This document shows, in pieces, positions 1-64,000 of a DNA stretch of 64,000 bases (positions are counted from its first letter, which is position 1; each line of letters opens with the position of its first letter). Below the pieces are notes generated by a model. That model saw only the letters and a program-made list of their open reading frames with translations. It did no database searches and was not told the origin of the DNA. Position numbers and translations under genes: made by a program. Source of the stretch: a virus (taxonomy: Duplodnaviria > Caudoviricetes); IMG/VR virus record IMGVR_UViG_2908416650_000002, positions 2,967 through 66,966 of that record; one strand, written 5' to 3'.

Positions 1-37
1 ATCGCGCCGAGTTGCTCGGAGAGAAGAATGTCGCTCA

Positions 38-1177
38 TCAAGCGGCCTTGGTCAGCAATGCGGCGAACTTGCGTTTGGCCTCTTCGACGGCTTCGGCGAT
101 GTCACGGGACGCGTTGCTGGATTCAGCGCGGTAGGTTTCCGTCAGGCCGTGCATGTCAGTCTGGAAACTCAGGGTGGCGTCGGCCAGGGCGCGCACCGAG
201 TCGACCTTGATGGTGGAGCCATAGCTGGCCTTGACCGCCGCTTCCAATTGGGTGTTGCCGGTGCTGCCCAGGGCTTCAAGGCCCTTGCTGATGCCGTCGG
301 TGGTGGCATTCAGCGTGTTGGTGGCTTCGGCCAGTCCACTGTTGCTGGTGAACGACACCGCGAGGCCGGTCAACACCACTTCGTTGGTAGAGAAGAACGA
401 GACCATGCGTTGGTACTGGCGCTCCTTGATCACATGCACCTGGTTGATCCGGGCGAAGACCATTTCGGCCGTGTTGTAGCCGACCTTGAGGTCATCGGCG
501 ATGTCCTTGACGATCTGGTAGCGCTTGTCTTCGTCCTGCAGCGCGCGTACCGCTTCGTCACGGCGCAATTCCAAGGCCGCGCGTTCGGCCGGCGCCAGGG
601 TTTCGGCAGCCGTGACTTGGGCGTTGGCCTCGTTTAACGCCTGGGTACGCTGCTCCAGGACCTGGCCGGCCAGGGCGAGCACTTGTTGGGCATCGACCTC
701 GGCCGCTTTCATGGCCATGCGAAAATCCAGGTAGGCCTCCAGAATCACCGTTTCCCGGGAGATCTGGTCATTGGCCGACTTGCACACCTGCAAGTAGTTT
801 TCACGGATCTCGCTGAAGCGGCTGGGGATCGAGCCACGACGCAGGTTCATCCAGCTCAGCTTGAGCTTCTCCAGCGTATCCAGGCGCCCATCATCCATCC
901 AGCCCGCCATGGCCGCAGCGTCTTCGCGAATCGAGGTGAAGCTCTGGGTGATGTCCATGAAGCGCGTGGAGATATCCATGCCGGCGATCTGCTCGCGAAC
1001 CACGCTGTTAAAGGTGGTCGACTGTTGCAGCACGGCAGCGATAGCGGTGACTTTGGCGGTGTCGTACTGGGCCACGCGGTCCAGCAATACCAGTACCGGT
1101 GCGTCTGGAACCGGCTGCAGAAGATTGATGCCCAGGGTCCGCAGGCCCGTCAGCGCGCGGTCGAGGTAGTTGCTCAT
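38..1177 (-). CDS. Host coiled-coil protein, possibly TelA/KlaA toxic-anion-resistance-like
   Basis: Long helical ORF. The likely start is ATG 1177 (MSNYLDRAL) after an AAGGA RBS, and the longer upstream extension overlaps the lysE-family gene. Confidence 0.55.
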   Translation of the reverse strand: MSNYLDRALTGLRTLGINLLQPVPDAPVLVLLDRVAQYDTAKVTAIAAVLQQSTTFNSVVREQIAGMDISTRFMDITQSFTSIREDAAAMAGWMDDGRLDTLEKLKLSWMNLRRGSIPSRFSEIRENYLQVCKSANDQISRETVILEAYLDFRMAMKAAEVDAQQVLALAGQVLEQRTQALNEANAQVTAAETLAPAERAALELRRDEAVRALQDEDKRYQIVKDIADDLKVGYNTAEMVFARINQVHVIKERQYQRMVSFFSTNEVVLTGLAVSFTSNSGLAEATNTLNATTDGISKGLEALGSTGNTQLEAAVKASYGSTIKVDSVRALADATLSFQTDMHGLTETYRAESSNASRDIAEAVEEAKRKFAALLTKAA

Positions 1178-1388
1178 CGAGTGTCCTTTCAGGATGTGTT
1201 CAGCACAGTGTGCAGAGAAGGGCGCAAGTATACCGATCAATGAAGGCAAACCAATGGCAGTTTGGTTGGAGGGCGCTTGTTGGCAGGCCTGACGAAGTGT
1301 ATGACCGTATCTACCGCTAGCTGTACGGGGCGCAGGCTGGCGCAACGTTCTACTGTCACGGCCACAGTACTCGTTCGGATGTCGCGCC

Positions 1389-1997
1389 ATGCTCATGTCT
1401 TCAAGCCTGCTTTCAGCTTTCGCGCTGTTCGCCTTTGTGTCCTCAATCACCCCTGGTCCCAATAACACCATGTTGCTGGCGTCCGGGGTGAACTTCGGTT
1501 TTATTCGCTCGATCCCCCATGCACTGGGCATCAGCATTGGCTTCATGTTGTTGGTGATCGCCGTGGGCCTGGGCCTGGGAGAAGTGTTCAAGGCGTTGCC
1601 GTGGGCCTACACCGTATTGCGTTATGTGGGGGCGGCGTATTTGCTGTACCTCGCCTGGAAAATCGCAACGTCCAGCGCGATGTCCGATGACACCGATAAC
1701 AAGCGCAAACCCATGACGTTTCTCGGCGCGGCGGCCTTCCAGTGGGTCAACCCCAAGGCCTGGGTCATGGCGCTGGGCGCGATCACCACCTACACGCCTG
1801 CCGAGGGTTATGTCACCAACGTGCTGTTGATTGCTGCGGTGTTTGCCTTGGTAAACCTGCCCAGCGTTTGCGTATGGGCCGGCTGTGGCAGCGGCTTGCG
1901 CAATGTACTGCGCGAGCCACGCTGGTTGCGGGTGTTCAACTGGTCGATGGCGGGGCTGTTGGTGCTGTCGTTGTATCCGATGTTTTTTGCCGGCTGA
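1389..1997 (+). CDS. LysE/RhtB family amino-acid exporter
   Basis: Contains the SITPGPNN, GAAYLLYLAWK and FQWVNPKAW motifs and is hydrophobic throughout. Confidence 0.93.
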   Translation: MLMSSSLLSAFALFAFVSSITPGPNNTMLLASGVNFGFIRSIPHALGISIGFMLLVIAVGLGLGEVFKALPWAYTVLRYVGAAYLLYLAWKIATSSAMSDDTDNKRKPMTFLGAAAFQWVNPKAWVMALGAITTYTPAEGYVTNVLLIAAVFALVNLPSVCVWAGCGSGLRNVLREPRWLRVFNWSMAGLLVLSLYPMFFAG

Positions 1998-2819
1998 CAC
2001 GCCTTCTGACCTCCAGCGGGTTGCGTCAGCAGGCCATGGAACCTAGACCGGTGAGATGGTGGCCAGCAGACCAATTGCGATGGTCAGCGCAAGAAAACCG
2101 AACAGGAAAAATGCCATCTTAGCCATAAGGCCTCCGAAATGAACGGGCCGGCAGGACGGTTCCTGCCGGGCTCCACGGGCGTGTCGGGAGTGGGTGTATT
2201 GTCAGGGCAGGGCGGTTTTCGATACAGGGGCAGATGCAGAAGAAAAAAGCGTATCAGATGGGCCGGGGCGCCGCAGGAGCAGGAAAGCCGGGGATGATCA
2301 TTTTGGGGTATCAGGGAATAAACAGCGGCTCAGTAACTTGTGGGCGGGACTGCTGAAGGAACTAACCTTTTGCGTGGAGTATCGTATCCACGATTTTCGT
2401 GGGAGGTTGAAGGCGAACTGCGTCGTGCGTGGCTATTCTCAAGCGGCGCTGGGAGGGTTCCTTGAAGTGATTTCATCGGGGCGAGTAGGCAAATGGGCAA
2501 GACATTGGCTGCGCTGTCGTTTTTGATGACCCTGGTTTGGGTTTCAGTGGTTATTGCGGTAATGACTTATTTTTCCTGATGCACGTGGGGCACGGGTGCG
2601 GCACCTGGTGAAGCGGTCGGTATCGCCATTGCCCACTCCCGCCTGCAAAATCTGTAGATGACTGATCTGGCGAGCTTTTTTGTTTGCAAGGGCGCCGCTT
2701 GATTGTTTGAAAAAGCCCGCACCCGACCTTGCATCGAGGGGGCTGGATCTATATATTCCCTAGCCTGCTGCAACGCTCAAGGGCTTTTAACGCTGCTTGG
2801 CCTGCTGCATAGCGCTACC

Positions 2820-2906
2820 GCCCGAATGGCGAAACTGGTAGACGCATGGGACTTAAAATCCCCCGCTCGTAAGGGCGTGCCGGTTCGATTCCGGCTTCGG
2901 GCACCA
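2820..2906 (+). tRNA. tRNA-Leu(UAA), 87 nt, prophage integration target
   Basis: GCCCGAA...TTCGGGC acceptor stem with ACCA end, CT-TAA-AA anticodon loop, long variable arm and GTTCGATTC T-loop. Confidence 0.97.
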
Positions 2907-2907
2907 T
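2849..2907 (+). repeat. attL core (59-bp direct repeat)
   Basis: GGACTTAAAATCCCCC...TTCGGGCACCAT, identical to 61485..61543. Confidence 0.96.
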
Positions 2908-2956
2908 AATATTCAAGGGTTTGCGGGGTTTTAGGACCTGGCTGGCTCTTTGTGTT

Positions 2957-2986
2957 TTTCCGCAATATTCTTCTCCTTTCCGCAAT
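2957..2986 (+). promoter_or_regulatory. Putative integrase arm-type sites (TTTCCGCAAT x2)
   Basis: Direct repeats at 2957..2966 and 2977..2986. The same TTTCCGCA core recurs near attR. Confidence 0.6.
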
Positions 2987-4018
2987 TCACTTCGTCGGCG
3001 TAACTTTTTTGCCGATACGTTTGCGGATGTAGTTCTCTGTCATCACCACGGTTGTGTGCCCAAGCTGATCTCTGGCTTGCAGAATATCTCCGCTTGATTC
3101 CGCCTTATCGGTACCAGCCTTTGCGCGCAGGTCCCGCATCTGAAAGTCTGCCTTTTTTACGCCGGCAGCTTCTCTCGCAGCATCAAATCTCCCCCGTAAC
3201 ATACTGCTAGTCATAGGCTGCCCGTTGTCCATTACGATGAGTTTACTGGACCGGATTTTATGGCTGTCTTTCCTGGCCAGTATTCGGTCGATCACAACCT
3301 TCAACTCCCCAACGATTTCAATTCGTCGCTTGGCCTTGGTTTTTCCCTGCTGCACAGCAAGGCGATCCTCCCTGATATCGCGCTCATCCATTTTTAGGGT
3401 GTCAGCGATACGCTGACCTGTCAGGTAGAACAGATCGAGCGCGTCTTTTAGCGGCTGGTCTGCGTGCAAATACACCATCGCGAGCATTTCATCTTCGACG
3501 TAGATGTCACGTCCGCTTTCCTTATTGCCTTTAACACCGGCGCAGGGATTGGCCAAGGACGTGTAGCCGCTGGTCCTGGCGAAGTTCCAGATCGAGCTGA
3601 GCAATGCTTTCTCGCGATTTGCACGAACAGGTGCGGTCTTTCCTCGATGTCTCAAGTACTGGGCAACGTGCTGGGGCTCAATAGCTTCCAGCGGGGCGGG
3701 TGGGTCATTGAAGAAGGCAAGTAGCTGCTTCAGCTCTCTGGCGTTGTCTTTCTGCGTCGCTGGCGCTTTAGTTGGAACAACTTCCAGCATGTATTTTTCA
3801 GCGACATAGGCGAAAGTCAGTACATCCTGCGCCATGGCCTGGGATACACGGCTTTTTTCGAGCTTTGCATACTCCAAAATTGCCAGCCCGTAGTCCTTGC
3901 CCAATGGTATTTCTTTGCGTGGCGTCCCGCCTGTGTCGTAAAGGTAATACGTCGTGTCGCCACGCTTCCTTTCGCGTAACCGGGGAATGCTCCCAGGCCG
4001 GGTTGGTTTTCGTCCCAT
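2987..4018 (-). CDS. int: Tyrosine recombinase phage integrase
   Basis: TGQRIAD, QGKT, RDLRAK, LGH and ENY catalytic motifs, adjacent to attL. Confidence 0.95.
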   Translation of the reverse strand: MGRKPTRPGSIPRLRERKRGDTTYYLYDTGGTPRKEIPLGKDYGLAILEYAKLEKSRVSQAMAQDVLTFAYVAEKYMLEVVPTKAPATQKDNARELKQLLAFFNDPPAPLEAIEPQHVAQYLRHRGKTAPVRANREKALLSSIWNFARTSGYTSLANPCAGVKGNKESGRDIYVEDEMLAMVYLHADQPLKDALDLFYLTGQRIADTLKMDERDIREDRLAVQQGKTKAKRRIEIVGELKVVIDRILARKDSHKIRSSKLIVMDNGQPMTSSMLRGRFDAAREAAGVKKADFQMRDLRAKAGTDKAESSGDILQARDQLGHTTVVMTENYIRKRIGKKVTPTK

Positions 4019-4228
4019 CTACCCCACCAGCCGCGGTTGCCATTTCGGTTTTTCCATAACGCCGGCAGCCTCGCCAGTGATTGCCGATGCGATGACGCAA
4101 GGCCACCCGCTGCGTTTGATGGTGTGGCGAATGCCGTTTCTTTTGAGAACTTGCACCTGGCCTGCTTTCGTTTTCGCGCCGGTAAGCGTGCAAACCTCTT
4201 CATGCGACAGGAAGTGAATACCGTCCAT
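4019..4228 (-). CDS. Putative excisionase (DUF4224-like)
   Basis: MDGIHFLSHEEVCTLTG...QVLKRNGI...GWPCV, immediately upstream of int. Confidence 0.75.
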   Translation of the reverse strand: MDGIHFLSHEEVCTLTGAKTKAGQVQVLKRNGIRHTIKRSGWPCVIASAITGEAAGVMEKPKWQPRLVG

Positions 4229-4230
4229 AA

Positions 4231-4452
4231 CTACCTCCCACCGGCCGCTGTGGGCCGGGCTGTCTTGATGATGTGAATGACCAGGCTGAAGGTGATCAGC
4301 ATCCAGCCGCAGGTGCCGGCGAAGGCGTAGAGGATGTCGGCCGTTTCGCCGTCGGCCAGAAGACGTGGGCCGAGCCAAAAGAACCAGCAGCCGCTGCCGA
4401 CCAGGTACAGCAAAGCGCCCAGCAGGATCAGGGTGAGTTTGAATGCGAACAT
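4231..4452 (-). CDS. Small two-TM phage membrane protein
   Basis: Two hydrophobic segments and a GAGG RBS. Confidence 0.65.
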   Translation of the reverse strand: MFAFKLTLILLGALLYLVGSGCWFFWLGPRLLADGETADILYAFAGTCGWMLITFSLVIHIIKTARPTAAGGR

Positions 4453-4488
4453 GTGGTGTCCTCGCCGCGCTGGGCGGCAGAAGGTGGG

Positions 4489-4680
4489 TTACAGGTTTAC
4501 GAACTGGCTGTTTGGTTCGAATGGCTTGCCATCAGGATCAGGCACCAGGGCCGGCACATTCTTTCGGATGAACTCATCAAAGCACTGCGGGCAACTGATC
4601 GTGTTCGCAGTGCGAAGTTGGGTGTGCCCGGTGTATCCGCACACCGGGCACTTCATTGCCGTCGGAATAACGTAGGTCAT
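4489..4680 (-). CDS. Small Zn-ribbon protein
   Basis: CPVCG and CPQC pairs, with a GAGG RBS before ATG 4680. Confidence 0.6.
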   Translation of the reverse strand: MTYVIPTAMKCPVCGYTGHTQLRTANTISCPQCFDEFIRKNVPALVPDPDGKPFEPNSQFVNL

Positions 4681-4690
4681 AGGAATACCT

Positions 4691-5088
4691 CGCCCGCCGC
4701 TCACCGGCAGGCATGTAGGGGAATGGAGTAATGGCTCTTTGCTCGGGTTTCTCAACCCTTTGGATGGGTGTACAACAGGTGTTTAAGTCGTTGCGACTGT
4801 GGGAGGACGCGTGTCACATAATCTGGATGTGCCGATCGCTCATGAGTACCGAGGTCACACGGTATTCCTCAAGTTCGTCTGGAAAAGGCCGAACGACCCG
4901 GTGCCTACATCCGCGACAATCATCGAGCCCGTGGACATACACGGTATGGGTGAAGTCGCAGCTGAGCTGGCAGGACCGTGGTCCGATTACCCGGCCGCCC
5001 TGGACGAAGCGATGTCGGTCGCAGAGCGCTGGGTTGATAGTCAGCTTCCTTGATCCCGCCCGCCGCTCACCGGAAGGCATGTAGGGGA
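4691..5088 (+). repeat. 32-bp direct repeat (4691..4722 and 5057..5088, one mismatch)
   Basis: CGCCCGCCGCTCACCGG(C/A)AGGCATGTAGGGGA occurs twice and flanks an oppositely oriented ORF. Confidence 0.85.
4811..5053 (+). CDS. Hypothetical protein (moron-like)
   Basis: GGAGG RBS followed by a GTG start, opposite to the neighbouring genes. Confidence 0.6.
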   Translation: MSHNLDVPIAHEYRGHTVFLKFVWKRPNDPVPTSATIIEPVDIHGMGEVAAELAGPWSDYPAALDEAMSVAERWVDSQLP

Positions 5089-5094
5089 TTGTGA

Positions 5095-5280
5095 TTACAT
5101 CAAAGCCACCAGGCACGCCGCTGCGATTTGTCGCCGCAGCTCTTGGCGTTGTTGAAGGCTGATCATGCCGCGCTTGTAAAGGCGGTTAGTCCATCTGTCG
5201 CATTCACGGAAAAAGCGATTCCTAGATTTGCGGCTGGCCACTGGTGCAATGGCGATAATTGCTTCTGCGAAGGCTCTCAT
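5095..5280 (-). CDS. Small basic hypothetical protein
   Basis: 61-aa ORF with an AGGAG RBS. Confidence 0.5.
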   Translation of the reverse strand: MRAFAEAIIAIAPVASRKSRNRFFRECDRWTNRLYKRGMISLQQRQELRRQIAAACLVALM

Positions 5281-5412
5281 GAGGCTCTCCTGGTTTGGTG
5301 AGCCTTGATGGTCGGCGCGTTGAACTGTCGGTTTCCCGACTATTTGCAGTTGAAATCGCTCATGGCCTTGGCCCCTTGTAGATGAACACGTAGGCGAACC
5401 AGAGGGTGGTGA

Positions 5413-6000
5413 TCATGGCGTCACCCGTGCGGCCGCGATTTCATCAAGGAGCGATTGCGGCAGAGATGCGGCGAACTCGCCTTCCGACCACGATAGTGGC
5501 TCAGACTGACAAATCATCTCGTTGAGCAATTCGAACGCTGCCAGCAACTGTTCGTCGCGTATCTCGCCGTCCTCCGGCAGATCGTCGCAGAAGTGGTCGG
5601 CCGGATCGATTTGGCTGGGATAGTTCGGTTCACAGATGCAGAGCTGCAGGTCCGCCAGATCGATATCGCTGTCGATAAGGTAGTCTCGGAGGCTGTCTTC
5701 ATCGAAGAAGTACTGGTCGCCATCGAAGATAACCAGCGGCTCCCCGGCCCAATCCTTGATAGGCATCGCAGCGAATTTAGCTTGGCGCCGAGCGTGGCGG
5801 CACGCATTGCAGGAACTGTTCACCTCGTAGATTGGGTGATCAGGGTTCACGTCGCAGCGGCGATGGGTGGCGCCGCAGTAGCGGGCAAGGTTCTCGTCGG
5901 CGCCGAAGAATCGCCCGTCGGCTGAAACCCAGCCTGTTACCGTTTTGAGGCTGGCTGCTTCTGGAGCATCGAACATGATGATTGGCTTTTGTGCAGTCAT
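5413..6000 (-). CDS. Phage hypothetical protein (Cys-containing, acidic C-terminus)
   Basis: 195-aa ORF with an AAGGA RBS in the leftward early operon. Confidence 0.75.
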   Translation of the reverse strand: MTAQKPIIMFDAPEAASLKTVTGWVSADGRFFGADENLARYCGATHRRCDVNPDHPIYEVNSSCNACRHARRQAKFAAMPIKDWAGEPLVIFDGDQYFFDEDSLRDYLIDSDIDLADLQLCICEPNYPSQIDPADHFCDDLPEDGEIRDEQLLAAFELLNEMICQSEPLSWSEGEFAASLPQSLLDEIAAARVTP

Positions 6001-6438
6001 GACTTCGTCCTTGCCGCTATAGCGGCTGACTTTGAAGGGGGAGGGGGTTATTTAAAATCGGCCTAGACGAGACCGTGGGATGTGCTAGAAATGACATGTC
6101 GCGCATGCATTTCAGATATTCGTTGTTGGGGTGCTGCGCGGCAGACGCTCTATTACTCCGTTGGAGCGGGACCTCCAGCTGTGGGCATTGATCGGTAGGC
6201 TGTCGCATTTAGCCGCGAGTTAAACAACTCCCTTCCTCTGGGCTACTAACTCAACGCCTTGGCCTGCCGGTCATCTCTTCTGATTCACTTCAAGCGGCCG
6301 CTGTTACCCGGTCATGGGTATTCACGAGCGCCAAAATGAAACGTTCATATGTTTCAATGTTCCCGTCAGCTCGCGGAGGAACCGCAGGGCTGATTTTCTA
6401 TTTCCCGATGTAATCGTTTCACCCAAAGGAGCTACACC

Positions 6439-7296
6439 ATGCAAGGAAGTATTAAGTTGAGAAATTTCGCGTTTCTGCTGATCCCGTTCGTTGCGGCCTG
6501 TACCACAACTGACCGAACCCGAGAGGGTGGGGCCCAGATTGAAAGCGCACCGCGCGTTCAGGCTGTTCAAGCAGTCCAATTCGATAACTGTTCAGTGGGG
6601 TGCCCAACAGGTGGCAGTCCGATGACGCTGAATCGCCAGTCGTACACGCTGAACAACAACGGTTCGACCAAGTTTGCGAACTGGGTCTCCTACAAAATCA
6701 CGAAGGAAACTCCGGCAAGCGGGCGCCCGCGCAACTGGAAGACCGATCCGGATATTCCCGCCGGTGAAACGCTCGATCCGGTGGACTACAACGGTGCCAA
6801 CGTTGCGCTCAAAGTTGACCGTGGCCACCAGGCCAACCTGGCTTCGATGGCAGGCGTTCCTGACTGGCAAACCCTCAACTATCTGTCGAACATCACCCCG
6901 CAAAAGGCTGACCTCAACCAGGGGCCCTGGGCGCGACTTGAGGACCAAGAGCGCAACCTCAGCAAAGAGGCGGGCGTTGATCAGGTGTTCGTCGCTACCG
7001 GGCCGCTCTATGAGCATTTCGTCGGCACGCTGCCAGGCACAAACAAGGTGCACACGATCCCTAGCGGGTACTGGAAAATCATCTTCGTCGGCAGCTCGCC
7101 AGAGGGTGGTGTCTATGCCTCGTTCGTGATGAACCAGGAGACACCAAAGGGCGCCAATTTCTGCGACTACCAAGTGACCGTGAATCAGATTGAGGAGCGA
7201 TCAGGCCTCACGTTCTGGAGCAATTTGCCTCAGGCCGTCCAGACAGCTTTGAAGTCGAAGCAAGGGCAATTGCCGGCGCGGATTGGCTGTAAGTAA
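6439..7296 (+). CDS. DNA/RNA non-specific endonuclease lipoprotein (Serratia NucA/NucM type)
   Basis: Lipobox VAAC, DRGH active-site motif, LSNITPQ, LNQGPW.RLE and IPSGYWK. Confidence 0.92.
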   Translation: MQGSIKLRNFAFLLIPFVAACTTTDRTREGGAQIESAPRVQAVQAVQFDNCSVGCPTGGSPMTLNRQSYTLNNNGSTKFANWVSYKITKETPASGRPRNWKTDPDIPAGETLDPVDYNGANVALKVDRGHQANLASMAGVPDWQTLNYLSNITPQKADLNQGPWARLEDQERNLSKEAGVDQVFVATGPLYEHFVGTLPGTNKVHTIPSGYWKIIFVGSSPEGGVYASFVMNQETPKGANFCDYQVTVNQIEERSGLTFWSNLPQAVQTALKSKQGQLPARIGCK

Positions 7297-7316
7297 ACAC
7301 TGCAATCAAGCACACG

Positions 7317-7345
7317 AGGCTGCCGGATTCGGCGGCCTTTTTTTT
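7317..7345 (+). terminator. Rho-independent terminator of the nuclease moron
   Basis: AGGCTGCCG-GATT-CGGCGGCCT stem-loop followed by a T run. Confidence 0.85.
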
Positions 7346-7369
7346 GTACTAGGATTTTGTAGATCCGCT

Positions 7370-7948
7370 TCATGCGGCCATCTGCTGCTGTTCTTGGCGT
7401 AGCGCCTGCTGGACCACTTGGATGATCCGCTCAAGGTAGGTGTAATCGGGGATTGGCTCAGTAGCATCGTTGGTCAAGTGCCACCACTCATGCCCGAAAA
7501 GCTTGGTCATCAGTTCGCTGTGCGCTCCGTGGAGATGGTCGATTGATGGCGATTCGCGCAGATCTTCTGCCTCATCGAACCGCTCGCGGGTCTCGTCGGC
7601 GCCATAACAAAACTGGCGGCGCTCTTTCAGGACGAGGCGCTGCGCTTCCCTTGCAAGCGCTTCACCACTGAACTGCCGTGGCCTCATCGCCTGGTCGAAG
7701 TAGCCGATGATGTAGCCGGTGCTCAGCTTGCAGAAGAACTGCCTGATGCTCAGACCATCCCACATGCCGCCCCAGTAGGCCGTCCAGCTCTTGCCCCAGC
7801 AACTGACGGTGATCTTTCCCTTGCATGGGGCCAGGTCCTCGAGGAAGACGGTGATCGGGTCAAGGTTCGGCGCGCCGGTGATAACTAGCTTGGTGACTGT
7901 TGATCGCTCTACCTGCAGCGGCGCGGTCGTTTTGTTTTCTGTAGGCAT
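7370..7948 (-). CDS. Phage hypothetical protein
   Basis: ORF containing LDPITVFLED...CWGKSWTAYWGGM, preceded by an AAGGA RBS. Confidence 0.75.
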   Translation of the reverse strand: MPTENKTTAPLQVERSTVTKLVITGAPNLDPITVFLEDLAPCKGKITVSCWGKSWTAYWGGMWDGLSIRQFFCKLSTGYIIGYFDQAMRPRQFSGEALAREAQRLVLKERRQFCYGADETRERFDEAEDLRESPSIDHLHGAHSELMTKLFGHEWWHLTNDATEPIPDYTYLERIIQVVQQALRQEQQQMAA

Positions 7949-8033
7949 GGGGAGTCCTTGCCGGGCCATGGCTGGGCGGTGGAGGTTATTAAGAGATCAA
8001 CTACAGTTCAGCGATCAGCCAAAGGAGATTGGT

Positions 8034-8285
8034 ATGAGCGTTACTGTCTGCGTTATATGTAGGGGCCGAGCTGAGGAGGGGTATCAGGTTGGACACTTTG
8101 TTGACTTCAAATGCCCGGACTGTGGGTTTTACTCAGTCAATCGTACGCTGCTTCGAGAGATGGAACGGTCGAAACAGCTGTTCAATGTTGAGCGTGCACG
8201 GCACTTTATTGCGGTCCATTCAAAATCAGGTAGTGTTGCGGCGATCGACCGGATCGAAGCAACATCTCACCAGTTGATAGCGTGA
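8034..8285 (+). CDS. Small Zn-finger hypothetical protein (moron)
   Basis: CVIC and CPDCG motifs with an AAGGAG RBS. Confidence 0.65.
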   Translation: MSVTVCVICRGRAEEGYQVGHFVDFKCPDCGFYSVNRTLLREMERSKQLFNVERARHFIAVHSKSGSVAAIDRIEATSHQLIA

Positions 8286-8334
8286 GTTATGCGCGGCCGG
8301 TGAGGCTGCGCGCCGCGCAGCAGGTACGAAATAA

Positions 8335-9465
8335 TTACAACTTCGGCTCAATTCTGGCCACGTAAGTTTTCAACTCTTCGTTCTTCACCTTACCGTGCAA
8401 CCCGTGATGGATTTCGCGGTGGCAGGCGGGGCAGATGGCACCTATGTAACGTGGATGGTCTAGGCCTCCATCTGATAATCGATTTACGTGGTGCGGCTCT
8501 AGGTATGGTGAGCCGTTTGTCTTCATAAAAGGCGCCGCTTTCTTACAGCTCTCACAGTTCCCGGCTGCCCTCTTTAAAACGTAATTGGAGATAGTTCTGC
8601 TGCGACGATATACGGTTCTGCGTGCCGATCCGCTCTCTCCAGCAGATCCTGCTTCCGCAGCCGCTAGAGCGCGCCTTCTCGCCTCGGCAAGTGACATAGT
8701 TGGATCTGGGGCTTCGTCTTCTCCTGAGAGCGTAGGGGAGTCGAGCTCGAGACCTACAGGGACAAGGTTGAACACAACTATTGCCCTGTCGTTACCAAGC
8801 TTGTCAGGGCCTCGGCGCCATTCATGGCTCGCACAGGTGTATTCGCCGAGGTACTTCTGGCCTAAACTTTTGCCGAGTATCTCGAAAACGTGCAGTGCTT
8901 TCCCCTGCTTCGAGTGCTCGAGAATTGCCAGGTTTCCTTTAGTCAGAGTCATATCACCGAGCTGGCCTTCGCCTGTGTAGCTGAAAACCTGCTCCTCGCT
9001 ATGAGAGTCGGTGTATCCGTACTGACCACCTGAGTCGCCGGTGAAAATGAATACCGCTGGGGCTTGAGCTGAGGGGGCAATTCCACTCTGGCGACTGCCT
9101 CCGAACAAATCGTGAATCTCAGTTTGCCGGTCATAAACCTGACCCGCCACAAAGCGCAGCTCTGGATCAGTTGACCGTTGCAGTTCTACGATTGTGTATC
9201 CGTGCCGCTTCAAATATCCGTTTGTGGGCTGACCACCTGAGAACAGTCCTACCGGCGTTCCAGTGGCCAAAGAAACTATTTTTTTTGCAGGGTATAAAGT
9301 GCTGTTCGCGCTGATTGCGTAGCGATGCGCTTGGTTTTCAGTCCAGCCCTTCCATTCGGGGGCGTGGCGAAATTTTTCATCGAACTGTTTTAGAGCTTGG
9401 TCCAGCTTTGCTTTTTTTACCGCGGGGATTTTCAAAGAAACGTCCTTGTGGGCAGCAGCATTCAT
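8335..9465 (-). CDS. SRA-like plus HNH endonuclease, McrA/ScoMcrA-like modification-dependent restriction enzyme
   Basis: Middle domain GGSRQSGI...YTGEGQLGDM...GNLAI resembles SRA. The C-terminus CESC...LEPHHV...GGLD...ICPACHREIH is an HNH domain. The start is uncertain (9465 or 9504). Confidence 0.8.
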   Translation of the reverse strand: MNAAAHKDVSLKIPAVKKAKLDQALKQFDEKFRHAPEWKGWTENQAHRYAISANSTLYPAKKIVSLATGTPVGLFSGGQPTNGYLKRHGYTIVELQRSTDPELRFVAGQVYDRQTEIHDLFGGSRQSGIAPSAQAPAVFIFTGDSGGQYGYTDSHSEEQVFSYTGEGQLGDMTLTKGNLAILEHSKQGKALHVFEILGKSLGQKYLGEYTCASHEWRRGPDKLGNDRAIVVFNLVPVGLELDSPTLSGEDEAPDPTMSLAEARRRALAAAEAGSAGESGSARRTVYRRSRTISNYVLKRAAGNCESCKKAAPFMKTNGSPYLEPHHVNRLSDGGLDHPRYIGAICPACHREIHHGLHGKVKNEELKTYVARIEPKL

Positions 9466-9515
9466 CAGATAGTCAATGCTCGCTCGCCCAGGCGGATGAC
9501 GCAATAGCGAAATGC

Positions 9516-9608
9516 TGGCTCAATCTCGGCGAACCAGGCGGCGCGCATGCCCAGCGGGTGCCAGGCCTGTGTCGCGGCCTCGATGGCGCTGCACACACTG
9601 CCCTAGGT
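9516..9608 (-). pseudogene. N-terminal remnant of a phage C5 DNA cytosine methyltransferase
   Basis: Translates as T*GSVCSAIEAATQAWHPLGMRAAWFAEIEP, matching the recalled motif I region (TYGSVCSGIEAA...W...WFAEIEPF). There is an in-frame TAG at 9603..9605 and the rest of the gene is absent. Confidence 0.8.
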
Positions 9609-9672
9609 GAGAAAATTTCTCCGGTCTGGCAGCATTGAGAATTCTCCAAAATAAAATCATGGATGTTTAGAA

Positions 9673-10392
9673 ATGTCAGAAGAAAAACCAGTTAATCCTT
9701 TTAAGAAACGATTAAGAGCTTCGCCTGAAGCAAGGAAGAGGATGGCGGAGCATCAAGCGTTATCGGCAGTAGACGACTTGTCTGCATGGAAGTCGATTTA
9801 TCAGCTTTCGATTGAGTTGCGGAACTTTGAAATATCCCAGTTGGTGCAAAGAAATAATTTTTTCATGATCTTTCAAGGTGTTTTGCTTGCAGGTATATGT
9901 CAATCGGCAGGGCAAATTCCCGTGGTTAGTATGGTTATTTGTATAGTTGGTGCTCTAGTTGCTCTACTTCAGGCTGGCATGGCCGCCGGGGCGAAGTATT
10001 GGCAGGAACATTGGGAGCTGAACACGACTACCTCAGAAAGCGCCATGGTAGAGCTGCTGCAACGGCATCGTGTGATTCGATATATAATGTCTAGACAGAA
10101 AATGTCTATCGATAAAGGTATAGAGAATAGACTTTTGAATCGTCAGGCCTTTGTTACCTTGTTCGGAGGGGATTCAAACAGGGAAAAAATTCGGGATGGG
10201 TTGAAAAAGAGCAGGCCAAAAGCTTTTCTGCTTAATGAGTTAATTATGATGAGATTCTCGACAAGCAGGATACCAATTTATGTCGGGATTGTGCTTGCTT
10301 TTGGGTGGGTTACTTTGTTTGTTTGCACTTTTCGAATTCCCGGTCTCGACCTGCACGTTTTGGAAAGCATAACTGGATTTAAGCAGAAATAG
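9673..10392 (+). CDS. AT-rich membrane protein moron (about 3 TM), candidate anti-phage effector
   Basis: ELRNFEISQLVQRNNFF followed by hydrophobic helices, opposite to the early operon. Confidence 0.75.
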   Translation: MSEEKPVNPFKKRLRASPEARKRMAEHQALSAVDDLSAWKSIYQLSIELRNFEISQLVQRNNFFMIFQGVLLAGICQSAGQIPVVSMVICIVGALVALLQAGMAAGAKYWQEHWELNTTTSESAMVELLQRHRVIRYIMSRQKMSIDKGIENRLLNRQAFVTLFGGDSNREKIRDGLKKSRPKAFLLNELIMMRFSTSRIPIYVGIVLAFGWVTLFVCTFRIPGLDLHVLESITGFKQK

Positions 10393-10422
10393 GCGTATAG
10401 CAGTTTAGTAGATGGGTTCGAA

Positions 10423-10821
10423 TCAGGCTGCCTGCTCTTGCTGCTCCAGAGGCTTCGGCGGCCACTCCGAAAAGCCCACCCGTGGAGCCTTCGTCTTCGG
10501 GTTGACTATCGTCTTGCCCTTGGCGTCCACCAACACGGCCTTGGCCCTGATCTGCATATCGCGGCACCTCAGCGTTGTGCGGGCCAGCTCAATGAACTGC
10601 TCGGCGAACTGCGGCGCATCGAACAGCGGCGAGAGCTGGCGAACCGTACCCCCCCCCATGATCTTTTCGGTGCGCTTGGCGACCAGCTTCAGCCATTCAG
10701 CTTCCGGTATCGGCTCGACGCCGCCAGGAGCCTTCGGGTTCTTCCGGGTGCCGGCCGTTTTCTTGCGGGCCTCGGTCTTGGCGACATCGAGGGTCATTCC
10801 AAACACAGCGAAGGTGCTCAT
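10423..10821 (-). CDS. Basic phage hypothetical protein
   Basis: 132-aa ORF with a GGAG RBS. Confidence 0.7.
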   Translation of the reverse strand: MSTFAVFGMTLDVAKTEARKKTAGTRKNPKAPGGVEPIPEAEWLKLVAKRTEKIMGGGTVRQLSPLFDAPQFAEQFIELARTTLRCRDMQIRAKAVLVDAKGKTIVNPKTKAPRVGFSEWPPKPLEQQEQAA

Positions 10822-10916
10822 GGGTTATCTCCAAGCGTGCGCCTGCATCGTCGGCTGGCGTGATTCGTTAATTTGAGGTATTAAAATGAGGTTTTTTTCA
10901 TGGAAAGGGGGGAGCA

Positions 10917-11816
10917 ATGGAGCATGGGCAATGCAAGTTGTGTGGTTCCGCTGGAGAGTTGAAACTTAGCCATTTCATACCGAAGTTCGTGGGGAAGTGG
11001 GTTAAAGAAACCTCCGCGACGGGATTTATACGATTTAACGGTGATATAAATAAAAGAGCGCAGGATATTGCAAAGGACTACTGGCTCTGTGGCGTTTGCG
11101 AGCAACTTTTTTCTGGCTGGGAACGTGAGTTCGCTAACAGGATATTTTACCCATTTGTAAAGGGTGAAGCTGATTCCGTTAGTTACGGTGATTGGCTTGC
11201 TAAATTCTGCGCGTCAATTAGCTGGCGCACTTTAAGTTACATGCGGCACTTAAATGTTAGAGGTGACACGGAGCAGAGCGAAAAGGAGGCGCTAGCACTT
11301 AACGGGCTTGCCAATTTTATATTGGGTAATTCAAAGAGCCCTGGCATCTATGAGCAGCACATTTTTCCATTGGAACCTATTGAAACTACGAACGCTGATG
11401 TCCCAGTCAATATAAATCGGTATTTTTTGAGAAATATGCATATGGATGTTCTCTCCAGTAGTGCTGGTGAGTTAATGATATATACAAAGATGCCAAAGTT
11501 TATAATTCTCGGGCTTGCCGGCCATTCCCAGTCAAAGCTGATGCGCGCAAGCAGAGTGTCAATCAAAGGAGGGAAAATTTCCCCTACTAGTTATTTTTGG
11601 CCGGATGGTTTTGCTCAGTACTTATTTGAAAAGGCCAAAAAAGTCTCAGATTTATACAAAGGTATGGCACCCGCGCAGCACGGCATTATCGAGAGGGCAC
11701 TTATGAAGAACCCAGATCGCGCCGCATCCTCAGGTACTATAAAAGCATTTCAGCATGATGTTGAAATGTTCGGACGCAAGGTTTTTCTGCCCGGCGATGG
11801 TACTAGCTCCGAATGA
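10917..11816 (+). CDS. AT-rich moron with an N-terminal Zn/HNH-like finger
   Basis: CKLC...SHFIPKF...LCGVCEQLFS motif. Confidence 0.75.
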   Translation: MEHGQCKLCGSAGELKLSHFIPKFVGKWVKETSATGFIRFNGDINKRAQDIAKDYWLCGVCEQLFSGWEREFANRIFYPFVKGEADSVSYGDWLAKFCASISWRTLSYMRHLNVRGDTEQSEKEALALNGLANFILGNSKSPGIYEQHIFPLEPIETTNADVPVNINRYFLRNMHMDVLSSSAGELMIYTKMPKFIILGLAGHSQSKLMRASRVSIKGGKISPTSYFWPDGFAQYLFEKAKKVSDLYKGMAPAQHGIIERALMKNPDRAASSGTIKAFQHDVEMFGRKVFLPGDGTSSE

Positions 11817-11934
11817 TATTCCCTGGTTTTTGAAAAAGTAAATTCATGCAGTGCCCAACACCATCAGCGATAGCAATTTGGTTTGATATGGGGTATTACG
11901 GGTGACCGGCATGGAGCCGGATCAAGGAGAGGAA

Positions 11935-12153
11935 ATGAGCTACTTAAAAGATGTCTCAACAGGCTTAAAGCCGTTCAGCCCATTGACCACAGAAGACCTT
12001 TGTTTCGAATGTGGTGAGCTGATTACTGCTGGAGCGGTCCGATACGACGGATACGCCACTCCGGAAGAGCTTAAGTGCCTCTACCTTCATCCTAGCTGTG
12101 CGGCAATCGTTGGGCAGCGCTTGATTACAGACGGTTACCCCAACCGCCGCTGA
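11935..12153 (+). CDS. Small Zn-binding hypothetical protein
   Basis: CFECG and HPSC motifs with a GAGG RBS. Confidence 0.55.
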   Translation: MSYLKDVSTGLKPFSPLTTEDLCFECGELITAGAVRYDGYATPEELKCLYLHPSCAAIVGQRLITDGYPNRR

Positions 12154-12179
12154 TCATTTTTAAAAGAGTGTTAACCGCC

Positions 12180-12782
12180 TCAGGCTGTGATGCGCTCGCC
12201 AATCACCTTGGTGGTGAAGCTCACCGAATACTCGGTTGTCAACTCGAACAGGCCGTTGCAGGTGTCGCATTCCATGTTCTTGTCGCCGTAGTCCTCGGTT
12301 TCAATGTGGATCACGGTGGCGCAGTGCGGGCATTTGCATTTGTCCAGGTTGCGATAATCCCACTCGTCATAATCGGTCTCGGCGACCCTGGCCAGCGCTG
12401 CGGCTTTCGCAACGGCGTCTTCTGCGTCCTGGCAAGGTTTGCAGGTGAAGCCGTCAGGATGGCCCCACGGTGTTTCCGTGAGCTTCGAGCGGTGAGTGCT
12501 GCACAGGCGGCAAACATTATGTTTGTCGCAAACCGAGTAGCTGTACTTCTCACCGGTTCCGTTGCACTTGGCGCAACCAGAAACCCAGTACCAGGCGCCA
12601 TCGATTCGCTCGGCGTACAGGCCGTTTTCCGGGGGGCGCAGGCTGACTTCAGGCAGGTCAGTAGTGGTACGGTGAAATCTGTGATGATCCGCCCCGTTCC
12701 ACACGTTGAGGCTGCCGTTACGTTGGCGCTGGGTCCACTCACCCGGGATCTCCGGGATCAGGATCTTCGTGTTCTTGTCCAT
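12180..12782 (-). CDS. Cys-rich multi-Zn-finger phage protein
   Basis: Several CxxC pairs and an AGGAG RBS. Confidence 0.75.
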   Translation of the reverse strand: MDKNTKILIPEIPGEWTQRQRNGSLNVWNGADHHRFHRTTTDLPEVSLRPPENGLYAERIDGAWYWVSGCAKCNGTGEKYSYSVCDKHNVCRLCSTHRSKLTETPWGHPDGFTCKPCQDAEDAVAKAAALARVAETDYDEWDYRNLDKCKCPHCATVIHIETEDYGDKNMECDTCNGLFELTTEYSVSFTTKVIGERITA

Positions 12783-12891
12783 GGATTATCTCCTGTCAGG
12801 CGCCGCCCTCCGTTACCGGTGGTGGCAATTTGGTTTGGGGTAGGGTATTTAGTCGCGTCGGCAAGCGAACGAATTAACTCAGGGATAGGTA

Positions 12892-13416
12892 ATGCAAGCT
12901 CCTACAGACAATCTTTATAAATTCATGGCAATTGCAGGGTTAATCTGTTTTTTGTTTTTTTACTTCGATTACAGCAAAAGATACGTGTTGTTGAACGAGA
13001 GCATCAACTCTGCTCGCATGGATACTGCTGTTATAAGCGCTAAAATCGAGGCGTATCGAGGGAAACAGTCCTATGTCCAGCAAAGAATTAAAGAGGCTGA
13101 GCGCGACAATCTAAGTCTTGAAGTTTATACGAGTATTCGAAAGTCTTGGGAGGATAACTTGCCAGGCCTTGACGAGCTTGTCTTGCTACAAGCGAAGAAT
13201 GTGCAGAGCGTTGAAATAATTAAGGAGTCCCGAGCTGAGCTTGATTGGCTATTCCGGATCTATCTAGGTCTCGGGATGACTTCGCTTCTCCTATGTTTGT
13301 ACGGTATGTATCTTTGGTATTTCAGGACCCAAAGATTTTTAGATTTAAAGGAGAAAAATGTCGTTCCTCCACGTACGAAGTCTAAATTTCGTGAGACGTT
13401 GCCTAACAGAAAGTAA
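12892..13416 (+). CDS. AT-rich 2-TM membrane protein moron
   Basis: N- and C-terminal TM helices flank a coiled-coil loop. Confidence 0.75.
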   Translation: MQAPTDNLYKFMAIAGLICFLFFYFDYSKRYVLLNESINSARMDTAVISAKIEAYRGKQSYVQQRIKEAERDNLSLEVYTSIRKSWEDNLPGLDELVLLQAKNVQSVEIIKESRAELDWLFRIYLGLGMTSLLLCLYGMYLWYFRTQRFLDLKEKNVVPPRTKSKFRETLPNRK

Positions 13417-13492
13417 AATGGAGTGCGCCGGATAGTTGCAAGCTGTCAGCTCTCTATGTGTTGGTGATAGATATTGGGATTCCTCGATACTT

Positions 13493-13960
13493 TCATTCGC
13501 TCATTTTTAGCGATTCAGCAAAGCCTGCATTTCGTAATTTGCGCGCCACGGTTTCGGATATCTCATAACCGTGGCGCTTAATTTCGAAGAGTGGCGATGA
13601 CTTCTCGGCGCCAAGCGAGTGGGCATGTGCGATCAGTCGCCAGATGGTAGCCCGGTCCTTTGTTTCGCCCAGCTCGGCAGTGAACGTTGCCAACCGGTCA
13701 CGCATTCCCTGGCGGAAGTAGTGGCGGATGATGTCGGACGGCCCTTTGACTTTCGGCGGCGCCGCCGGCATATCCTCGGCCCGGCCATTCAGCACCAGCA
13801 GCTGCACCGCCTCGCTGACTTCTTCGATCTCATGCCAGCGCATCAACTCGTCGAGCATCTGCCGGGTGCCGTACGGGACCGTGTGCCGCAATTCCTGCTC
13901 GCCCAGCTCCTGCCGCTTCTCGGCAAGCTTGGCCGTGCGTTCCTTCTGTTCGGCTGCCAT
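13493..13960 (-). CDS. Phage hypothetical protein (possible DNA-binding regulator)
   Basis: 155-aa ORF with a GAGG RBS. Confidence 0.7.
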   Translation of the reverse strand: MAAEQKERTAKLAEKRQELGEQELRHTVPYGTRQMLDELMRWHEIEEVSEAVQLLVLNGRAEDMPAAPPKVKGPSDIIRHYFRQGMRDRLATFTAELGETKDRATIWRLIAHAHSLGAEKSSPLFEIKRHGYEISETVARKLRNAGFAESLKMSE

Positions 13961-14029
13961 GGCCTACCTCTTCTATTCCGCTGGCCGGCAGTGCGAGCCA
14001 GGTTTGACGTTTGCGTTGCTGGGTGCGGG

Positions 14030-14623
14030 CTATGCGGCGCATCGAGTGGCCCTCCGGACCAGCTTTGGATAGTCGATCCCGTGCGCCGCGATGATCCGCT
14101 CGAATGCCTTGCTGCCGATCGCCAGCTTCCCGCAGCACTGTCGGCGGGAAATCCCCAGTTCCTTGAAGGCCTTGATGCGCTCGGCGAACTTCGCGTCGCG
14201 CTCCTTATCGACCGTGTTGTGCACCAAGTTCCGGGCGCCGCCTCTCGTTGGCGCCTTGAACGTGATGTCGTACCGGGCGGCGTAGTTGTAGATGAGACGA
14301 CGGCTGACACCGAGTGCAGCAGCTACTTCGGTTTGGGTGTGCGTAACGCCAAGCTGGCGTATCTGCTCAGCCAGCTTGAGTCGCTCCTGGGTGCGGATAT
14401 CGTCTTTATCGAGCGGCAGGGGAGTTGCCTCAACCCGGCGCCGAACAAACGGCTTCGGCGCCGGCGGCATCTGGTTGCTGTAGGTGATTGGTTTGGGCTT
14501 GTAGCCGATGGGCGCCGCTTCTTCGATCTGGCCGCCGCCGGCCAGGAACTCGGCGACCTGGGCCGCGAGTTCATCCGAGGCCGGGCGTAGTGCCTCGACC
14601 AGGCTTAGGTGGTTGCTGATCAT
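14030..14623 (-). CDS. Phage protein with HTH-like segments
   Basis: TQTEVAAALGVSRRLI helix-turn-helix-like motif. Confidence 0.7.
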   Translation of the reverse strand: MISNHLSLVEALRPASDELAAQVAEFLAGGGQIEEAAPIGYKPKPITYSNQMPPAPKPFVRRRVEATPLPLDKDDIRTQERLKLAEQIRQLGVTHTQTEVAAALGVSRRLIYNYAARYDITFKAPTRGGARNLVHNTVDKERDAKFAERIKAFKELGISRRQCCGKLAIGSKAFERIIAAHGIDYPKLVRRATRCAA

Positions 14624-14630
14624 GAAGGCC

Positions 14631-15194
14631 TCACTTGATGCGTATCGAGCTATCACCGCGCTCAAGGTGTGCCCATTTGGGCTCTTCGATCAGTTCGTGT
14701 TCGGCGTCCTCGCCAGCGGCCATTCGCTTACGCACCGCCTCGTTGTGATCGCGGATTTCCTTGAGCTTGGCGGCGATGGCCTTTTTGTCTGGCGTGATGC
14801 TTGATTTCACAGAGGTCAATTCGTCCGGAACTGCTTCTTCGTTATCAACGATCACCCGCTCACTGCCCATGGCCAATGTGATGGTGAACAAGGGGCGCTT
14901 GATCGATTTGATGTTGGCGGCTTCCATGTTGCGGCGCAGGTAGTCGCTGATCTGCGAGACGCTGTTGGATTTGACGCGCTTCAATTCGGCCAGGCGCTCA
15001 ATTTCGTTTTCGATAGCAGTGACGTCGCTCTCGATATTCCGGCGCAGCATGACGATGTTGTCGGCCTTGATGTTGAAGTCGCCCTGGATCTCGTCCATGG
15101 CGTACTGCAGGGCCTCTTTCAAGCCCTCGTCGTCTGTATCGGCCATGGCCTGTAGTTCGGCGAGCTTACCGGTGAGTGCGTAGAGTTGAGTCAT
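14631..15194 (-). CDS. Siphovirus Gp157 family protein
   Basis: MTQLYAL...KADNI...EIERL...PDKKAI...SIRIK pattern. Confidence 0.85.
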   Translation of the reverse strand: MTQLYALTGKLAELQAMADTDDEGLKEALQYAMDEIQGDFNIKADNIVMLRRNIESDVTAIENEIERLAELKRVKSNSVSQISDYLRRNMEAANIKSIKRPLFTITLAMGSERVIVDNEEAVPDELTSVKSSITPDKKAIAAKLKEIRDHNEAVRKRMAAGEDAEHELIEEPKWAHLERGDSSIRIK

Positions 15195-15934
15195 GCTGCG
15201 GCCTCCGTGCCTTTCTCAAGCACAGCTTTGCGCTCCTCGAATGCTCGAGTGATTCGCGCGATGAAGGTGGGTTCGTTGCGACGAGTTGCCTCGCGGATGT
15301 ATTTCACGTTCAGAAGCTTGAGTTCGTGAGTCGTGACGGCTTTGCAGATGGTTTCGACCGCTGAGGCAAGCCAGTCGACACGCTCTTGTTTTTGGCGAAG
15401 TATCTCGGCGTCCTTGTCCTCGGCTTTTTCAAGCTTAAACTCTTCGGTGATGGTGTCGACGTAGGTCGGATCGTCGAACATGCCCATGTAGATGTCGGCG
15501 GCGAACCCCAGGGGCTGCAGGCATTTACCGATGGCGTCCGTCAGCGATTTTTTTGCCGCGTCCCAGTCAGTAAGAATTTTTCCCTGCTGCAGGTAGATAA
15601 ATGGCGTATGGCCGTAGTGCTGCACCGTGCATTTTTGCCCGGCGTTGCCCAGGTACCAAAGTTCGATTTTTACGGTGTGCAGCTTCGCGCAGATCGTTGG
15701 TGCCTCCGGCCACTCTTTTGTGGGTGCCTGGAGCGGTGCACCCTCGTCGAATCGATCCTCCAGGACGCTCCAGCCCCAGCCCTCACCGCATGGTCCGAAA
15801 ATTTCTGTTGCCTTGCGCATGAGGTAGGTTGGTCTGATCGCTGTGCCCTTAAAGCCACCTGCGCCAGTGTATTTTTTTGTAGCGTCAGGGTCGGTTGTGT
15901 TGACCTGATCCCAAATTCTCGTGTTCTCGGACAT
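15191..15934 (-). CDS. Single-strand annealing recombinase (Rad52/Sak-like)
   Basis: TEIFGPCGEGWGW and DAAKKSLTDAIGKC...LGFAADIY motifs, paired with Gp157. Confidence 0.75.
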   Translation of the reverse strand: MSENTRIWDQVNTTDPDATKKYTGAGGFKGTAIRPTYLMRKATEIFGPCGEGWGWSVLEDRFDEGAPLQAPTKEWPEAPTICAKLHTVKIELWYLGNAGQKCTVQHYGHTPFIYLQQGKILTDWDAAKKSLTDAIGKCLQPLGFAADIYMGMFDDPTYVDTITEEFKLEKAEDKDAEILRQKQERVDWLASAVETICKAVTTHELKLLNVKYIREATRRNEPTFIARITRAFEERKAVLEKGTEAAA

Positions 15935-17028
15935 TACTTATTCCTCCAGCCGTCAGCACGCTTGACCAGTTCCTTGAAGGAAGCTGCGGGCAGCCTGCTC
16001 AGGTATTTTTTGTTGTCGCGGTACCATTCTTCCAGGGCAGCTTTGGGTGTCTGGATGGCCACGACGTGGGCGACCTGCTGTTTGTATGAGGTCGAGTTGG
16101 CGACTTGCGAGTGGAATGTCCGGCTCACCACTACGGTGTTGGTCATTCCCTGCTTGACCAGGGTGTTCAGCTCTTCCTGGGATTGAACGGCAATGGCGCC
16201 CGGGTGCTTCTGCTGGAACAACCTGTAGCAGGCCTCTCTCACAAGCTCGGTGCTGCCGTACTCGACGTATTCAACGTCGAGAATTCCTGCCTCGATCTTC
16301 TCCGCCACTTCATCCAGGCGCCCGGTGTCGATCCAGGCGTTTTTGGATACCTGTTTCAAGTCCCAACCGCTGACCGTCTGGCGGTCACGCTCAAGCTGCA
16401 GGTATTCGGGGAGGATGTCGTAGCCGTAGGTCAGGTCGGTGTCGCAAACAAACAGCGTGCCGACGTAAAGCTTTCCGGGCCGGGAGGGCAGGATGTGGCC
16501 GTACTTGGTGCCGATCACGTCGCTCATTGGTGGCTGCATGCGCAGGCACATGCTGCGGATTTCCGCTTCGTCATGATCGGTGAGGCCGGAGACGACGAAT
16601 TCAACACCCTGGTTCTGCCGGTGCGCAGGGGTCTCGTTGATGCATAACACTTCGGCGTCAAACTGGTCGCTGTGCCGGAACTCTGGTACCCATTGTTTGT
16701 TGCCGTTCAGCACCTTCACGTCGTAGCCATTCCGGGTCAGCACCAGCAGGGCGATTTTGTAGCCCTCGCCGAAGCTGCCGATGGCATCTGTGCGGTCAGA
16801 CTTGGACGTGCTGCCCAGCACCAGCGTGCTCGCCTCGAGCCTTGCAAAGCGGCTGGTGATGAACAACTGGCCGTCAGCGAAGGCATATTCGAAAGGTGAC
16901 TCACTATCCAGGGCGTTCTGCACCAGCTCCCGGATGGCCTCTTTCAGGCCCCAGTGACGGACGTAATCGCGGGACAAGGGAAGTTCATAGGATTTGGAAC
17001 GGATGCGATCTGCAATTGCTGCGAGCAT
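15934..17028 (-). CDS. GHKL (HATPase/MORC-like) ATP-binding protein
   Basis: AIRELVQNALD N-box and LGSTSK...IGSFGEGYK G2-box, with a GGGAG RBS. Confidence 0.8.
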   Translation of the reverse strand: MLAAIADRIRSKSYELPLSRDYVRHWGLKEAIRELVQNALDSESPFEYAFADGQLFITSRFARLEASTLVLGSTSKSDRTDAIGSFGEGYKIALLVLTRNGYDVKVLNGNKQWVPEFRHSDQFDAEVLCINETPAHRQNQGVEFVVSGLTDHDEAEIRSMCLRMQPPMSDVIGTKYGHILPSRPGKLYVGTLFVCDTDLTYGYDILPEYLQLERDRQTVSGWDLKQVSKNAWIDTGRLDEVAEKIEAGILDVEYVEYGSTELVREACYRLFQQKHPGAIAVQSQEELNTLVKQGMTNTVVVSRTFHSQVANSTSYKQQVAHVVAIQTPKAALEEWYRDNKKYLSRLPAASFKELVKRADGWRNK

Positions 17029-17073
17029 GGCGATACTCCCGCGCCATCCTTGCGGGGCGCTGTGAGGCATTGG

Positions 17074-17190
17074 TTATTGAGTGATTTGATCAGCGAGGGC
17101 GCTTAGCAACATCAGGAAGGTGAAGAGGGCGAGGACCGGGAAAGAGCCGCGCCAGATCAGTAGGCGCCTGGTGCGCTGGCGGGTGGTCAC
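17074..17190 (-). CDS. 38-aa single-TM peptide (below the ORF track cutoff)
   Basis: VTTRQRTRRLLIWRGSFPVLALFTFLMLLSALADQITQ, with a GTGA overlap to the upstream gene. Confidence 0.55.
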   Translation of the reverse strand: MTTRQRTRRLLIWRGSFPVLALFTFLMLLSALADQITQ

Positions 17191-17381
17191 GGCCGAACCC
17201 TCACCGCAATTCGACCGCCCTTCATGGTTGCCGCCAGGCGCTTCGGCAAGGTTGCCACGGCACGGTCACGCGGTTGGCCGATCACTTCATTGAAGGGGAG
17301 GCCGAAGCCCAGCATGATCAGCTTGGACTCCACGTCGTCGAGCTGCTCGTCGATTAGCGATTTAACCGGTGCGGTGGTCAT
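17187..17381 (-). CDS. Phage hypothetical protein
   Basis: ATGA-coupled within the early operon. Confidence 0.65.
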   Translation of the reverse strand: MTTAPVKSLIDEQLDDVESKLIMLGFGLPFNEVIGQPRDRAVATLPKRLAATMKGGRIAVRVRP

Positions 17382-17569
17382 GCGTCCTCCTTGCGCTGCG
17401 TGGTGATCTTCAGCAGCCGCTGGCAGTAATGGTTGAATTCTTCGACGGTGATCGCGTCGCCGGTGAGCATGTTCGTGATCATCCGCACCACGACGGCTTG
17501 GGCGCCTGGTTCGCTGCTGGGATGCTCCAGTGCCTCCAGCGCTTCATCGATCAGGATGTGCGGGCTCAT
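17378..17569 (-). CDS. Phage hypothetical protein
   Basis: ATGA-coupled within the early operon. Confidence 0.65.
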   Translation of the reverse strand: MSPHILIDEALEALEHPSSEPGAQAVVVRMITNMLTGDAITVEEFNHYCQRLLKITTQRKEDA

Positions 17570-18003
17570 AGATCTGCATCCACATCGTCTTCGCGCTCTT
17601 CCCGTTCCGCCGCTACAGCGTCTTCGGCATACGGTCTCAAAAGCGCTACAGCGATCTTCTCGACCGCTTCAATGGGCCGTTGCTGGCCCAGCAGGTCGGC
17701 AGCGTGGGCCCGCGCATCGCTCTGGCTGCCGAGCATTGCCGACAGCAGCAGGCGGGCAAACGCGTCACGCTGATCCAGGCCGTCTATCTGGCGCTGGTTC
17801 AGATGGCCTTGCAGAACAGTGCAGAACCGGTCGAACGTCACAACCTGCGGCTGGCCGTAGCGCCGCTTCCACTTGATGTCGACGCCGCATACTAGGCGCT
17901 CTGCCGAATGCTCAAGCCAGTCGGTCACCTCGTTGCTATCGCTGACCTCTGGAGGCAACTGAGCGTCGTAACGCTCCTGGCAAATATTCAATGCTGCGTT
18001 CAT
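17566..18003 (-). CDS. Phage hypothetical protein
   Basis: GGAGG RBS before ATG 18003. Confidence 0.7.
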   Translation of the reverse strand: MNAALNICQERYDAQLPPEVSDSNEVTDWLEHSAERLVCGVDIKWKRRYGQPQVVTFDRFCTVLQGHLNQRQIDGLDQRDAFARLLLSAMLGSQSDARAHAADLLGQQRPIEAVEKIAVALLRPYAEDAVAAEREEREDDVDADL

Positions 18004-18218
18004 GGTCGCCTCCAAGGTGGCGGGTTGATCACCTGTATTCGTCAACACTCAAGCCTCCCGCTGGTTGCCGATGGGCGCGGGGGAGGAGTGCTGACGTAAT
18101 AGAGGTGGGGAAGGGAGACGCCTGTTTTTGCAGGGGCAGGCTCCCTGTTTCCTCGCTTTCCACAGTCGAGGGAAACCCATATGCTTCGATTTCCACAGTT
18201 GAGATAAGGAAGATCGAT

Positions 18219-18509
18219 ATGCCGCATTTCATGGTGCGTGTAGAGCTGTTTGGCGCCGGCGCAGAAGAGTACGAGCGCCTGCATGCCAACATGGACGCAA
18301 TGGGTATTGAGCGAGAAGTAGTTTTCACTGGCGGCGTCAGACATCAGATGCCGGCTGGAACCTACTTTGGCTCGAGCGCTTTAGGCGCAACAGCTGTGCG
18401 AGATAAGGTGCAGCGATTCGCTAATCCACTTTCTCCACATAGAGAAGCAGCCATATTCGTGTGCGAGGCCAAAGATAATCAGTGGTCAGCCTTCCTCTAT
18501 CCCGCCTGA
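18219..18509 (+). CDS. GhoS/YjdK-like (Cas2-fold) endoribonuclease
   Basis: FMVRVELFGA...EYERLHANM...G..R...MPAGTY matches the recalled GhoS family pattern. Confidence 0.7.
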   Translation: MPHFMVRVELFGAGAEEYERLHANMDAMGIEREVVFTGGVRHQMPAGTYFGSSALGATAVRDKVQRFANPLSPHREAAIFVCEAKDNQWSAFLYPA

Positions 18510-18665
18510 TACGAAGGCTGCCGTCTTACCCCAAGGAACCACGTCAACGGCGTGATAACGAGCAATTCCCAGTACTCGCTTAAAAGCGGCATTGAAGTCA
18601 GTGCCGCTCTTCTCGGCAAACTCTTTCACCAACGCTTCAACCTCTCCAGCCTGCTCGTCGTTCAT
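18486..18665 (-). CDS. Small early phage protein
   Basis: GGAG RBS after a hairpin leader. Confidence 0.5.
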   Translation of the reverse strand: MNDEQAGEVEALVKEFAEKSGTDFNAAFKRVLGIARYHAVDVVPWGKTAAFVSGGIEEG

Positions 18666-18726
18666 CGCCTTTCTCCGGTTGTTTTCCCAATGCACCCGTC
18701 ACCAGGTGCATCAGTGAACGGGCCCG

Positions 18727-18981
18727 TCATGCTGCGAACAGATCTTGCTGATGCGGCTGCGGCATGCAGCGCTGGAGCCCGGCGCGGATGGCTGATTCCA
18801 GCAGTTCGGCGTCTTGCTCAAGCTCAGGGAATTCCCCCGCAAATTCGCACACCGCGCTGCGCAGCCCGGCTGCCTCACGCTGCAGAGTTGGAAGCACGAT
18901 GCTGATCATGTTGCCGATCGTGCGCAGATCCAGGCTGCAATCCCGGCAGAGCCGGATGTAGTCGAGCATGTACTTCGGCAT
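18727..18981 (-). CDS. First gene of the PL operon, hypothetical
   Basis: GGAGG RBS, begins MPKYMLDYIRLCRDC. Confidence 0.65.
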   Translation of the reverse strand: MPKYMLDYIRLCRDCSLDLRTIGNMISIVLPTLQREAAGLRSAVCEFAGEFPELEQDAELLESAIRAGLQRCMPQPHQQDLFAA

Positions 18982-19249
18982 TTTGGTGTCCTCCGTTGAT
19001 TTCCAATGCCGCCTCATAGAAGCGGCATCAGTAAATCTTTGGGTGTTTCATCTCCACCACGCGCATCGCCCGATTCATATCTCTGGCCGACGTCACACAT
19101 TTCGTGAGCGGTGTTCTTCGCCGACCGGCTTGCGTGGTTTCGCGTACTCACATCTGGTGAGCACGGCCAGTTCCAGAGCTGGCGTGGAGATCGAATTTAT
19201 TGCTCGCGCTGTGCCCATTGCTGGGGATCGATCTGCGAGGTTCCCGTGC

Positions 19250-19261
19250 TGTTAAAGAGCG
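19250..19261 (-). promoter_or_regulatory. boxA antitermination element
   Basis: CGCTCTTTAACA, a consensus boxA, about 50 nt downstream of PL. Confidence 0.8.
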
Positions 19262-19310
19262 GTGGGCTGTGAGGCCCTTCGCAGTGGCTGTGTATCGCTG
19301 CGATGGTGTT

Positions 19311-19373
19311 AATTTAGCCCCAAGCTAAAATATCGTCAATAGCTCAGAGCTAAATATTTAGCGACAGGCGAAA
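19311..19373 (-). promoter_or_regulatory. PL promoter with three operators (OL1-3)
   Basis: TTGACG-17-TAAATT on the minus strand. Palindromes of the TTTAGC-N5-GCTAAA type lie at 19313..19329, 19338..19354 and 19357..19373. Confidence 0.85.
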
Positions 19374-19456
19374 TTATCGCGACCCGCCAGGTCTATGACT
19401 GAGGTCCATAAGCGCTTTACGCGCCAGTTAGCAGTGAGCTATGATTTTTCCACTGG

Positions 19457-19472
19457 CTGTATGGATATACAG
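19457..19472. promoter_or_regulatory. LexA (SOS) box
   Basis: CTGTATGGATATACAG (CTG-N10-CAG with AT-rich spacer), just upstream of ATG 19494. Confidence 0.85.
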
Positions 19473-19493
19473 CGTTCAGTCGGGGGAAATTTT

Positions 19494-19805
19494 ATGGCAC
19501 AGAAGCAGGCGGCACTGGCAGCACAGCAGGAAATTAGTGGTATGGAGCGCCTTGCGCTACGCGTCTCATCGATGATCAATCACCCGGTCGCGCAGGCGCA
19601 GCGCTGGGTGACGATTCATCGTCTGGACACGGACGGGGATCGGGAGTGGGAAGAGGTGCTGAGCGTGATCGCTGACACCGACGAGCTTGAGTTGACGCTC
19701 AATGACGACGGCAGCGTTACGGTGAGGTGGGAGCAGCAGGAGGTGGAGAAGGCAGGGAAGGGCGAGCCCACATTTGAGCCGGAAGAAGAGGTGGCGCCTT
19801 TTTAG
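19494..19805 (+). CDS. DUF1654-like protein, SOS-controlled
   Basis: ERLALRVSSMINHP.AQ...DDGSVTVRW, with a LexA box upstream. Confidence 0.75.
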   Translation: MAQKQAALAAQQEISGMERLALRVSSMINHPVAQAQRWVTIHRLDTDGDREWEEVLSVIADTDELELTLNDDGSVTVRWEQQEVEKAGKGEPTFEPEEEVAPF

Positions 19806-19811
19806 CGCGCA

Positions 19812-19838
19812 ATAAAAAGCCCGCTTTGGGCGGGCTTC
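19812..19838 (-). terminator. Terminator of the cI operon (possibly bidirectional)
   Basis: AAGCCCGC-loop-GCGGGCTT stem with a T tract on the minus strand. Confidence 0.75.
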
Positions 19839-19858
19839 AATTCAACGAGACTAAAGAT

Positions 19859-20482
19859 CTACGAGCCGGATAGTGTAAATACGTACCTCAGAGCGACTCC
19901 GAGCAATGCTGAAGCGATGGCTCCAATTACAATCGCTCCGCCCAAATACTTACCCATCGTAACCTTGATACCGTTGACATCCTCACCAACCTTCTTCGTA
20001 TCTGCTTTGATGGAGCTTACGTCCTTTTCGATCCGGTCAAAACGCGATTCTGATATCTTTTCCAGCGCTTTATCGCGCTCTAACTGAGCCGCTAGAAAGC
20101 CTGAAAATCTTTCGGCTAGCGCTGCATCTCTCGCGATCTGTTCATTTCGAAACGATTCTTGTCTCAGGTCAAATTCACGTTTTAACTGCTCATCACGCAA
20201 AGCAAGCTCTTTACGATATTCATCTGACCGCCTTTCGCCGTCCTTTTCCATGCGCTCTATGCGCTTATCCATCCGGTCTTCAATACTGGATAAGGTTGAC
20301 CTTAGCTCGTCCCGCGTTATGTCGTTCATTTTCCGAGTATCACTCGTTACAGGTCTATTGTCATCAACAAGGTCTGCTGCCAGGGTGCTCGATTTTTGAT
20401 TAATCCCCGGAAATCTAGTGCAGGCTTCGAAATGATTTTTCATATCATTCGCTGTTCCAAATTTGGTCGTTGCGCTACTCAT
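19859..20482 (-). CDS. Coiled-coil protein with C-terminal TM anchor (rexB position)
   Basis: Long charged heptad region followed by one TM helix. It overlaps the upstream gene by 8 bp. Confidence 0.75.
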   Translation of the reverse strand: MSSATTKFGTANDMKNHFEACTRFPGINQKSSTLAADLVDDNRPVTSDTRKMNDITRDELRSTLSSIEDRMDKRIERMEKDGERRSDEYRKELALRDEQLKREFDLRQESFRNEQIARDAALAERFSGFLAAQLERDKALEKISESRFDRIEKDVSSIKADTKKVGEDVNGIKVTMGKYLGGAIVIGAIASALLGVALRYVFTLSGS

Positions 20483-20840
20483 CGCTGGCTTCCACAGCTG
20501 ACGAGTTATCGTCGTCGATCAAATCTGAGTCAGGCCTTGGATTGTTTTCCACCCATTCGTGAACAGTTGAGGCCATGTGGGTGCGAAGATAGCCGCAACT
20601 GTTACAAAAATATCCAAAGGTGGACATGTAAAACATATCAGGTCGGTTTCGTACAGGCATACCTAGGCGAAGCGTTGGTCCGTCATCGTCAGGGCAAAGG
20701 ATAGTCCAATCCTCTCCCTGACAAAGCGGGCAATTTTCATCCTTACCTGCTCCTTTTGCTACAAGGAATCTTGCAAAGTCCTTAGAATCAACAGCAAACA
20801 TCGTGAGCCGCTTCGGCTTTGACTCGGGTGTATCGGTCAT
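20475..20840 (-). CDS. Zn-ribbon protein (rexA position)
   Basis: CPLC and CNSCG motifs, directly downstream of cI, with a GGGAG RBS. Confidence 0.75.
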   Translation of the reverse strand: MTDTPESKPKRLTMFAVDSKDFARFLVAKGAGKDENCPLCQGEDWTILCPDDDGPTLRLGMPVRNRPDMFYMSTFGYFCNSCGYLRTHMASTVHEWVENNPRPDSDLIDDDNSSAVEASDE

Positions 20841-20906
20841 TTATAGGCTCCCTGCATCATGCATTTTCAACCTGCCAGCCTCGTTGTCACGTGGTGAAAT
20901 TGAGAC

Positions 20907-21743
20907 CTATACCGGTTGTCCGTTCCATACGTAAAGCACCCGGGCCAGGATATGGGTGTCATCCACCCGGATGTCTTCGGGGTCGTGGTGCTTGTTGTCC
21001 GAAATCATTTTGAAGCGATCCTTGCCTTTCTTTTGCAGGCGCTTCACGTACAACATTTCGTCGTGGGAGAAGAGGTAGATGCCGTCCCCGGTGAACTCCC
21101 GGATCGTGATGTCGACCAGTAGCGGGTCTCGATCCTTGATGGTTGGAGCCATCGACTGACCCCACCCGGTGATCATCTTGAGGTGGAAGTGCTCTTTGAA
21201 GGTGACACCTAGATCACGCAGGTGCTTGGGGCTGACCCTTATGTCCTGGAGCATTTCCGGATATTCGTGCGGGATCTGCCCGCCACCCATCGCCGCGCGC
21301 ACATCGTAGTGCGCAATCCACACCTCATCGCCGACCTGGCCAGGGCGAGAGAAGTCGACAGTTATGACGTTGCTCGACTCGTCAGCGGCCGCAATAATCC
21401 TGTCACGAGCTGTGCTCGTTAAACCTTTGACCTTCGAAAGCATCTGCTTTATCTGGTCCGCCGCTGTCTGTGCGGATGTCTCGTCTGCGTGATCGCTCGA
21501 AGTCAGCTCTTCAGCTGGAGTTATCGACTCACCTGGCGATATGGAGTCAAACCAACCTCTGGGCAGCCCCTCGATCGCCTCGATTCTCCGCGCTACATCG
21601 TCTCCCAAATTCTTCGCTGTCTTGTCCGACAAAATCTGGCTCAGGTGCGCAGGCGCCATTCCCCAGCGCTCGGCGCACGCGCCTTTTCGCTGGTTTCCTA
21701 TGAGGCTGATCAGTTGCTTTTTACGAATCGCATAAATATCCAT
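20907..21743 (-). CDS. cI: CI-like repressor (HTH plus S24 peptidase)
   Basis: N-terminal HTH, GQSMAPTI (Ser) and YVKRL (Lys) motifs, divergent from cro. Confidence 0.93.
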   Translation of the reverse strand: MDIYAIRKKQLISLIGNQRKGACAERWGMAPAHLSQILSDKTAKNLGDDVARRIEAIEGLPRGWFDSISPGESITPAEELTSSDHADETSAQTAADQIKQMLSKVKGLTSTARDRIIAAADESSNVITVDFSRPGQVGDEVWIAHYDVRAAMGGGQIPHEYPEMLQDIRVSPKHLRDLGVTFKEHFHLKMITGWGQSMAPTIKDRDPLLVDITIREFTGDGIYLFSHDEMLYVKRLQKKGKDRFKMISDNKHHDPEDIRVDDTHILARVLYVWNGQPV

Positions 21744-21750
21744 GCGGGCA

Positions 21751-21830
21751 AGAATGCCAGCGTTTAGCTCAATGCTAAATGTGCTCAAAGCTAAATATTC
21801 CTTGCTACGATATTAGCCATAAGCTAAATT
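21751..21830. promoter_or_regulatory. PRM/PR region with three operators (OR3-1)
   Basis: Operators at 21763..21779, 21779..21795 and 21812..21828. PR is TTGCTA-17-TAAATT (21802..21830) and PRM is TTTAGC-17-CATTCT on the minus strand. Confidence 0.85.
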
Positions 21831-21855
21831 TCTCCCATGTTTAAGGAGAGATCCC

Positions 21856-22092
21856 ATGAATGACCATCTGCGTGACTGGCTCGCCAGCGCTTCAAACGAA
21901 CGGCGCCAGTCAGTGGCTGCTGCTGCCAAGACGACGGTAGGGCACCTGTGGCAGCTGGCAGGCGGTCACCGAAAAGCCTCGGCCGACCTGGCAGAGCGCC
22001 TTCAGGACGCATCAGCTGGAGAGATCACCATCGCAGGTTTGCGACCGGATCTTCTCGACCTGGCGCACAAAGTCCTACGCGGCGCCGCCTGA
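21856..22092 (+). CDS. cro: Cro-like regulator
   Basis: Small HTH protein divergent from cI, with an AAGGAG RBS. Confidence 0.85.
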   Translation: MNDHLRDWLASASNERRQSVAAAAKTTVGHLWQLAGGHRKASADLAERLQDASAGEITIAGLRPDLLDLAHKVLRGAA

Positions 22093-22142
22093 CATCCCTG
22101 TTCGCCGTTCCATTGAAGCCAGATTAGAAGAGAGCAGCCCCC

Positions 22143-22757
22143 ATGCAAACGTCCAGTTCCAGACACACCGTACAAACTCGTGATCAGGTGCTGGTCGCAC
22201 ACGCTGCAAACCAGATCGCACGCACCAGCCTGAGCCAGGACGACTTCGCCCAGGCACTGAGCCGCGAGCTGCATCTGTCCTGCCCAGAGAAGGCCGTCGC
22301 CAAAGAGGTGCCGGACTTTGCCGCGCTGACCTTGCAGAACGACGTGTCCGACTTTGTGAAGGCGACCGGCCGCTGGCTCAAGCGTGTTCAGCGCTGGTTG
22401 TCCGGTGATCAGGAAATGCCGTCCTGGCTGGAAGAGTCGTGGGTAAACGCCCTTGAGCCTGAATTCCGCGACCACTGCGTGAACGAACTGGCGAGCCGCC
22501 ACGGGCTGACTGGCGCCCGCCAGATGACCAGTGACCAATGCGCGAACAAAAGCTTCGGCGCACTGATCCGCGCCCTGGGTGATGTGATCGACACCGGCAG
22601 CGAAGTGTTTGACGACCAGGTGATGTGCGAACTGGATCTGCCGCACCTACCGGCATTCGCCAAGCAGTGCCGCCAGGTTGAAGCGAAGGCGGGGGAGCTG
22701 GGGCGCCGTGCCGAGCAGTTGCTCGCGGCGGCTCGTCCACTGAAATCCATAGCCTGA
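22143..22757 (+). CDS. Phage regulatory protein in the cII position
   Basis: Located between cro and the replication gene. Confidence 0.65.
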   Translation: MQTSSSRHTVQTRDQVLVAHAANQIARTSLSQDDFAQALSRELHLSCPEKAVAKEVPDFAALTLQNDVSDFVKATGRWLKRVQRWLSGDQEMPSWLEESWVNALEPEFRDHCVNELASRHGLTGARQMTSDQCANKSFGALIRALGDVIDTGSEVFDDQVMCELDLPHLPAFAKQCRQVEAKAGELGRRAEQLLAAARPLKSIA

Positions 22758-22822
22758 ATTACAGGCACAAAAAAGCCGACGTACGAGGTCGGCTTCTTCA
22801 ACAGCTTTGAGCGAGAGAAATC

Positions 22823-23668
22823 ATGCCAAACATTGTTCCGATACACAACCCTCGGGGGTTCACCCGAATGGACAACCAGATGATGGATGGCTTGATGGCC
22901 ATCGATTTGTCGGCGCGCGAAATGAAGATAGTTCTGTACGTGGCAAAAGCCACCTTGAACTTCAGCACGGGCGCCCATCGCATCCCGGCGGTCGATATCG
23001 CTAAGGCAACCCACATCCACCCTGACACCGTGTCGAAGGCTATATCCGGCCTGTTGCGCCGTCGCGTGCTGTATCGGGAAGGTGGTGCACGCGGTGACAT
23101 CGGCGTTTGCGACCCAAAAGAGTGGATCTTTGTAGTAGAGCCGAAACAGACCATATCGTCTGATTCGGCTCAGGTGGTCCGAATCGGCTCAGCCGCGAAA
23201 CAGACCAAAACCGACGACTCCCTTCTTTATACAAAGAAAGAACCCCTATTAACTCTTTCTACGAAAGAGATTAATCCGCCCCAAGAGCCGGCCGAACTTC
23301 CGAAGCCTGATCGCAAGACTCCGTTCGGCATGGCGCAGTTGTTGGCCGACAACCCTCACAACGTCCCTGAGCAACTGCTGGCCGACTGGCTGACACAGCG
23401 CAAAGCCAAGCGCGCCGCAGTGACCGCCACCGTCTGGGCGACCGTGAACACCGAGCTGGCCAAGTGCGCCGAGGCCGGGATCACCCCAGACGACGCAATC
23501 ACCGAAGCGCTGAATTCCGGCTGGCAGGGTTTCAAGGCTTCCTGGGTGATCAAGCGCCTGGCGGAATCCGCCCAGGTGCCGGCCCCTCAGTCTCGTCACA
23601 CCGGTTTTGCTGACCGCAACTACACCGATGGCCTGATTCAGCGTGAGGACGGTTCCTATGCGATCTGA
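22823..23668 (+). CDS. Replication initiator (lambda O-like)
   Basis: GFTRMDN...LSAREMK wHTH-type N-terminus and DW...RKAKRA..T...GWQGF C-terminus. Confidence 0.88.
   Translation: MPNIVPIHNPRGFTRMDNQMMDGLMAIDLSAREMKIVLYVAKATLNFSTGAHRIPAVDIAKATHIHPDTVSKAISGLLRRRVLYREGGARGDIGVCDPKEWIFVVEPKQTISSDSAQVVRIGSAAKQTKTDDSLLYTKKEPLLTLSTKEINPPQEPAELPKPDRKTPFGMAQLLADNPHNVPEQLLADWLTQRKAKRAAVTATVWATVNTELAKCAEAGITPDDAITEALNSGWQGFKASWVIKRLAESAQVPAPQSRHTGFADRNYTDGLIQREDGSYAI
23142..23277. other. Probable replication origin within the O gene
   Basis: CGAAACAGACCA occurs twice (23142, 23196) and GA(T/A)TCGGCTCAG twice (23162, 23181), followed by an AT-rich tract. Confidence 0.65.
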
Positions 23669-24464
23669 GCCCGTCCAGCAAAGCCCAGAACTCCCGCCGG
23701 GCACCCACATCCAGCCCGCCGAGTGCGAGACCCACGGCCACTACGACCAGAAGATTTTCCCGGTGCTGGGCAAGGAGTTGAAGAGCGGTTGCCCTGAGTG
23801 CGGCCGGATCATTCGCGAAAAGGCTGAAGCTGCCGAGCTGGCCAACAAGGCGATGGAGTTGCGCATGTCCATGGAGCGCAAGCTCGGTGCCGCGCTGATC
23901 CCCAAACGCTTCGCCAGCAAGACTCTGGACGGCTACGTCGTCACCACCACGGAACAGCGAAAGGCGCTGAACACCTGCCGCCGGTATGCCGCCGAGTTCG
24001 CGCAGATCGCCGAATCGGGCCGCTGCTTGTTGCTGTTGGGCAAGCCCGGTACCGGCAAGACGCACCTGTCCGTGGCGATCGCCAACGAGATCATGGCCAG
24101 GTCGAGCGCAACAGCGGTGTACCGCACTATCGGCGCTGTGCTGCAGGCCATCCGCGCGACCTACGACCAATCCAGCGACCAAAGCGAAAGACAGATCCTG
24201 TCGAGTCTGATCAGTCCCTCGTTGCTCATCCTGGACGAGATCGGCGTCAGCAAGGAGAAGCCCAGCGACTTCGAGCTGACGACCTTGTTCGCAATCATCA
24301 ACGGCCGGTACGAAGAGCTGCGCCCGACGGTGATCGTTTCCAACCTGGATGGGCAGGCGCTGCCAGGAGCCATCGGCGAGCGCTGCATTGATCGGCTGCG
24401 GGAGGGCGGGGTGATCGTCATTCCGTTTGAGTGGGAATCGCAGCGCGGCAAGGAGGGATTTTGA
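23658..24464 (+). CDS. DnaC/IstB-like helicase loader ATPase
   Basis: Walker A GKPGTGKT, Walker B LLILDEIG, and IINGRYE...SN...DRL. Confidence 0.92.
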   Translation: MRSEPVQQSPELPPGTHIQPAECETHGHYDQKIFPVLGKELKSGCPECGRIIREKAEAAELANKAMELRMSMERKLGAALIPKRFASKTLDGYVVTTTEQRKALNTCRRYAAEFAQIAESGRCLLLLGKPGTGKTHLSVAIANEIMARSSATAVYRTIGAVLQAIRATYDQSSDQSERQILSSLISPSLLILDEIGVSKEKPSDFELTTLFAIINGRYEELRPTVIVSNLDGQALPGAIGERCIDRLREGGVIVIPFEWESQRGKEGF

Positions 24465-24465
24465 A

Positions 24466-25245
24466 ATGACTGACTACACCGAACTGAAGCGGCTGGCCGA
24501 GGCCTGCATCGCTGCCGGCGAATACCTGCCGGGTGAAGCATGGGAAGAGGACCGTAGCTATTGCCAAGCAGAAGTGGCGTTTCTTGAGTTCGTGCCCGTG
24601 GCAACACCTGCCGCAGTCCAGGCGCTGATCGCCGAGAACGAGCGCCTGAAGACATTGCGGAGCGCAACCGAGCGTGATCTTGCGCAAGAGCTTGAGGTTT
24701 GGCGGAGCGGCCCGTCCTGCTGGAGTTGCGGCGATACCGGTGACGTGCATGACATGGTCGGCGAATGGCGCGGCCAATGCGATTGCAATGCAGCCAAGTT
24801 GATTGATGTTTCCAGCGAGCGCAAGCAGCTCAAGGCCGAGAACGAGGCGCTGAATACGGCCATTGAAGACCTTGAAAGGGGGCGCGTTGCGGGCTTCGAG
24901 GAATACGATTTCACCCGCCTCAAGGATCGCCGTGGAGACCAGAAGGTTTTCGAAATCACCATTGAAACCGAGTGCGGTTGTGACGTCGAAGAGGGCGAAT
25001 ACACCGTCCGAATTACGCATCTGCTGGGCAATTGGCTGGGCTCTGACGACTTTGGGTTAATCGCAGACGCTGTGGCCGAAGTAGTTGCGGATCTTGGCTT
25101 GCCGGAAGAGGGCTATACCACCTTCATCGCTTATGAGTCGGGCGAACGGCAGGACGTGTACTGCACCAAGTGGTTTGAGATTGCGACTGTCGCCTCGGTA
25201 CTGGCCGAACCGGGCGCCGCCATGGGCAAGGGAGAGCAGTCATGA
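24466..25245 (+). CDS. Mosaic nin-region protein (Ea22-like N-terminus)
   Basis: TPAAVQALIAENERL motif, CWSC...CDC and an acidic C-domain. Confidence 0.65.
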   Translation: MTDYTELKRLAEACIAAGEYLPGEAWEEDRSYCQAEVAFLEFVPVATPAAVQALIAENERLKTLRSATERDLAQELEVWRSGPSCWSCGDTGDVHDMVGEWRGQCDCNAAKLIDVSSERKQLKAENEALNTAIEDLERGRVAGFEEYDFTRLKDRRGDQKVFEITIETECGCDVEEGEYTVRITHLLGNWLGSDDFGLIADAVAEVVADLGLPEEGYTTFIAYESGERQDVYCTKWFEIATVASVLAEPGAAMGKGEQS

Positions 25246-25718
25246 ACCCGATCATTACTCACCAAATGCAACCATGCCCTTACAGCTGCGTGTCGACCTG
25301 CATGGCAATGATTGTTGGTCGGCCGGCACAGGAAGTCATCGAAGAGATGCACAAGCCCTATCGCGACGGCGACCTGACCATGCGGCAGATGCTAGAGCGC
25401 CTCGGCGTTGAATACACGGCTTTCTTCAGCCTGGACTGCCCACCCCTGGCCGATGAGGGGGCTTATGTGTGCACGTCACCTTCGCTCAACATCGAAGGCG
25501 GCAACCACCAGATCCTGATCGAGGTCACCGACGAGGGCTACTTCGTGCTCGACCCGGTTCAGGGGCGCGAGGACCGCAAGTATTACGTGGCGCGCGGGAA
25601 GGGTGAGGGCAACCCGCTGGCGATCGACCTTGGCGGCTTCGTCGTCGATGCCTTTATCTCGCGCGACCATCTTTTGGCCCAGCGCACCGGCGAGACTTTG
25701 ACGGAGGCTGCAGCATGA
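25242..25718 (+). CDS. Papain-like (C39-type) peptidase-domain protein
   Basis: Q..PYSCVSTCMAM, H(QILI) and VLDP give a Gln/Cys/His/Asp pattern. Confidence 0.65.
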   Translation: MNPIITHQMQPCPYSCVSTCMAMIVGRPAQEVIEEMHKPYRDGDLTMRQMLERLGVEYTAFFSLDCPPLADEGAYVCTSPSLNIEGGNHQILIEVTDEGYFVLDPVQGREDRKYYVARGKGEGNPLAIDLGGFVVDAFISRDHLLAQRTGETLTEAAA

Positions 25719-26230
25719 CTAAGCCCGCCAAGCCCCGTCCAATGCCTGTGTACCTGGTGCTGCGCCGCCTGGTCGATCCTGCTACGGGCAAGGAGGTTGC
25801 AGCGTTCGTGCCGTCCTCCGACGCCGACCGGTCAATCCTTCGTGAGCGGGATTTCCGGATCAACACGAAGATCCGCGCCGACCTCAAGCAGCCGCGCAAT
25901 CCACGGTTTAACGGATTGGTCCACGGCCTGGGCCGGGTGCTGAGCCAGAACATCGACCGGTTCTCCGGCAAGCAGTCCCACGACGCGATCAAGGCACTGC
26001 AGTTGGAGTCGGGCGTGTACTGCGACGAGGAAGCGTTCGACATTCCGGGCCTGGGCCAGCTTACCCGCAAGACGCCCCGCAGCCTTTCCTACGACTCGAT
26101 GGGGGAGGAGACATTCCAAGACTTTTGGCGCCAGTGCTGCGCGTACCTGGTGCTGCACGACTGGCCGACGCTCACGGAAGAGCGACTGACCGAAATGGCA
26201 GAGTTTGAAGCATTTAAGGAGGCTGCATGA
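25715..26230 (+). CDS. Phage hypothetical protein (nin region)
   Basis: ATGA-coupled, containing PRNPRFN and PRSLSYDSM motifs. Confidence 0.7.
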   Translation: MTKPAKPRPMPVYLVLRRLVDPATGKEVAAFVPSSDADRSILRERDFRINTKIRADLKQPRNPRFNGLVHGLGRVLSQNIDRFSGKQSHDAIKALQLESGVYCDEEAFDIPGLGQLTRKTPRSLSYDSMGEETFQDFWRQCCAYLVLHDWPTLTEERLTEMAEFEAFKEAA

Positions 26231-26385
26231 AAAACGGAGAAGCAATTGTGATTCTCGCCGGTGGCACTGCCTGGGTTTGCGGAATCGCGCTCGCAAAGGG
26301 TTTCTGGATGACGGCCATAAGTGCTGTGCTGCCCCCCGTGGCCTGGGTGCTGCTGGCTGAGCATCTGATGGGGGCGGTCGCATGA
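26227..26385 (+). CDS. 52-aa hydrophobic protein (below the ORF track cutoff)
   Basis: ATGA overlaps at both ends and two hydrophobic segments. Confidence 0.6.
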   Translation: MKNGEAIVILAGGTAWVCGIALAKGFWMTAISAVLPPVAWVLLAEHLMGAVA

Positions 26386-27017
26386 AGCGCACTCCGCTAC
26401 TGCGCAAGACACCGCTCACGTCTGGTGGCCCACGCCGCCGGCGCTGCCCAGCGTGCCGAGTGATGTTCGTGCCTGCCCGTGCCGCGCAAACCGTATGCGG
26501 GGAGATCGAGTGCGCAATTGCTTATGGGCAGTCGGAGAAAGGACGGGCGATCGCTGGTAAGGCGCTGGCCGAAGTAGGGCGCCGCGAGATCAAGGTCCGC
26601 AAGGAGAAGCTGAAGACAAGGGCCGACCACCTCCGCGAAGCCCAGGCCGCAGTGAACGAGTACGTCCGCCTGCGCGATGCGCACCTGCCTTGCATCAGTT
26701 GCGACTCGACGCCGAACGACAACGATCTCATGACTGGCAGCCGGTGGGACGCTGGGCACTACCGATCTGTCGGTGCCTGTCCAGAGCTGCGCTTCGAGCC
26801 GCTGAACATCCACCGCCAGTGTGTGAAGTGCAACCGCAACCTTTCCGGCAACGCGGTGGAGTACCGAATCCGCCTGGTGCTGCGCATTGGTGCCGAGAAG
26901 GTGGCCTGGCTGGAAAGCCTGCACCCACCGTGCAAGTACACCGTGGAAGAGATCAAGGCCATCAAAGCCGAATACCGGGCAAAGAACATAGAATTGAAGA
27001 AGGGGCAGGCAGCATGA
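26382..27017 (+). CDS. ninG: NinG/Rap recombination endonuclease
   Basis: NEYVRLRD..LPCISC, WDAGHYRSVGA.PELRF and NIHRQCVKCN motifs. Confidence 0.93.
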   Translation: MKRTPLLRKTPLTSGGPRRRRCPACRVMFVPARAAQTVCGEIECAIAYGQSEKGRAIAGKALAEVGRREIKVRKEKLKTRADHLREAQAAVNEYVRLRDAHLPCISCDSTPNDNDLMTGSRWDAGHYRSVGACPELRFEPLNIHRQCVKCNRNLSGNAVEYRIRLVLRIGAEKVAWLESLHPPCKYTVEEIKAIKAEYRAKNIELKKGQAA

Positions 27018-27691
27018 AACTGATCAACGCACGTCAAGCGTGGACTGATGCGCAGCACGAATCGAACGCCTCAATCAGTGCTGCGGCGGCTGATCGGGCC
27101 AAGTCCGCAACCGTAGTCAGGAAGGAAAAGGCAGCGCTCCGAGAGATCATCTTCGCTGCCCAGGGCGATGATAAGGAAGAGCGCATCATGGCTGTGCGCC
27201 AGAAGATCAGCATTGCCGAAACGCGGCGCGCACCAATTGGCCGCTCCACACATCGTGCAGCTCACCTTCTCACCATGGGCAAGGTGCAGAAGGCAATCGA
27301 GTCGCTCCCGTTCCAGGTGCAGCAGCTTGGCCACTACCTCTACCACCCATGCATGACCGTCGTGCACATGCTCAACGCCGAAAAGCTGATTTGGGCTGAT
27401 ACGGACTTTGGCGCGCTCACCGACGCCAAGGCAGCGAAGGTTCATTGCCTCATCACCTGCGCCCTGCAGTCCTACAAGGTAGAGGTGAGCGGCGGTGACG
27501 CATGGGGCCCGGCTCGAGTGTCTGACGCCATGATGAAGCTGTATGGGATCACCATCGAACCCAAGCACTGGGACCGTGACTGGCTCGACATCTGGAGTTT
27601 CCTGCGAAAGGCCATAGAGGAAGTGGATATTAAGGCTCAGGAGCCTGTATGGCAGGTGATACACGCGGAAAACTCTGAGGATGCGGCATAA
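27014..27691 (+). CDS. Probable late antiterminator Q
   Basis: Last early gene, followed by a promoter and terminator. Confidence 0.7.
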   Translation: MKLINARQAWTDAQHESNASISAAAADRAKSATVVRKEKAALREIIFAAQGDDKEERIMAVRQKISIAETRRAPIGRSTHRAAHLLTMGKVQKAIESLPFQVQQLGHYLYHPCMTVVHMLNAEKLIWADTDFGALTDAKAAKVHCLITCALQSYKVEVSGGDAWGPARVSDAMMKLYGITIEPKHWDRDWLDIWSFLRKAIEEVDIKAQEPVWQVIHAENSEDAA

Positions 27692-27696
27692 AGTTG

Positions 27697-27725
27697 TTGC
27701 TATGGTGGGGAATTTGATGTACTTT
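27697..27725 (+). promoter_or_regulatory. Late promoter PR'-like
   Basis: TTGCTA-17-TACTTT immediately after Q. Confidence 0.7.
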
Positions 27726-27766
27726 TCCCACACTGCGCAACTTACATCCAGCGCACGACCACATCG

Positions 27767-27792
27767 AAGCCCGGCCACTGCGCCGGGTTTTT
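27767..27792 (+). terminator. tR'-like terminator
   Basis: AAGCCCGGC-loop-GCCGGGTTTTT. Confidence 0.75.
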
Positions 27793-27847
27793 GCATTCTG
27801 GTTTCAACTGAAGCATTCTTTGAGCTCAATGGAGCGAGACTTATCAG

Positions 27848-28117
27848 ATGAATCAGGAAATTGCACTCGAAGTAATAACGTTGCATGACGTTGTGAAGAA
27901 GCGGCTGGACAGCGAGCGTCCAGAGGGGATTCAAGTAGGCCTGCCTTTGTTTTCGAATAAATTATCGCCGAAGGATTTGGAGCAAATACGAGCCGATTTA
28001 CACGCGAAGCTGAAGGCGGAGGCGGTGGTAGATGGTTTCGAACCTCTGGTTGCACTCGCCCGTCCTCAAGACGAGAACGAGGCGGGTAGCTTGATCGTGA
28101 CTTTTCAAAAGATCTGA
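27848..28117 (+). CDS. Hypothetical protein (moron)
   Basis: 89-aa ORF between two terminators. Confidence 0.6.
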   Translation: MNQEIALEVITLHDVVKKRLDSERPEGIQVGLPLFSNKLSPKDLEQIRADLHAKLKAEAVVDGFEPLVALARPQDENEAGSLIVTFQKI

Positions 28118-28165
28118 CCTGAAACTTTCCGGCTGGGGATACAGCCCGGCCACTTCGCTATTTTG

Positions 28166-28191
28166 AGCCTCGGCATTCGCCGGGGCTTTTT
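28166..28191 (+). terminator. Rho-independent terminator
   Basis: AGCCTCGGC-ATTC-GCCGGGGCTTTTT. Confidence 0.75.
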
Positions 28192-28247
28192 CGTTTTCGG
28201 CTCCACCACACCCATCGCTCTGAGCTGGGAGTGCTGCTGGGGCTGAC

Positions 28248-28445
28248 CTATTTCAAAGCCTCCACTGCGGAGGTAATAGAGCGATCATCGAAGGCGCTTC
28301 CGTCTTGCTCTGATCGAACAATCCGCATGTTCTTAGGCGCGCTGACCCCTAGAGACACGGTGTCGCCTTCGACCTTGATCACCTTGATTTGGATTTCTTC
28401 GCCGATGTATAGGCGTTTATTGGGCGTTTTGGCTATGACTAGCAA
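28248..28445 (-). CDS. CsrA/RsmA family RNA-binding protein (phage-encoded)
   Basis: TTG start gives MLVIAKTPNKRLYIGEEIQIKVIKVEGDTVSLGVSAPKNMRIVRSE, colinear with CsrA including IG, G..AP and Arg44. Confidence 0.85.
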   Translation of the reverse strand: MLVIAKTPNKRLYIGEEIQIKVIKVEGDTVSLGVSAPKNMRIVRSEQDGSAFDDRSITSAVEALK

Positions 28446-28595
28446 TGGGTATCCCTTTTGATTGGCTCCTGTATCCGTGGGATTAATTGCATGAGTTCTG
28501 CGCAAAAAATGTAGGACTTGTCTGATTGTTCTGCCGAAAGGCCTTATTTAATCCTTCTCTCCTTGATCGGGAGAACAACAATACATGGAGTGACG

Positions 28596-28967
28596 ATGGA
28601 TCCTACTGACCTCGGACCAGGCACAGCTACCTGGCTGGGCGGTAGCGCCACCGTTGTACTGGGCGGCCTGCTTTGGCTGCGCCGCTTCCTTTCCAAGGAT
28701 GCGACCGACCGGGCAATGGACAGCGCCGATATCGGCACGCTAAAGCGCCTGAACGAGTTGCTGAACCAAGAGCGCGCCGCCCGCAAAGAAGCCGAGGCCC
28801 GCGCCGATCAATTCGCGAAAGAGCGGAATGACCTTGCAGCCGCCGTTGGGCGCATGGAAGGCAAGATCGAAGCACTCACAAGCCAGGTCGCTCAACTCAC
28901 TGACCGCGTGACGCAACAGAGCGACGAGATCACTCGCCTGCGCACCAAGCTGGGAGGGATCGCCTGA
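28596..28967 (+). CDS. Putative holin-like protein (one TM plus coiled coil)
   Basis: First conserved late gene, with an N-terminal TM helix. Confidence 0.55.
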   Translation: MDPTDLGPGTATWLGGSATVVLGGLLWLRRFLSKDATDRAMDSADIGTLKRLNELLNQERAARKEAEARADQFAKERNDLAAAVGRMEGKIEALTSQVAQLTDRVTQQSDEITRLRTKLGGIA

Positions 28968-29284
28968 TGGACAGATGCGCACTGGAATTTATCGCACGCC
29001 GCTGGTGGCGCCGGGCCGAAGTCTGGGCGATTGCCGTCGTGCTGGTTGGTGGTGGTGCCGTCCTGGGTTACCAGGCCGCCTACTGGTCGCTCGCCGAGAG
29101 CCAAAGCAATCAGGTCAAGGGCATCCGCGAGGCGTACGACACCGCGATGACTGAGCGTGATAAACGCCTGGAAGAGTTGACTCGCAAGACCGGTACCGCC
29201 GCCGACAAAGCCACGAAGGCTGCAACGACAGCGGCCCAGGCTGCCGACAAAGCGGACGAAGCCCTCAATCGGGTATCGCAGTAA
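28967..29284 (+). CDS. Single-TM late protein (possible lysis accessory)
   Basis: TGATG-coupled to the previous gene, with a TM helix and a coiled coil. Confidence 0.65.
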   Translation: MDRCALEFIARRWWRRAEVWAIAVVLVGGGAVLGYQAAYWSLAESQSNQVKGIREAYDTAMTERDKRLEELTRKTGTAADKATKAATTAAQAADKADEALNRVSQ

Positions 29285-29323
29285 TCCGCGCCACGTTTTC
29301 GTAACTCACAATTTGTGGCGCAG

Positions 29324-29782
29324 TCATGAGCTGGCCCAGGCTGACGCGGCCGAGATGCCCATTTGCGCCCCGATGCCGAGTGCCTTTTCTGTTAGGGATT
29401 TAACAGAGCTCAAGACGCCATCTCTTGCGGCGTCTTGAAGCTGAGTGCCGATGCTGGCCCCATTCAAGCTATTTGGCGTTTTAAGCACCTCTAAGCCCTT
29501 CGCCGAAAGCACGCACCCTTTGAAAATACCAGCGAGCTCATCAATACCATCTTGCTTTTCAGACCATATGTAGCCGGCCTGGATTAGCCACGACATTGTA
29601 AATTTGAAAATATCAAGTTGGTGAAAGTAGTGCTTATCCCATGCCTCGAACTTAGGATCCAATGCTGATGTGTCTTCAGACACCATCGGCTCGACGATGA
29701 TACGCATCGGAAAGCTGTGATACAGCTTGGCCAGTATGAGCCCTACCGCATTGTCGAATTCGTCGATGTTAGATTCTGCCAT
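29324..29782 (-). CDS. Hypothetical moron, possible winged-helix
   Basis: WLIQAGYI...LSAKGLEVL, opposite in orientation. Confidence 0.7.
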   Translation of the reverse strand: MAESNIDEFDNAVGLILAKLYHSFPMRIIVEPMVSEDTSALDPKFEAWDKHYFHQLDIFKFTMSWLIQAGYIWSEKQDGIDELAGIFKGCVLSAKGLEVLKTPNSLNGASIGTQLQDAARDGVLSSVKSLTEKALGIGAQMGISAASAWASS

Positions 29783-29844
29783 GCAACCCCCAGTAGGCTG
29801 GATGATTGTTAGAGTTGTGCCGCAGGTGAGAGCGGCACTAGGGC

Positions 29845-30039
29845 TTACTGGTTGAGTGCCTCTTCGATCTTGTCTGCATAGGCGCTGAGATTTTCCAGTT
29901 CGCCCTCTAAACCGCCGCTTTTCTGCACGCTAGCGAGTATCAACTCCAGCGCGCTGGCAACCGCCGCTGCACGGCGAATAGATTTGCGATCTGTGCCCGA
30001 GGCGTTCGTGTTTGTGATTAGCTTGAATGTTTCAGACAT
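29845..30039 (-). CDS. Small hypothetical protein
   Basis: 64-aa ORF with an AAGGA RBS. Confidence 0.6.
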   Translation of the reverse strand: MSETFKLITNTNASGTDRKSIRRAAAVASALELILASVQKSGGLEGELENLSAYADKIEEALNQ

Positions 30040-30127
30040 GAATACTTCCTTGCATTAAGTTGATCCTCACCAATACCGGCAACGCGCCACTATTTCAACC
30101 CCGCCTTTAGGTAACCTGAGACAATTT

Positions 30128-30652
30128 ATGACAACCAAGCAACCCGACTGGGAGGCAATCGAACGTGCCTACCGGGCCGGGATGCTTTCCTTGCGCGCCA
30201 TGGCGGAACAGTTCGGCTCAAAGGAGTCGACAATCCGCAGCAGGGCAGCCAAGAACGGATGGAAGATGGATCTGACCGCCCAGGTAAAGGCGGCAACCAA
30301 AGAGAAGCTTTCGCGCAGCATTTCGCGCACCACCGTCGCGCAATCTGATGTGCGCGAAGATGCGCAGATTATCGAGGAAGCCTCAGACGTTGCGGCCTCT
30401 ATCGTGCTGTCACACCGTGCTGATCTTGCGCAATGGCGCGGGATCGCGAATAAGCTGCGCGAGGCATTGGACGAGCTACTGGTCACTGAAGATAACCACG
30501 GCGACTTTGCCCGCTCCCTGAACGCTGGTGTTGATGCCCAGCTCAAGGTCATCAAGGGCGAGCGCCAAGCCTACAACCTCGACACCGAGACCGGCGACAA
30601 GACAGTCAGCGACCTGGCTGCACTGATGGACGATCTATCGAAGGAAGCCTGA
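30128..30652 (+). CDS. Terminase small subunit
   Basis: PDWEAIERAYRAG HTH N-terminus, directly upstream of the large subunit. Confidence 0.85.
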   Translation: MTTKQPDWEAIERAYRAGMLSLRAMAEQFGSKESTIRSRAAKNGWKMDLTAQVKAATKEKLSRSISRTTVAQSDVREDAQIIEEASDVAASIVLSHRADLAQWRGIANKLREALDELLVTEDNHGDFARSLNAGVDAQLKVIKGERQAYNLDTETGDKTVSDLAALMDDLSKEA

Positions 30653-30653
30653 C

Positions 30654-32144
30654 ATGAAGCCCGAGCACTTGAAGCTGCTCCGGGACAAGCGCTGGCGGTT
30701 GAACAACCTCTACTTCATCACGGACAAGCAGGGCAAGAAGGTCCGCTTCCGGATGACGGACGAGCAGATCGAGTACTTCGATGGGATGCACACCCGCAAC
30801 ATCATCCTGAAGGCCCGGCAGCTTGGCTTCACCACCGAGTGCTGCATCATCCAGCTCGACGCTGCGCTGTTCGAATCAGCCAAGTGTGCCCTGATCGCTC
30901 ACACCCTGAACGACGCCAAGCGCCTGTTTCGGGAGAAGGTCAAATATGCCTACGACAACCTTCCTGCTGAGATACGCGCCGCCAACCCGGCGAGTAACGA
31001 TGCTGCTGGTGAGCTGGTGTTCAGCAAGGGCGGATCGCTCTACGTCAGCATCTCCTTCCGGGGCGGCACGCTGCGTTACCTGCACGTATCTGAGTTCGGG
31101 AAGATATGCGCCAAGTTCCCGCACAAGGCCCGCGAGATCGTCACCGGTGCCTTCGAGGCTGTCGCCACCGATTGTTTCGTCACGATTGAATCGACGGCGG
31201 AGGGCCGGGCAGGCTACTTCTTCGATTACTCGCAGAGCGCTGAACGCCAGCAACTGGCCGGCGTGCCCCTGGGCCTGCTGGACTGGAAGTTTTTCTTCTT
31301 CTCCTGGTGGAAGAACAAGGCCTACTGGCTTGACCCGACTGACGTGGTCATCCCGCAGCGCCTGACCGACTACTTCAACGAGCTGTTCGCGAAGCACGGC
31401 ATTGACACGAACCCAGGCCAGCGAGCCTGGTACGCCGCCAAGGAGAAGACTCTCGGCGACGACATGAAGCGGGAATACCCGTCACTGCCGGCGGAAGCCT
31501 TCCAGCAGTCGATCGAGGGCGCCTACTACGCCAAGCAGTTCACCAAGCTGTATGGCGCGCAGAGGATCGGCCCGCTACCGGACAACAGTCATCTGCCGGT
31601 GCACACAATATGGGATATCGGCGTCGGCGACTCTACGGCTATCTGGTTCGTTCGGATCGTCGGCGAGGAATACCACGTCATCGACTTCTACGAGAACAGC
31701 GGTGAAGGCCTGCGGCACTACATGAAGGTGCTCAAGGATCGCAAGTACACGTATGGCGATCACTGGGGCCCGCACGACATCGACAACCGCGAATTCGGTA
31801 GCGACGGCAAGACCCGCCGCGAACTGGCCCGGGAGGGCTACGAGATCGACGGGCAAAAATACAGCCTCAAGTTCAGCGTTGTTCCAAAGCTCGGCATCGA
31901 CGAAGGCATTGAGCAGGTTCGGGAGATCCTTCCGGCCTGTGCCTTCGATGAGTCCAAGTGCGAACTGGGTATTTCCTGCCTGGAGAACTACCGAAAGGAG
32001 TGGGACGACAAGCGGGGCTGCTGGAAAGACAAACCACTTCACGACTGGTCATCGCACGGCGCGGACGCCTTCCGCTACTTCGCCGTATCGATGGGCCGAC
32101 GCAAACGCACAGGCGGAACACGCCGAATTGGAGGCTTGGCCTGA
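30654..32144 (+). CDS. Terminase large subunit
   Basis: LKARQLGFTT, LHVSE, IESTAEG, WDIGVGD and HGADAFRY motifs. Confidence 0.95.
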   Translation: MKPEHLKLLRDKRWRLNNLYFITDKQGKKVRFRMTDEQIEYFDGMHTRNIILKARQLGFTTECCIIQLDAALFESAKCALIAHTLNDAKRLFREKVKYAYDNLPAEIRAANPASNDAAGELVFSKGGSLYVSISFRGGTLRYLHVSEFGKICAKFPHKAREIVTGAFEAVATDCFVTIESTAEGRAGYFFDYSQSAERQQLAGVPLGLLDWKFFFFSWWKNKAYWLDPTDVVIPQRLTDYFNELFAKHGIDTNPGQRAWYAAKEKTLGDDMKREYPSLPAEAFQQSIEGAYYAKQFTKLYGAQRIGPLPDNSHLPVHTIWDIGVGDSTAIWFVRIVGEEYHVIDFYENSGEGLRHYMKVLKDRKYTYGDHWGPHDIDNREFGSDGKTRRELAREGYEIDGQKYSLKFSVVPKLGIDEGIEQVREILPACAFDESKCELGISCLENYRKEWDDKRGCWKDKPLHDWSSHGADAFRYFAVSMGRRKRTGGTRRIGGLA

Positions 32145-33601
32145 TGCCAGTGCAATCGACAAACCCCGACTACGACGCGCACATCGCCGAGTGGGAGATG
32201 ATGGACGACGCGCTCGAGGGTGAGTGCGCCGTAAAGCGCAACGAGCGCAACCTGCCCAAGCCGAGCGGTATGGTTGAGGCTGAAAAGCTGGATGGCGCGG
32301 GTAACAAGTACCTGTACGAGAACTACACGAACCGGGCTCAGTACGAGCATTGGGTACGCGACTCTTTGCGTTCGATGATGGGCTTGGTCTCCCGGTTGAT
32401 TCCGGAGATCGAGCTTCCTGCTGGGCTTAAGGGGGTGGAGGACAACGCTACTGCTGACGGCTTCGGCCTGAAGCAGCTGTTCTTCCGCATGGTACGCCAG
32501 GCCATCTCCCACGGCCGTGTGCCGCTGGTGGTGAACATCGACGACGGCAGTGAACCGTACTTCTCGACGTACGCCACGCGCAACGCCATTAACTGGGACA
32601 CCGCTGATCAGGGCGGTCGGCAGGACCTGGTCCTTTCGGTGTTCCGCGAGTTCCGCAAGAAGGGTGGCGATCGCTACAGCCATGACTGCGACACGGTGTT
32701 TCGTGAGTTCTTCATGCTCAACGAGGTCTGCTACACCGCCGTGCGGAATGAAGGCGGTGAGCTGGTCGAGGACGAAAAGCCGCTGGGCACCACTGATACC
32801 GACAACCGGCTGGTCAAAGGCCTGCCATACCTGCCCGTGATTTACTGCGGTTCCACCGACAATTCCCCGGATGTCGACGAGGTGCCGCTGCTGACCATGG
32901 CGCGTGCCGCGCTGAAGTCCTACCAGTTGAGCGCTGATTACTTCACGTCGTTGCACTACACCAGCCATCCACAGCCGTGGGTTGCAGGGATGGATGACGT
33001 GGAACTTAGCGTCACTGGCCCATCCGCTGCTTGGGATCTTGGTCCAACGGGATCCTGCGGCTATCTGGAGTTCCAGGGCGCCGGCATTGAAGCCGTGCGC
33101 AAGGCCATGGATGACCAGAAGAATGCCGCGCTTGAGGCCGGTGCGAAGGTCATGGACGTGGCCGGTACCGAGTCGGGCGAGGCGCGTAAAACACGGCAGA
33201 ACGATCAGCACGCCACGCTGCACAGCATCGTCATCACTGTGGCCGAGGCGGTGGAGCAGGGCCTGCGATACGCCGCCGAGTGGAAGGGCTATGACCCCAA
33301 ACAGGTCAAGTTCAAGGTGAACCCTGAGTTCGTGACCCCGGTGGTCGACGCCCAGGTGCTCGCCGAACTTCTCAAGGGCGTGATGGCCGGCGCACTCAGC
33401 GCCGACACCTACTGGCAGTACCTCACCACCGGCAAGCTGCCGGACCGCCCATACGAAGAAGAGGCCGACCTGATCAGCGATGAGCGCGAGTCGGCCGGCA
33501 TCAACCTGGACAACGACGATGCCAACGACAAGCCTGGCGCAGACGGACAGCCAACTGCTGGAGCAAACGACCCGCCACTCGGTAATGCTGGAGCGGCTTA
33601 A
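32144..33601 (+). CDS. Portal protein (DUF4055-like)
   Basis: 485-aa ORF after the terminase, containing SADY..SLHYTSHP. Confidence 0.85.
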   Translation: MPVQSTNPDYDAHIAEWEMMDDALEGECAVKRNERNLPKPSGMVEAEKLDGAGNKYLYENYTNRAQYEHWVRDSLRSMMGLVSRLIPEIELPAGLKGVEDNATADGFGLKQLFFRMVRQAISHGRVPLVVNIDDGSEPYFSTYATRNAINWDTADQGGRQDLVLSVFREFRKKGGDRYSHDCDTVFREFFMLNEVCYTAVRNEGGELVEDEKPLGTTDTDNRLVKGLPYLPVIYCGSTDNSPDVDEVPLLTMARAALKSYQLSADYFTSLHYTSHPQPWVAGMDDVELSVTGPSAAWDLGPTGSCGYLEFQGAGIEAVRKAMDDQKNAALEAGAKVMDVAGTESGEARKTRQNDQHATLHSIVITVAEAVEQGLRYAAEWKGYDPKQVKFKVNPEFVTPVVDAQVLAELLKGVMAGALSADTYWQYLTTGKLPDRPYEEEADLISDERESAGINLDNDDANDKPGADGQPTAGANDPPLGNAGAA

Positions 33602-34631
33602 GGCCGGCGAGGTCAAGAAGTTCGAGAAGTACCTGCGTCAGATCGACAAGCTGGTGCGGGATCAACTCACCCGCAAGGAGCTGACCACCTACAGCCGGGA
33701 CCGCCTTGAGCAGTTCCTGGCCCGGGTGGACGGCAAACTGTTGGAGATATACAAGGCCTACGGCGACCTGGTGCAGGCCGATCTAGTCGACATCGCGCTG
33801 TATGAGTCGAGTTTTGAGGCTAAAAGCGTGAGCAATGCACTCTCCATCGACGCGGTGGTGCCGACCAACACGGTGATCCGTGCGGCGGTGTTCTCCTATC
33901 CGCTGCAGGTGAAAGGTATCGACGGTGGAAAGCTGCTGAAGAGCTTCGTCAGCGGCTGGACGCGGACCGAGACGATGCGGGTCACGAACACTATCCGGCT
34001 CGGTTTCGGCCAGGGCCAGACCAACGCCCAGATCATCCAAGCGATTCGCGGGACCGCGGCGCAGAACTTCACGGACGGCGTCTTGGCGGTGAGCAACCGC
34101 AATGCTGCAGCCGTGGTGCAGACGGCAATCCAGCATGTGGCCACGACGGCACGGATGGAGACGCTGAAGGCCAACAGCGACGTGGTGCTGGGCTATCGCT
34201 GGGTGTCGACGCTCGACCGCAAGACCTCGCAGCAATGCAAGGGCCTGGATGGGATGCGTTTCGACCTGGGCAAAGGACCGCTGCCGCCGGCGCACATCAA
34301 CTGCCGGTCAACTACGGTGCCGACCACCAGGCTTTCGGAGATGTTCGCCAAGGACGCCACGCGCGCCTCGGTGGGCGATAACGGCGGGGCCCAGGTCGAC
34401 GCCGGCCTGAACTATTACGAGTGGCTGGCAACGCAGCCTGCGAGCTTCCAGGATCATGCCCTCGGGCCGGTCCGGGGTAAGTTGTTCCGTGATGGTGGCC
34501 TGACGCCGGAGAAGTTCGCCAAGTTGCAGCTCGACAAATCGTTCAAGCCTCTGACGCTTGCACAACTGAAGGAAGCAGAGCCTGACATGTTCACCCGAGC
34601 AGGCGTTACACTCGGCGCTCAACCAGGTTGA
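33519..34631 (+). CDS. Minor head morphogenesis protein (Mu gpF/SPP1 gp7)
   Basis: WVSTLDRKTS..C...PPAHINCRS motif. Confidence 0.92.
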   Translation: MPTTSLAQTDSQLLEQTTRHSVMLERLKAGEVKKFEKYLRQIDKLVRDQLTRKELTTYSRDRLEQFLARVDGKLLEIYKAYGDLVQADLVDIALYESSFEAKSVSNALSIDAVVPTNTVIRAAVFSYPLQVKGIDGGKLLKSFVSGWTRTETMRVTNTIRLGFGQGQTNAQIIQAIRGTAAQNFTDGVLAVSNRNAAAVVQTAIQHVATTARMETLKANSDVVLGYRWVSTLDRKTSQQCKGLDGMRFDLGKGPLPPAHINCRSTTVPTTRLSEMFAKDATRASVGDNGGAQVDAGLNYYEWLATQPASFQDHALGPVRGKLFRDGGLTPEKFAKLQLDKSFKPLTLAQLKEAEPDMFTRAGVTLGAQPG

Positions 34632-34639
34632 GATAGCAC

Positions 34640-35128
34640 ATGCAGATCATCGTTGAGGACGGGAAGGGCAGGCCAGATGCAAATAGCTTCGTGCCGCTGG
34701 AGAAGCTGACCTTCTACCGCGACTACTACGGGTTCCGTATACCTGACGCTGAGGCTGAGCAGGTCGAACTGCTGCTGCGCGCTGCCGCCGACATCAACGG
34801 TCGCCAGTGGAAAGGGCGAAAGGCCAATCCTGACCAGGCAATGGCCTGGCCCCGGCGTGACTGCAAGATCGAATACCAAACGCTTTCCGAGACATTCGTG
34901 CCCTTTGAGCTGGAATGGGGTCAGGTACGGCTGGCGGTCGAGTTATACGCTGTCGAACAGGGCTTCCCGATCGAAGAGCCGACCCACTGCACTGAGCCAA
35001 ATGGCCGGCGCACGCGGCTCAATCGAGATACGCCCGGCCTGCGAATGCGGCCGCCGCCATACGCGCCGAGTAGGACTCAATTCGCCGATTATCTGGTGAT
35101 GAGAGGGCTGCAATTGATAATTTCATAG
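34640..35128 (+). CDS. Head-tail connector-like protein (DnaT-like family), atypical position
   Basis: IIVEDG.G..DANSFV...LLRA...WKG.K...QAMAWPR motif. Confidence 0.7.
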   Translation: MQIIVEDGKGRPDANSFVPLEKLTFYRDYYGFRIPDAEAEQVELLLRAAADINGRQWKGRKANPDQAMAWPRRDCKIEYQTLSETFVPFELEWGQVRLAVELYAVEQGFPIEEPTHCTEPNGRRTRLNRDTPGLRMRPPPYAPSRTQFADYLVMRGLQLIIS

Positions 35129-35179
35129 CTTGAAAAGGTGGCCATTTGGTATAAGTGGCTTTTAGGCAATGGAGGCCTT

Positions 35180-35950
35180 ATGGAAATCAAATGGGTAGCA
35201 GTAGCAGTAGCAGGGATTTTTTTTGGGGTAGTTTGCGGACTTCTAGGTCTAACTATAGGCATCTATTTTAATCCTGAATCCACAATCACATTTGTCCCAG
35301 TTTGGGGGAGTTTGGGGGACTGGGCATCCGCAATAGGTGCTTTCTCCGCAGTTGCGTTTGCATTGTGGCAGTCTCATAGACAGCAACAAAAAGAACTTCC
35401 AAGAGTAAAGATAATCAATCAATTTACACCTGATGAATGCCTACTTAGGGTTGTCTCAGAGGGGATTGTTCCGGAAAGTGTTCTAGGGGCTGAGCTGATA
35501 TTCAAAAAAGATGGTTCTAAGATCGATCTGTTGACGTTTAGTCGAATCCCAAAAGGTGGCCAAACGACAAAGCTACAGAGAGGGGAATATCTTGATATCC
35601 TTGCTTTGAATAAGCACGACCTACTTCAGTTTATTGAGCAATGGGTTGCAAGGCCCATAGATCAAATGCGTCGAAGTGAAATTTATCCAGGTAACGGATA
35701 TTTTAAGTTGAACAAGGTGTACTTCGATCGGCTTGAGGAGTTCTTTAAGCAAGATCTAGAAATCTTAATTAGGCTGGTTAGCAAGGATGTAACAGTTAAG
35801 GTTTCTCCAGAGTTTTTATCCGTAGCCAAAAGCTACGTTATAAATACTAGGAAGACTGAAGAAACAGAGCGAGCGGCATCTAGGAATGGTGAGGCGCGAG
35901 CAAGATATGAAGCAGGACTTCACCTTGAATACGGTGATCCAGAGACGTAA
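35180..35950 (+). CDS. AT-rich membrane-anchored moron (2 N-terminal TM)
   Basis: WGSLGDWASAIGAFSAV after a TM helix, followed by its own terminator. Confidence 0.75.
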   Translation: MEIKWVAVAVAGIFFGVVCGLLGLTIGIYFNPESTITFVPVWGSLGDWASAIGAFSAVAFALWQSHRQQQKELPRVKIINQFTPDECLLRVVSEGIVPESVLGAELIFKKDGSKIDLLTFSRIPKGGQTTKLQRGEYLDILALNKHDLLQFIEQWVARPIDQMRRSEIYPGNGYFKLNKVYFDRLEEFFKQDLEILIRLVSKDVTVKVSPEFLSVAKSYVINTRKTEETERAASRNGEARARYEAGLHLEYGDPET

Positions 35951-35975
35951 GTTTCAAGAGTGATTAATTAACCTC

Positions 35976-36000
35976 AAACCGCCCAATGGGCGGTTTTTTT
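35976..36000 (+). terminator. Rho-independent terminator after the head moron
   Basis: AAACCGCCCA-A-TGGGCGGTTTTTTT. Confidence 0.8.
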
Positions 36001-36042
36001 ATGCCTGCAAAGCGGGCCGACCAAACCCAAGGGGTGCACCAA

Positions 36043-36780
36043 GTGGCAGACGAAAACCAGATTGATCTTGAAGACCCGGCGGTTAAATCCGCGATCGCTG
36101 ATGCGGTGGAAGCGGCGACCCTGGGCCTCAAGAATAAAAACACCGAGCTGCTTGGCTCGCTCCGGACCACTAAAACAGAACTGGACGGCTTCAAGGGCCA
36201 GTTTGAAGGCCTGGACATCGCCGCCGTGAAAGGGCTGCTGACCAAGGTTGGCCAGGATGAAGAGACCAAGCTGATTGCCGAGGGCAAGCTGGACGAGGTC
36301 ATCACCCGCCGCACAGAACGCCTGCGCACCGACTACGACACCAAGCTGGCCGCCGAGAAAGCCCGTGCCGACAAGGCCGAGCAGTTCGCTGCCAAGTACA
36401 GCGACAAGGTCCTGGCCGATTCCATCCGCGCTGCTGCCATCAAGGCTGGCGCCCTCCCTGAGGCTGCCGAGGACATCATTCTGCGCGCCCGGGGCACTTT
36501 CAAACTCAGTGAAGACGGGGAGGCGATTGCCACCGACCGTGACGGCGAGGTCGTTTACGGGAAGGACGGGAAAACCCCGCTGTCACCGCTCGAGTGGGCG
36601 GAATCCCTACGTGAAACAGCAACACACCTGTGGCCAAGGGCTCAGGGTGCCGGGCAGACCGGCGACAACGGTGGCAAGGCCACGAAAAAGTGGGGTGAGT
36701 ACACGGAAACCGAGCGCGCTGCGATCGCCCGTGACAACCCCGAGCTCTTCAAGAAAATCCAGGCCACCAAAGGAACCTAA
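36043..36780 (+). CDS. Capsid scaffolding protein
   Basis: Helical, containing GLKNKNTELL, directly before the capsid gene. Confidence 0.8.
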   Translation: MADENQIDLEDPAVKSAIADAVEAATLGLKNKNTELLGSLRTTKTELDGFKGQFEGLDIAAVKGLLTKVGQDEETKLIAEGKLDEVITRRTERLRTDYDTKLAAEKARADKAEQFAAKYSDKVLADSIRAAAIKAGALPEAAEDIILRARGTFKLSEDGEAIATDRDGEVVYGKDGKTPLSPLEWAESLRETATHLWPRAQGAGQTGDNGGKATKKWGEYTETERAAIARDNPELFKKIQATKGT

Positions 36781-36783
36781 TCC

Positions 36784-37761
36784 ATGGCAACTACCCAACT
36801 GACCGACATCTTCGTCGGCGACTACTACGCCTCGCTGGCGCCGGTTAACAGCCCGGAAAAGACCGCTGTGTATGAGTCGGGCATTGTGACCCGCTCTCCT
36901 GTGCTTGACGCGATCGCCTCCGGCAGCCAGGGCACCGCCGAGATCAGCTACTGGCAAGATCTCAACGCTGATGAGGCGCCAAACATCAGCAACGATGACC
37001 CGAACGACCAGGGCGAAGTTGGCAAAGTCACCCAGGACAGCATGCGTGCCCGCGTCCTGTACCTCAACAAAGGCTACGGCGTAACCGACCTGACTGCTGA
37101 GCTGGCCAACACTGAGCCTCAGCAGCAAATCCGCAACCGCTTCGGCACCTACTGGACCCGCCAGTGGCAGCGTTACACCCTGGGCGCGGCTCGCGGCATC
37201 ATCGCCTCGAACATCGCGAACAACGGCGGTGACATGGTCATCGACGCGGGCGCGACCATCAGTGCGAATGCCTTCCAGGATGCTGCGTTCACCGCCGGCG
37301 ATGCCGCTGACCAGTTCGGCGCGATCGGCGTGCACTCCGTGGTGATGAACCAGATGGTCAAGCAGGACCTCATCGAGTACCTGCGCGACTCCGACGGCAA
37401 GATCATCCTGGCCACCTACCTCGGCAAGCCAGTCTTCATGGACGACGCCCTGGTGTATGGCGCTGGCAAGTACCTGTCCGTGTTCTTCGGCCAAGGCGCT
37501 TTCGGCTACGGCGAAGGAACTCCCAAGGTGCCGGTAGAGCTGGAGCGTAAGCCAGGCGGCGGTAACGGCGGTGGTGCCGAGGTGCTGTGGGAGCGGAAGA
37601 CCTACATCCTCCAGCCGGCTGGCTTCAGCTGGAAGGGTTCCGAGGCTCAGAACCTCAGCCCGACCGCCACTCAATACGCCGCTGCTGCGAACTGGCAGCG
37701 CGTGTTTAGCCGCAAGCAGGTTCCGTTCGCCGCGGTCATCAGCGGTACCACCACGCCGTAA
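36784..37761 (+). CDS. Major capsid protein
   Basis: 325 aa with strongly biased codons, in the expected position, ending NWQRV...KQVP. Confidence 0.9.
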   Translation: MATTQLTDIFVGDYYASLAPVNSPEKTAVYESGIVTRSPVLDAIASGSQGTAEISYWQDLNADEAPNISNDDPNDQGEVGKVTQDSMRARVLYLNKGYGVTDLTAELANTEPQQQIRNRFGTYWTRQWQRYTLGAARGIIASNIANNGGDMVIDAGATISANAFQDAAFTAGDAADQFGAIGVHSVVMNQMVKQDLIEYLRDSDGKIILATYLGKPVFMDDALVYGAGKYLSVFFGQGAFGYGEGTPKVPVELERKPGGGNGGGAEVLWERKTYILQPAGFSWKGSEAQNLSPTATQYAAAANWQRVFSRKQVPFAAVISGTTTP

Positions 37762-37817
37762 TCCGGCCCACACAACCTGGCGCTTTTATGGGCGCTGGGA
37801 TGCTTTTGAGGTGACTT

Positions 37818-38123
37818 ATGAAAGTGATCTACACGGACAAGCCGGGCAAAGAGCGCGGCGTGTGCTACCGCCTACTGAGCGAATTCTTCGGTGTCATCGG
37901 TTCCGCCACTGAGGTGGTCGTCGATGGCGATGCGCCGGATATCTTCGATGCTTACCAGGCCGCCGGCATCAAGGTTTCCGACGGCAAGGAGCAGGAAACC
38001 CCTGAAACCGACCCTCTCAAAATGAAGGTCCCCGAGCTGAAAGAGTGGCTGACCGCGAAGGGCATTACCTTCGACGCGACCGCCAAGAAAGAAGACCTGC
38101 AGGCCTTGGTGCCAGCGGAATAA
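37818..38123 (+). CDS. HeH/LEM-domain head accessory protein
   Basis: MKVPELKEWLTAKGITF.ATAKKEDL motif. Confidence 0.75.
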   Translation: MKVIYTDKPGKERGVCYRLLSEFFGVIGSATEVVVDGDAPDIFDAYQAAGIKVSDGKEQETPETDPLKMKVPELKEWLTAKGITFDATAKKEDLQALVPAE

Positions 38124-38133
38124 GGACAAGCAC

Positions 38134-38511
38134 ATGACCGACTTCATCACCGTTGCCGATGTTGATGCCTCGCTGGGTCCTGACTGGGCTGGCACCGGTG
38201 ATCCGGTCCTTGCTGTGACCATGGCCAATGCCTGGCTCACGGCCAAGATTAAGCGGGCCGTTCCCGATCCGGTCCCGGCCGAGATTAAAACAGCCGGCGC
38301 CCAGGTTGCCAAAGAGGCGGCGGCGGGCAAGTTGTACACGGCCACGCAGAAGGAAGTGCAGAGCAAGACGGTCTCGGCTCAGTCCGGCACATCGGTGAGC
38401 AAGACCTACGTGGCGGGCTCTACCGATCAGTCGGCGGGCGTGAACTTCGCCCTGGCCTTACTGGAGCCGTGGATCAAGCGCTCCGGCGTGATGATGCTGA
38501 AAAGGATCTGA
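38134..38511 (+). CDS. Head-tail adaptor/connector
   Basis: Expected position, beginning FITVADVD. Confidence 0.7.
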   Translation: MTDFITVADVDASLGPDWAGTGDPVLAVTMANAWLTAKIKRAVPDPVPAEIKTAGAQVAKEAAAGKLYTATQKEVQSKTVSAQSGTSVSKTYVAGSTDQSAGVNFALALLEPWIKRSGVMMLKRI

Positions 38512-38513
38512 TC

Positions 38514-38906
38514 ATGGGAATGTGCGAAGAGATCCAGGCCGAGCTGGCTGAAGCGTTCGACGATCCTGATGGCCTGGCCGACGCGGTGAAACCGGTGACA
38601 GGCGTGCGCAAGGTCGCGGGCGAGTACGATCCAGACTGGGGTGGCGAAACGCCGGAGACCACCGTGACGTACTCGGGGCGCGGCGTTCTTGGCAGCTACT
38701 TGTCCAAGGAAATCGACGGCTCTCTGATCCAGACGACCGACAAGAAGCTGCTTGTGCTGCAAAACGAGCTGTTCGTGTCAGAGGGCGGCGTGCCAACGGC
38801 TGTGCCGGCTGCCCCGGCTATTGGCGATATCGTCAACGGGTTGCGGGTGATGAATTTGTCCGCCGACCCGGCTGATGCGACGTGGACGGCGCAACTGAGG
38901 AAATGA
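38514..38906 (+). CDS. Head closure protein
   Basis: Expected position, with GEYDP..G and IDGSLIQ..D motifs. Confidence 0.7.
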   Translation: MGMCEEIQAELAEAFDDPDGLADAVKPVTGVRKVAGEYDPDWGGETPETTVTYSGRGVLGSYLSKEIDGSLIQTTDKKLLVLQNELFVSEGGVPTAVPAAPAIGDIVNGLRVMNLSADPADATWTAQLRK

Positions 38907-38907
38907 C

Positions 38908-39492
38908 ATGGCGACTCAATCCGGCAGCTTCGCCCTGAGCCTGGCCGAGTTCGCCGCCCAGACTAGCGAAGCCATCGATGCCAGCGTGCGTGAAATCATC
39001 ATCGAGGTCGGAAGCAGCCTGATCCGCATGTCTCCCGTGGGTAACCCGGAGATTTGGGCGCAGAACGCAGTGGCCACCCAGTACAACAAGGCCGTCGACG
39101 ATCACAACAGCGCGCTGCGTAGTGACCCGGCCAACCTCACGAAGGGCGGCAGGCTCAAGAAGGGCCGCAAGCTCAACGACGGCATGGACATTAAGGCGCC
39201 TGAAGGCTACGTCGGCGGCCGGTTCCGTGCGAACTGGCACATATCACTCGGCGTGGTCGAGAGCGTCACGTTCGACGAGGTCGACCCGAGCGGTACCGAG
39301 ACAGTGGCTGCCCTGGTCGCCGCAATGAGCGACTTCACCGCCGGCCAGATCGCCTACATCATCAATAACTTGCCCTACGCGATCCCGCTGGAGTTCGGCC
39401 ATTCCACTCAGGCCCCCGGCGGCATGGTCCGGGTAACTGTGGCTCGCTTCCAGCAGATCGTGCTGGAGGCCATCAGGAACAACCAGGTATGA
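38908..39492 (+). CDS. HK97 gp10-like tail completion protein
   Basis: SPV...GRFRANW...NNLPYA..LEFGHS.QAP.GMV motif. Confidence 0.85.
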   Translation: MATQSGSFALSLAEFAAQTSEAIDASVREIIIEVGSSLIRMSPVGNPEIWAQNAVATQYNKAVDDHNSALRSDPANLTKGGRLKKGRKLNDGMDIKAPEGYVGGRFRANWHISLGVVESVTFDEVDPSGTETVAALVAAMSDFTAGQIAYIINNLPYAIPLEFGHSTQAPGGMVRVTVARFQQIVLEAIRNNQV

Positions 39493-39917
39493 GTCACGCA
39501 CGCGCCCGTCAGGCCATCGAAAACAAGCTGGCCGCATGGGCGGCTGCGCGCCCGATACGAGTGGCCTATTCGAACCAACCGTTTACACCGAATTCTTCTG
39601 AAACTTATCTGCGGGCTTTCCAGCTTCCGGCCGGCACCACATGCCGCTATCTCGGCGGGGAGGCCTACGAGTACTCAGGTGTTTACCAGATCAGCATCGT
39701 CTGCCCCTCTGCGCAGGCTATGGCAACCGCCGAGACACTCATTGACGAACTGACACGGCTATTTCGCGTCGACACGCCGCTGGCCCGCAACGGGTTCGAG
39801 GGTTTGATCACGGAGCCGGTAGATCAGGGGCCAACTATCACCGAGTCGGCGACCTACACGGTCCCGGCCAGCTTCACCTATCTGGGTGTCGCAGACCAAC
39901 TGCCCGCTGGGGCATAA
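39489..39917 (+). CDS. Tail terminator protein
   Basis: Located before the tail tube gene, containing GVYQISI. Confidence 0.75.
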   Translation: MSHARARQAIENKLAAWAAARPIRVAYSNQPFTPNSSETYLRAFQLPAGTTCRYLGGEAYEYSGVYQISIVCPSAQAMATAETLIDELTRLFRVDTPLARNGFEGLITEPVDQGPTITESATYTVPASFTYLGVADQLPAGA

Positions 39918-39956
39918 CCTACCGCCGTCAGGCGGGCACTCAAGAGGAAATACACC

Positions 39957-40616
39957 ATGGCCGCACGCTTCCCGCTGCCGAACGGCGCTGTGCTGGAGAT
40001 CGCCAGCGTTTTGGGATCTGTCGTACCGTTCACTGCCCTGACAAATGCCAAGCCGCCAGTCGCCGCATCTGTAGGTCACACCATCGAAAACGGCGATGTC
40101 CTGCTGATCAATTCCGGCTGGGCCTTGATCAATGACCGCGCAGTAAAGGCATCTGGCATCACCGCCGATGCTTTTTCTCTGGCCGGGCTGAATACTACGA
40201 ATGCCGACAAGTACACAGCCGGTGCTGGGGCTGGCTCGGTGATCCCTGTGTCCGGTTGGACGCAGATCTCGAAGGTCACATCCTTCACATCCTCCGGCGG
40301 CGAGCAGCAGTATCAAACTGTCGGCTACCTTGAGGATGACGACGACAAGCAGTTTCCAACCAATCGCAACCCCACCACGATCACCATTGTGGTAGAGGAC
40401 CAGCCAACTGCCCAATACGTAGAAACCGTTGAAGGATATGACGATACCAAGGAGCTGGCGGTGGTCCGGATGAAGCTGCGTAACGGCGATCAGATCCTCT
40501 ACCCGGGTTACGTGAGCATCACTCCGGACCCGACCATGGAGCGCAACAACGTGATGACGCGCACCATCAGCATCGGGCTTTCTGCTCGTTCGCTCCGATA
40601 CCTGGCTGGCGCATAA
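39957..40616 (+). CDS. Major tail tube protein
   Basis: LPNG...SGGEQQY...LEDD motif. Confidence 0.85.
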   Translation: MAARFPLPNGAVLEIASVLGSVVPFTALTNAKPPVAASVGHTIENGDVLLINSGWALINDRAVKASGITADAFSLAGLNTTNADKYTAGAGAGSVIPVSGWTQISKVTSFTSSGGEQQYQTVGYLEDDDDKQFPTNRNPTTITIVVEDQPTAQYVETVEGYDDTKELAVVRMKLRNGDQILYPGYVSITPDPTMERNNVMTRTISIGLSARSLRYLAGA

Positions 40617-40625
40617 GGGGTCCCC

Positions 40626-41006
40626 ATGGCAAAGATTAGGATCGCTCAGAACCCGACATTCAAGGCGCTCGTACTGATTCCAATTGTTGGGGAGGAGCCC
40701 GAGAAAATCGAGTTCACCTTCAAGTATCGGGATCGCCCGGGGCTTGCCGCTCTGTTCGATGATTGGAGCGCAAAGGGAAAGGAGATGCGCGCCAGTTTTG
40801 GTAACGACACCACATTGTCCGATGTCGTTGCGGCGGAGACCGAACTTCAAGTGCAGCAGATCAAGGATCTGGTCGTTGGCTGGGGCTTCGATGACAAATT
40901 CGACGACAAGAGCATTCAGGCACTTGTTAAGTCCTGTCATGGCACCGCCGAAGCAGTCGTGTGCGCTTATCAGAGTGCGTTCAGCCAGGCCCGGCTGGGA
41001 AACTGA
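40626..41006 (+). CDS. Tail assembly chaperone (gpG-like)
   Basis: NPTFKA.V.IP...ARLGN, ending at a slippery site. Confidence 0.88.
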   Translation: MAKIRIAQNPTFKALVLIPIVGEEPEKIEFTFKYRDRPGLAALFDDWSAKGKEMRASFGNDTTLSDVVAAETELQVQQIKDLVVGWGFDDKFDDKSIQALVKSCHGTAEAVVCAYQSAFSQARLGN

Positions 41007-41329
41007 TAGCGGCAGCCAAAGCAATGTACGAAAGCGGCCCTTCTGCTGAGCAGTTGGGTGTTCTCGGGCTGACGGCTGCCGATCTTGACGATGAGGATGT
41101 CGAGGTCTGGCCATGCAACTGGCCGCCACTCCGCCTGTTCAGCAGCATGCGCACACAGTGGCGAGCGGGCGCTAACGGCGCAATCGGCCTCGACTACAGC
41201 AGCATCCGCGACGTGGCCGGCTTCCTCGGCATCAAGAAAAAGAAACTCGCTGAAATCTTCCCTGACCTTCAGGTGCTGGAAGGCGAAGCCCTGCGCGTCA
41301 TGGCGGAGGAAAGGGAAAACAGCCCGTAA
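40997..41329 (+). CDS. gpT-like -1 frameshift extension (DUF1799-like)
   Basis: G GGA AAC slippery heptamer at 40997..41003. The -1 frame is open to 41329 (VWPCNW...TQWR...GLDY). Confidence 0.85.
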   Translation, partial: GKLIAAAKAMYESGPSAEQLGVLGLTAADLDDEDVEVWPCNWPPLRLFSSMRTQWRAGANGAIGLDYSSIRDVAGFLGIKKKKLAEIFPDLQVLEGEALRVMAEERENSP

Positions 41330-41356
41330 CCACGGGCACTTATTCAAGGTGAGTCG

Positions 41357-44300
41357 ATGAACATTGCAGAACTCGGCGTCAAGATCGACTCGGCCGATGC
41401 AATCCAGGCAAAAACGAGCCTGGATGAGATGGCGAAGGCCGGTGGCCGGGCCGAGCAATCCGCTGCCAGCCTGATGAACGAAATGCAGGCCCTGGAAAAG
41501 TCGCTGTCTACCAGCGCCAAAACCACGCAGGATCTAGCGAAGCAGCGTGACGCACTCACCAAGCTGACCAAGACCGGCGCCTATGGCGAGGCCGAGGCCG
41601 CGAAGATCTCGGCGCAGCTCGATAAGCAGCAGATCGCGCTGGCCAAGTCCGCGATGGATGAGCAGAAGGCTCTCAACAGCCTGTTGGGGGCGATTGACCC
41701 GGCCCGTGGCGCGCTGGCCAAGCTGGACACGCAGGTCGAGCAACTGGGCATACACCTGGACGCCGGCCGCATCAGCCAGGATGAGTACAACACTGCCCTG
41801 AGCAAGATCGACAAGGACTATGCCAAGCTCGAAAAGACCACCACCGGCTTCGACAAGCTGCGCCTAGGCACCCGCCAGGCGCAGGAAAACGTCGTGCAGC
41901 TGGGCAATGCGCTTTCCTCGGGCGACTGGGGGAGTGGTGTGCGTGCGGTTGCGCAACTGGGCGCCGGGGCTGGGGCAGGCGCTGCTGGGCTGCTTGCCAT
42001 TCTGGGGCCGCTGGCCCTGGCCACCGCAGCCGTGGGCGGCCTGGCAGTTGCCTACTACAAGGGCAGCGAAGAGCAGGACAAATACAACAAGTCGCTGATC
42101 CTCACCGGCAACTACGCGGGAGTGAGCGCTGGCCAACTGGGGGATATGGCGCGCCAGGTAAGCGCAACGGTGGGCACGACCGGCCAGGCCGCCGCAGTGT
42201 TGGCGCTGCTCGCTGACAACGGCAAGATCGCCGGGGACAGCTTCACCGGCATCACCCAGGCCGCCGTGTCGATGCAGGAAGCCACCGGCAAGGCCGTGAG
42301 CGAGACGGTCACCGAATTCTCCAAGCTGGCAGACGACCCGGTAAAGGCCTCTGCTGCGCTGAACGAGCAGTACCACTATCTGACTGCCTCGGTTTACTCG
42401 CAGATTGCCGCACTGGAGCAGCAGGGCGATCACGCCGGCGCTGTGAAGCTGGCTACCGATTCGTACGCCGATGCAATCAACGAGCGCACCCCCAAGATTC
42501 TGGAAAACCTGAGCTTCTGGGAGCGGGCGTATAACGCAGTTGCCAAGGCGGCAGATGGACTGAAAAACGCCGGACGTCGGGACATTAATTCGGACATTGA
42601 GGACGCGAAGGCCGGATTGCTCGAAGCCCAGAATATGGATGGGTTGTTTCAAAATCAAAAGTCAAAGGATGCCCTGATCGAGTTCCGGCAGAACCGCCTG
42701 AACATGCTTGAGGACGAAAAGGCTGCCCAGGCCGATATCGCCAAGTGGGAAGGCGAGCAGGCGAAGGCGCAGGGCGATGCCGTTTCGTCGATGGCCAAGA
42801 TCGATGCCCTGACCAAGTCGTCGTGGACGAACGAGCAAAAGCGCACTGAGGCGATCAAGGAATATAGGCGGCAACTCGACGATATCCGCAAGGTTGACCC
42901 GAAGGACTCGCGGCTCGATCAGTCGGCGATCGACAAGAATATTTCCAATATCAACGATAAGTTCAAAGACCCGAAAACAGCCGGCACTCAGGTTGACCTG
43001 ACGGGCTTCAATGATGCCAAGAACAACCTGGCAGCGATCGTTGATGAGTACAAAAACACCCAGAAGCGACTGGACGCCGCGGAGAAGGCCGGGCTCATTT
43101 CTCAGGCCGATTACGCGCTGAAGCGTGAAGCCCTGATCGGCAACCAGCGCGACGAGGTGACAGCAGCCTATGAGGCCGAGATTGCCGCGCTGGAGGCGGT
43201 CAAAGGCAAGAAGTCCACGACTGCTGCCCAGAGCATCCAGCTGGACCAGAAGATCGCTGACGCGCGCGCAGGGATGGTCAAGGCGCAGAAGGAGGCGGAC
43301 AGCCAGCTGGAAGTGTTGGCTACCAACGAGACCGGGCGTCTGGCCAAGCAGGAGCGGTCAATCACCACCTACGTGCAGGCCCTGGCTCAGCAGCAACGAG
43401 CCCTGGAACTTGCCGGCCAACGCGCAGTACTCGGCGTTGGCCAGGGGGACCGCCAGAACGCACTCAACGGCGAACTGAACAGCCAGCAAGACCGGTTTGC
43501 TCAGCAGTCGCTGGAGTTGGCCAACCAGAAATCCGACCCGTCGCGCAACATGTCGGAGGAGGAGTTCAAGCGAAAATCCCAGGCGCTAGCAGATGCGAAC
43601 AAGGCCGCCACTGACCAGATCCGGCAGAACTATGCGGATGTGGAGAGCGCCCAGGGCGACTGGACGAAGGGCGCGACGTCGGCCTGGGCCAACTACCTGG
43701 ATTCGGCGAAGAACATTGCCGGCCAGACCAAAAGCCTGTTCGGCAACGCCTTCAGCAGCATGGAGGACGCGGCCGTCAACTTTGCAATGACCGGCAAGGC
43801 ATCGTTTTCGGACTTCGCCAAGTCGATCCTTGCGGACATGGCGCGCATTGCCACTCGACAAGCGAGCTCACAGTTACTCAGCAGCTTGTTTGGCGCAGGT
43901 CTGAGCTATTTCGGCGGCAGCGGCTCTGGCGGGGCAAGTCAGGCCGGGTACACCGGTACCGACCTTTCAAACTTCACCCCGGGCAGCATTCAGGCCAAGG
44001 GTGGCGCCTGGTCGGGCGGTGTGCAGATGTTCGCCGACGGCGGTGCCTTCACCAACACAATCGTCAGCAAACCAACTGCGTTCGGCATGGCCGGGGGCAA
44101 GACAGGGGTCATGGGCGAGGCGGGCGAAGAGGCAATCATGCCGCTCACTCGCACAGCCAACGGCAAGCTGGGCGTTTCTGCGGTTGGAGGCGGCGGTGGC
44201 GGGGTAAACCTTAGCCTCAGCATGCCGATCATCCTGACGGACCAGGAGGCCGGCCGCCCGGACGGTGCCGAGTTCGACGCCGAAATGTTCCAGCGCAACA

Positions 44301-44389
44301 TGGAGTCGCGTACCCGGCAAATCGCAACAGAAGAGATCGCCAAGTCTTGGCGTCAGGGCGGCGTGAGCAGCCGAAACGTAAAAGGATGA
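41357..44389 (+). CDS. Tape measure protein (lambda H family)
   Basis: 1010-aa Ala-rich protein with LILTGNYAG, DDPVKAS and MGEAGEEAIMPL motifs. Confidence 0.95.
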   Translation: MNIAELGVKIDSADAIQAKTSLDEMAKAGGRAEQSAASLMNEMQALEKSLSTSAKTTQDLAKQRDALTKLTKTGAYGEAEAAKISAQLDKQQIALAKSAMDEQKALNSLLGAIDPARGALAKLDTQVEQLGIHLDAGRISQDEYNTALSKIDKDYAKLEKTTTGFDKLRLGTRQAQENVVQLGNALSSGDWGSGVRAVAQLGAGAGAGAAGLLAILGPLALATAAVGGLAVAYYKGSEEQDKYNKSLILTGNYAGVSAGQLGDMARQVSATVGTTGQAAAVLALLADNGKIAGDSFTGITQAAVSMQEATGKAVSETVTEFSKLADDPVKASAALNEQYHYLTASVYSQIAALEQQGDHAGAVKLATDSYADAINERTPKILENLSFWERAYNAVAKAADGLKNAGRRDINSDIEDAKAGLLEAQNMDGLFQNQKSKDALIEFRQNRLNMLEDEKAAQADIAKWEGEQAKAQGDAVSSMAKIDALTKSSWTNEQKRTEAIKEYRRQLDDIRKVDPKDSRLDQSAIDKNISNINDKFKDPKTAGTQVDLTGFNDAKNNLAAIVDEYKNTQKRLDAAEKAGLISQADYALKREALIGNQRDEVTAAYEAEIAALEAVKGKKSTTAAQSIQLDQKIADARAGMVKAQKEADSQLEVLATNETGRLAKQERSITTYVQALAQQQRALELAGQRAVLGVGQGDRQNALNGELNSQQDRFAQQSLELANQKSDPSRNMSEEEFKRKSQALADANKAATDQIRQNYADVESAQGDWTKGATSAWANYLDSAKNIAGQTKSLFGNAFSSMEDAAVNFAMTGKASFSDFAKSILADMARIATRQASSQLLSSLFGAGLSYFGGSGSGGASQAGYTGTDLSNFTPGSIQAKGGAWSGGVQMFADGGAFTNTIVSKPTAFGMAGGKTGVMGEAGEEAIMPLTRTANGKLGVSAVGGGGGGVNLSLSMPIILTDQEAGRPDGAEFDAEMFQRNMESRTRQIATEEIAKSWRQGGVSSRNVKG

Positions 44390-44392
44390 TTT

Positions 44393-44731
44393 ATGGCAAT
44401 CGAGCGATTCACCTGGGCCACTGAAAAGGGCGTCGAGGGCGATATCAAACAGCGTGTGCGCACGAAGCAGTTTGCCGATGGCTACGCGCAGTCGACCGAG
44501 GACGGGATCAATAACAAATCCCAGTCCTGGCCAGTCACCTTCACCGGCATGAAGGGCCGGATCAAGGACATCATGGACTTCATCGACCGGCATAAGGGCG
44601 CAAAGGGCTTCCTCTGGGAGCCGCCCCTTGGCGATCTCGGTCTCTACAAGTGCAACGGCTACAAGCCAGTGCACCGCGGCGGCCAGGTCTACGCGATCAC
44701 CGCGACCTTTGAACAAACCTTTCACCCCTGA
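44393..44731 (+). CDS. Minor tail protein M-like
   Basis: FADGYAQ..DGIN...F.W.PP motif. Confidence 0.9.
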   Translation: MAIERFTWATEKGVEGDIKQRVRTKQFADGYAQSTEDGINNKSQSWPVTFTGMKGRIKDIMDFIDRHKGAKGFLWEPPLGDLGLYKCNGYKPVHRGGQVYAITATFEQTFHP

Positions 44732-44742
44732 GATAACCCTCC

Positions 44743-45495
44743 ATGGCACTGATCACGGACATCCAGAAACTGGAGCCCGGCGCCGAAATTCGCCTGTTTG
44801 AAATTGACGGGACCGAATACGGCGCGGATTACCTGCGCTTCCACGGTCACGCCATCCCTCACACGCCCGAGGAGCTGCTGGCCTATGAGCATTCGGAGGA
44901 GGACCTGCCGGCCAGGTCAATTTGGTGGCAGGGCGCTGAGTACGCGGCATGGCCAGTGCAGATTGAGGGTATCCGGTCCAATAGCGACGGCACGGCCACC
45001 AGGCCGACGTTCGCCGCCGGCAACATCAACGGGCGCGTCACTGCGTTGTGCCTGGCCTTCGAGGACATGCTGAAGTTCAAGCTGACTGTTCGCGAGACCC
45101 TGGCCCAGTACTTGGACGCGGCCAACTTTCCCGAAGGCAACCCGACTGCTGACCCGACTCAGGAAGGGCTGGAGATCTGGTACATCGACCAGAAAACCAG
45201 CGAGGACGGTGAAGCGGTGGTCTGGGAGTTGTCGTCCCCGGGCGAGATCGATAACCACGGTCTGCCCGGGCGCCAGATGACGACCTTCTGCCACTGGGCC
45301 ATGACCAATGGTTACCGGGGGCCGGACTGCGGCTACACCGGTGCGGCCATGTTCGATGATGAGGACAACCCCACGGATGACCCGGCCAAGGATCAGTGCA
45401 AGGGTTGCCTGTCGTCCTGCAAGTTGCGCTTCGGCGAGAACAACGAACTTTCCTTCGGCGGATTCCCTGCCGTGTCCCTGATAGCCAGGAGCTGA
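44743..45495 (+). CDS. Minor tail protein L
   Basis: YRGPDCGY...D.C...LSSCKLRF...FGGFP motif. Confidence 0.93.
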   Translation: MALITDIQKLEPGAEIRLFEIDGTEYGADYLRFHGHAIPHTPEELLAYEHSEEDLPARSIWWQGAEYAAWPVQIEGIRSNSDGTATRPTFAAGNINGRVTALCLAFEDMLKFKLTVRETLAQYLDAANFPEGNPTADPTQEGLEIWYIDQKTSEDGEAVVWELSSPGEIDNHGLPGRQMTTFCHWAMTNGYRGPDCGYTGAAMFDDEDNPTDDPAKDQCKGCLSSCKLRFGENNELSFGGFPAVSLIARS

Positions 45496-45497
45496 CC

Positions 45498-46262
45498 ATG
45501 CGCAAGCACATCATTGCGGCGATCCAGGCGCATGCGGCAGAGGAGTATCCGCGCGAGTGCTGCGGCCTGCTGCTGGCCGTAGGGCGGGCGCAGAAGTACT
45601 TCCCGTGCCGGAACATCGCCACTGAGCCGAACGAAGAGTTCCGACTTGATCCTGAGGACTACGCTGCGGCGGAAGACCTAGGCGAGGTGATCGGCATTGT
45701 CCATTCGCACCCGGACGCAACTAGCAGACCTTCACCTCATGACCTGGCCATGTGCGAAGCCACTGCTTTGCCCTGGCACATTCTGTCGTGGCCCGAGGGG
45801 GATTTGCGGACGATCACGCCAACGGGCCGCACGCCACTGCTCAAGCGGCCGTTTGTACATGGCGCCTGGGACTGCTGGCAGGTTTGCGCTGATTGGTACC
45901 AGCGCGAATGGGGGATCGAGTTCGAGGCCTTCCAGCGCACTGATGGCTGGTGGGAGAGCGCGGAGAACATGAGCCTGTACGAGCAACATTCCAAGGCCGC
46001 TGGCTTTGTTCGCGTCGACCGGCCGCAGCGCGGTGATCTTGTCGTCATGCACGTCGGGCGGACGGTTCATCCGAACCACGCCGGGATTTACCTGGGTACC
46101 GATCCGGAACTGCCCGGCGAAGAGTCAGGCACATTCGGCCCCGGGCCATTCCTGTTGCACCACCTGTACGGCAGGCCGTCCGAGATCATCGTCTACGGCG
46201 GCCCCTGGCATGACAGAACACGCCTGATCCTCAGGCACAAAGACGCAAAACAACCTACATGA
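45498..46262 (+). CDS. Tail tip protein K (JAB plus NlpC/P60)
   Basis: YPRECCG, VHSHPD and DC...NHAGIY motifs. Confidence 0.93.
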   Translation: MRKHIIAAIQAHAAEEYPRECCGLLLAVGRAQKYFPCRNIATEPNEEFRLDPEDYAAAEDLGEVIGIVHSHPDATSRPSPHDLAMCEATALPWHILSWPEGDLRTITPTGRTPLLKRPFVHGAWDCWQVCADWYQREWGIEFEAFQRTDGWWESAENMSLYEQHSKAAGFVRVDRPQRGDLVVMHVGRTVHPNHAGIYLGTDPELPGEESGTFGPGPFLLHHLYGRPSEIIVYGGPWHDRTRLILRHKDAKQPT

Positions 46263-46287
46263 CGCGGCGTGGCCGCAGGAGCGAGGT

Positions 46288-46482
46288 ATGCAAACAGATA
46301 GGCCGGCTCCGTCGCATTTGCCCTTGCGAGCAGAAGACATCCCGGTTTCACCCTCGATGGTTGAAGCCGGGCTGGCGGTCCTTGAGGAGACCGATGATCG
46401 GCCGCTCTCACGATTTACGGTCGAAAGAGCTTTTCAGGCGATGTACCTGTGCGGATTTCTAGAATCTGTGCGCGCGTCGTAA
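46288..46482 (+). CDS. Small hypothetical protein
   Basis: GAGG RBS. It overlaps the 3' end of the convergent moron. Confidence 0.4.
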   Translation: MQTDRPAPSHLPLRAEDIPVSPSMVEAGLAVLEETDDRPLSRFTVERAFQAMYLCGFLESVRAS

Positions 46483-47002
46483 TGCCTCTAAGGATCTCAC
46501 CATTCAACGAAATCGCCTGCAAGATTCTCATGAGCTTATGACACTGATCCCTTAGCTCGCTTATTTTGAGAATCGCGTTTGATTTATTGGCGTTCTTTGG
46601 CTTGATCAGATCGGTTAATGAGGCTGTTGCTCCTTCATTTAGGCCCCATTGCCAATGTACGATTTTATGCCTGAGGCTGCTTACAGCGTCGAAAGCCTTT
46701 AGCGTGTATAGCAGATCGTCTGTTGCCTGCTGATCGTGGGTTTTTGAATCGGATATTCGCCCCTGGACGTACCTGATCATCCCCGCCATTGAGATGTTGG
46801 CTTCAACTGAAAGCTTTTGAGCGTCAGCCACCGGCATTTTTAGGAAAAAAGCAAAGAGGTTAGAAATTTGCCATTCGACCGCTGAGTAATTAACGATGAA
46901 CTGCCCCATCGCATGCAGATGCTCGTCTGAAGGGCCCACGTTGTATTGTCGTTCCCAATCGATGCTAAAGGGCTCTCTTGGCTTGAAACCACCGTCACTC
47001 AC
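46415..47002 (-). CDS. Helical moron with an RxxxxH motif (HEPN-like)
   Basis: MGQFIVNYSAVE...LRHKIVH. GTG start after GGAGG, with an alternative ATG at 47014. Confidence 0.65.
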   Translation of the reverse strand: MSDGGFKPREPFSIDWERQYNVGPSDEHLHAMGQFIVNYSAVEWQISNLFAFFLKMPVADAQKLSVEANISMAGMIRYVQGRISDSKTHDQQATDDLLYTLKAFDAVSSLRHKIVHWQWGLNEGATASLTDLIKPKNANKSNAILKISELRDQCHKLMRILQAISLNGEILRGITTRAQILEIRTGTSPEKLFRP

Positions 47003-47205
47003 ATTAACCTCCATATCTTTATTCGCGCCATAATTGGCGCAACCCCAGTCCTTGGGCTTGCAGGCGTAGGACTGGGGGAATCCTTGCGTGAAGGCAGGAG
47101 GCTACTATCTGAATGGATATCGGCGTTACTGGCATTCCATCCACGCTGGATGCCTGGCCAGGTCCGAGTTATGTTGTCCGCAATAGATCCGGGAATGGAG
47201 GCGAC

Positions 47206-47820
47206 GTGACAACGAGAAACAGTGAAGAAGTGCTGGCCCATCATGTGGAAACCATGGGCGAGTCGCTTGGAACAGCGTTTTGGCACCTTAATCAACAGGT
47301 TCTCGAATTGCATCTTGTATGGGAGCAATACACGCAACTGTTCGGTGAGGGCGAAGATACCGTAAAAATGCTGAATGAGACGGCCGGTCTTTTCTTCATG
47401 GTTGTGCAAGACGCCTTGTGGGATAGCGTGCTTTTGGGAGTGTCGAAGCTGACCGACCCCGCACAGACCGGTAAGAACAAAAACCTTTCCATCCAGTCAC
47501 TGCCTGACTTGATTGCAGATGACACTCTTCGCGGACGCGTCTCAGACCTCTGTGAAGAGGCTTTGGTAAAAGCAACGCATGCTAGGGATCACCGTAACAA
47601 GCGTATAGCGCACCAGGATCAGCAGTATTTCTATGATCGAGCGGCACGACCATTGGGCGGTGTCAGCAGAGCTCTAGTTAAAGAGATGCTTCATGCGATC
47701 ACTGCGGTGATGAATGAGATCAATGTCTTCTACGCTGACTCAACAATGTTTTACGACAGCATCAGCTGTGGTGGAGATGCTGCTTGGCTAGTGCACAAGC
47801 TCAAAACGATGACCTACTAG
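47206..47820 (+). CDS. AbiU2-like HEPN domain protein
   Basis: FF..VQ.AL....LL.VSKL.D...NLSI...RNKRIAH, with a GTG start after GGAGG. Confidence 0.78.
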   Translation: MTTRNSEEVLAHHVETMGESLGTAFWHLNQQVLELHLVWEQYTQLFGEGEDTVKMLNETAGLFFMVVQDALWDSVLLGVSKLTDPAQTGKNKNLSIQSLPDLIADDTLRGRVSDLCEEALVKATHARDHRNKRIAHQDQQYFYDRAARPLGGVSRALVKEMLHAITAVMNEINVFYADSTMFYDSISCGGDAAWLVHKLKTMTY

Positions 47821-47911
47821 AGACAGGTCGTTCTGGTAGGTGCCAACCTATCTGGCTTTTTGCATCTCCCTCCTCGGTGCTACAGTCCCGCCAAACCAAA
47901 GAGGGAACGAC

Positions 47912-48334
47912 ATGCGAATTTTGATAGCGGCGGTAGCGGTGGCGATGCTGGCGGGGTGTGCCTCAACGGCAATTTCAGTGCGCGACGCAAAGCCGGTGCC
48001 GGCGGATGAGGTTTATGCCTTTCAGTCCAAGCCATCTGGCGAAAGTGGGAAAATCACGGTTGTGCGCGACTCCGGCGCCGTCGGTTCGGGCTGCGATATC
48101 GTCGTCTATGTAGATGGGCGCAAGGCTGCGAAAATTGGTACTGGTCAGCGCGCCACCTTTTACCTTTCGCCGGGATCGCCAAATCTCGGCGCTGGCCTGG
48201 CAGGATCTGGTCTATGTGCTGGCGCGGCGATCCGAACTATTGCGGCGACCGTACAGCCTGGGAAGGAAAGTCTGTACAGGATCAGCGGTGATATAGGCGG
48301 CTTCTACATCGGCCCCTATGTCGACTACAACTGA
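47912..48334 (+). CDS. Lipoprotein moron (candidate superinfection exclusion)
   Basis: Lipobox LAGC, VVRDSG..GSGC motif, followed by a terminator at 48352..48372. Confidence 0.8.
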   Translation: MRILIAAVAVAMLAGCASTAISVRDAKPVPADEVYAFQSKPSGESGKITVVRDSGAVGSGCDIVVYVDGRKAAKIGTGQRATFYLSPGSPNLGAGLAGSGLCAGAAIRTIAATVQPGKESLYRISGDIGGFYIGPYVDYN

Positions 48335-48390
48335 AAAACGAAAATCATAAAGCCGCCTCCGGGCGGTTTTTTATTGCCCGGAGAAATAAG

Positions 48391-48984
48391 ATGCAGGCAT
48401 CAGCGATCAACTACCAACCAATGACAACCATTCGACTGCACGGGCAGCTACGTCAGTTCGGAAAGTCCTTCAGGCTTGCGGTGAAATCGCCTGCCGAGGC
48501 CATTAAGGCTCTGTGCATTCAGATTCCCGGATTTGAACGCTTCCTGTCGAACGCCAAATCGCGAGGTCTGGAGTTCGCAGTCTTTCGCGATAAGCGCAAC
48601 ATCGGCGAGAAAGAGTTGAGCTACAGCGGCGCCGGCGACATTCGGATTGCTCCTGTAGTGGTGGGTAGCAAGCGCGGCGGGGTCCTTCAGACCATCGTCG
48701 GCGCGATCCTGATTGTTGTCGGGGTTATTTTCGCGGCAACTCCGTTCGGCACCCCGTTAATTGGAGCGGGCATCGGACTAGTCGCCGGCGGCGTAATCCA
48801 AATGCTCAGCCCCCAGGCCGGCGGACTAAAGACCAGTGCTGCGCCAGAGAACACGCCCGGCTACGCCTTCGGCAGCGCGAAGAACACAACGGCTTCCGGC
48901 AACCCGGTACCGCTCTGCATTGGCGAGCGACGCTGGGGCGGCGCAATCATCAGTGCCGCGATTTACGCAGAAGACCAGATGTAG
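48391..48984 (+). CDS. Tail assembly protein I
   Basis: SPAEAIKALC.QIPGF and G.PVPL..G motifs. Confidence 0.93.
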   Translation: MQASAINYQPMTTIRLHGQLRQFGKSFRLAVKSPAEAIKALCIQIPGFERFLSNAKSRGLEFAVFRDKRNIGEKELSYSGAGDIRIAPVVVGSKRGGVLQTIVGAILIVVGVIFAATPFGTPLIGAGIGLVAGGVIQMLSPQAGGLKTSAAPENTPGYAFGSAKNTTASGNPVPLCIGERRWGGAIISAAIYAEDQM

Positions 48985-49043
48985 CCAATACCTGAAACAC
49001 AGCAGCCGCCCATGAGGCGGTTTTTTATTGCCTGGAGAAAAGC

Positions 49044-52000
49044 ATGGGCGCAGCACTCAAGATTGATATCCACGGCGCCAAGGGCGGCGAAGACAAACCA
49101 AAAACGCCAACGGAAGCCCCGGACAGTCTGCGCTCGGTCGCTATTGCCAAGATGCTCATCGCTATCGGTGAGGGTGAATTCGAAGGCACGCCTACGGCGC
49201 GCGACATCTACCTCGACAACACCCCGCTGCAAGACCCTCAGGGCAATATGAACTTCCCGAACGTGAAGTGGGAATGGCGCACCGGTGCGGTGGACCAGAC
49301 CTATATCCAGGGCATCCCGTCGATTGAGAACGAATCCACGATTGGCACTGAGTTGCGCAGCGGCACGCCATGGGTTAAGTCCATCAGCAACACCCAGCTT
49401 TCCGCCGTGCGCGTGCGCTTCGCCTGGCCGGCGCTCCAGTCTGTAGATGCCGGCGGCAACATCAACGGGTACCGGATTGAATACAAGGTCGAACTGGCAA
49501 CCGACGGCGGCGCGTACCAGCAGGTGCTGAGCGAAGCTGTCGACGGTAAGACCACCAGCGTGTACGAGCGCACCCGCCGAATCGATTTGCCGAAGGCTAC
49601 CTCTGGCTGGCTGATGCGCATCACGCGCCTGACGATCAACCAGAACAACAACAAAATCTCCGACACCATGCAGATCGCTGGGTTTACTGAGGTGATCGAC
49701 GCCAAGATCCGCTACCCGAACACCGCGTTGCTCTATATCGAGTTCTCTGCTGAGCAATTTCGCAGCATCCCGGCTGTGACCGTGGGCTGCAAGGCTCGAA
49801 AATGGTCGGTACCGAGCAACTATGACCCGGCATCTCGGACATACAGCGGTGTGTGGGACGGTACCTTTAAGGAGTCCTACACCAACAATCCGACCTGGGC
49901 GACGCTCGGCATCACCACGAACGACCGCTTCGGCCTCGGCCGCCGTATCAAGCCGTGGATGGTCGATAAGTGGGAGCTGTACCGCATCTCGCAGTATTGC
50001 GACCAATTTGTGCCGGATGGGAAGGGTGGTCAGGAGCCGCGCTTCATCTGCAACCTGAACCTGCAGAGCAAGGCCGATGCTTGGTCTCTGCTGCGCGACA
50101 TCTCAGCGATCTACCGGGGCATGACCTACTGGGCCCAGGGCCAGGTGTTCACCCTGTCGGATATGCCGCGCGCCACTGACTACGACTTCGCCTATAGCGG
50201 TGCGAACGTCATCACTGAGGGGCGTCAGCCATTCACCTATTCGAGCGCATCGGAGCGCACTCGCTACAGCCGGGCGCTGGTCAGCTACGACAATCCGGCG
50301 AACAACTACGACACCGACGTCACGGCGGTGACCGATCAGAAGCTGCAGCGGCGCTACGGCGATAACCCGCTGGAGATCAGCGCGATCGGCTGCACGCGTG
50401 AGTCTGAGGCGCAGCGCCGCGGCAAGTGGGCGTTGCTCACCAACTCCAAGGACCGGGCGGTAACGTTTCGTGTCGGCCTGGACGGACGTATCCCTCTGCC
50501 TGGCTACGTCGTTCCGATCGCTGACGAACTGCTGGCCGGTCGGCCCGTGGGCGGGCGCATCTCAGCCGTAAATGGCAAAGTCATCACCCTGGACCGCGAC
50601 ACCCAGGCCAAGCCCGGTGACCGGCTGATCCTCAACCTGCCCGACGGCAAGTGCGAGGGGCGCACCGTGCAACTGGTCAGCGGCCGCCAGGTCACGGTCA
50701 CCACGGCGTACTCCGTGCCGCCTGAGCGCGAACTGGTGTGGGCGCTCGACGCTGACGACCTGGCCATCCCACTGTACCGGGTGACCAGCGTTTCCCGGCC
50801 AGAGCCTGGCGTGTTCGAAATCTCGGCTGTGCAGTACGACCCGAGCAAGTTTGCGCACATCGACACCGGCGCCCGGCTGGAAGAACGGCCGATCAGCGTC
50901 ATCCCGATCACGGTAGTTCCAGCACCGGCCAGCGTCACGCTGACGTCGAGCTACGCCGTGAATCAGGGCATTGCCATCAGCACCATGAACATCTCGTGGC
51001 CTGCGGTGAGCGGTGCGGTCGCCTATGACGTGGAGTGGCGCAAGGACAGCGGAAACTGGATCAAGGTTCAGCGGACAGGCTCGACCAGTGTTGACGTCCC
51101 CGGCATCTACTCGGGCGCCTATTTGGCCCGGGTCCGCTCGGTGAGCGCCTTCGAGATATCGTCGATCTGGAAAAGCTCCAACCTGACCAACCTGAAAGGG
51201 AAGGTCGGCCTGCCGCCTGCGGTGTCATTCCTGACCACCACCAGTGAGCTGTTCGGAATCGGCATCAAGTGGGGATTCCCTGCTGGTGCCGAGGATACCC
51301 AGCGCACCGAGCTGTGGTATGGCCCTACAAACAATATTGGAGCCGCTACCAAGCTGGCCGATCTGGCGTATCCGCAGGCCGACTACCGCATGCAATCGCT
51401 GTTGGCGGGCGCTCGGTTCTTCTTCTGGGCGCGCCTGGTGGACCGGACGGGAAACATCGGGCCGTTCTATCCGGTGGTGAACGGTGTGATTGGGCAGGCC
51501 AGTTCGCAGGCCGGCCCCATCCTGGACTTGATTGCCGGCCAGATTGGTAAAACCGAACTGGCTCAGGAGTTGGTCAAGGAGATCGAGTTGATCTCCGGCG
51601 ACGGTCCGGGGTCTGTGAACGATCGCTTGGAGCAGGCCAAGCAGGAACTGGAAGACCTGATCGATCAGATCACGGACGCCCTGGTCTACGATCCGACCAA
51701 AACCTATGCCGCCGGCGACGTAGTGCGGCAGGGCCAGCACCTGTACCAAGCCATCGCGCCGGTACCGAAAAACACTACGCCTCCCAATGCCCAGTACTGG
51801 TTCGATATCGGCACCATTGCCGAGACAACCCAGGCCATGGCGCTGCAGATCCAGCAGAACAAGGCGTCCATCGACACCGTGGACGGCAAGGTCACGGCAC
51901 AGGCCTCCGCCCTGCAATCGCTCCAGGCGAGCTGGAGGGAGGACAGCGGGGAGGGCGACCTGGCGGACGCCCTGAAAGGCTGGGATGCCACCGCCAAGTT

Positions 52001-53012
52001 CGCTGAGCAGGTCAAGGTTCAGTCCTCGGACAACCGAGCGCTGGTTGAGCGCACCACGTCGCTGGATGCGGCGGTAGGGCAGAACAGGGCCGGGCTTACC
52101 TCGCTTGAGCAGGTGGTAGCCACTGAAACCCTTGCAACGGCGACACGACTGGATCAGTTGAAAAGCAGCGTCGACGGCAACACTGCTGCGATTGGCGGTG
52201 AGGCATCGACGAGGGCTGATGCCGATAGTGCTCTTGGGACTCGCATCGATCAGGTTGGGGTCACCGTCGGCAATAACGGCGCGGCGATCAGCCAGGAGGA
52301 AATCGCACGGGCGAATGCGGACACCGCGCTCGGCCAAAGAATCGATACGACACAGGCCAAGGTTGCAGAGAACTCGGCAGCCGTTCAAACGGTTACCGAT
52401 TCCCTGGCCGACACCAACAAGGCCGTCGCCTCACAGTCCACCACGCTTCAAGCTGTTGTTGGCGGCGGGCGGGACGGTACCGACGAGGGGGACCTGGCCA
52501 GCGCAATCAGCGAGGTGAAGAACAAGGCTGCGATTCAGGTAACAGCAAGGGCTCAGGCTGATACCAATGGAAAGCTTTCCACCATGTGGTCCGTCAAAAT
52601 GCAGGTCAATGCCAACGGCCAGTATGTTGCCGCCGGGATTGGACTGGGTATCGAGCAGGGCGCTGATGGTTTGCTGCAAAGCCAGTTCCTGGTGAGTGCT
52701 GATCGATTTGCCGTAGTGAACACAATCGATGGTGGTGCTTTCACCACGCCGTTTGTAGTTCAGGGCGGTCAGGTGTTCATGAGCTCCGCCATGATTCAGG
52801 ACGGGACGATCACCAACGCCAAGATCGGCAACTACATCCAGTCGAACAATTACCAGGCAGGTATTACCGGCTGGAAGTTGTTCTTCGACGGGACATTTGA
52901 AATCAACAGCCCGCTCGGCGGCCAGGCACGCCAGGTAATCAACAACGCCGGTGGCAAGGTGTTCGATGAGAACGGTGTGAAGCGATACCAGTGGGGGGAT
53001 CTTTCAGCATGA
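49044..53012 (+). CDS. Tail tip/host specificity protein J
   Basis: EAPDSL.S and YPNTAL motifs, FN3-like region, small CBM-like insert, coiled coil, and C-terminal QFLVSADRFAV...ITNAKIG. Confidence 0.95.
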   Translation: MGAALKIDIHGAKGGEDKPKTPTEAPDSLRSVAIAKMLIAIGEGEFEGTPTARDIYLDNTPLQDPQGNMNFPNVKWEWRTGAVDQTYIQGIPSIENESTIGTELRSGTPWVKSISNTQLSAVRVRFAWPALQSVDAGGNINGYRIEYKVELATDGGAYQQVLSEAVDGKTTSVYERTRRIDLPKATSGWLMRITRLTINQNNNKISDTMQIAGFTEVIDAKIRYPNTALLYIEFSAEQFRSIPAVTVGCKARKWSVPSNYDPASRTYSGVWDGTFKESYTNNPTWATLGITTNDRFGLGRRIKPWMVDKWELYRISQYCDQFVPDGKGGQEPRFICNLNLQSKADAWSLLRDISAIYRGMTYWAQGQVFTLSDMPRATDYDFAYSGANVITEGRQPFTYSSASERTRYSRALVSYDNPANNYDTDVTAVTDQKLQRRYGDNPLEISAIGCTRESEAQRRGKWALLTNSKDRAVTFRVGLDGRIPLPGYVVPIADELLAGRPVGGRISAVNGKVITLDRDTQAKPGDRLILNLPDGKCEGRTVQLVSGRQVTVTTAYSVPPERELVWALDADDLAIPLYRVTSVSRPEPGVFEISAVQYDPSKFAHIDTGARLEERPISVIPITVVPAPASVTLTSSYAVNQGIAISTMNISWPAVSGAVAYDVEWRKDSGNWIKVQRTGSTSVDVPGIYSGAYLARVRSVSAFEISSIWKSSNLTNLKGKVGLPPAVSFLTTTSELFGIGIKWGFPAGAEDTQRTELWYGPTNNIGAATKLADLAYPQADYRMQSLLAGARFFFWARLVDRTGNIGPFYPVVNGVIGQASSQAGPILDLIAGQIGKTELAQELVKEIELISGDGPGSVNDRLEQAKQELEDLIDQITDALVYDPTKTYAAGDVVRQGQHLYQAIAPVPKNTTPPNAQYWFDIGTIAETTQAMALQIQQNKASIDTVDGKVTAQASALQSLQASWREDSGEGDLADALKGWDATAKFAEQVKVQSSDNRALVERTTSLDAAVGQNRAGLTSLEQVVATETLATATRLDQLKSSVDGNTAAIGGEASTRADADSALGTRIDQVGVTVGNNGAAISQEEIARANADTALGQRIDTTQAKVAENSAAVQTVTDSLADTNKAVASQSTTLQAVVGGGRDGTDEGDLASAISEVKNKAAIQVTARAQADTNGKLSTMWSVKMQVNANGQYVAAGIGLGIEQGADGLLQSQFLVSADRFAVVNTIDGGAFTTPFVVQGGQVFMSSAMIQDGTITNAKIGNYIQSNNYQAGITGWKLFFDGTFEINSPLGGQARQVINNAGGKVFDENGVKRYQWGDLSA

Positions 53013-53356
53013 GCCATGGGGCGAGAGTTTGGGGGCCTACGGGCCTCCTTGAATTGGATGAAACCTCTTTCACCGTGCGCGTTATCTATTCAGCCCTAGT
53101 AACCCGGCCTGCCGGCACGCTGTATAGCGACATAGCGGTGCCTGGTTGTGATACAGCCACCTGCAGCGCGGTGTGCGTTCCAACCGCGCCATACCCTGAA
53201 GACCCCAGCGCACAGAACCTGAACGCAATCCAATACGAGCCTCAAGTCATGTCCGGGGTAGTTAGGGTTTGGTACGTTAACCGAAGCATAAATCCGTCGT
53301 CACCGCCGGCCCCAGGGTTGGCCACACAAAGGCTTTTAGTGATGAAGTACCGATAA
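53009..53356 (+). CDS. Tail tip-associated protein
   Basis: ATGA-coupled to J. Confidence 0.7.
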   Translation: MSHGARVWGPTGLLELDETSFTVRVIYSALVTRPAGTLYSDIAVPGCDTATCSAVCVPTAPYPEDPSAQNLNAIQYEPQVMSGVVRVWYVNRSINPSSPPAPGLATQRLLVMKYR

Positions 53357-53991
53357 TGCCGTCTTATGGAATGTCCTTTACCAACGACTCAGGTGTCGTA
53401 GTCATCGATTCGGAGTTTGCCAGGTTGGTCGTCCTGTACAAAGGTGACTACAGCGGGCCTATCGTCTTCCCGGCGCCGATAACCACCCAGGAACCGCCCT
53501 TGGTGTTTGTTCGCCCCAGTGCCTCGGTAACCATAAGTTACGCCAAGATAACCGGTACCGCAGGCAACTGGACGGGCTTCTCATTCTTGGGAATGGGCTC
53601 TGGAAAGTTCTTCGTGGCCTCTTTCGGCGGGGCAACTCCCACTGCGAAGTACGGGTTTAGATTATGGGATGGGCAAGGAAAGTTGTTGTTTGATAGCGGG
53701 ACACCGTGTGCGCAGTTCACCCGCACGATATCGGCATGGACCTACATTGGATCAAGCACAACACCGCAGGGTCAGACCCAGGTCAACTTTACAGCGCCAT
53801 CCCCACTGGACTCCGGCGATTACATCATGATCAACAACATAGGGATGGATGTCAGTGCCGGTTCTAGCAAGGGCGCTAAGTTGTACTGCGTGTGGGACTA
53901 CGCAAACAACCGGATTGTGATGTTTACGATTGGAGTCTCTAACGCTGCGACATTTTATGTGCCCGTGGTGTTCGCTAAGCCAGTGATTTAG
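53356..53991 (+). CDS. Tail tip-associated beta-rich protein
   Basis: YG...N..G...IDS and YG.RLWD.QGKLLFDS motifs. Confidence 0.75.
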   Translation: MPSYGMSFTNDSGVVVIDSEFARLVVLYKGDYSGPIVFPAPITTQEPPLVFVRPSASVTISYAKITGTAGNWTGFSFLGMGSGKFFVASFGGATPTAKYGFRLWDGQGKLLFDSGTPCAQFTRTISAWTYIGSSTTPQGQTQVNFTAPSPLDSGDYIMINNIGMDVSAGSSKGAKLYCVWDYANNRIVMFTIGVSNAATFYVPVVFAKPVI

Positions 53992-54058
53992 CCGTTCACC
54001 AGACAATTCAATATCCAATAGCCGCCCTGAGCGGTTTTTTTATTTCCTGGAGAAAAAT

Positions 54059-54769
54059 ATGCCTTGGTACAGAGCCGGCACCGTTGCAGTTGCATTGAAT
54101 TCGAACACCGTCACCGGGACCGGCACGTCGTTCAGTGCCAACGGTCGCGTGGGTGACGCATGGACGGGGCCCGATGGGCGCTGGTATGAGGTGACCAACA
54201 TCGCCAGCAACACAGTGCTGACCATCTCGCCGAACTACCTGGGGGCGACAGTCTCCGCGGGTACGTACGCCCTGGCTCCGATGCAGGGCTACGTGAAGGA
54301 CTCCGCCGATCAACTCCGGCAGATCGTCAACCAATGGGGCGCCACCCTGGCCGGCCTGGGCGCGGTCTCGACGGAAAACATTGTGCCGGTGGCGAAGGGC
54401 GGTACAGGGGCGACAACAGCCCCTGCCGCCCGGGCGATTCTCGGCGCATTGGCGGCTGGCGACTACGGGCTGGGTGGTTCAAGCATCACGGAGGCGGGCA
54501 GCCTGAGCACCCTGAACGTTACCAAGTTTTTCAACACTACAGCGGCCACCGTTGGAGTTCCGATAGGCCAGGGCACCTCAGATGGACAGGGCTACGGCAT
54601 CCACAACCAGCACCCTAACGGGGCTTATTCAACTCAGATGTGGACCGGGCTTGCGATTAACAGGATGTTTTTCAGGATTCGGGCCGCCAGCAACTGGACG
54701 GCCTGGGCAGAGCTGTACCACACCCAAAACACGACCCGCGCCGCCGACGGCACACTGAAGGCTATCTAA
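54059..54769 (+). CDS. Side tail fibre protein
   Basis: WYRAGTV.V...VTGTGT, VPVAKGGTGAT and a knob-like FFR...WTAWAELY region. Confidence 0.85.
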   Translation: MPWYRAGTVAVALNSNTVTGTGTSFSANGRVGDAWTGPDGRWYEVTNIASNTVLTISPNYLGATVSAGTYALAPMQGYVKDSADQLRQIVNQWGATLAGLGAVSTENIVPVAKGGTGATTAPAARAILGALAAGDYGLGGSSITEAGSLSTLNVTKFFNTTAATVGVPIGQGTSDGQGYGIHNQHPNGAYSTQMWTGLAINRMFFRIRAASNWTAWAELYHTQNTTRAADGTLKAI

Positions 54770-55324
54770 ATGACCACTCGTGCAGCAGTAAACATTTTAG
54801 GCGCCGACGGCGCCGTCATTGATGTCACGTCATTGGGCGTCAACACCATTACGACCGAGCACCCGGGCCCGGGACAGTACCTGGTGCACGGCACGCTTGG
54901 AATGGTCCCACCGCCAGAGGGCTGGGGCTATGTGCTGAACCAGGTCGACGCGGCTTGTTCGGTAGACATCGGTTACAACGAGGGCGTGCTGGCTGTCAGC
55001 GTGGCCAAGGATGGTGAGCCCGCCGACTTCGTGCACAGCATCACTTTGCATGTGGCGGTGGAGTCACTCCCGATCGCGGCGTTACTTGAGCCAACTACAC
55101 CTGGTGAGGCGCTGCTGGAAAGGGCCTTAGCAGAGATCGCGCGGTTGCGTGCCCTCGCTGACTATGCGATCGCGCCACTTCAGGATGCCGTGGATGTCGA
55201 CGAAGCGACGGACGCAGATCTCGCGGCGCTCAAGTCCTGGAAGAAATACCGAGTAGCGCTGAGCCGGGTTATCGAGCAGCCGCAATACCCGGATGCCATT
55301 GAGTGGCCTGTCGCGCCTGCGTAA
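54770..55324 (+). CDS. Tail fibre assembly chaperone
   Basis: IAPLQDAVD...WKKYRVALSR...IEWP motif. Confidence 0.88.
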   Translation: MTTRAAVNILGADGAVIDVTSLGVNTITTEHPGPGQYLVHGTLGMVPPPEGWGYVLNQVDAACSVDIGYNEGVLAVSVAKDGEPADFVHSITLHVAVESLPIAALLEPTTPGEALLERALAEIARLRALADYAIAPLQDAVDVDEATDADLAALKSWKKYRVALSRVIEQPQYPDAIEWPVAPA

Positions 55325-55381
55325 CTGCAAACGGTCGAAACCGCCCGCCTTGAGCGGGTTTTTTATTGCCTGGAGAAAAGC

Positions 55382-55915
55382 ATGCCGATCACTGAGCAGC
55401 AGTTGCTGCAGATACTCCCGAACGCCGGCCGCCAAGCCGGCGTTTTTGTTCCCGTACTGAATACAGCCATGGCCAAGTACGGAATCGTCACTCGACTGCG
55501 CATTGCTGCGTTCGTCGCCCAGGTCGGGCACGAGTCGGGGCAGTTTCGGTGGTTGAAAGAGTTGTGGGGCCCCACGCCGCAGCAGGCTGGCTACGAGGGT
55601 CGCACCGATCTGGGTAATACGGTGAATGGTGATGGCTTTAAGTATCGTGGCCGCGGCCTGATCCAGATCACCGGCCGGGCGAACTATGCGGCGTGCGGCG
55701 ATGCGCTGGGACTGGACCTGGTAAACCAGCCAGCCCTGCTGGAGCAACCGCAGTACGCCGCGCTGTCGGCAGCCTGGTTCTGGTCCTCTCGTGGCCTGAA
55801 CGCTCCGGCAGACCAGGGTGCATTCGTTACGATCACGCGCCGCATCAATGGTGGCTTGACCGGGCAGGACGACCGACAGGCGCTATACGACAAGGCGCTG
55901 GAGGTGCTGGCATGA
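55382..55915 (+). CDS. Endolysin, glycoside hydrolase family 19
   Basis: AQVGHES, YRGRGLIQITGRANY and TRRINGG motifs. Confidence 0.95.
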   Translation: MPITEQQLLQILPNAGRQAGVFVPVLNTAMAKYGIVTRLRIAAFVAQVGHESGQFRWLKELWGPTPQQAGYEGRTDLGNTVNGDGFKYRGRGLIQITGRANYAACGDALGLDLVNQPALLEQPQYAALSAAWFWSSRGLNAPADQGAFVTITRRINGGLTGQDDRQALYDKALEVLA

Positions 55916-56424
55916 CGACGGTGCAAAAGTTAGCCGTGGTCCTGTTGGCCATGGCCGTGAGCTTCGGGGGCGCCTGGCAGGTGCAGGACTGGCGGATGGG
56001 AAAGCAACTCGCCAAGCAGGCCGGCCTGCACAAGGATGATCTGGCAGCGATCACCAATGCCGCCGCCGCCCAGGCCCGCGCCGAGCAGGACAAACGGCTG
56101 GCAACCGAGCAGCAACTGGCCGCCTCCGACCAACAACACTCCCTGGAGCTTTCCAATGCTCAACGTAGCCAAGCAACTCTGCGTGATCGCCTTGCCACTT
56201 CTGATCTGCGGCTGTCAGTCCTTCTCGACGCCACGGATTCAACCAGTGGCTGCGACGTGCCTCCCACCCCCGGCGCCGTCGGCGTGGTTCATGCAGCCCG
56301 TCGAGCCCAACTTGACCCAGCGCATGCTCAAAGAATTATCGCCATCACCGACGACGGGGATAACGCCGTGATCGCGCTGCGGGCATGCCAAGCGTACGTC
56401 AGAACAGTAAATTTAATAAAATAA
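55912..56424 (+). CDS. Rz-like i-spanin
   Basis: N-terminal TM, coiled coil and C-terminal ALRACQAY. Confidence 0.88.
   Translation: MTTVQKLAVVLLAMAVSFGGAWQVQDWRMGKQLAKQAGLHKDDLAAITNAAAAQARAEQDKRLATEQQLAASDQQHSLELSNAQRSQATLRDRLATSDLRLSVLLDATDSTSGCDVPPTPGAVGVVHAARRAQLDPAHAQRIIAITDDGDNAVIALRACQAYVRTVNLIK
56156..56371 (+). CDS. Rz1-like o-spanin embedded in Rz (+1 frame)
   Basis: MLNVAKQLCVIALPLLICGC lipobox, Pro-rich CLPPPAPSAWFM and a GGAG RBS. Confidence 0.8.
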   Translation: MLNVAKQLCVIALPLLICGCQSFSTPRIQPVAATCLPPPAPSAWFMQPVEPNLTQRMLKELSPSPTTGITP

Positions 56425-56439
56425 TTTGAACAAATTATA

Positions 56440-57600
56440 CTAATTCTGTTGTGGAGGTATCAGAAAAGCGCCGTTGCGAATGCCTTCGAAAGTTCCCTCG
56501 ACTAGCGGGTGGCCGTTGTCGTCGAATAGCTTATGAAGCACTGAAAGTGCGATTAAAGTGTTGTTTGCATTGTCTAGAAACTGCCAGTTGCAGTCGTTAA
56601 TTTTGCATCCCTGAAGAACTATGCCCGTTAGTCCCCTGTAAAAAAGTGTGCAATTAGTAAAGGAGCAATCTTTGTATGCGTTGTAGTCAAGCTCAATTGT
56701 TTCATGAATAAATTCTTGATTTTCAAATTTCATTTTGTTGTTCCTTTCTTTTTCAATTATCCAATCAGTTTCGGAAATGGTAGGGCCTTTATATCTGTCT
56801 ATATATCTTGGTGTATTGGTAAGCTTAAAAAATCCTGAGTAAGTTTTTGATGGGTGGCTCTTGCCTAATATTAACCCTGCGTTGCAATTTATTGAGCGAT
56901 TTTGCTCTATGGTAATTTGATTGTTGGTGATTATTACTTTGGTGGGCTTGATTAAAAGTTCGATGCCGTTTCGAAGCAAGCGACCACTATTAATTTTAAT
57001 CTTGTTTGGAGGGGAGAACTCAATATTTAGTAGGATTATTCCATGTCCTTCCCTTATCGTGAGATTGGTACCTATGAGTTCGATATCCCAAGGGGAGGTT
57101 GAGTACACTAGCTCGTTTTCAACTATTTGAGCTGCAATTTTGTTCTGTTCGTCAAAAAATGTGAGGTTGAGTAACAGGTGTTTATCCTGCACCTTCATTT
57201 GAATTAGCGGAAAACCATCAACGACGATGGCATTCAATTCGGCTCCGTCCTCGAGATTCTCGCAAACAAATGAATTACTGCCTACCCAAACCTCAGCCCT
57301 ACTTCCTGAAAAGTGTAGATTGTATTTTCTCGACTTTTCATTCTGCAGGTTGATGGGGTTCTTGTTGAATTTTCTAACATCTGCCTTTGGCAGTAGATGT
57401 GCTGTTTTTTCTCGGTGATGCCGGTCACAAAGAAGTGTAATTTCATCAGCTACATGGCGCTTAACAACAGCCCATTCTTCCATATGTTCATATTCATACA
57501 GCGGTAACCCACATATAACACAGCCGAAACCGCAGCGCTGACGAACCTCTCTCTTTATGTGTGATGGAATTTTCTCTCGGCCAATAGCTTTGTTTTTCAT
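56440..57600 (-). CDS. AT-rich HNH endonuclease moron with extra C-terminal domain
   Basis: EVRQRCGFGCVICG...EH...LLCDRHH motif. Confidence 0.8.
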   Translation of the reverse strand: MKNKAIGREKIPSHIKREVRQRCGFGCVICGLPLYEYEHMEEWAVVKRHVADEITLLCDRHHREKTAHLLPKADVRKFNKNPINLQNEKSRKYNLHFSGSRAEVWVGSNSFVCENLEDGAELNAIVVDGFPLIQMKVQDKHLLLNLTFFDEQNKIAAQIVENELVYSTSPWDIELIGTNLTIREGHGIILLNIEFSPPNKIKINSGRLLRNGIELLIKPTKVIITNNQITIEQNRSINCNAGLILGKSHPSKTYSGFFKLTNTPRYIDRYKGPTISETDWIIEKERNNKMKFENQEFIHETIELDYNAYKDCSFTNCTLFYRGLTGIVLQGCKINDCNWQFLDNANNTLIALSVLHKLFDDNGHPLVEGTFEGIRNGAFLIPPQQN

Positions 57601-57826
57601 GCGACCTCCTAATTATTCTGTATTTTGTAGGAAGATATTAATTTTCTGTTCGTGCTCTGGATTTAATTAAAATTGCGAAGCTGTTTTTACAAACTGGCTG
57701 CGCATATTAGACGACGCTCAGCTTAACTCAACTCAGCGCGTAGTGGCATAATGCTTTCGCCATAGATGTTATGGCGAAGCTGGCAGGTCAAAATTGTATT
57801 CCACAGCCTAAGCGCATATTCGCGAG

Positions 57827-58510
57827 TCAGCCTTGCGTTGGCTCAATTAACTCGGGCCCTTTATTCCGCACGTTGCCCACGGCAGTATCGACCTTGAACC
57901 ATTCGAAGGCCTCGGCCGGTTCGCCCTGGTGGAGCACCATCTGTTCGGCGCGCTCCTTGGGCGTGGCCGGGTCCAACCATTCCCGGGCTAGGTCCGGCGT
58001 CAGCACCACCGGGCGCCGGTCGTGGATGTCCACCATTCCGCCGGCGCTGTCGGCGGTGATGATCACGAAGCCGTCATGCTCGCCCGTGCCTTCATCGCTG
58101 TCGGGCAGTTGGCCGATGGCGGCGCACAGCACGGGTGCACCGTCCCGCCGGCGGATCAGGTAGGGCTGCTTCTTCGGTCCGCCTTCGTCCACCCACTCAA
58201 ACCAGTTGTCTATGGGCGTGATTGCCCGGTGCGGCCAGATCGCGCGGAAGAACGGGCCGTGGGCCACCTTCTCTACGCGGGCATTGATCGGTGCAGCACG
58301 GTCCTTGGCCCAGTGCGGTCGCCATCCCCAGCGCACCAGGTCGGCATGCAGCAGATCGCCCTGCAGGTGGAGCAGGGCGACTTGGGTTGTCGGCGCGACG
58401 TTGTACCGCTCCAGGGGCAACTCACCCACGGAGTTCGCCAGTGCATTTGGCATGCTCAGCGCTGCAACGAAGTCATGAATGCCGCTGTACTGGGAAAGTC
58501 TTCCGCACAT
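57827..58510 (-). CDS. SOS response-associated peptidase (SRAP/YedK/HMCES)
   Basis: MCGR start, with YNVAPT, INARVE, FEW and IHDRRP motifs. Confidence 0.95.
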   Translation of the reverse strand: MCGRLSQYSGIHDFVAALSMPNALANSVGELPLERYNVAPTTQVALLHLQGDLLHADLVRWGWRPHWAKDRAAPINARVEKVAHGPFFRAIWPHRAITPIDNWFEWVDEGGPKKQPYLIRRRDGAPVLCAAIGQLPDSDEGTGEHDGFVIITADSAGGMVDIHDRRPVVLTPDLAREWLDPATPKERAEQMVLHQGEPAEAFEWFKVDTAVGNVRNKGPELIEPTQG

Positions 58511-58593
58511 AGTCGTCTCCGCTCGTCGGCCCCAATGAACAGCCTGGGCCAGGCCAATCTCTACACTGTAGACACTGGCCCCGGGTATTCGTC

Positions 58594-58803
58594 ATGGCAA
58601 TAAACATCGATCAGATCAACGCAATGGAGGCGTGGTTTTCCCTGCGAAACGACCCGGACTTCAACTCAGCCACACCGGAGGAGCGTTACGAGAGGCGCTT
58701 GGCGTTGGCTGACGACATGAAAGAGCGCGGCGCAATCGACAGCGGCGAGTGGCGGGAACTGACCGAAGCGGCCGTCGTCGCGTACGCAGATGAGTTGGGC
58801 TGA
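58594..58803 (+). CDS. Small acidic hypothetical protein
   Basis: 69-aa ORF between SRAP and umuD. Confidence 0.6.
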   Translation: MAINIDQINAMEAWFSLRNDPDFNSATPEERYERRLALADDMKERGAIDSGEWRELTEAAVVAYADELG

Positions 58804-58863
58804 CGCGCCCGCTTGTCAGATATCTCTTACACCAAATTGACCGCAAGCCATCTGCGATATTAA

Positions 58864-58879
58864 CTGTACATTCGTACAG
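58864..58879. promoter_or_regulatory. LexA (SOS) box upstream of umuDC
   Basis: CTGTACATTCGTACAG. Confidence 0.9.
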
Positions 58880-58899
58880 TATCTGTAAAAGGCTGCGTC

Positions 58900-59325
58900 A
58901 TGAGCTTCTCAATTTTAGGTCCTATCGCCGAGGGTGGCACGAAGCTGCCCTTTTGCTCTTTTCGGGTACCCGCCGGCTTTCCATCGCCGGCGGCCGATCA
59001 CATCGAGCAGCACATCTCATTGGATGAGGTCTTAAATATCAGGGCTCCGCACGTCTATCTGATCGCCATCACTGGCGAGAGCATGCAGGGCGCGGGTATT
59101 TTTGAGGGTGACTTGGCGGTCGTGGACCGATCTATTGAGCCGGCCCACGGGCACGTGGTCGTGGCGCTGCTGAACAATGACCCCATCTGCAAACGCCTGT
59201 GTAAGCGCGGGAAAGAGGTGATCCTTCTGTCGGAGAACCCGAAATACCCGGCGCGGTACATTTTGGAGGGCGACGAGCTGTCGATCTGGGGCGTAATCAC
59301 CAGCACCGTGCGCAGCCATGTCTGA
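58900..59325 (+). CDS. umuD: UmuD/RulA, Pol V subunit
   Basis: VPAGFPSPA, GESM and CKRL motifs. Confidence 0.93.
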   Translation: MSFSILGPIAEGGTKLPFCSFRVPAGFPSPAADHIEQHISLDEVLNIRAPHVYLIAITGESMQGAGIFEGDLAVVDRSIEPAHGHVVVALLNNDPICKRLCKRGKEVILLSENPKYPARYILEGDELSIWGVITSTVRSHV

Positions 59326-60595
59326 GTCGCCACCTGTCTTTGCGCTAATCGACTGCAACAGCTTTTATGCAAGCTGCGAGCGTGTGTTCCGCCCCGACTT
59401 GGCGAAGGTGCCCATTGTGGTGCTCAGCAACAACGACGGCTGTGTCATCGCCCGAAGTTACGACGCAAAGCCTTTCATTAAGATGGGCGAGCCGTATTTC
59501 CAGATCAAGCACAAGCTCAAGCAGCACGGCATTGTCCCATTTTCCTCAAATTACGCCCTGTACGGGGACATGAGTGAGCGGGTCATGACGCTGATCGAGA
59601 GCATAGTGCCCGCCGTCGAGATCTACAGCATTGATGAGGCCTTCGCCGACCTGACCGGTATTGGTGGCCTGGATGTCCTCGGGCGCCAGATCCGCGCACG
59701 GGTCTTTCAGTGCACTGGAATCCCGGTGGGCGTCGGAATCGCCCATACAAAGACCTTGGCCAAGCTGGCCAACCACACAGCGAAGCACCTGCAGGCCCAG
59801 ACCGGCGGCGTGGTGAATATCACCGACCCGGTAAAGCGTGACTGGGTATTGCGCAACACCGACGTTTCGGAGGTGTGGGGTGTCGGCAGAAAGATGAAAC
59901 TTCACCTGGACACCATGGGCATCAAGACAGCGATGGACTTGGCCAAGGCCGACCCCTGGACGCTCCGCAAAAAATTCAGCGTGGTAATCGAGAAGACCGC
60001 CCGCGAACTGGCCGGCACCTCATGCCTGGAGCTGGACGAGCCCGACCCACCCAAGCAGGAAATCTGCTGTAGCCGGATGTTCGGAAAGCGCCTGACCGAG
60101 CTGCCGCCGATCAAGGAGGCGGTGGCTACCTACATGATGCGTGCCTCTGAAAAGCTGCGAGCCCAAAACTCGCTGTGCAAAAAGGTCCGTGTCTGCATCC
60201 GCACAGGCATGTTTAACCCCGAAGAAGCCAAGTATGCCAATGGGGTAGTGGTGGACATGCCGTACCCGACCGACGACGTGCGGCTGCTGACCAAAGCAGC
60301 CGTCGATGCGCTCGACCACATCTACCGCCCAGGATTCAAATACAGCAAGGCCGAGGTGATGTTGCTCAATCTGTGCCAGCCAGGCGAATACACAGACGAT
60401 CTATTTGCGGTGTCTCAGCCAGAGGAGGCCACCCGGGTGATGACCGTGCTGGACCAGATCAACGACAGGTGGGGAAGAGGAACGCTGCGGTCGGCCAGTG
60501 TGCCGACGAACCCCGACTGGGGGATGCGCCGGGAAATGATGAGCCAGAGCTACACCACGAAGCTCGATCAGCTGTGGTCGGTTGCTTGCAAGTAG
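59318..60595 (+). CDS. umuC: UmuC/RulB Y-family DNA polymerase
   Basis: DCNSFYASCE, LSNNDGC, YSIDE and KTLAKLAN motifs. Confidence 0.95.
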   Translation: MSESPPVFALIDCNSFYASCERVFRPDLAKVPIVVLSNNDGCVIARSYDAKPFIKMGEPYFQIKHKLKQHGIVPFSSNYALYGDMSERVMTLIESIVPAVEIYSIDEAFADLTGIGGLDVLGRQIRARVFQCTGIPVGVGIAHTKTLAKLANHTAKHLQAQTGGVVNITDPVKRDWVLRNTDVSEVWGVGRKMKLHLDTMGIKTAMDLAKADPWTLRKKFSVVIEKTARELAGTSCLELDEPDPPKQEICCSRMFGKRLTELPPIKEAVATYMMRASEKLRAQNSLCKKVRVCIRTGMFNPEEAKYANGVVVDMPYPTDDVRLLTKAAVDALDHIYRPGFKYSKAEVMLLNLCQPGEYTDDLFAVSQPEEATRVMTVLDQINDRWGRGTLRSASVPTNPDWGMRREMMSQSYTTKLDQLWSVACK

Positions 60596-60620
60596 TGAAG
60601 CGCTCAGCGCCAGATCAACT

Positions 60621-60830
60621 TCACTCGGGCGACATGAGGACGGCCAGGATCAGCTTTATGAACTCTTCATTCTCGTCGATGGTGTGCAGAGCGCCGCGCA
60701 CGTTCTCGGCTACATCGGCGGAACCACGCTGCTCGACCCAGTTAGATAGCTCCATGATGGAGGCTTCGAGGGCCAGCTGGTTTTCGTAGAGCTTGGAGAG
60801 CAGGGAAGGGAGCAGGTCTGAGTTGGGCAT
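60621..60830 (-). CDS. Small hypothetical protein
   Basis: GAGG RBS, begins MPNSDLLPSLL. Confidence 0.6.
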   Translation of the reverse strand: MPNSDLLPSLLSKLYENQLALEASIMELSNWVEQRGSADVAENVRGALHTIDENEEFIKLILAVLMSPE

Positions 60831-61043
60831 CGGCGTTCCTCTGGTGGAGTGAACAGCGTAGCAGCAGGCGAACTATGCTTTACCTTCTAAGCTCCATGGC
60901 CATACGACGGGCGGCTACGATGCGTGAACCACGTCTCAAAAACTAAACTAACATGTACTAACTTGAACGTTTTTACATTTAGGGTCCCTAAGCCACATCG
61001 CCGCGCCGAAAGGCCTCTATCCATTGGTTTAAAGGGTCACCTG

Positions 61044-61298
61044 ATGATCTCTACCTTAGAGTTACGCCATATAATTGAGACGGCGTTCCTTCCCACCAGG
61101 TGCGTGTGCTCGATCAGGTATGACTCACTCAACATTCAGCTGATCGACCCTATGACTCAGCAGGAATTGTTGACGGTCGCCGGGGTTGATCCAAAAACGT
61201 TGGGATCAAGCCGCGCAATCGCCAGGCTCGTTGCGGAGATAAAAGAAGAGGTCAGACTTCGAGGGGATGCTGCGCTGGAGGAAGTTGGCCAAGCCTGA
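61044..61298 (+). CDS. DUF1652-like protein
   Basis: MISTLELRHIIE.AFLP..C.C...SSRAIA.LV motif. Confidence 0.7.
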   Translation: MISTLELRHIIETAFLPTRCVCSIRYDSLNIQLIDPMTQQELLTVAGVDPKTLGSSRAIARLVAEIKEEVRLRGDAALEEVGQA

Positions 61299-61366
61299 AA
61301 AGGCAGCCCGCTCTTGTTCAGAGTTTTTGGGTATGTGTTCGATCGGCAGGACGCCGGGGAGGGGTT

Positions 61367-61449
61367 AATTCCTTTCCGCAAAAAAATGCCGGCCCTTGAA
61401 TTTGCTGGGCTGTAGAGGGTCATTTTTATCTCTGATGCGGAAAGGAATT
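61367..61449. promoter_or_regulatory. Putative integrase arm-type sites (14-bp inverted repeat)
   Basis: AATTCCTTTCCGCA at 61367..61380 and TGCGGAAAGGAATT at 61436..61449. Confidence 0.65.
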
Positions 61450-61484
61450 TCTTCTATGTCTATGTATTTAAAGGATTAGTTTCC

Positions 61485-61543
61485 GGACTTAAAATCCCCC
61501 GCTCGTAAGGGCGTGCCGGTTCGATTCCGGCTTCGGGCACCAT
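61485..61543 (+). repeat. attR core (duplicated 3' part of tRNA-Leu)
   Basis: Identical to 2849..2907. Confidence 0.96.
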
Positions 61544-61707
61544 CTAAAACCAAGGGTTTGCGGGCGAAAGCTGATGCAAGCCCTTGTTTGTTTCCGGTCG
61601 GCAATTGTTCAACAGGTCCGCAATCCACTTCGTTTGCGAGGCTTCCTTGCCTTCTGCGTTGCAGATGCACCGCCCGGTCATCGCAACAGTACTGCGCTAC
61701 CTCAACC

Positions 61708-62535
61708 TCAGTTCTTCGCGCGGTTCAATAGAAATTCGTACCGGCGCTTATCGATAAAGATCGAATAACGTAATCCTCCGTCGCCGCTCGGCTGAAGAAT
61801 GCTGTGGGTCTTGGATTTATGGAAAGGGTGGCTGTAAAGAGAGGGAAGGTCTGAATAGGCATAGCTTTCAAAATGCAGTTCGTCGCCTACCCAATGCACC
61901 TCGTTGTACAGGAAGTGCCAGTTTTTGCTGGAAGCCATGTAGAGGTAGGCACTGCCGTTGGGACCCATGATGACTTCTACCTCCAGCTCACCTTTGTCAT
62001 TTGCCCACTTGCCAATATATTGCTCCATACCGGAGTGGGCAGGTATCCCGGGATCCGCTACAAAATCACTGGCCTTGAAAGGGGTTTTGCGCGCAGCTTC
62101 AGCGGCGGCGTTTGGATAAAGGGCACACAGCGGTGCGACGTTACTGACTTTTACGTAGTTGAAGGTCAGGCTCGTATCCGAAACATCCATGCTCAGCGTC
62201 ATGGTCTGCGGGTCGAATGCCAGGACCTTCAGGTCGAAGTTGTCTGAAGGTGATTTGAGATGGATGACCTTTCCATCGTCGGACACCTTGAAGTCGCTCA
62301 CTTCCTTTTCCTGGTGCTTCCCGGGTTCAGCGCAGTTGAATGGATGCAAGGTGGCTTTGGCATCAGCGCTGTATTCGACCACGTTGGCAATTCCGTTGCG
62401 CAGAGGAACCATGGCCCAGATGCCAACTACGTTATCTTGAGTCGCCAGCGCGTGCGTCGAAGGCTTGGCGCCATGGTTGGCACACCCGGTCATCATCAAG
62501 GTGGCCAGGGAAATTGTCAGAACGTTGATCCGCAT
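61708..62535 (-). CDS. Host lipoprotein of unknown function
   Basis: MRINVLTISLATLMMTGC lipobox. Confidence 0.75.
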   Translation of the reverse strand: MRINVLTISLATLMMTGCANHGAKPSTHALATQDNVVGIWAMVPLRNGIANVVEYSADAKATLHPFNCAEPGKHQEKEVSDFKVSDDGKVIHLKSPSDNFDLKVLAFDPQTMTLSMDVSDTSLTFNYVKVSNVAPLCALYPNAAAEAARKTPFKASDFVADPGIPAHSGMEQYIGKWANDKGELEVEVIMGPNGSAYLYMASSKNWHFLYNEVHWVGDELHFESYAYSDLPSLYSHPFHKSKTHSILQPSGDGGLRYSIFIDKRRYEFLLNRAKN

Positions 62536-62617
62536 CGGGCTTATCCATAAGAGTGTTCGCATTGATCCATCTGTCGCGGTTGGCGACCTTCTGGCAGGCA
62601 AGCATCATAAGGGATCG

Positions 62618-62752
62618 TTACGCCACAGTGCAGACCCAGAGGTGATTCTGCCGATAGGGCGCGCGGGTGAAGTGAACATCTGAAACCAGATGCATGCCTC
62701 GCTCTTGCAGGGCTTCGGTCAGTTGTACGAGTGTCTCTGCCTGGATAGTCAT
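62618..62752 (-). CDS. 44-aa small protein (below the ORF track cutoff)
   Basis: GAGG RBS, MTIQAETLVQLTEALQERGMHLVSDVHFTRAPYRQNHLWVCTVA. Confidence 0.5.
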   Translation of the reverse strand: MTIQAETLVQLTEALQERGMHLVSDVHFTRAPYRQNHLWVCTVA

Positions 62753-62971
62753 TGCTGTTACCTCGTCAGATTTACTGCGTTCATAATTCTTGACCGGCCG
62801 GGCAACTGGCTAATTCAAATTTTCTACAACGTTGATTGACGTGTGGTTGCTTCAGTTCTTTTGCTCCCGATCCCAGGATAAGCGCGACCTGAAAATACGC
62901 GGGCAGTGGTGCTCACGCACTCGAGGTGACCTACAGTGAAACATCGCGCCGGTATGACATGAGGAGATCCT

Positions 62972-64000
62972 ATGTCCACTTTCAAGCTGACTTCGCGCAT
63001 CTTCAGTACGCCCCGTCACACAACGCATTATCTGGAATCGGGACCTGCCGATGGGGCATTGATGATGTTCCTGCATGGCTGGCCCGAACTCGGTTTGATC
63101 TGGCGTGCACAGATGGAAGCGTTCGCTGCCCAAGGCTGGCACTGCGTCGCACCCGACATGCGCGGCTATGGCGGCTCTTCGGCGCCGGCCGCGATCAATG
63201 CGTACACGATTGAAAACATCGTGGCAGACATGACAGAGCTGCATGACCATCTCGGTGGAACGCCCGCCATCTGGGTGGGCCACGATTGGGGCAGCGTCGT
63301 GGCCGGTGAACTGGTCGCCCATGAACCTTGGCGCAGCCGCGGCGTTGTGCTGGTTTCGGTTCCGTACTTTCCTTCCACGAACGCGCTGGCGACGCTCATA
63401 CCGCTGGTTGACCGAGGGATTTACCCGGTCGACCAGTATCCAGACGGCCAATGGGACTATTACCGCTACTACAACACGCATTTTGCGTCCGCCGTGGCTG
63501 ATCTTGACGCGGACAAAGCAGCATCGCTGGCGTCGATTTATCGAAGAGGCGACCCTGCAAGCATCGCCAGGGTCGCCTCCAATGCCGAAGTGACCCGCAA
63601 AGGCGGGCGGTTTGGCGAAGCGCACCGGGCTCCCCCGACCCCACCAGACTCGGCGCTCTGGCCCGAGACGGACTTCGCGGCACTGGTGCGCACGTTCGAG
63701 GAGCATGGTTTCCGCACGCCCTGCGCGTGGTATCTGAACGACGATGCCAACATCGAATACGCCCATCGCGCACCCAATGGCGGCCGCCTGTCCATGCCCG
63801 TCCTGTTTGTGAACGGTGATTACGACCCGATGAATACCATCAACGGCAATCAGTTGGGCGATCCAATGCGCGCGGCCTGCGCAGACCTCACAGTGACGAG
63901 CCTGCCTGGCGGGCATTGGCTGCCGGTGGAGTGCAAGACCGAACTCGTTGCGGCCATAAGTCGCTGGCTGATGCTCGCGAAATTCGTGCCCCATCAGTAA
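62972..64000 (+). CDS. Alpha/beta hydrolase, epoxide hydrolase-like
   Basis: HGWPE, PDMRGYG, GHDWG nucleophile and GHW motifs. Confidence 0.92.
   Translation: MSTFKLTSRIFSTPRHTTHYLESGPADGALMMFLHGWPELGLIWRAQMEAFAAQGWHCVAPDMRGYGGSSAPAAINAYTIENIVADMTELHDHLGGTPAIWVGHDWGSVVAGELVAHEPWRSRGVVLVSVPYFPSTNALATLIPLVDRGIYPVDQYPDGQWDYYRYYNTHFASAVADLDADKAASLASIYRRGDPASIARVASNAEVTRKGGRFGEAHRAPPTPPDSALWPETDFAALVRTFEEHGFRTPCAWYLNDDANIEYAHRAPNGGRLSMPVLFVNGDYDPMNTINGNQLGDPMRAACADLTVTSLPGGHWLPVECKTELVAAISRWLMLAKFVPHQ

Follow-up and report, generated by a model that had tools for sequence, protein, structure and literature searches.

INTRODUCTION

Phage DNA methyltransferases (MTases) are generally regarded as a means of protection from host restriction. 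Such MTases are already known, as are type IV nucleases and the clash of methylation with methyl-dependent cutting. SRA-HNH family members bind or cleave 5mC DNA across many sequence contexts, and they are toxic to dcm+ cells (PMC4333417, PMC6212794). More specifically, Sco5333 and Tbis1 could not be established in dcm+ E. coli (PMC4333417), and TagI cuts 5mC and 5hmC DNA in several contexts (PMC6212794). The predicted nuclease described here resembles Sco5333/ScoA3IV, Tbis1/TbiR51I, and TagI in that an SRA reader domain is followed by a C-terminal HNH domain with zinc-binding cysteines, and differs from Sco5333, Tbis1, and TagI in that it has an extra N-terminal domain of ~110 aa, is phage-borne, and lies within an MTase pseudogene. 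Another relative, EcoKMcrA, is itself prophage-encoded, on e14. Together, ScoMcrA (PDB 5zmm) and EcoKMcrA (PDB 6ghc) are the best sequence and fold matches of the nuclease. ScoMcrA has a region between its head and SRA domains (a presumed sulfur-binding domain [SBD]) to which the nuclease showed no match, and EcoKMcrA uses a reader domain other than SRA (PMC7145662); neither enzyme is known to be nested in an MTase gene.

Conflicts following the same logic as the one proposed here, i.e., a methyl-dependent nuclease versus an MTase, have been reported for McrBC, which opposes the establishment of incoming MTase genes (PMC2614495), and for PcaRCI versus PcaRCII (PMC2993543), and an MTase and a methyl-dependent nuclease can coexist if one partner is silenced (PMC8989522). 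Whereas McrBC and PcaRCI/PcaRCII concern separate chromosomal or plasmid loci in bacteria, here one phage slot has the two genes as alternative alleles, with the nuclease situated within the remains of an MTase gene. Like our nuclease, HHPV4I is a virus-borne HNH enzyme, and it is proposed to exclude other viruses; unlike our nuclease, this SRA-wH-HNH endonuclease belongs to an archaeal virus, contains a winged-helix domain, and depends on m6A, not via its SRA domain, and its abstract mentions no MTase pseudogene (PMC10101028). None of the papers listed in our literature searches described a nuclease and an MTase as alternative phage alleles in this arrangement; the SRA-HNH homolog lists that accompany PMC4333417, PMC6765204, or PMC7461809 may include Pseudomonas phage members.

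Here, we analyzed a stretch of 64,000 nt (hereafter, the window) from virus record IMGVR_UViG_2908416650_000002 (positions 2,967 to 66,966), in which an SRA-HNH gene lies beside the wreck of an MTase gene. Our data suggest that phages appear to swap a gene that marks DNA for a gene that cuts marked DNA at one and the same locus.

RESULTS

Remnant of a C5-cytosine MTase gene

The minus strand of the window carries, at 9517..9610 (94 nt), the dead 5′ remnant of a phage C5-cytosine MTase gene. The initial annotation had described a 31-codon relic at 9608..9516 with an in-frame TAG where Tyr is expected and Ala in place of the motif-I Gly, and translation bore this out: the frame over 9650..9465 reads ...RRNFLT*GSVCSAIEAATQAWHPLGMRAAWFAEIEPAFRYCVIRLGERALTI*, with the 31 relic codons inside it, TAG at the Tyr codon (9605..9603), and GCC (Ala) at the motif-I Gly codon (9587..9585). 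The relic sequence stops after ...AEIEP, a truncation point that, by the C5-MTase motif numbering we assume, falls after motif II, and later MTase parts are missing. To search for homologous segments, the intact 508-aa MTase of relative L016 (4318..5844; PF00145, 119 bits) was used as a tblastn query. Its sole significant match in the whole 6.9-Mb genome was window positions 9611..9504 (E 6.4e-8), which confirmed the relic as a true C5-MTase 5′ end, and this query detected no other MTase segment in the window or the genome (remaining matches all E > 3).

At the DNA level, the relic is 84 to 94% identical over 92 to 95 nt to the 5′ ends of eight full-length MTase genes on viral contigs, and two further MTase genes, truncated by a contig end, align with it over 67 and 95 nt. 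The homology endpoint is 9517/9516 in all aligned genes except one (9518). At the protein level, 29 of the 31 residues are those of five viral-contig MTases (i.e., four full-length frames and one truncated by a contig end). Three of the aligned full-length genes scored 119 to 124 bits (two of the 508-aa type) and 82 bits (one of the 733-aa type) against PF00145. Since all 12 intact MTases that we read in register carry TAC or TAT at the Tyr codon and GGC or GGA at the motif-I Gly codon, the TAG and the Gly-to-Ala change are derived lesions. Likewise, homology starts only at 9610, three codons past the ATG of intact MTase genes, so that the relic lacks the original start and ribosome-binding site. 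A complete MTase ORF with the catalytic Pro-Cys and C-terminal motifs is absent, given the TAG and the end of homology at 9517. The relic is a pseudogene fragment and not a member enzyme of PF00145.

Junction, leader, and start of the nuclease gene

Between the relic junction and the ATG of the nuclease gene lies a leader (9466..9516, minus strand) that is unrelated to MTase sequence and well kept from one nuclease cassette to the next, with 0 to 3 mismatches in 51 nt relative to six close relatives and 10 to 11 relative to three others. Because intact MTase genes stay conserved past 9516-9518, the relic junction is a break within a gene. We also considered the junction as a natural module border at which cassettes meet, and rejected it, as intact MTases are highly conserved both across and past this point. 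A single identical junction was found in all relic-bearing loci compared by DNA; in the most diverged loci it was seen in translation.

The nuclease gene itself is intact and occupies 8335..9465 on the minus strand (ORF 8335..9504/9465). Two start candidates were identified, i.e., ATG at 9465 (376 codons) and TTG at 9435..9433, behind AAGGA at 9447..9443 (366 codons). The AAGGA-N7-TTG arrangement (9447..9433) is kept in homologs, the ATG is ATT in L030 and missing in more distant homologs, and the TTG is the likelier start. Translational coupling via a TGATG overlap at 9467..9463 was rejected, since in many loci the frame is interrupted, by differing lesions, and the ATG is unconserved. The same loci bear on a reading in which the TAG and the Gly-to-Ala change are artifacts of assembly and a short peptide from the MTase, or an upstream ORF, is translated and matters for nuclease expression. 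Such a frame of 50 codons, from the MTase ATG to a TGA overlapping the nuclease ATG, is indeed open in L025, L029, and L031, and the leader (9516 to 9466) is conserved above the level of third codon positions; however, the frame is broken in various ways in the window, L028, L030, L032, L033, L037, and L041, it is the AAGGA-N7-TTG and not the ATG that persists among homologs, L028 has the identical TAG, and a near-identical contig of run X19 spans the relic site with no difference among the rows listed. We therefore regard this reading as extremely improbable.

Contigs from three RNA libraries of one study span 8340..9534 at about 96% identity; such contigs are not proof of a transcript, and DNA carry-over is possible. 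Sigma-70-like promoters were searched for in 7300..11000, and 0 sites were found versus 2.4 expected by chance.

Domains of the encoded protein

The gene is predicted to encode a three-domain, ScoMcrA/TagI-like protein of the type IV kind that would cut methylated DNA. With residues numbered from the ATG, the N-terminal domain (about 110 aa) lies at ~9432..9136, the SRA domain at ~9123..8746, and the HNH domain at ~8568..8338. By means of phmmer, we obtained matches to the EcoKMcrA HNH (E 1.7e-17) and to the SRA (domain E 3e-4) and HNH of ScoMcrA; a profile match to the EcoKMcrA HNH reached E 2e-23, and PADLOC returned mREase_IV (E 1.3e-18). A structure model of moderate quality (pLDDT 72.6, pTM 0.40) was compared by Foldseek, and matched ScoMcrA (E 2e-16), ScoMcrA SBD-SRA (E 2e-8), TagI (E 7e-8), and SUVH5 SRA chains (target-normalised TM-score 0.62 to 0.66, E about 1e-5). 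The SRA-HNH assignment made earlier is upheld by the agreement of phmmer, PADLOC, and Foldseek, with Pfam scores under the curated cut-offs (SAD_SRA, 18.6 versus 30.7 bits; HNH, 19.5 versus 21.4 bits). TagI was not reached from the nuclease by phmmer or profile, sequence similarity being too low. Foldseek and phmmer thus assign the SRA (SAD/YDG) fold to the reader domain, and the C-terminal region has the beta-beta-alpha-metal features of an HNH nuclease, i.e., catalytic His/Asn and zinc-binding Cys pairs. In 26 nuclease homologs, C304, C307, H325, H326, C345, C348, H349, and H353 are invariant and N328 is nearly so.

In the SRA region, Y149/Y151, D153, and Y163-T164-G165 are likewise invariant in the 26 homologs. 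The pocket for the flipped cytosine in TagI comprises two aromatic walls, a carboxylate, and a Y-T motif, and the carboxylate contact prefers modified cytosine and shuts out purines (PMC6212794). The invariant residues align with the ScoMcrA segment Y-A-D ... A-Y-V-G, their spacing is unlike that of TagI, and, mapped via the ScoMcrA alignment, they correspond to candidate counterparts of the TagI pocket. Sequence comparison weakly suggested a ScoMcrA-like head domain in the nuclease, and no nuclease stretch matched the ScoMcrA residues between head and SRA that are taken to hold the sulfur-binding domain.

From these features we infer a specificity for 5mC or 5hmC. The nuclease could instead sense another mark (m6A, phosphorothioate, or a hypermodified base) or none, so that its position in an MTase gene would be uninformative about its target. 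This would be in line with the m6A dependence of the SRA-wH-HNH enzyme HHPV4I (PMC10101028), with the additional reading of phosphorothioate by ScoMcrA via its separate SBD domain (PDB 5zmm; PMC7461809), with the about 110-aa N-terminal domain, which has no assigned function, and with the C5-MTase genes that share genomes with the nuclease (see below). We nevertheless consider it quite unlikely, as the candidate pocket residues are invariant in all 26 homologs and a TagI-type carboxylate excludes purines (PMC6212794), the middle domain is matched best, in fold, by SRA domains that bind 5mC, and the ScoMcrA stretch presumed to be the SBD is unmatched by the nuclease.

Layout and occupants of the slot

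The locus is best explained as a slot of variable content within the early-left operon of a lambdoid prophage from Pseudomonas. Its left anchor is a 132-aa gene (p132, phrog_20424; 10423..10821, minus strand), and its right anchor is a 199-aa gene (phrog_3451; 7370..7969, minus strand). The boundary and start of the 199-aa gene (7928..7984, minus strand) are 93 to 95% identical in otherwise different phages and form the right slot edge. A Zn-ribbon-like gene of 83 aa (8034..8285, plus strand), convergent with the nuclease gene, is a conserved slot neighbor, because it is also found beside intact MTases in relatives. Between the left anchor and the relic, a low-GC membrane-protein gene (Pfam 8xMP; 9673..10392, plus strand) is inserted, and sequence common to other phages starts only at 9610, past this gene; a literature search for "8xMP" returned unrelated PDB codes only. 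We looked for direct repeats across 5500..14000 and aligned the boundary stretches that are short and conserved; these are not copies of one element. Comparison of 7300..10900 with deposited phage genomes by megablast yielded two records, in which only 180 nt of the 199-aa gene were matched.

We surveyed 80 related viral loci anchored on p132, in which the slot held an MTase in 27/80, relic plus nuclease in 2/80, and neither in 51/80. MTase and nuclease are alternative occupants of one prophage slot, as had been suggested, and the 51 slots without either gene indicate that the slot also accepts unrelated cargo. Consistently, an intact MTase was present in none of 17 nuclease-bearing viral records, and the nuclease in none of 10 MTase-bearing ones. 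At the DNA level, p132 shares 88 to 94% identity with its counterpart in phages that have an intact MTase or lack nuclease/MTase matches downstream (84 to 86% in four others), but only 71 to 79% with its counterpart in nuclease phages L049 and L050, to whose cassettes the cassette in the window is 93.6% identical. The flanks are nearest to those of MTase-carrying phages and the cassette is nearest to that of phages flanked differently, which makes a replacement in this lineage plausible, in keeping with the methylase-to-nuclease switch put forward in the initial annotation.

The relic-nuclease unit in relatives

We compared 22 nuclease-homolog loci (17 viral, 5 from genomes). The relic was detected by tblastn in 11 of them and, in decayed form, by eye in 5 more; a 3′ MTase remnant was detected by tblastn in 10 (733-aa type in 8 loci and 508-aa type in the other 2). 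Such 3′ remnants comprise the last 20 to 94 codons in many relatives, and in G113 the relic and a 3′ remnant occur together. Nuclease genes as low as about 70% in protein identity still come with this junction and relic, so the switch is not private to this phage, contrary to what had been supposed; the unit is old and common to many Pseudomonas phages. The 5′ relic belongs to the 508-aa type but the 3′ remnants mostly to the 733-aa type, a combination for which a single simple insertion does not account. Relative to intact 733-type genes, the 3′ remnants show identities of 0.80 to 0.89 with no clear pattern and variable junction points, and their variety may reflect either serial deletions or separate events.

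Relative to six close relatives, identity is 0.84 to 0.90 in the relic and 0.88 to 0.91 at third codon positions of the nuclease gene; relative to three further close relatives, the values are 0.78 to 0.88 and 0.74 to 0.76, respectively. First and second codon positions of the nuclease gene are 0.96 to 0.98 identical in all nine, demonstrating an intact gene under purifying selection, and the stops and frameshifts of the relic vary from locus to locus. Mosaic breakpoints lie within the relic: between the window and L030, mismatches number 10/51 in the 5′ part of the relic versus 9/695 over the next 695 nt (Fisher p 5e-8). In addition, the relics display three Ser-codon haplotypes, i.e., (AGY,AGC), (TCN,TCN), and (TCT,AGC-like), and the same three occur among 12 intact MTases, an argument that concerns about 50 nt of sequence. 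The crossovers inside the relic and the three shared haplotypes indicate recombination with intact MTase alleles as the route by which the cassette spreads.

Nuclease and MTase genes in whole genomes

The exclusivity seen in viral records does not extend to whole genomes. In the host genome (G000), a second prophage carries an apparently intact 654-aa C5-MTase, with what we take to be motifs I, IV, VI, VIII, and X visible, and the closest relative, G113 (nuclease 97% identical), has two MTase genes. Likewise, five carriers of 52 to 59% nuclease homologs have MTase reading frames of 312 to 390 aa. PF00145 matches were found in 7/24 nuclease-carrying genomes versus 215/377 (i.e., rarer in carriers; Fisher p 0.010), a statistic in which related genomes are not independent and whose threshold missed the MTase of G000 itself. 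The earlier claim that the two activities are mutually incompatible thus fails at the genome level; nuclease and MTase are not mutually exclusive there, and their antagonism is not absolute. With an apparently live C5-MTase in the second prophage of the same genome, the question arises of how the cell would escape killing by the pair. As a separate observation, in run X19 a second 5′ end of an MTase gene, possibly from another cell, is hinted at next to a near-identical nuclease prophage; this 5′ end is absent from G000.

These genomes also bear on whether the remnant is an incidental scar, left when a defense gene landed in an MTase within a hot spot for accessory genes, with no role for the remnant and no conflict. 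Co-occurrence of nuclease and MTase genes in G000, G113, and the five other genomes fits this idea, as do the 51/80 slots with neither gene, the other low-GC cargo genes close by, and 22 genomes with 52 to 59% nuclease homologs in which no MTase remnants were found within 1.5 kb. Yet MTase remnants flank the nuclease on both sides in many phages, an intact MTase is absent from all 17 nuclease-bearing viral records, PF00145 is rarer in carriers (with the non-independence noted above), and family members are toxic in dcm+ cells (PMC4333417). On balance, we consider an incidental scar unlikely.

DISCUSSION

Our preferred reading, to which we assign a probability of roughly two in three, is that the body of an MTase gene was replaced in a variable slot by an SRA-HNH cassette with an anti-methylation function that spread by recombination. 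The cassette encodes a ScoMcrA/TagI-like protein comprising an N-terminal domain, a predicted SRA reader of modified cytosine, and an HNH nuclease, and the first 94 nt of the MTase, in many relatives also its last 20 to 94 codons, persist as decaying remnants. The nuclease would flip 5mC or 5hmC into its SRA pocket, and the HNH domain would cut nearby, such that a phage or lysogen without self-methylation would be spared and the DNA of self-methylating relatives would be destroyed. Homologous recombination within the conserved 5′ end of the MTase may bring the cassette into new phage backgrounds, with MTase 3′ remnants or conserved boundary sequences probably serving on the other side, and every transfer would then overwrite an MTase allele.

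Taken one step further, the cassette might act as a methylation-triggered gene drive among temperate phages, in which the relic would be a working recombination arm and not debris. A relative that bears the MTase, whether incoming or co-resident, would have its methylated DNA cut by the nuclease, and the nuclease prophage would be the template for repair of the breaks, the homology arms being the MTase remnants (5′ and 3′) and the conserved boundary sequences; surviving recombinants would carry the nuclease in place of the MTase, the displaced allele having written the mark that targets its own carrier. Homing-like signs are indirect, i.e., mosaic breakpoints in the relic and the nuclease gene and the occurrence of several MTase haplotypes in the relics. 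In T-even phages, free-standing homing endonuclease genes cause marker exclusion. They spread by break-induced recombination that co-converts their flanks, which would yield mosaics like those of the relic; however, the T-even enzymes recognize a DNA sequence at the cognate locus, whereas here the cue would be the methylation of the displaced allele. We view a gene drive as rather unlikely.

What our literature searches did not return is a phage locus that combines these alternative alleles with a nuclease gene inside the wreck of an MTase gene, the sharing of this unit by many phages, and the recombination of the wreck with living MTase alleles. The system is open to bench tests, namely, of the exclusion of MTase-bearing relatives and of the conversion of escapers to the nuclease allele. 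If the predicted function is true, the locus would represent a compact natural system for phage-versus-phage warfare over epigenetic marks, as well as an example of defense cassettes overwriting counter-defense genes.

A methyltransferase relic precedes a predicted SRA-HNH nuclease gene

The initial annotation had reported, upstream of the SRA-HNH nuclease gene, a 31-codon relic of a phage C5-cytosine methyltransferase (MTase) gene with TAG for Tyr and Ala for the motif-I Gly, and this observation was confirmed by searching with an intact MTase, by DNA identity, and by comparing codons in 12 genes. The translation of window 9608..9516 (-) reads T*GSVCSAIEAATQAWHPLGMRAAWFAEIEP. A search of the whole host genome (G000) with an intact C5-MTase from a congener (L016, 508 aa; PF00145, 119 bits) matched window 9611..9504 only (E = 6.4e-8). 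At the DNA level, the relic shares 84-94% identity with the 5' ends of eight full-length MTase genes from related viral contigs, and of two more cut by a contig end. Tyr is encoded by TAC or TAT, and the motif-I Gly by GGC or GGA, in 12/12 intact genes, versus TAG and GCC in the window. Homology to intact MTases begins only at 9610, three codons past their ATG, and therefore the start of the relic has also been lost; it stops at 9517/9516, with a single exception at 9518. Judged by these alignments, the relic is a real MTase match, far above chance expectation.

The adjoining ORF (8335..9465, -) encodes a 376-aa protein. Its C-terminal part matches the EcoKMcrA HNH domain (E = 1.7e-17, improving to 2e-23 with a profile of 26 homologs), and against ScoMcrA its middle part pairs with the SRA domain and its C-terminus with the HNH domain. 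PADLOC returned mREase_IV (1.3e-18), and the Pfam SRA and HNH matches were both sub-threshold. The AlphaFold model (pLDDT 72.6) matches ScoMcrA (2e-16) and TagI (7e-8), and also plant and animal SRA domains (target-normalised TM-score of at most 0.66). All 26 homologs keep the zinc and catalytic residues of HNH and, within the SRA part, Y149/Y151, D153, and Y163-T164-G165 unchanged. By predicted fold and motifs, the protein is an SRA-HNH enzyme that would work like those of PMC4333417 and PMC6212794, and sequence and fold matches liken it to ScoMcrA. A virus-borne SRA-containing enzyme depends on m6A (PMC10101028), which counsels caution on the specificity of the window nuclease. Identity to close relatives is 0.96-0.98 at codon positions 1+2 and 0.74-0.91 at third positions, a pattern indicative of purifying selection. 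Translation probably starts at TTG 9435, behind AAGGA; both are retained in homologs without the ATG.

Prophage setting

The prophage is lambdoid-type and resides in a 6.89-Mb, single-contig genome whose relatives point to the genus Pseudomonas. It is marked by a tRNA-Leu (2820..2906), the integrase gene (2987..4018, -), and the large terminase gene (30654..32144, +); the relic and nuclease are located in the minus-strand early operon adjoining the integrase. This operon is broken up by low-GC plus-strand genes encoding an 8xMP-family membrane protein (9673-10392; PF24838, E = 3.6e-19), a 299-aa protein (10917-11816; phrog_26326), and a 174-aa predicted membrane protein (12892-13416), none of which matched PADLOC models. 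The prophage also carries a DNA/RNA non-specific endonuclease gene (6439-7296, +; PF01223, E = 2.2e-46), whose translation has a hydrophobic-looking N-terminus. Four gene-boundary stretches of 40-70 nt (12780-12848, 11883-11930, 7928-7984, and 6008-6046) are 90-100% identical across phages with differing neighbor genes; none is a copy of another, and they may be crossover points for module exchange.

Occupants of the slot

The relic and nuclease occupy a variable slot between genes for a 132-aa protein (p132; 10423..10821, -) and a 199-aa protein (p199; 7370..7969, -). We surveyed 80 viral contigs anchored on p132. A 508-type MTase adjoins p132 in 14 (12 open for at least 371 aa, two truncated at the end of the contig), an MTase of the 733 type or related to it is present in 13 (12 with open frames of at least 313 aa), relic plus nuclease in two, and neither MTase nor nuclease in 51, three of which have <1.5 kb of downstream sequence. 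In one genome (G024) the two anchor genes are adjacent, and in another (G007) the slot holds an intact 733-aa MTase. G007 also carries, in a different setting, a broken 508-type MTase (L019 4809-5219, -; G007:C19), a 136-aa frame in which an internal deletion fuses ~60 N-terminal residues to the last ~45. An 83-aa gene convergent with the nuclease is present in the window's group, where others have a 3' MTase remnant; it adjoins intact MTases in relatives, so it is a slot neighbor rather than nuclease cargo.

Within p132, the minus strand carries a G9 homopolymer (10649-10657). A run of 7-11 G occurs at this site in 29/80 viral homologs (16 frame-broken, 13 full length), and a near-identical contig from sequencing run X19 has one extra base there; either sequencing error in the homopolymer or slipped-strand phase variation could account for this.

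Age and spread of the relic-nuclease unit

Nuclease homologs were found at 22 loci (49-97% identity), 11 of which have the relic by tblastn and five more, decayed, by eye. The relic junction is identical wherever readable, and the lesions are locus-specific: the frame is open at L025, L029, and L031, has stops at L028 and L030, and is frameshifted at L032, L033, L037, and L041. Directly past the nuclease stop codon, 10 loci carry a 3' MTase remnant (eight of the 733-aa type, two of the 508-aa type), and both 5' and 3' remnants are present in G113, which has a nuclease of 97% identity. The unit is thus old and common to many phages. The G113 3' remnant (L165 6965-7246; G113:C1:3542988-3543200) lies within a frame reported open for 504 aa, which may continue into the next gene. 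Homologs of 52-59% identity occur in 22 genomes of a 401-genome sample, with no MTase remnants within 1.5 kb, and these may represent a non-phage source of the nuclease gene.

The window and L030 differ at 10/51 positions at the beginning of the relic (~50 nt), and the next three segments have 1/44, 0/51, and 8/600 mismatches (first segment versus the following 695 nt, Fisher p = 5e-8); the 3'-terminal half of the nuclease gene has 48/531. Three Ser-codon haplotypes occur among the relics, and intact MTases have the same three; free decay of one captured allele would not yield this pattern. For the flanking genes of the window, the nearest counterparts belong to MTase-bearing phages (p132 shares ~90-91% identity with L064, L068, L070, and L071; p199 shares 88% with L061), whereas the cassette (leader 9466..9516 plus nuclease gene) is nearest L049 and L050, though p132 there is only 71-79% identical. 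These patterns suggest that homologous recombination within the conserved 5' end of the MTase has happened repeatedly, each time overwriting an MTase allele; separate insertions at a single, identical site would produce the same pattern and lead to the same conclusion. That the nuclease replaced the phage's MTase, as proposed initially, accords with slot occupancy and flanks, but the unit itself is old and widely shared. Run X19 contains a near-identical nuclease prophage and, on a contig of lower depth, an MTase 5' end with intact start and Tyr codon (window 9549-9610 region); G000 has only one copy of this 5' end, and the extra one in X19 may come from a mixed sample or a second prophage.

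MTase and nuclease in the same genome

The initial annotation also held MTase and nuclease to be mutually incompatible; the two exclude each other in the viral records surveyed but not in whole genomes. An intact PF00145 gene was found in 0/17 nuclease-bearing viral records (four have a C-terminal fragment only; the positive controls were three records that bear an MTase), and the nuclease in 0/10 MTase-bearing records. Full-length homologs of the nuclease, at E = 1e-100 or better, are present in 24/401 genomes of the genus. PF00145 at E = 1e-8 or better was detected in 7/24 carriers versus 215/377 other genomes, the 215 including the unpublished G195 and G143 (Fisher p = 0.010, treating related genomes as independent, which they are not; the threshold missed G000's own MTase). 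The MTase frames of the seven carriers look intact.

A second G000 prophage (L166; G000:C1:2326139..2338117), with an integrase, a RecT homolog, and an SMC-like ATPase, encodes an apparently intact 654-aa C5-MTase (PF00145, 48 bits) in which AdoMet-binding, Pro-Cys, ENV, QxRxR, and GNAVPP motifs are visible; a PAPS-reductase-like gene adjoins it. This MTase coexists in G000 with the predicted methyl-dependent nuclease, and G113 carries a 65% homolog of it plus an intact 733-type MTase. Repression of prophage early genes or target context could permit coexistence, as could silencing by analogy with Pectobacterium (PMC8989522).

Comparison with known systems

The literature searched yielded no account of a phage slot in which one allele is a nuclease gene lying inside an MTase pseudogene. 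The proposed switch of the locus from methylating to restricting is partly supported, and it is unlikely that the cassette acts as a methylation-triggered conversion drive. The proposed opposition of slot MTase and predicted nuclease follows the same conflict logic as that of McrBC and MTase genes (PMC2614495).
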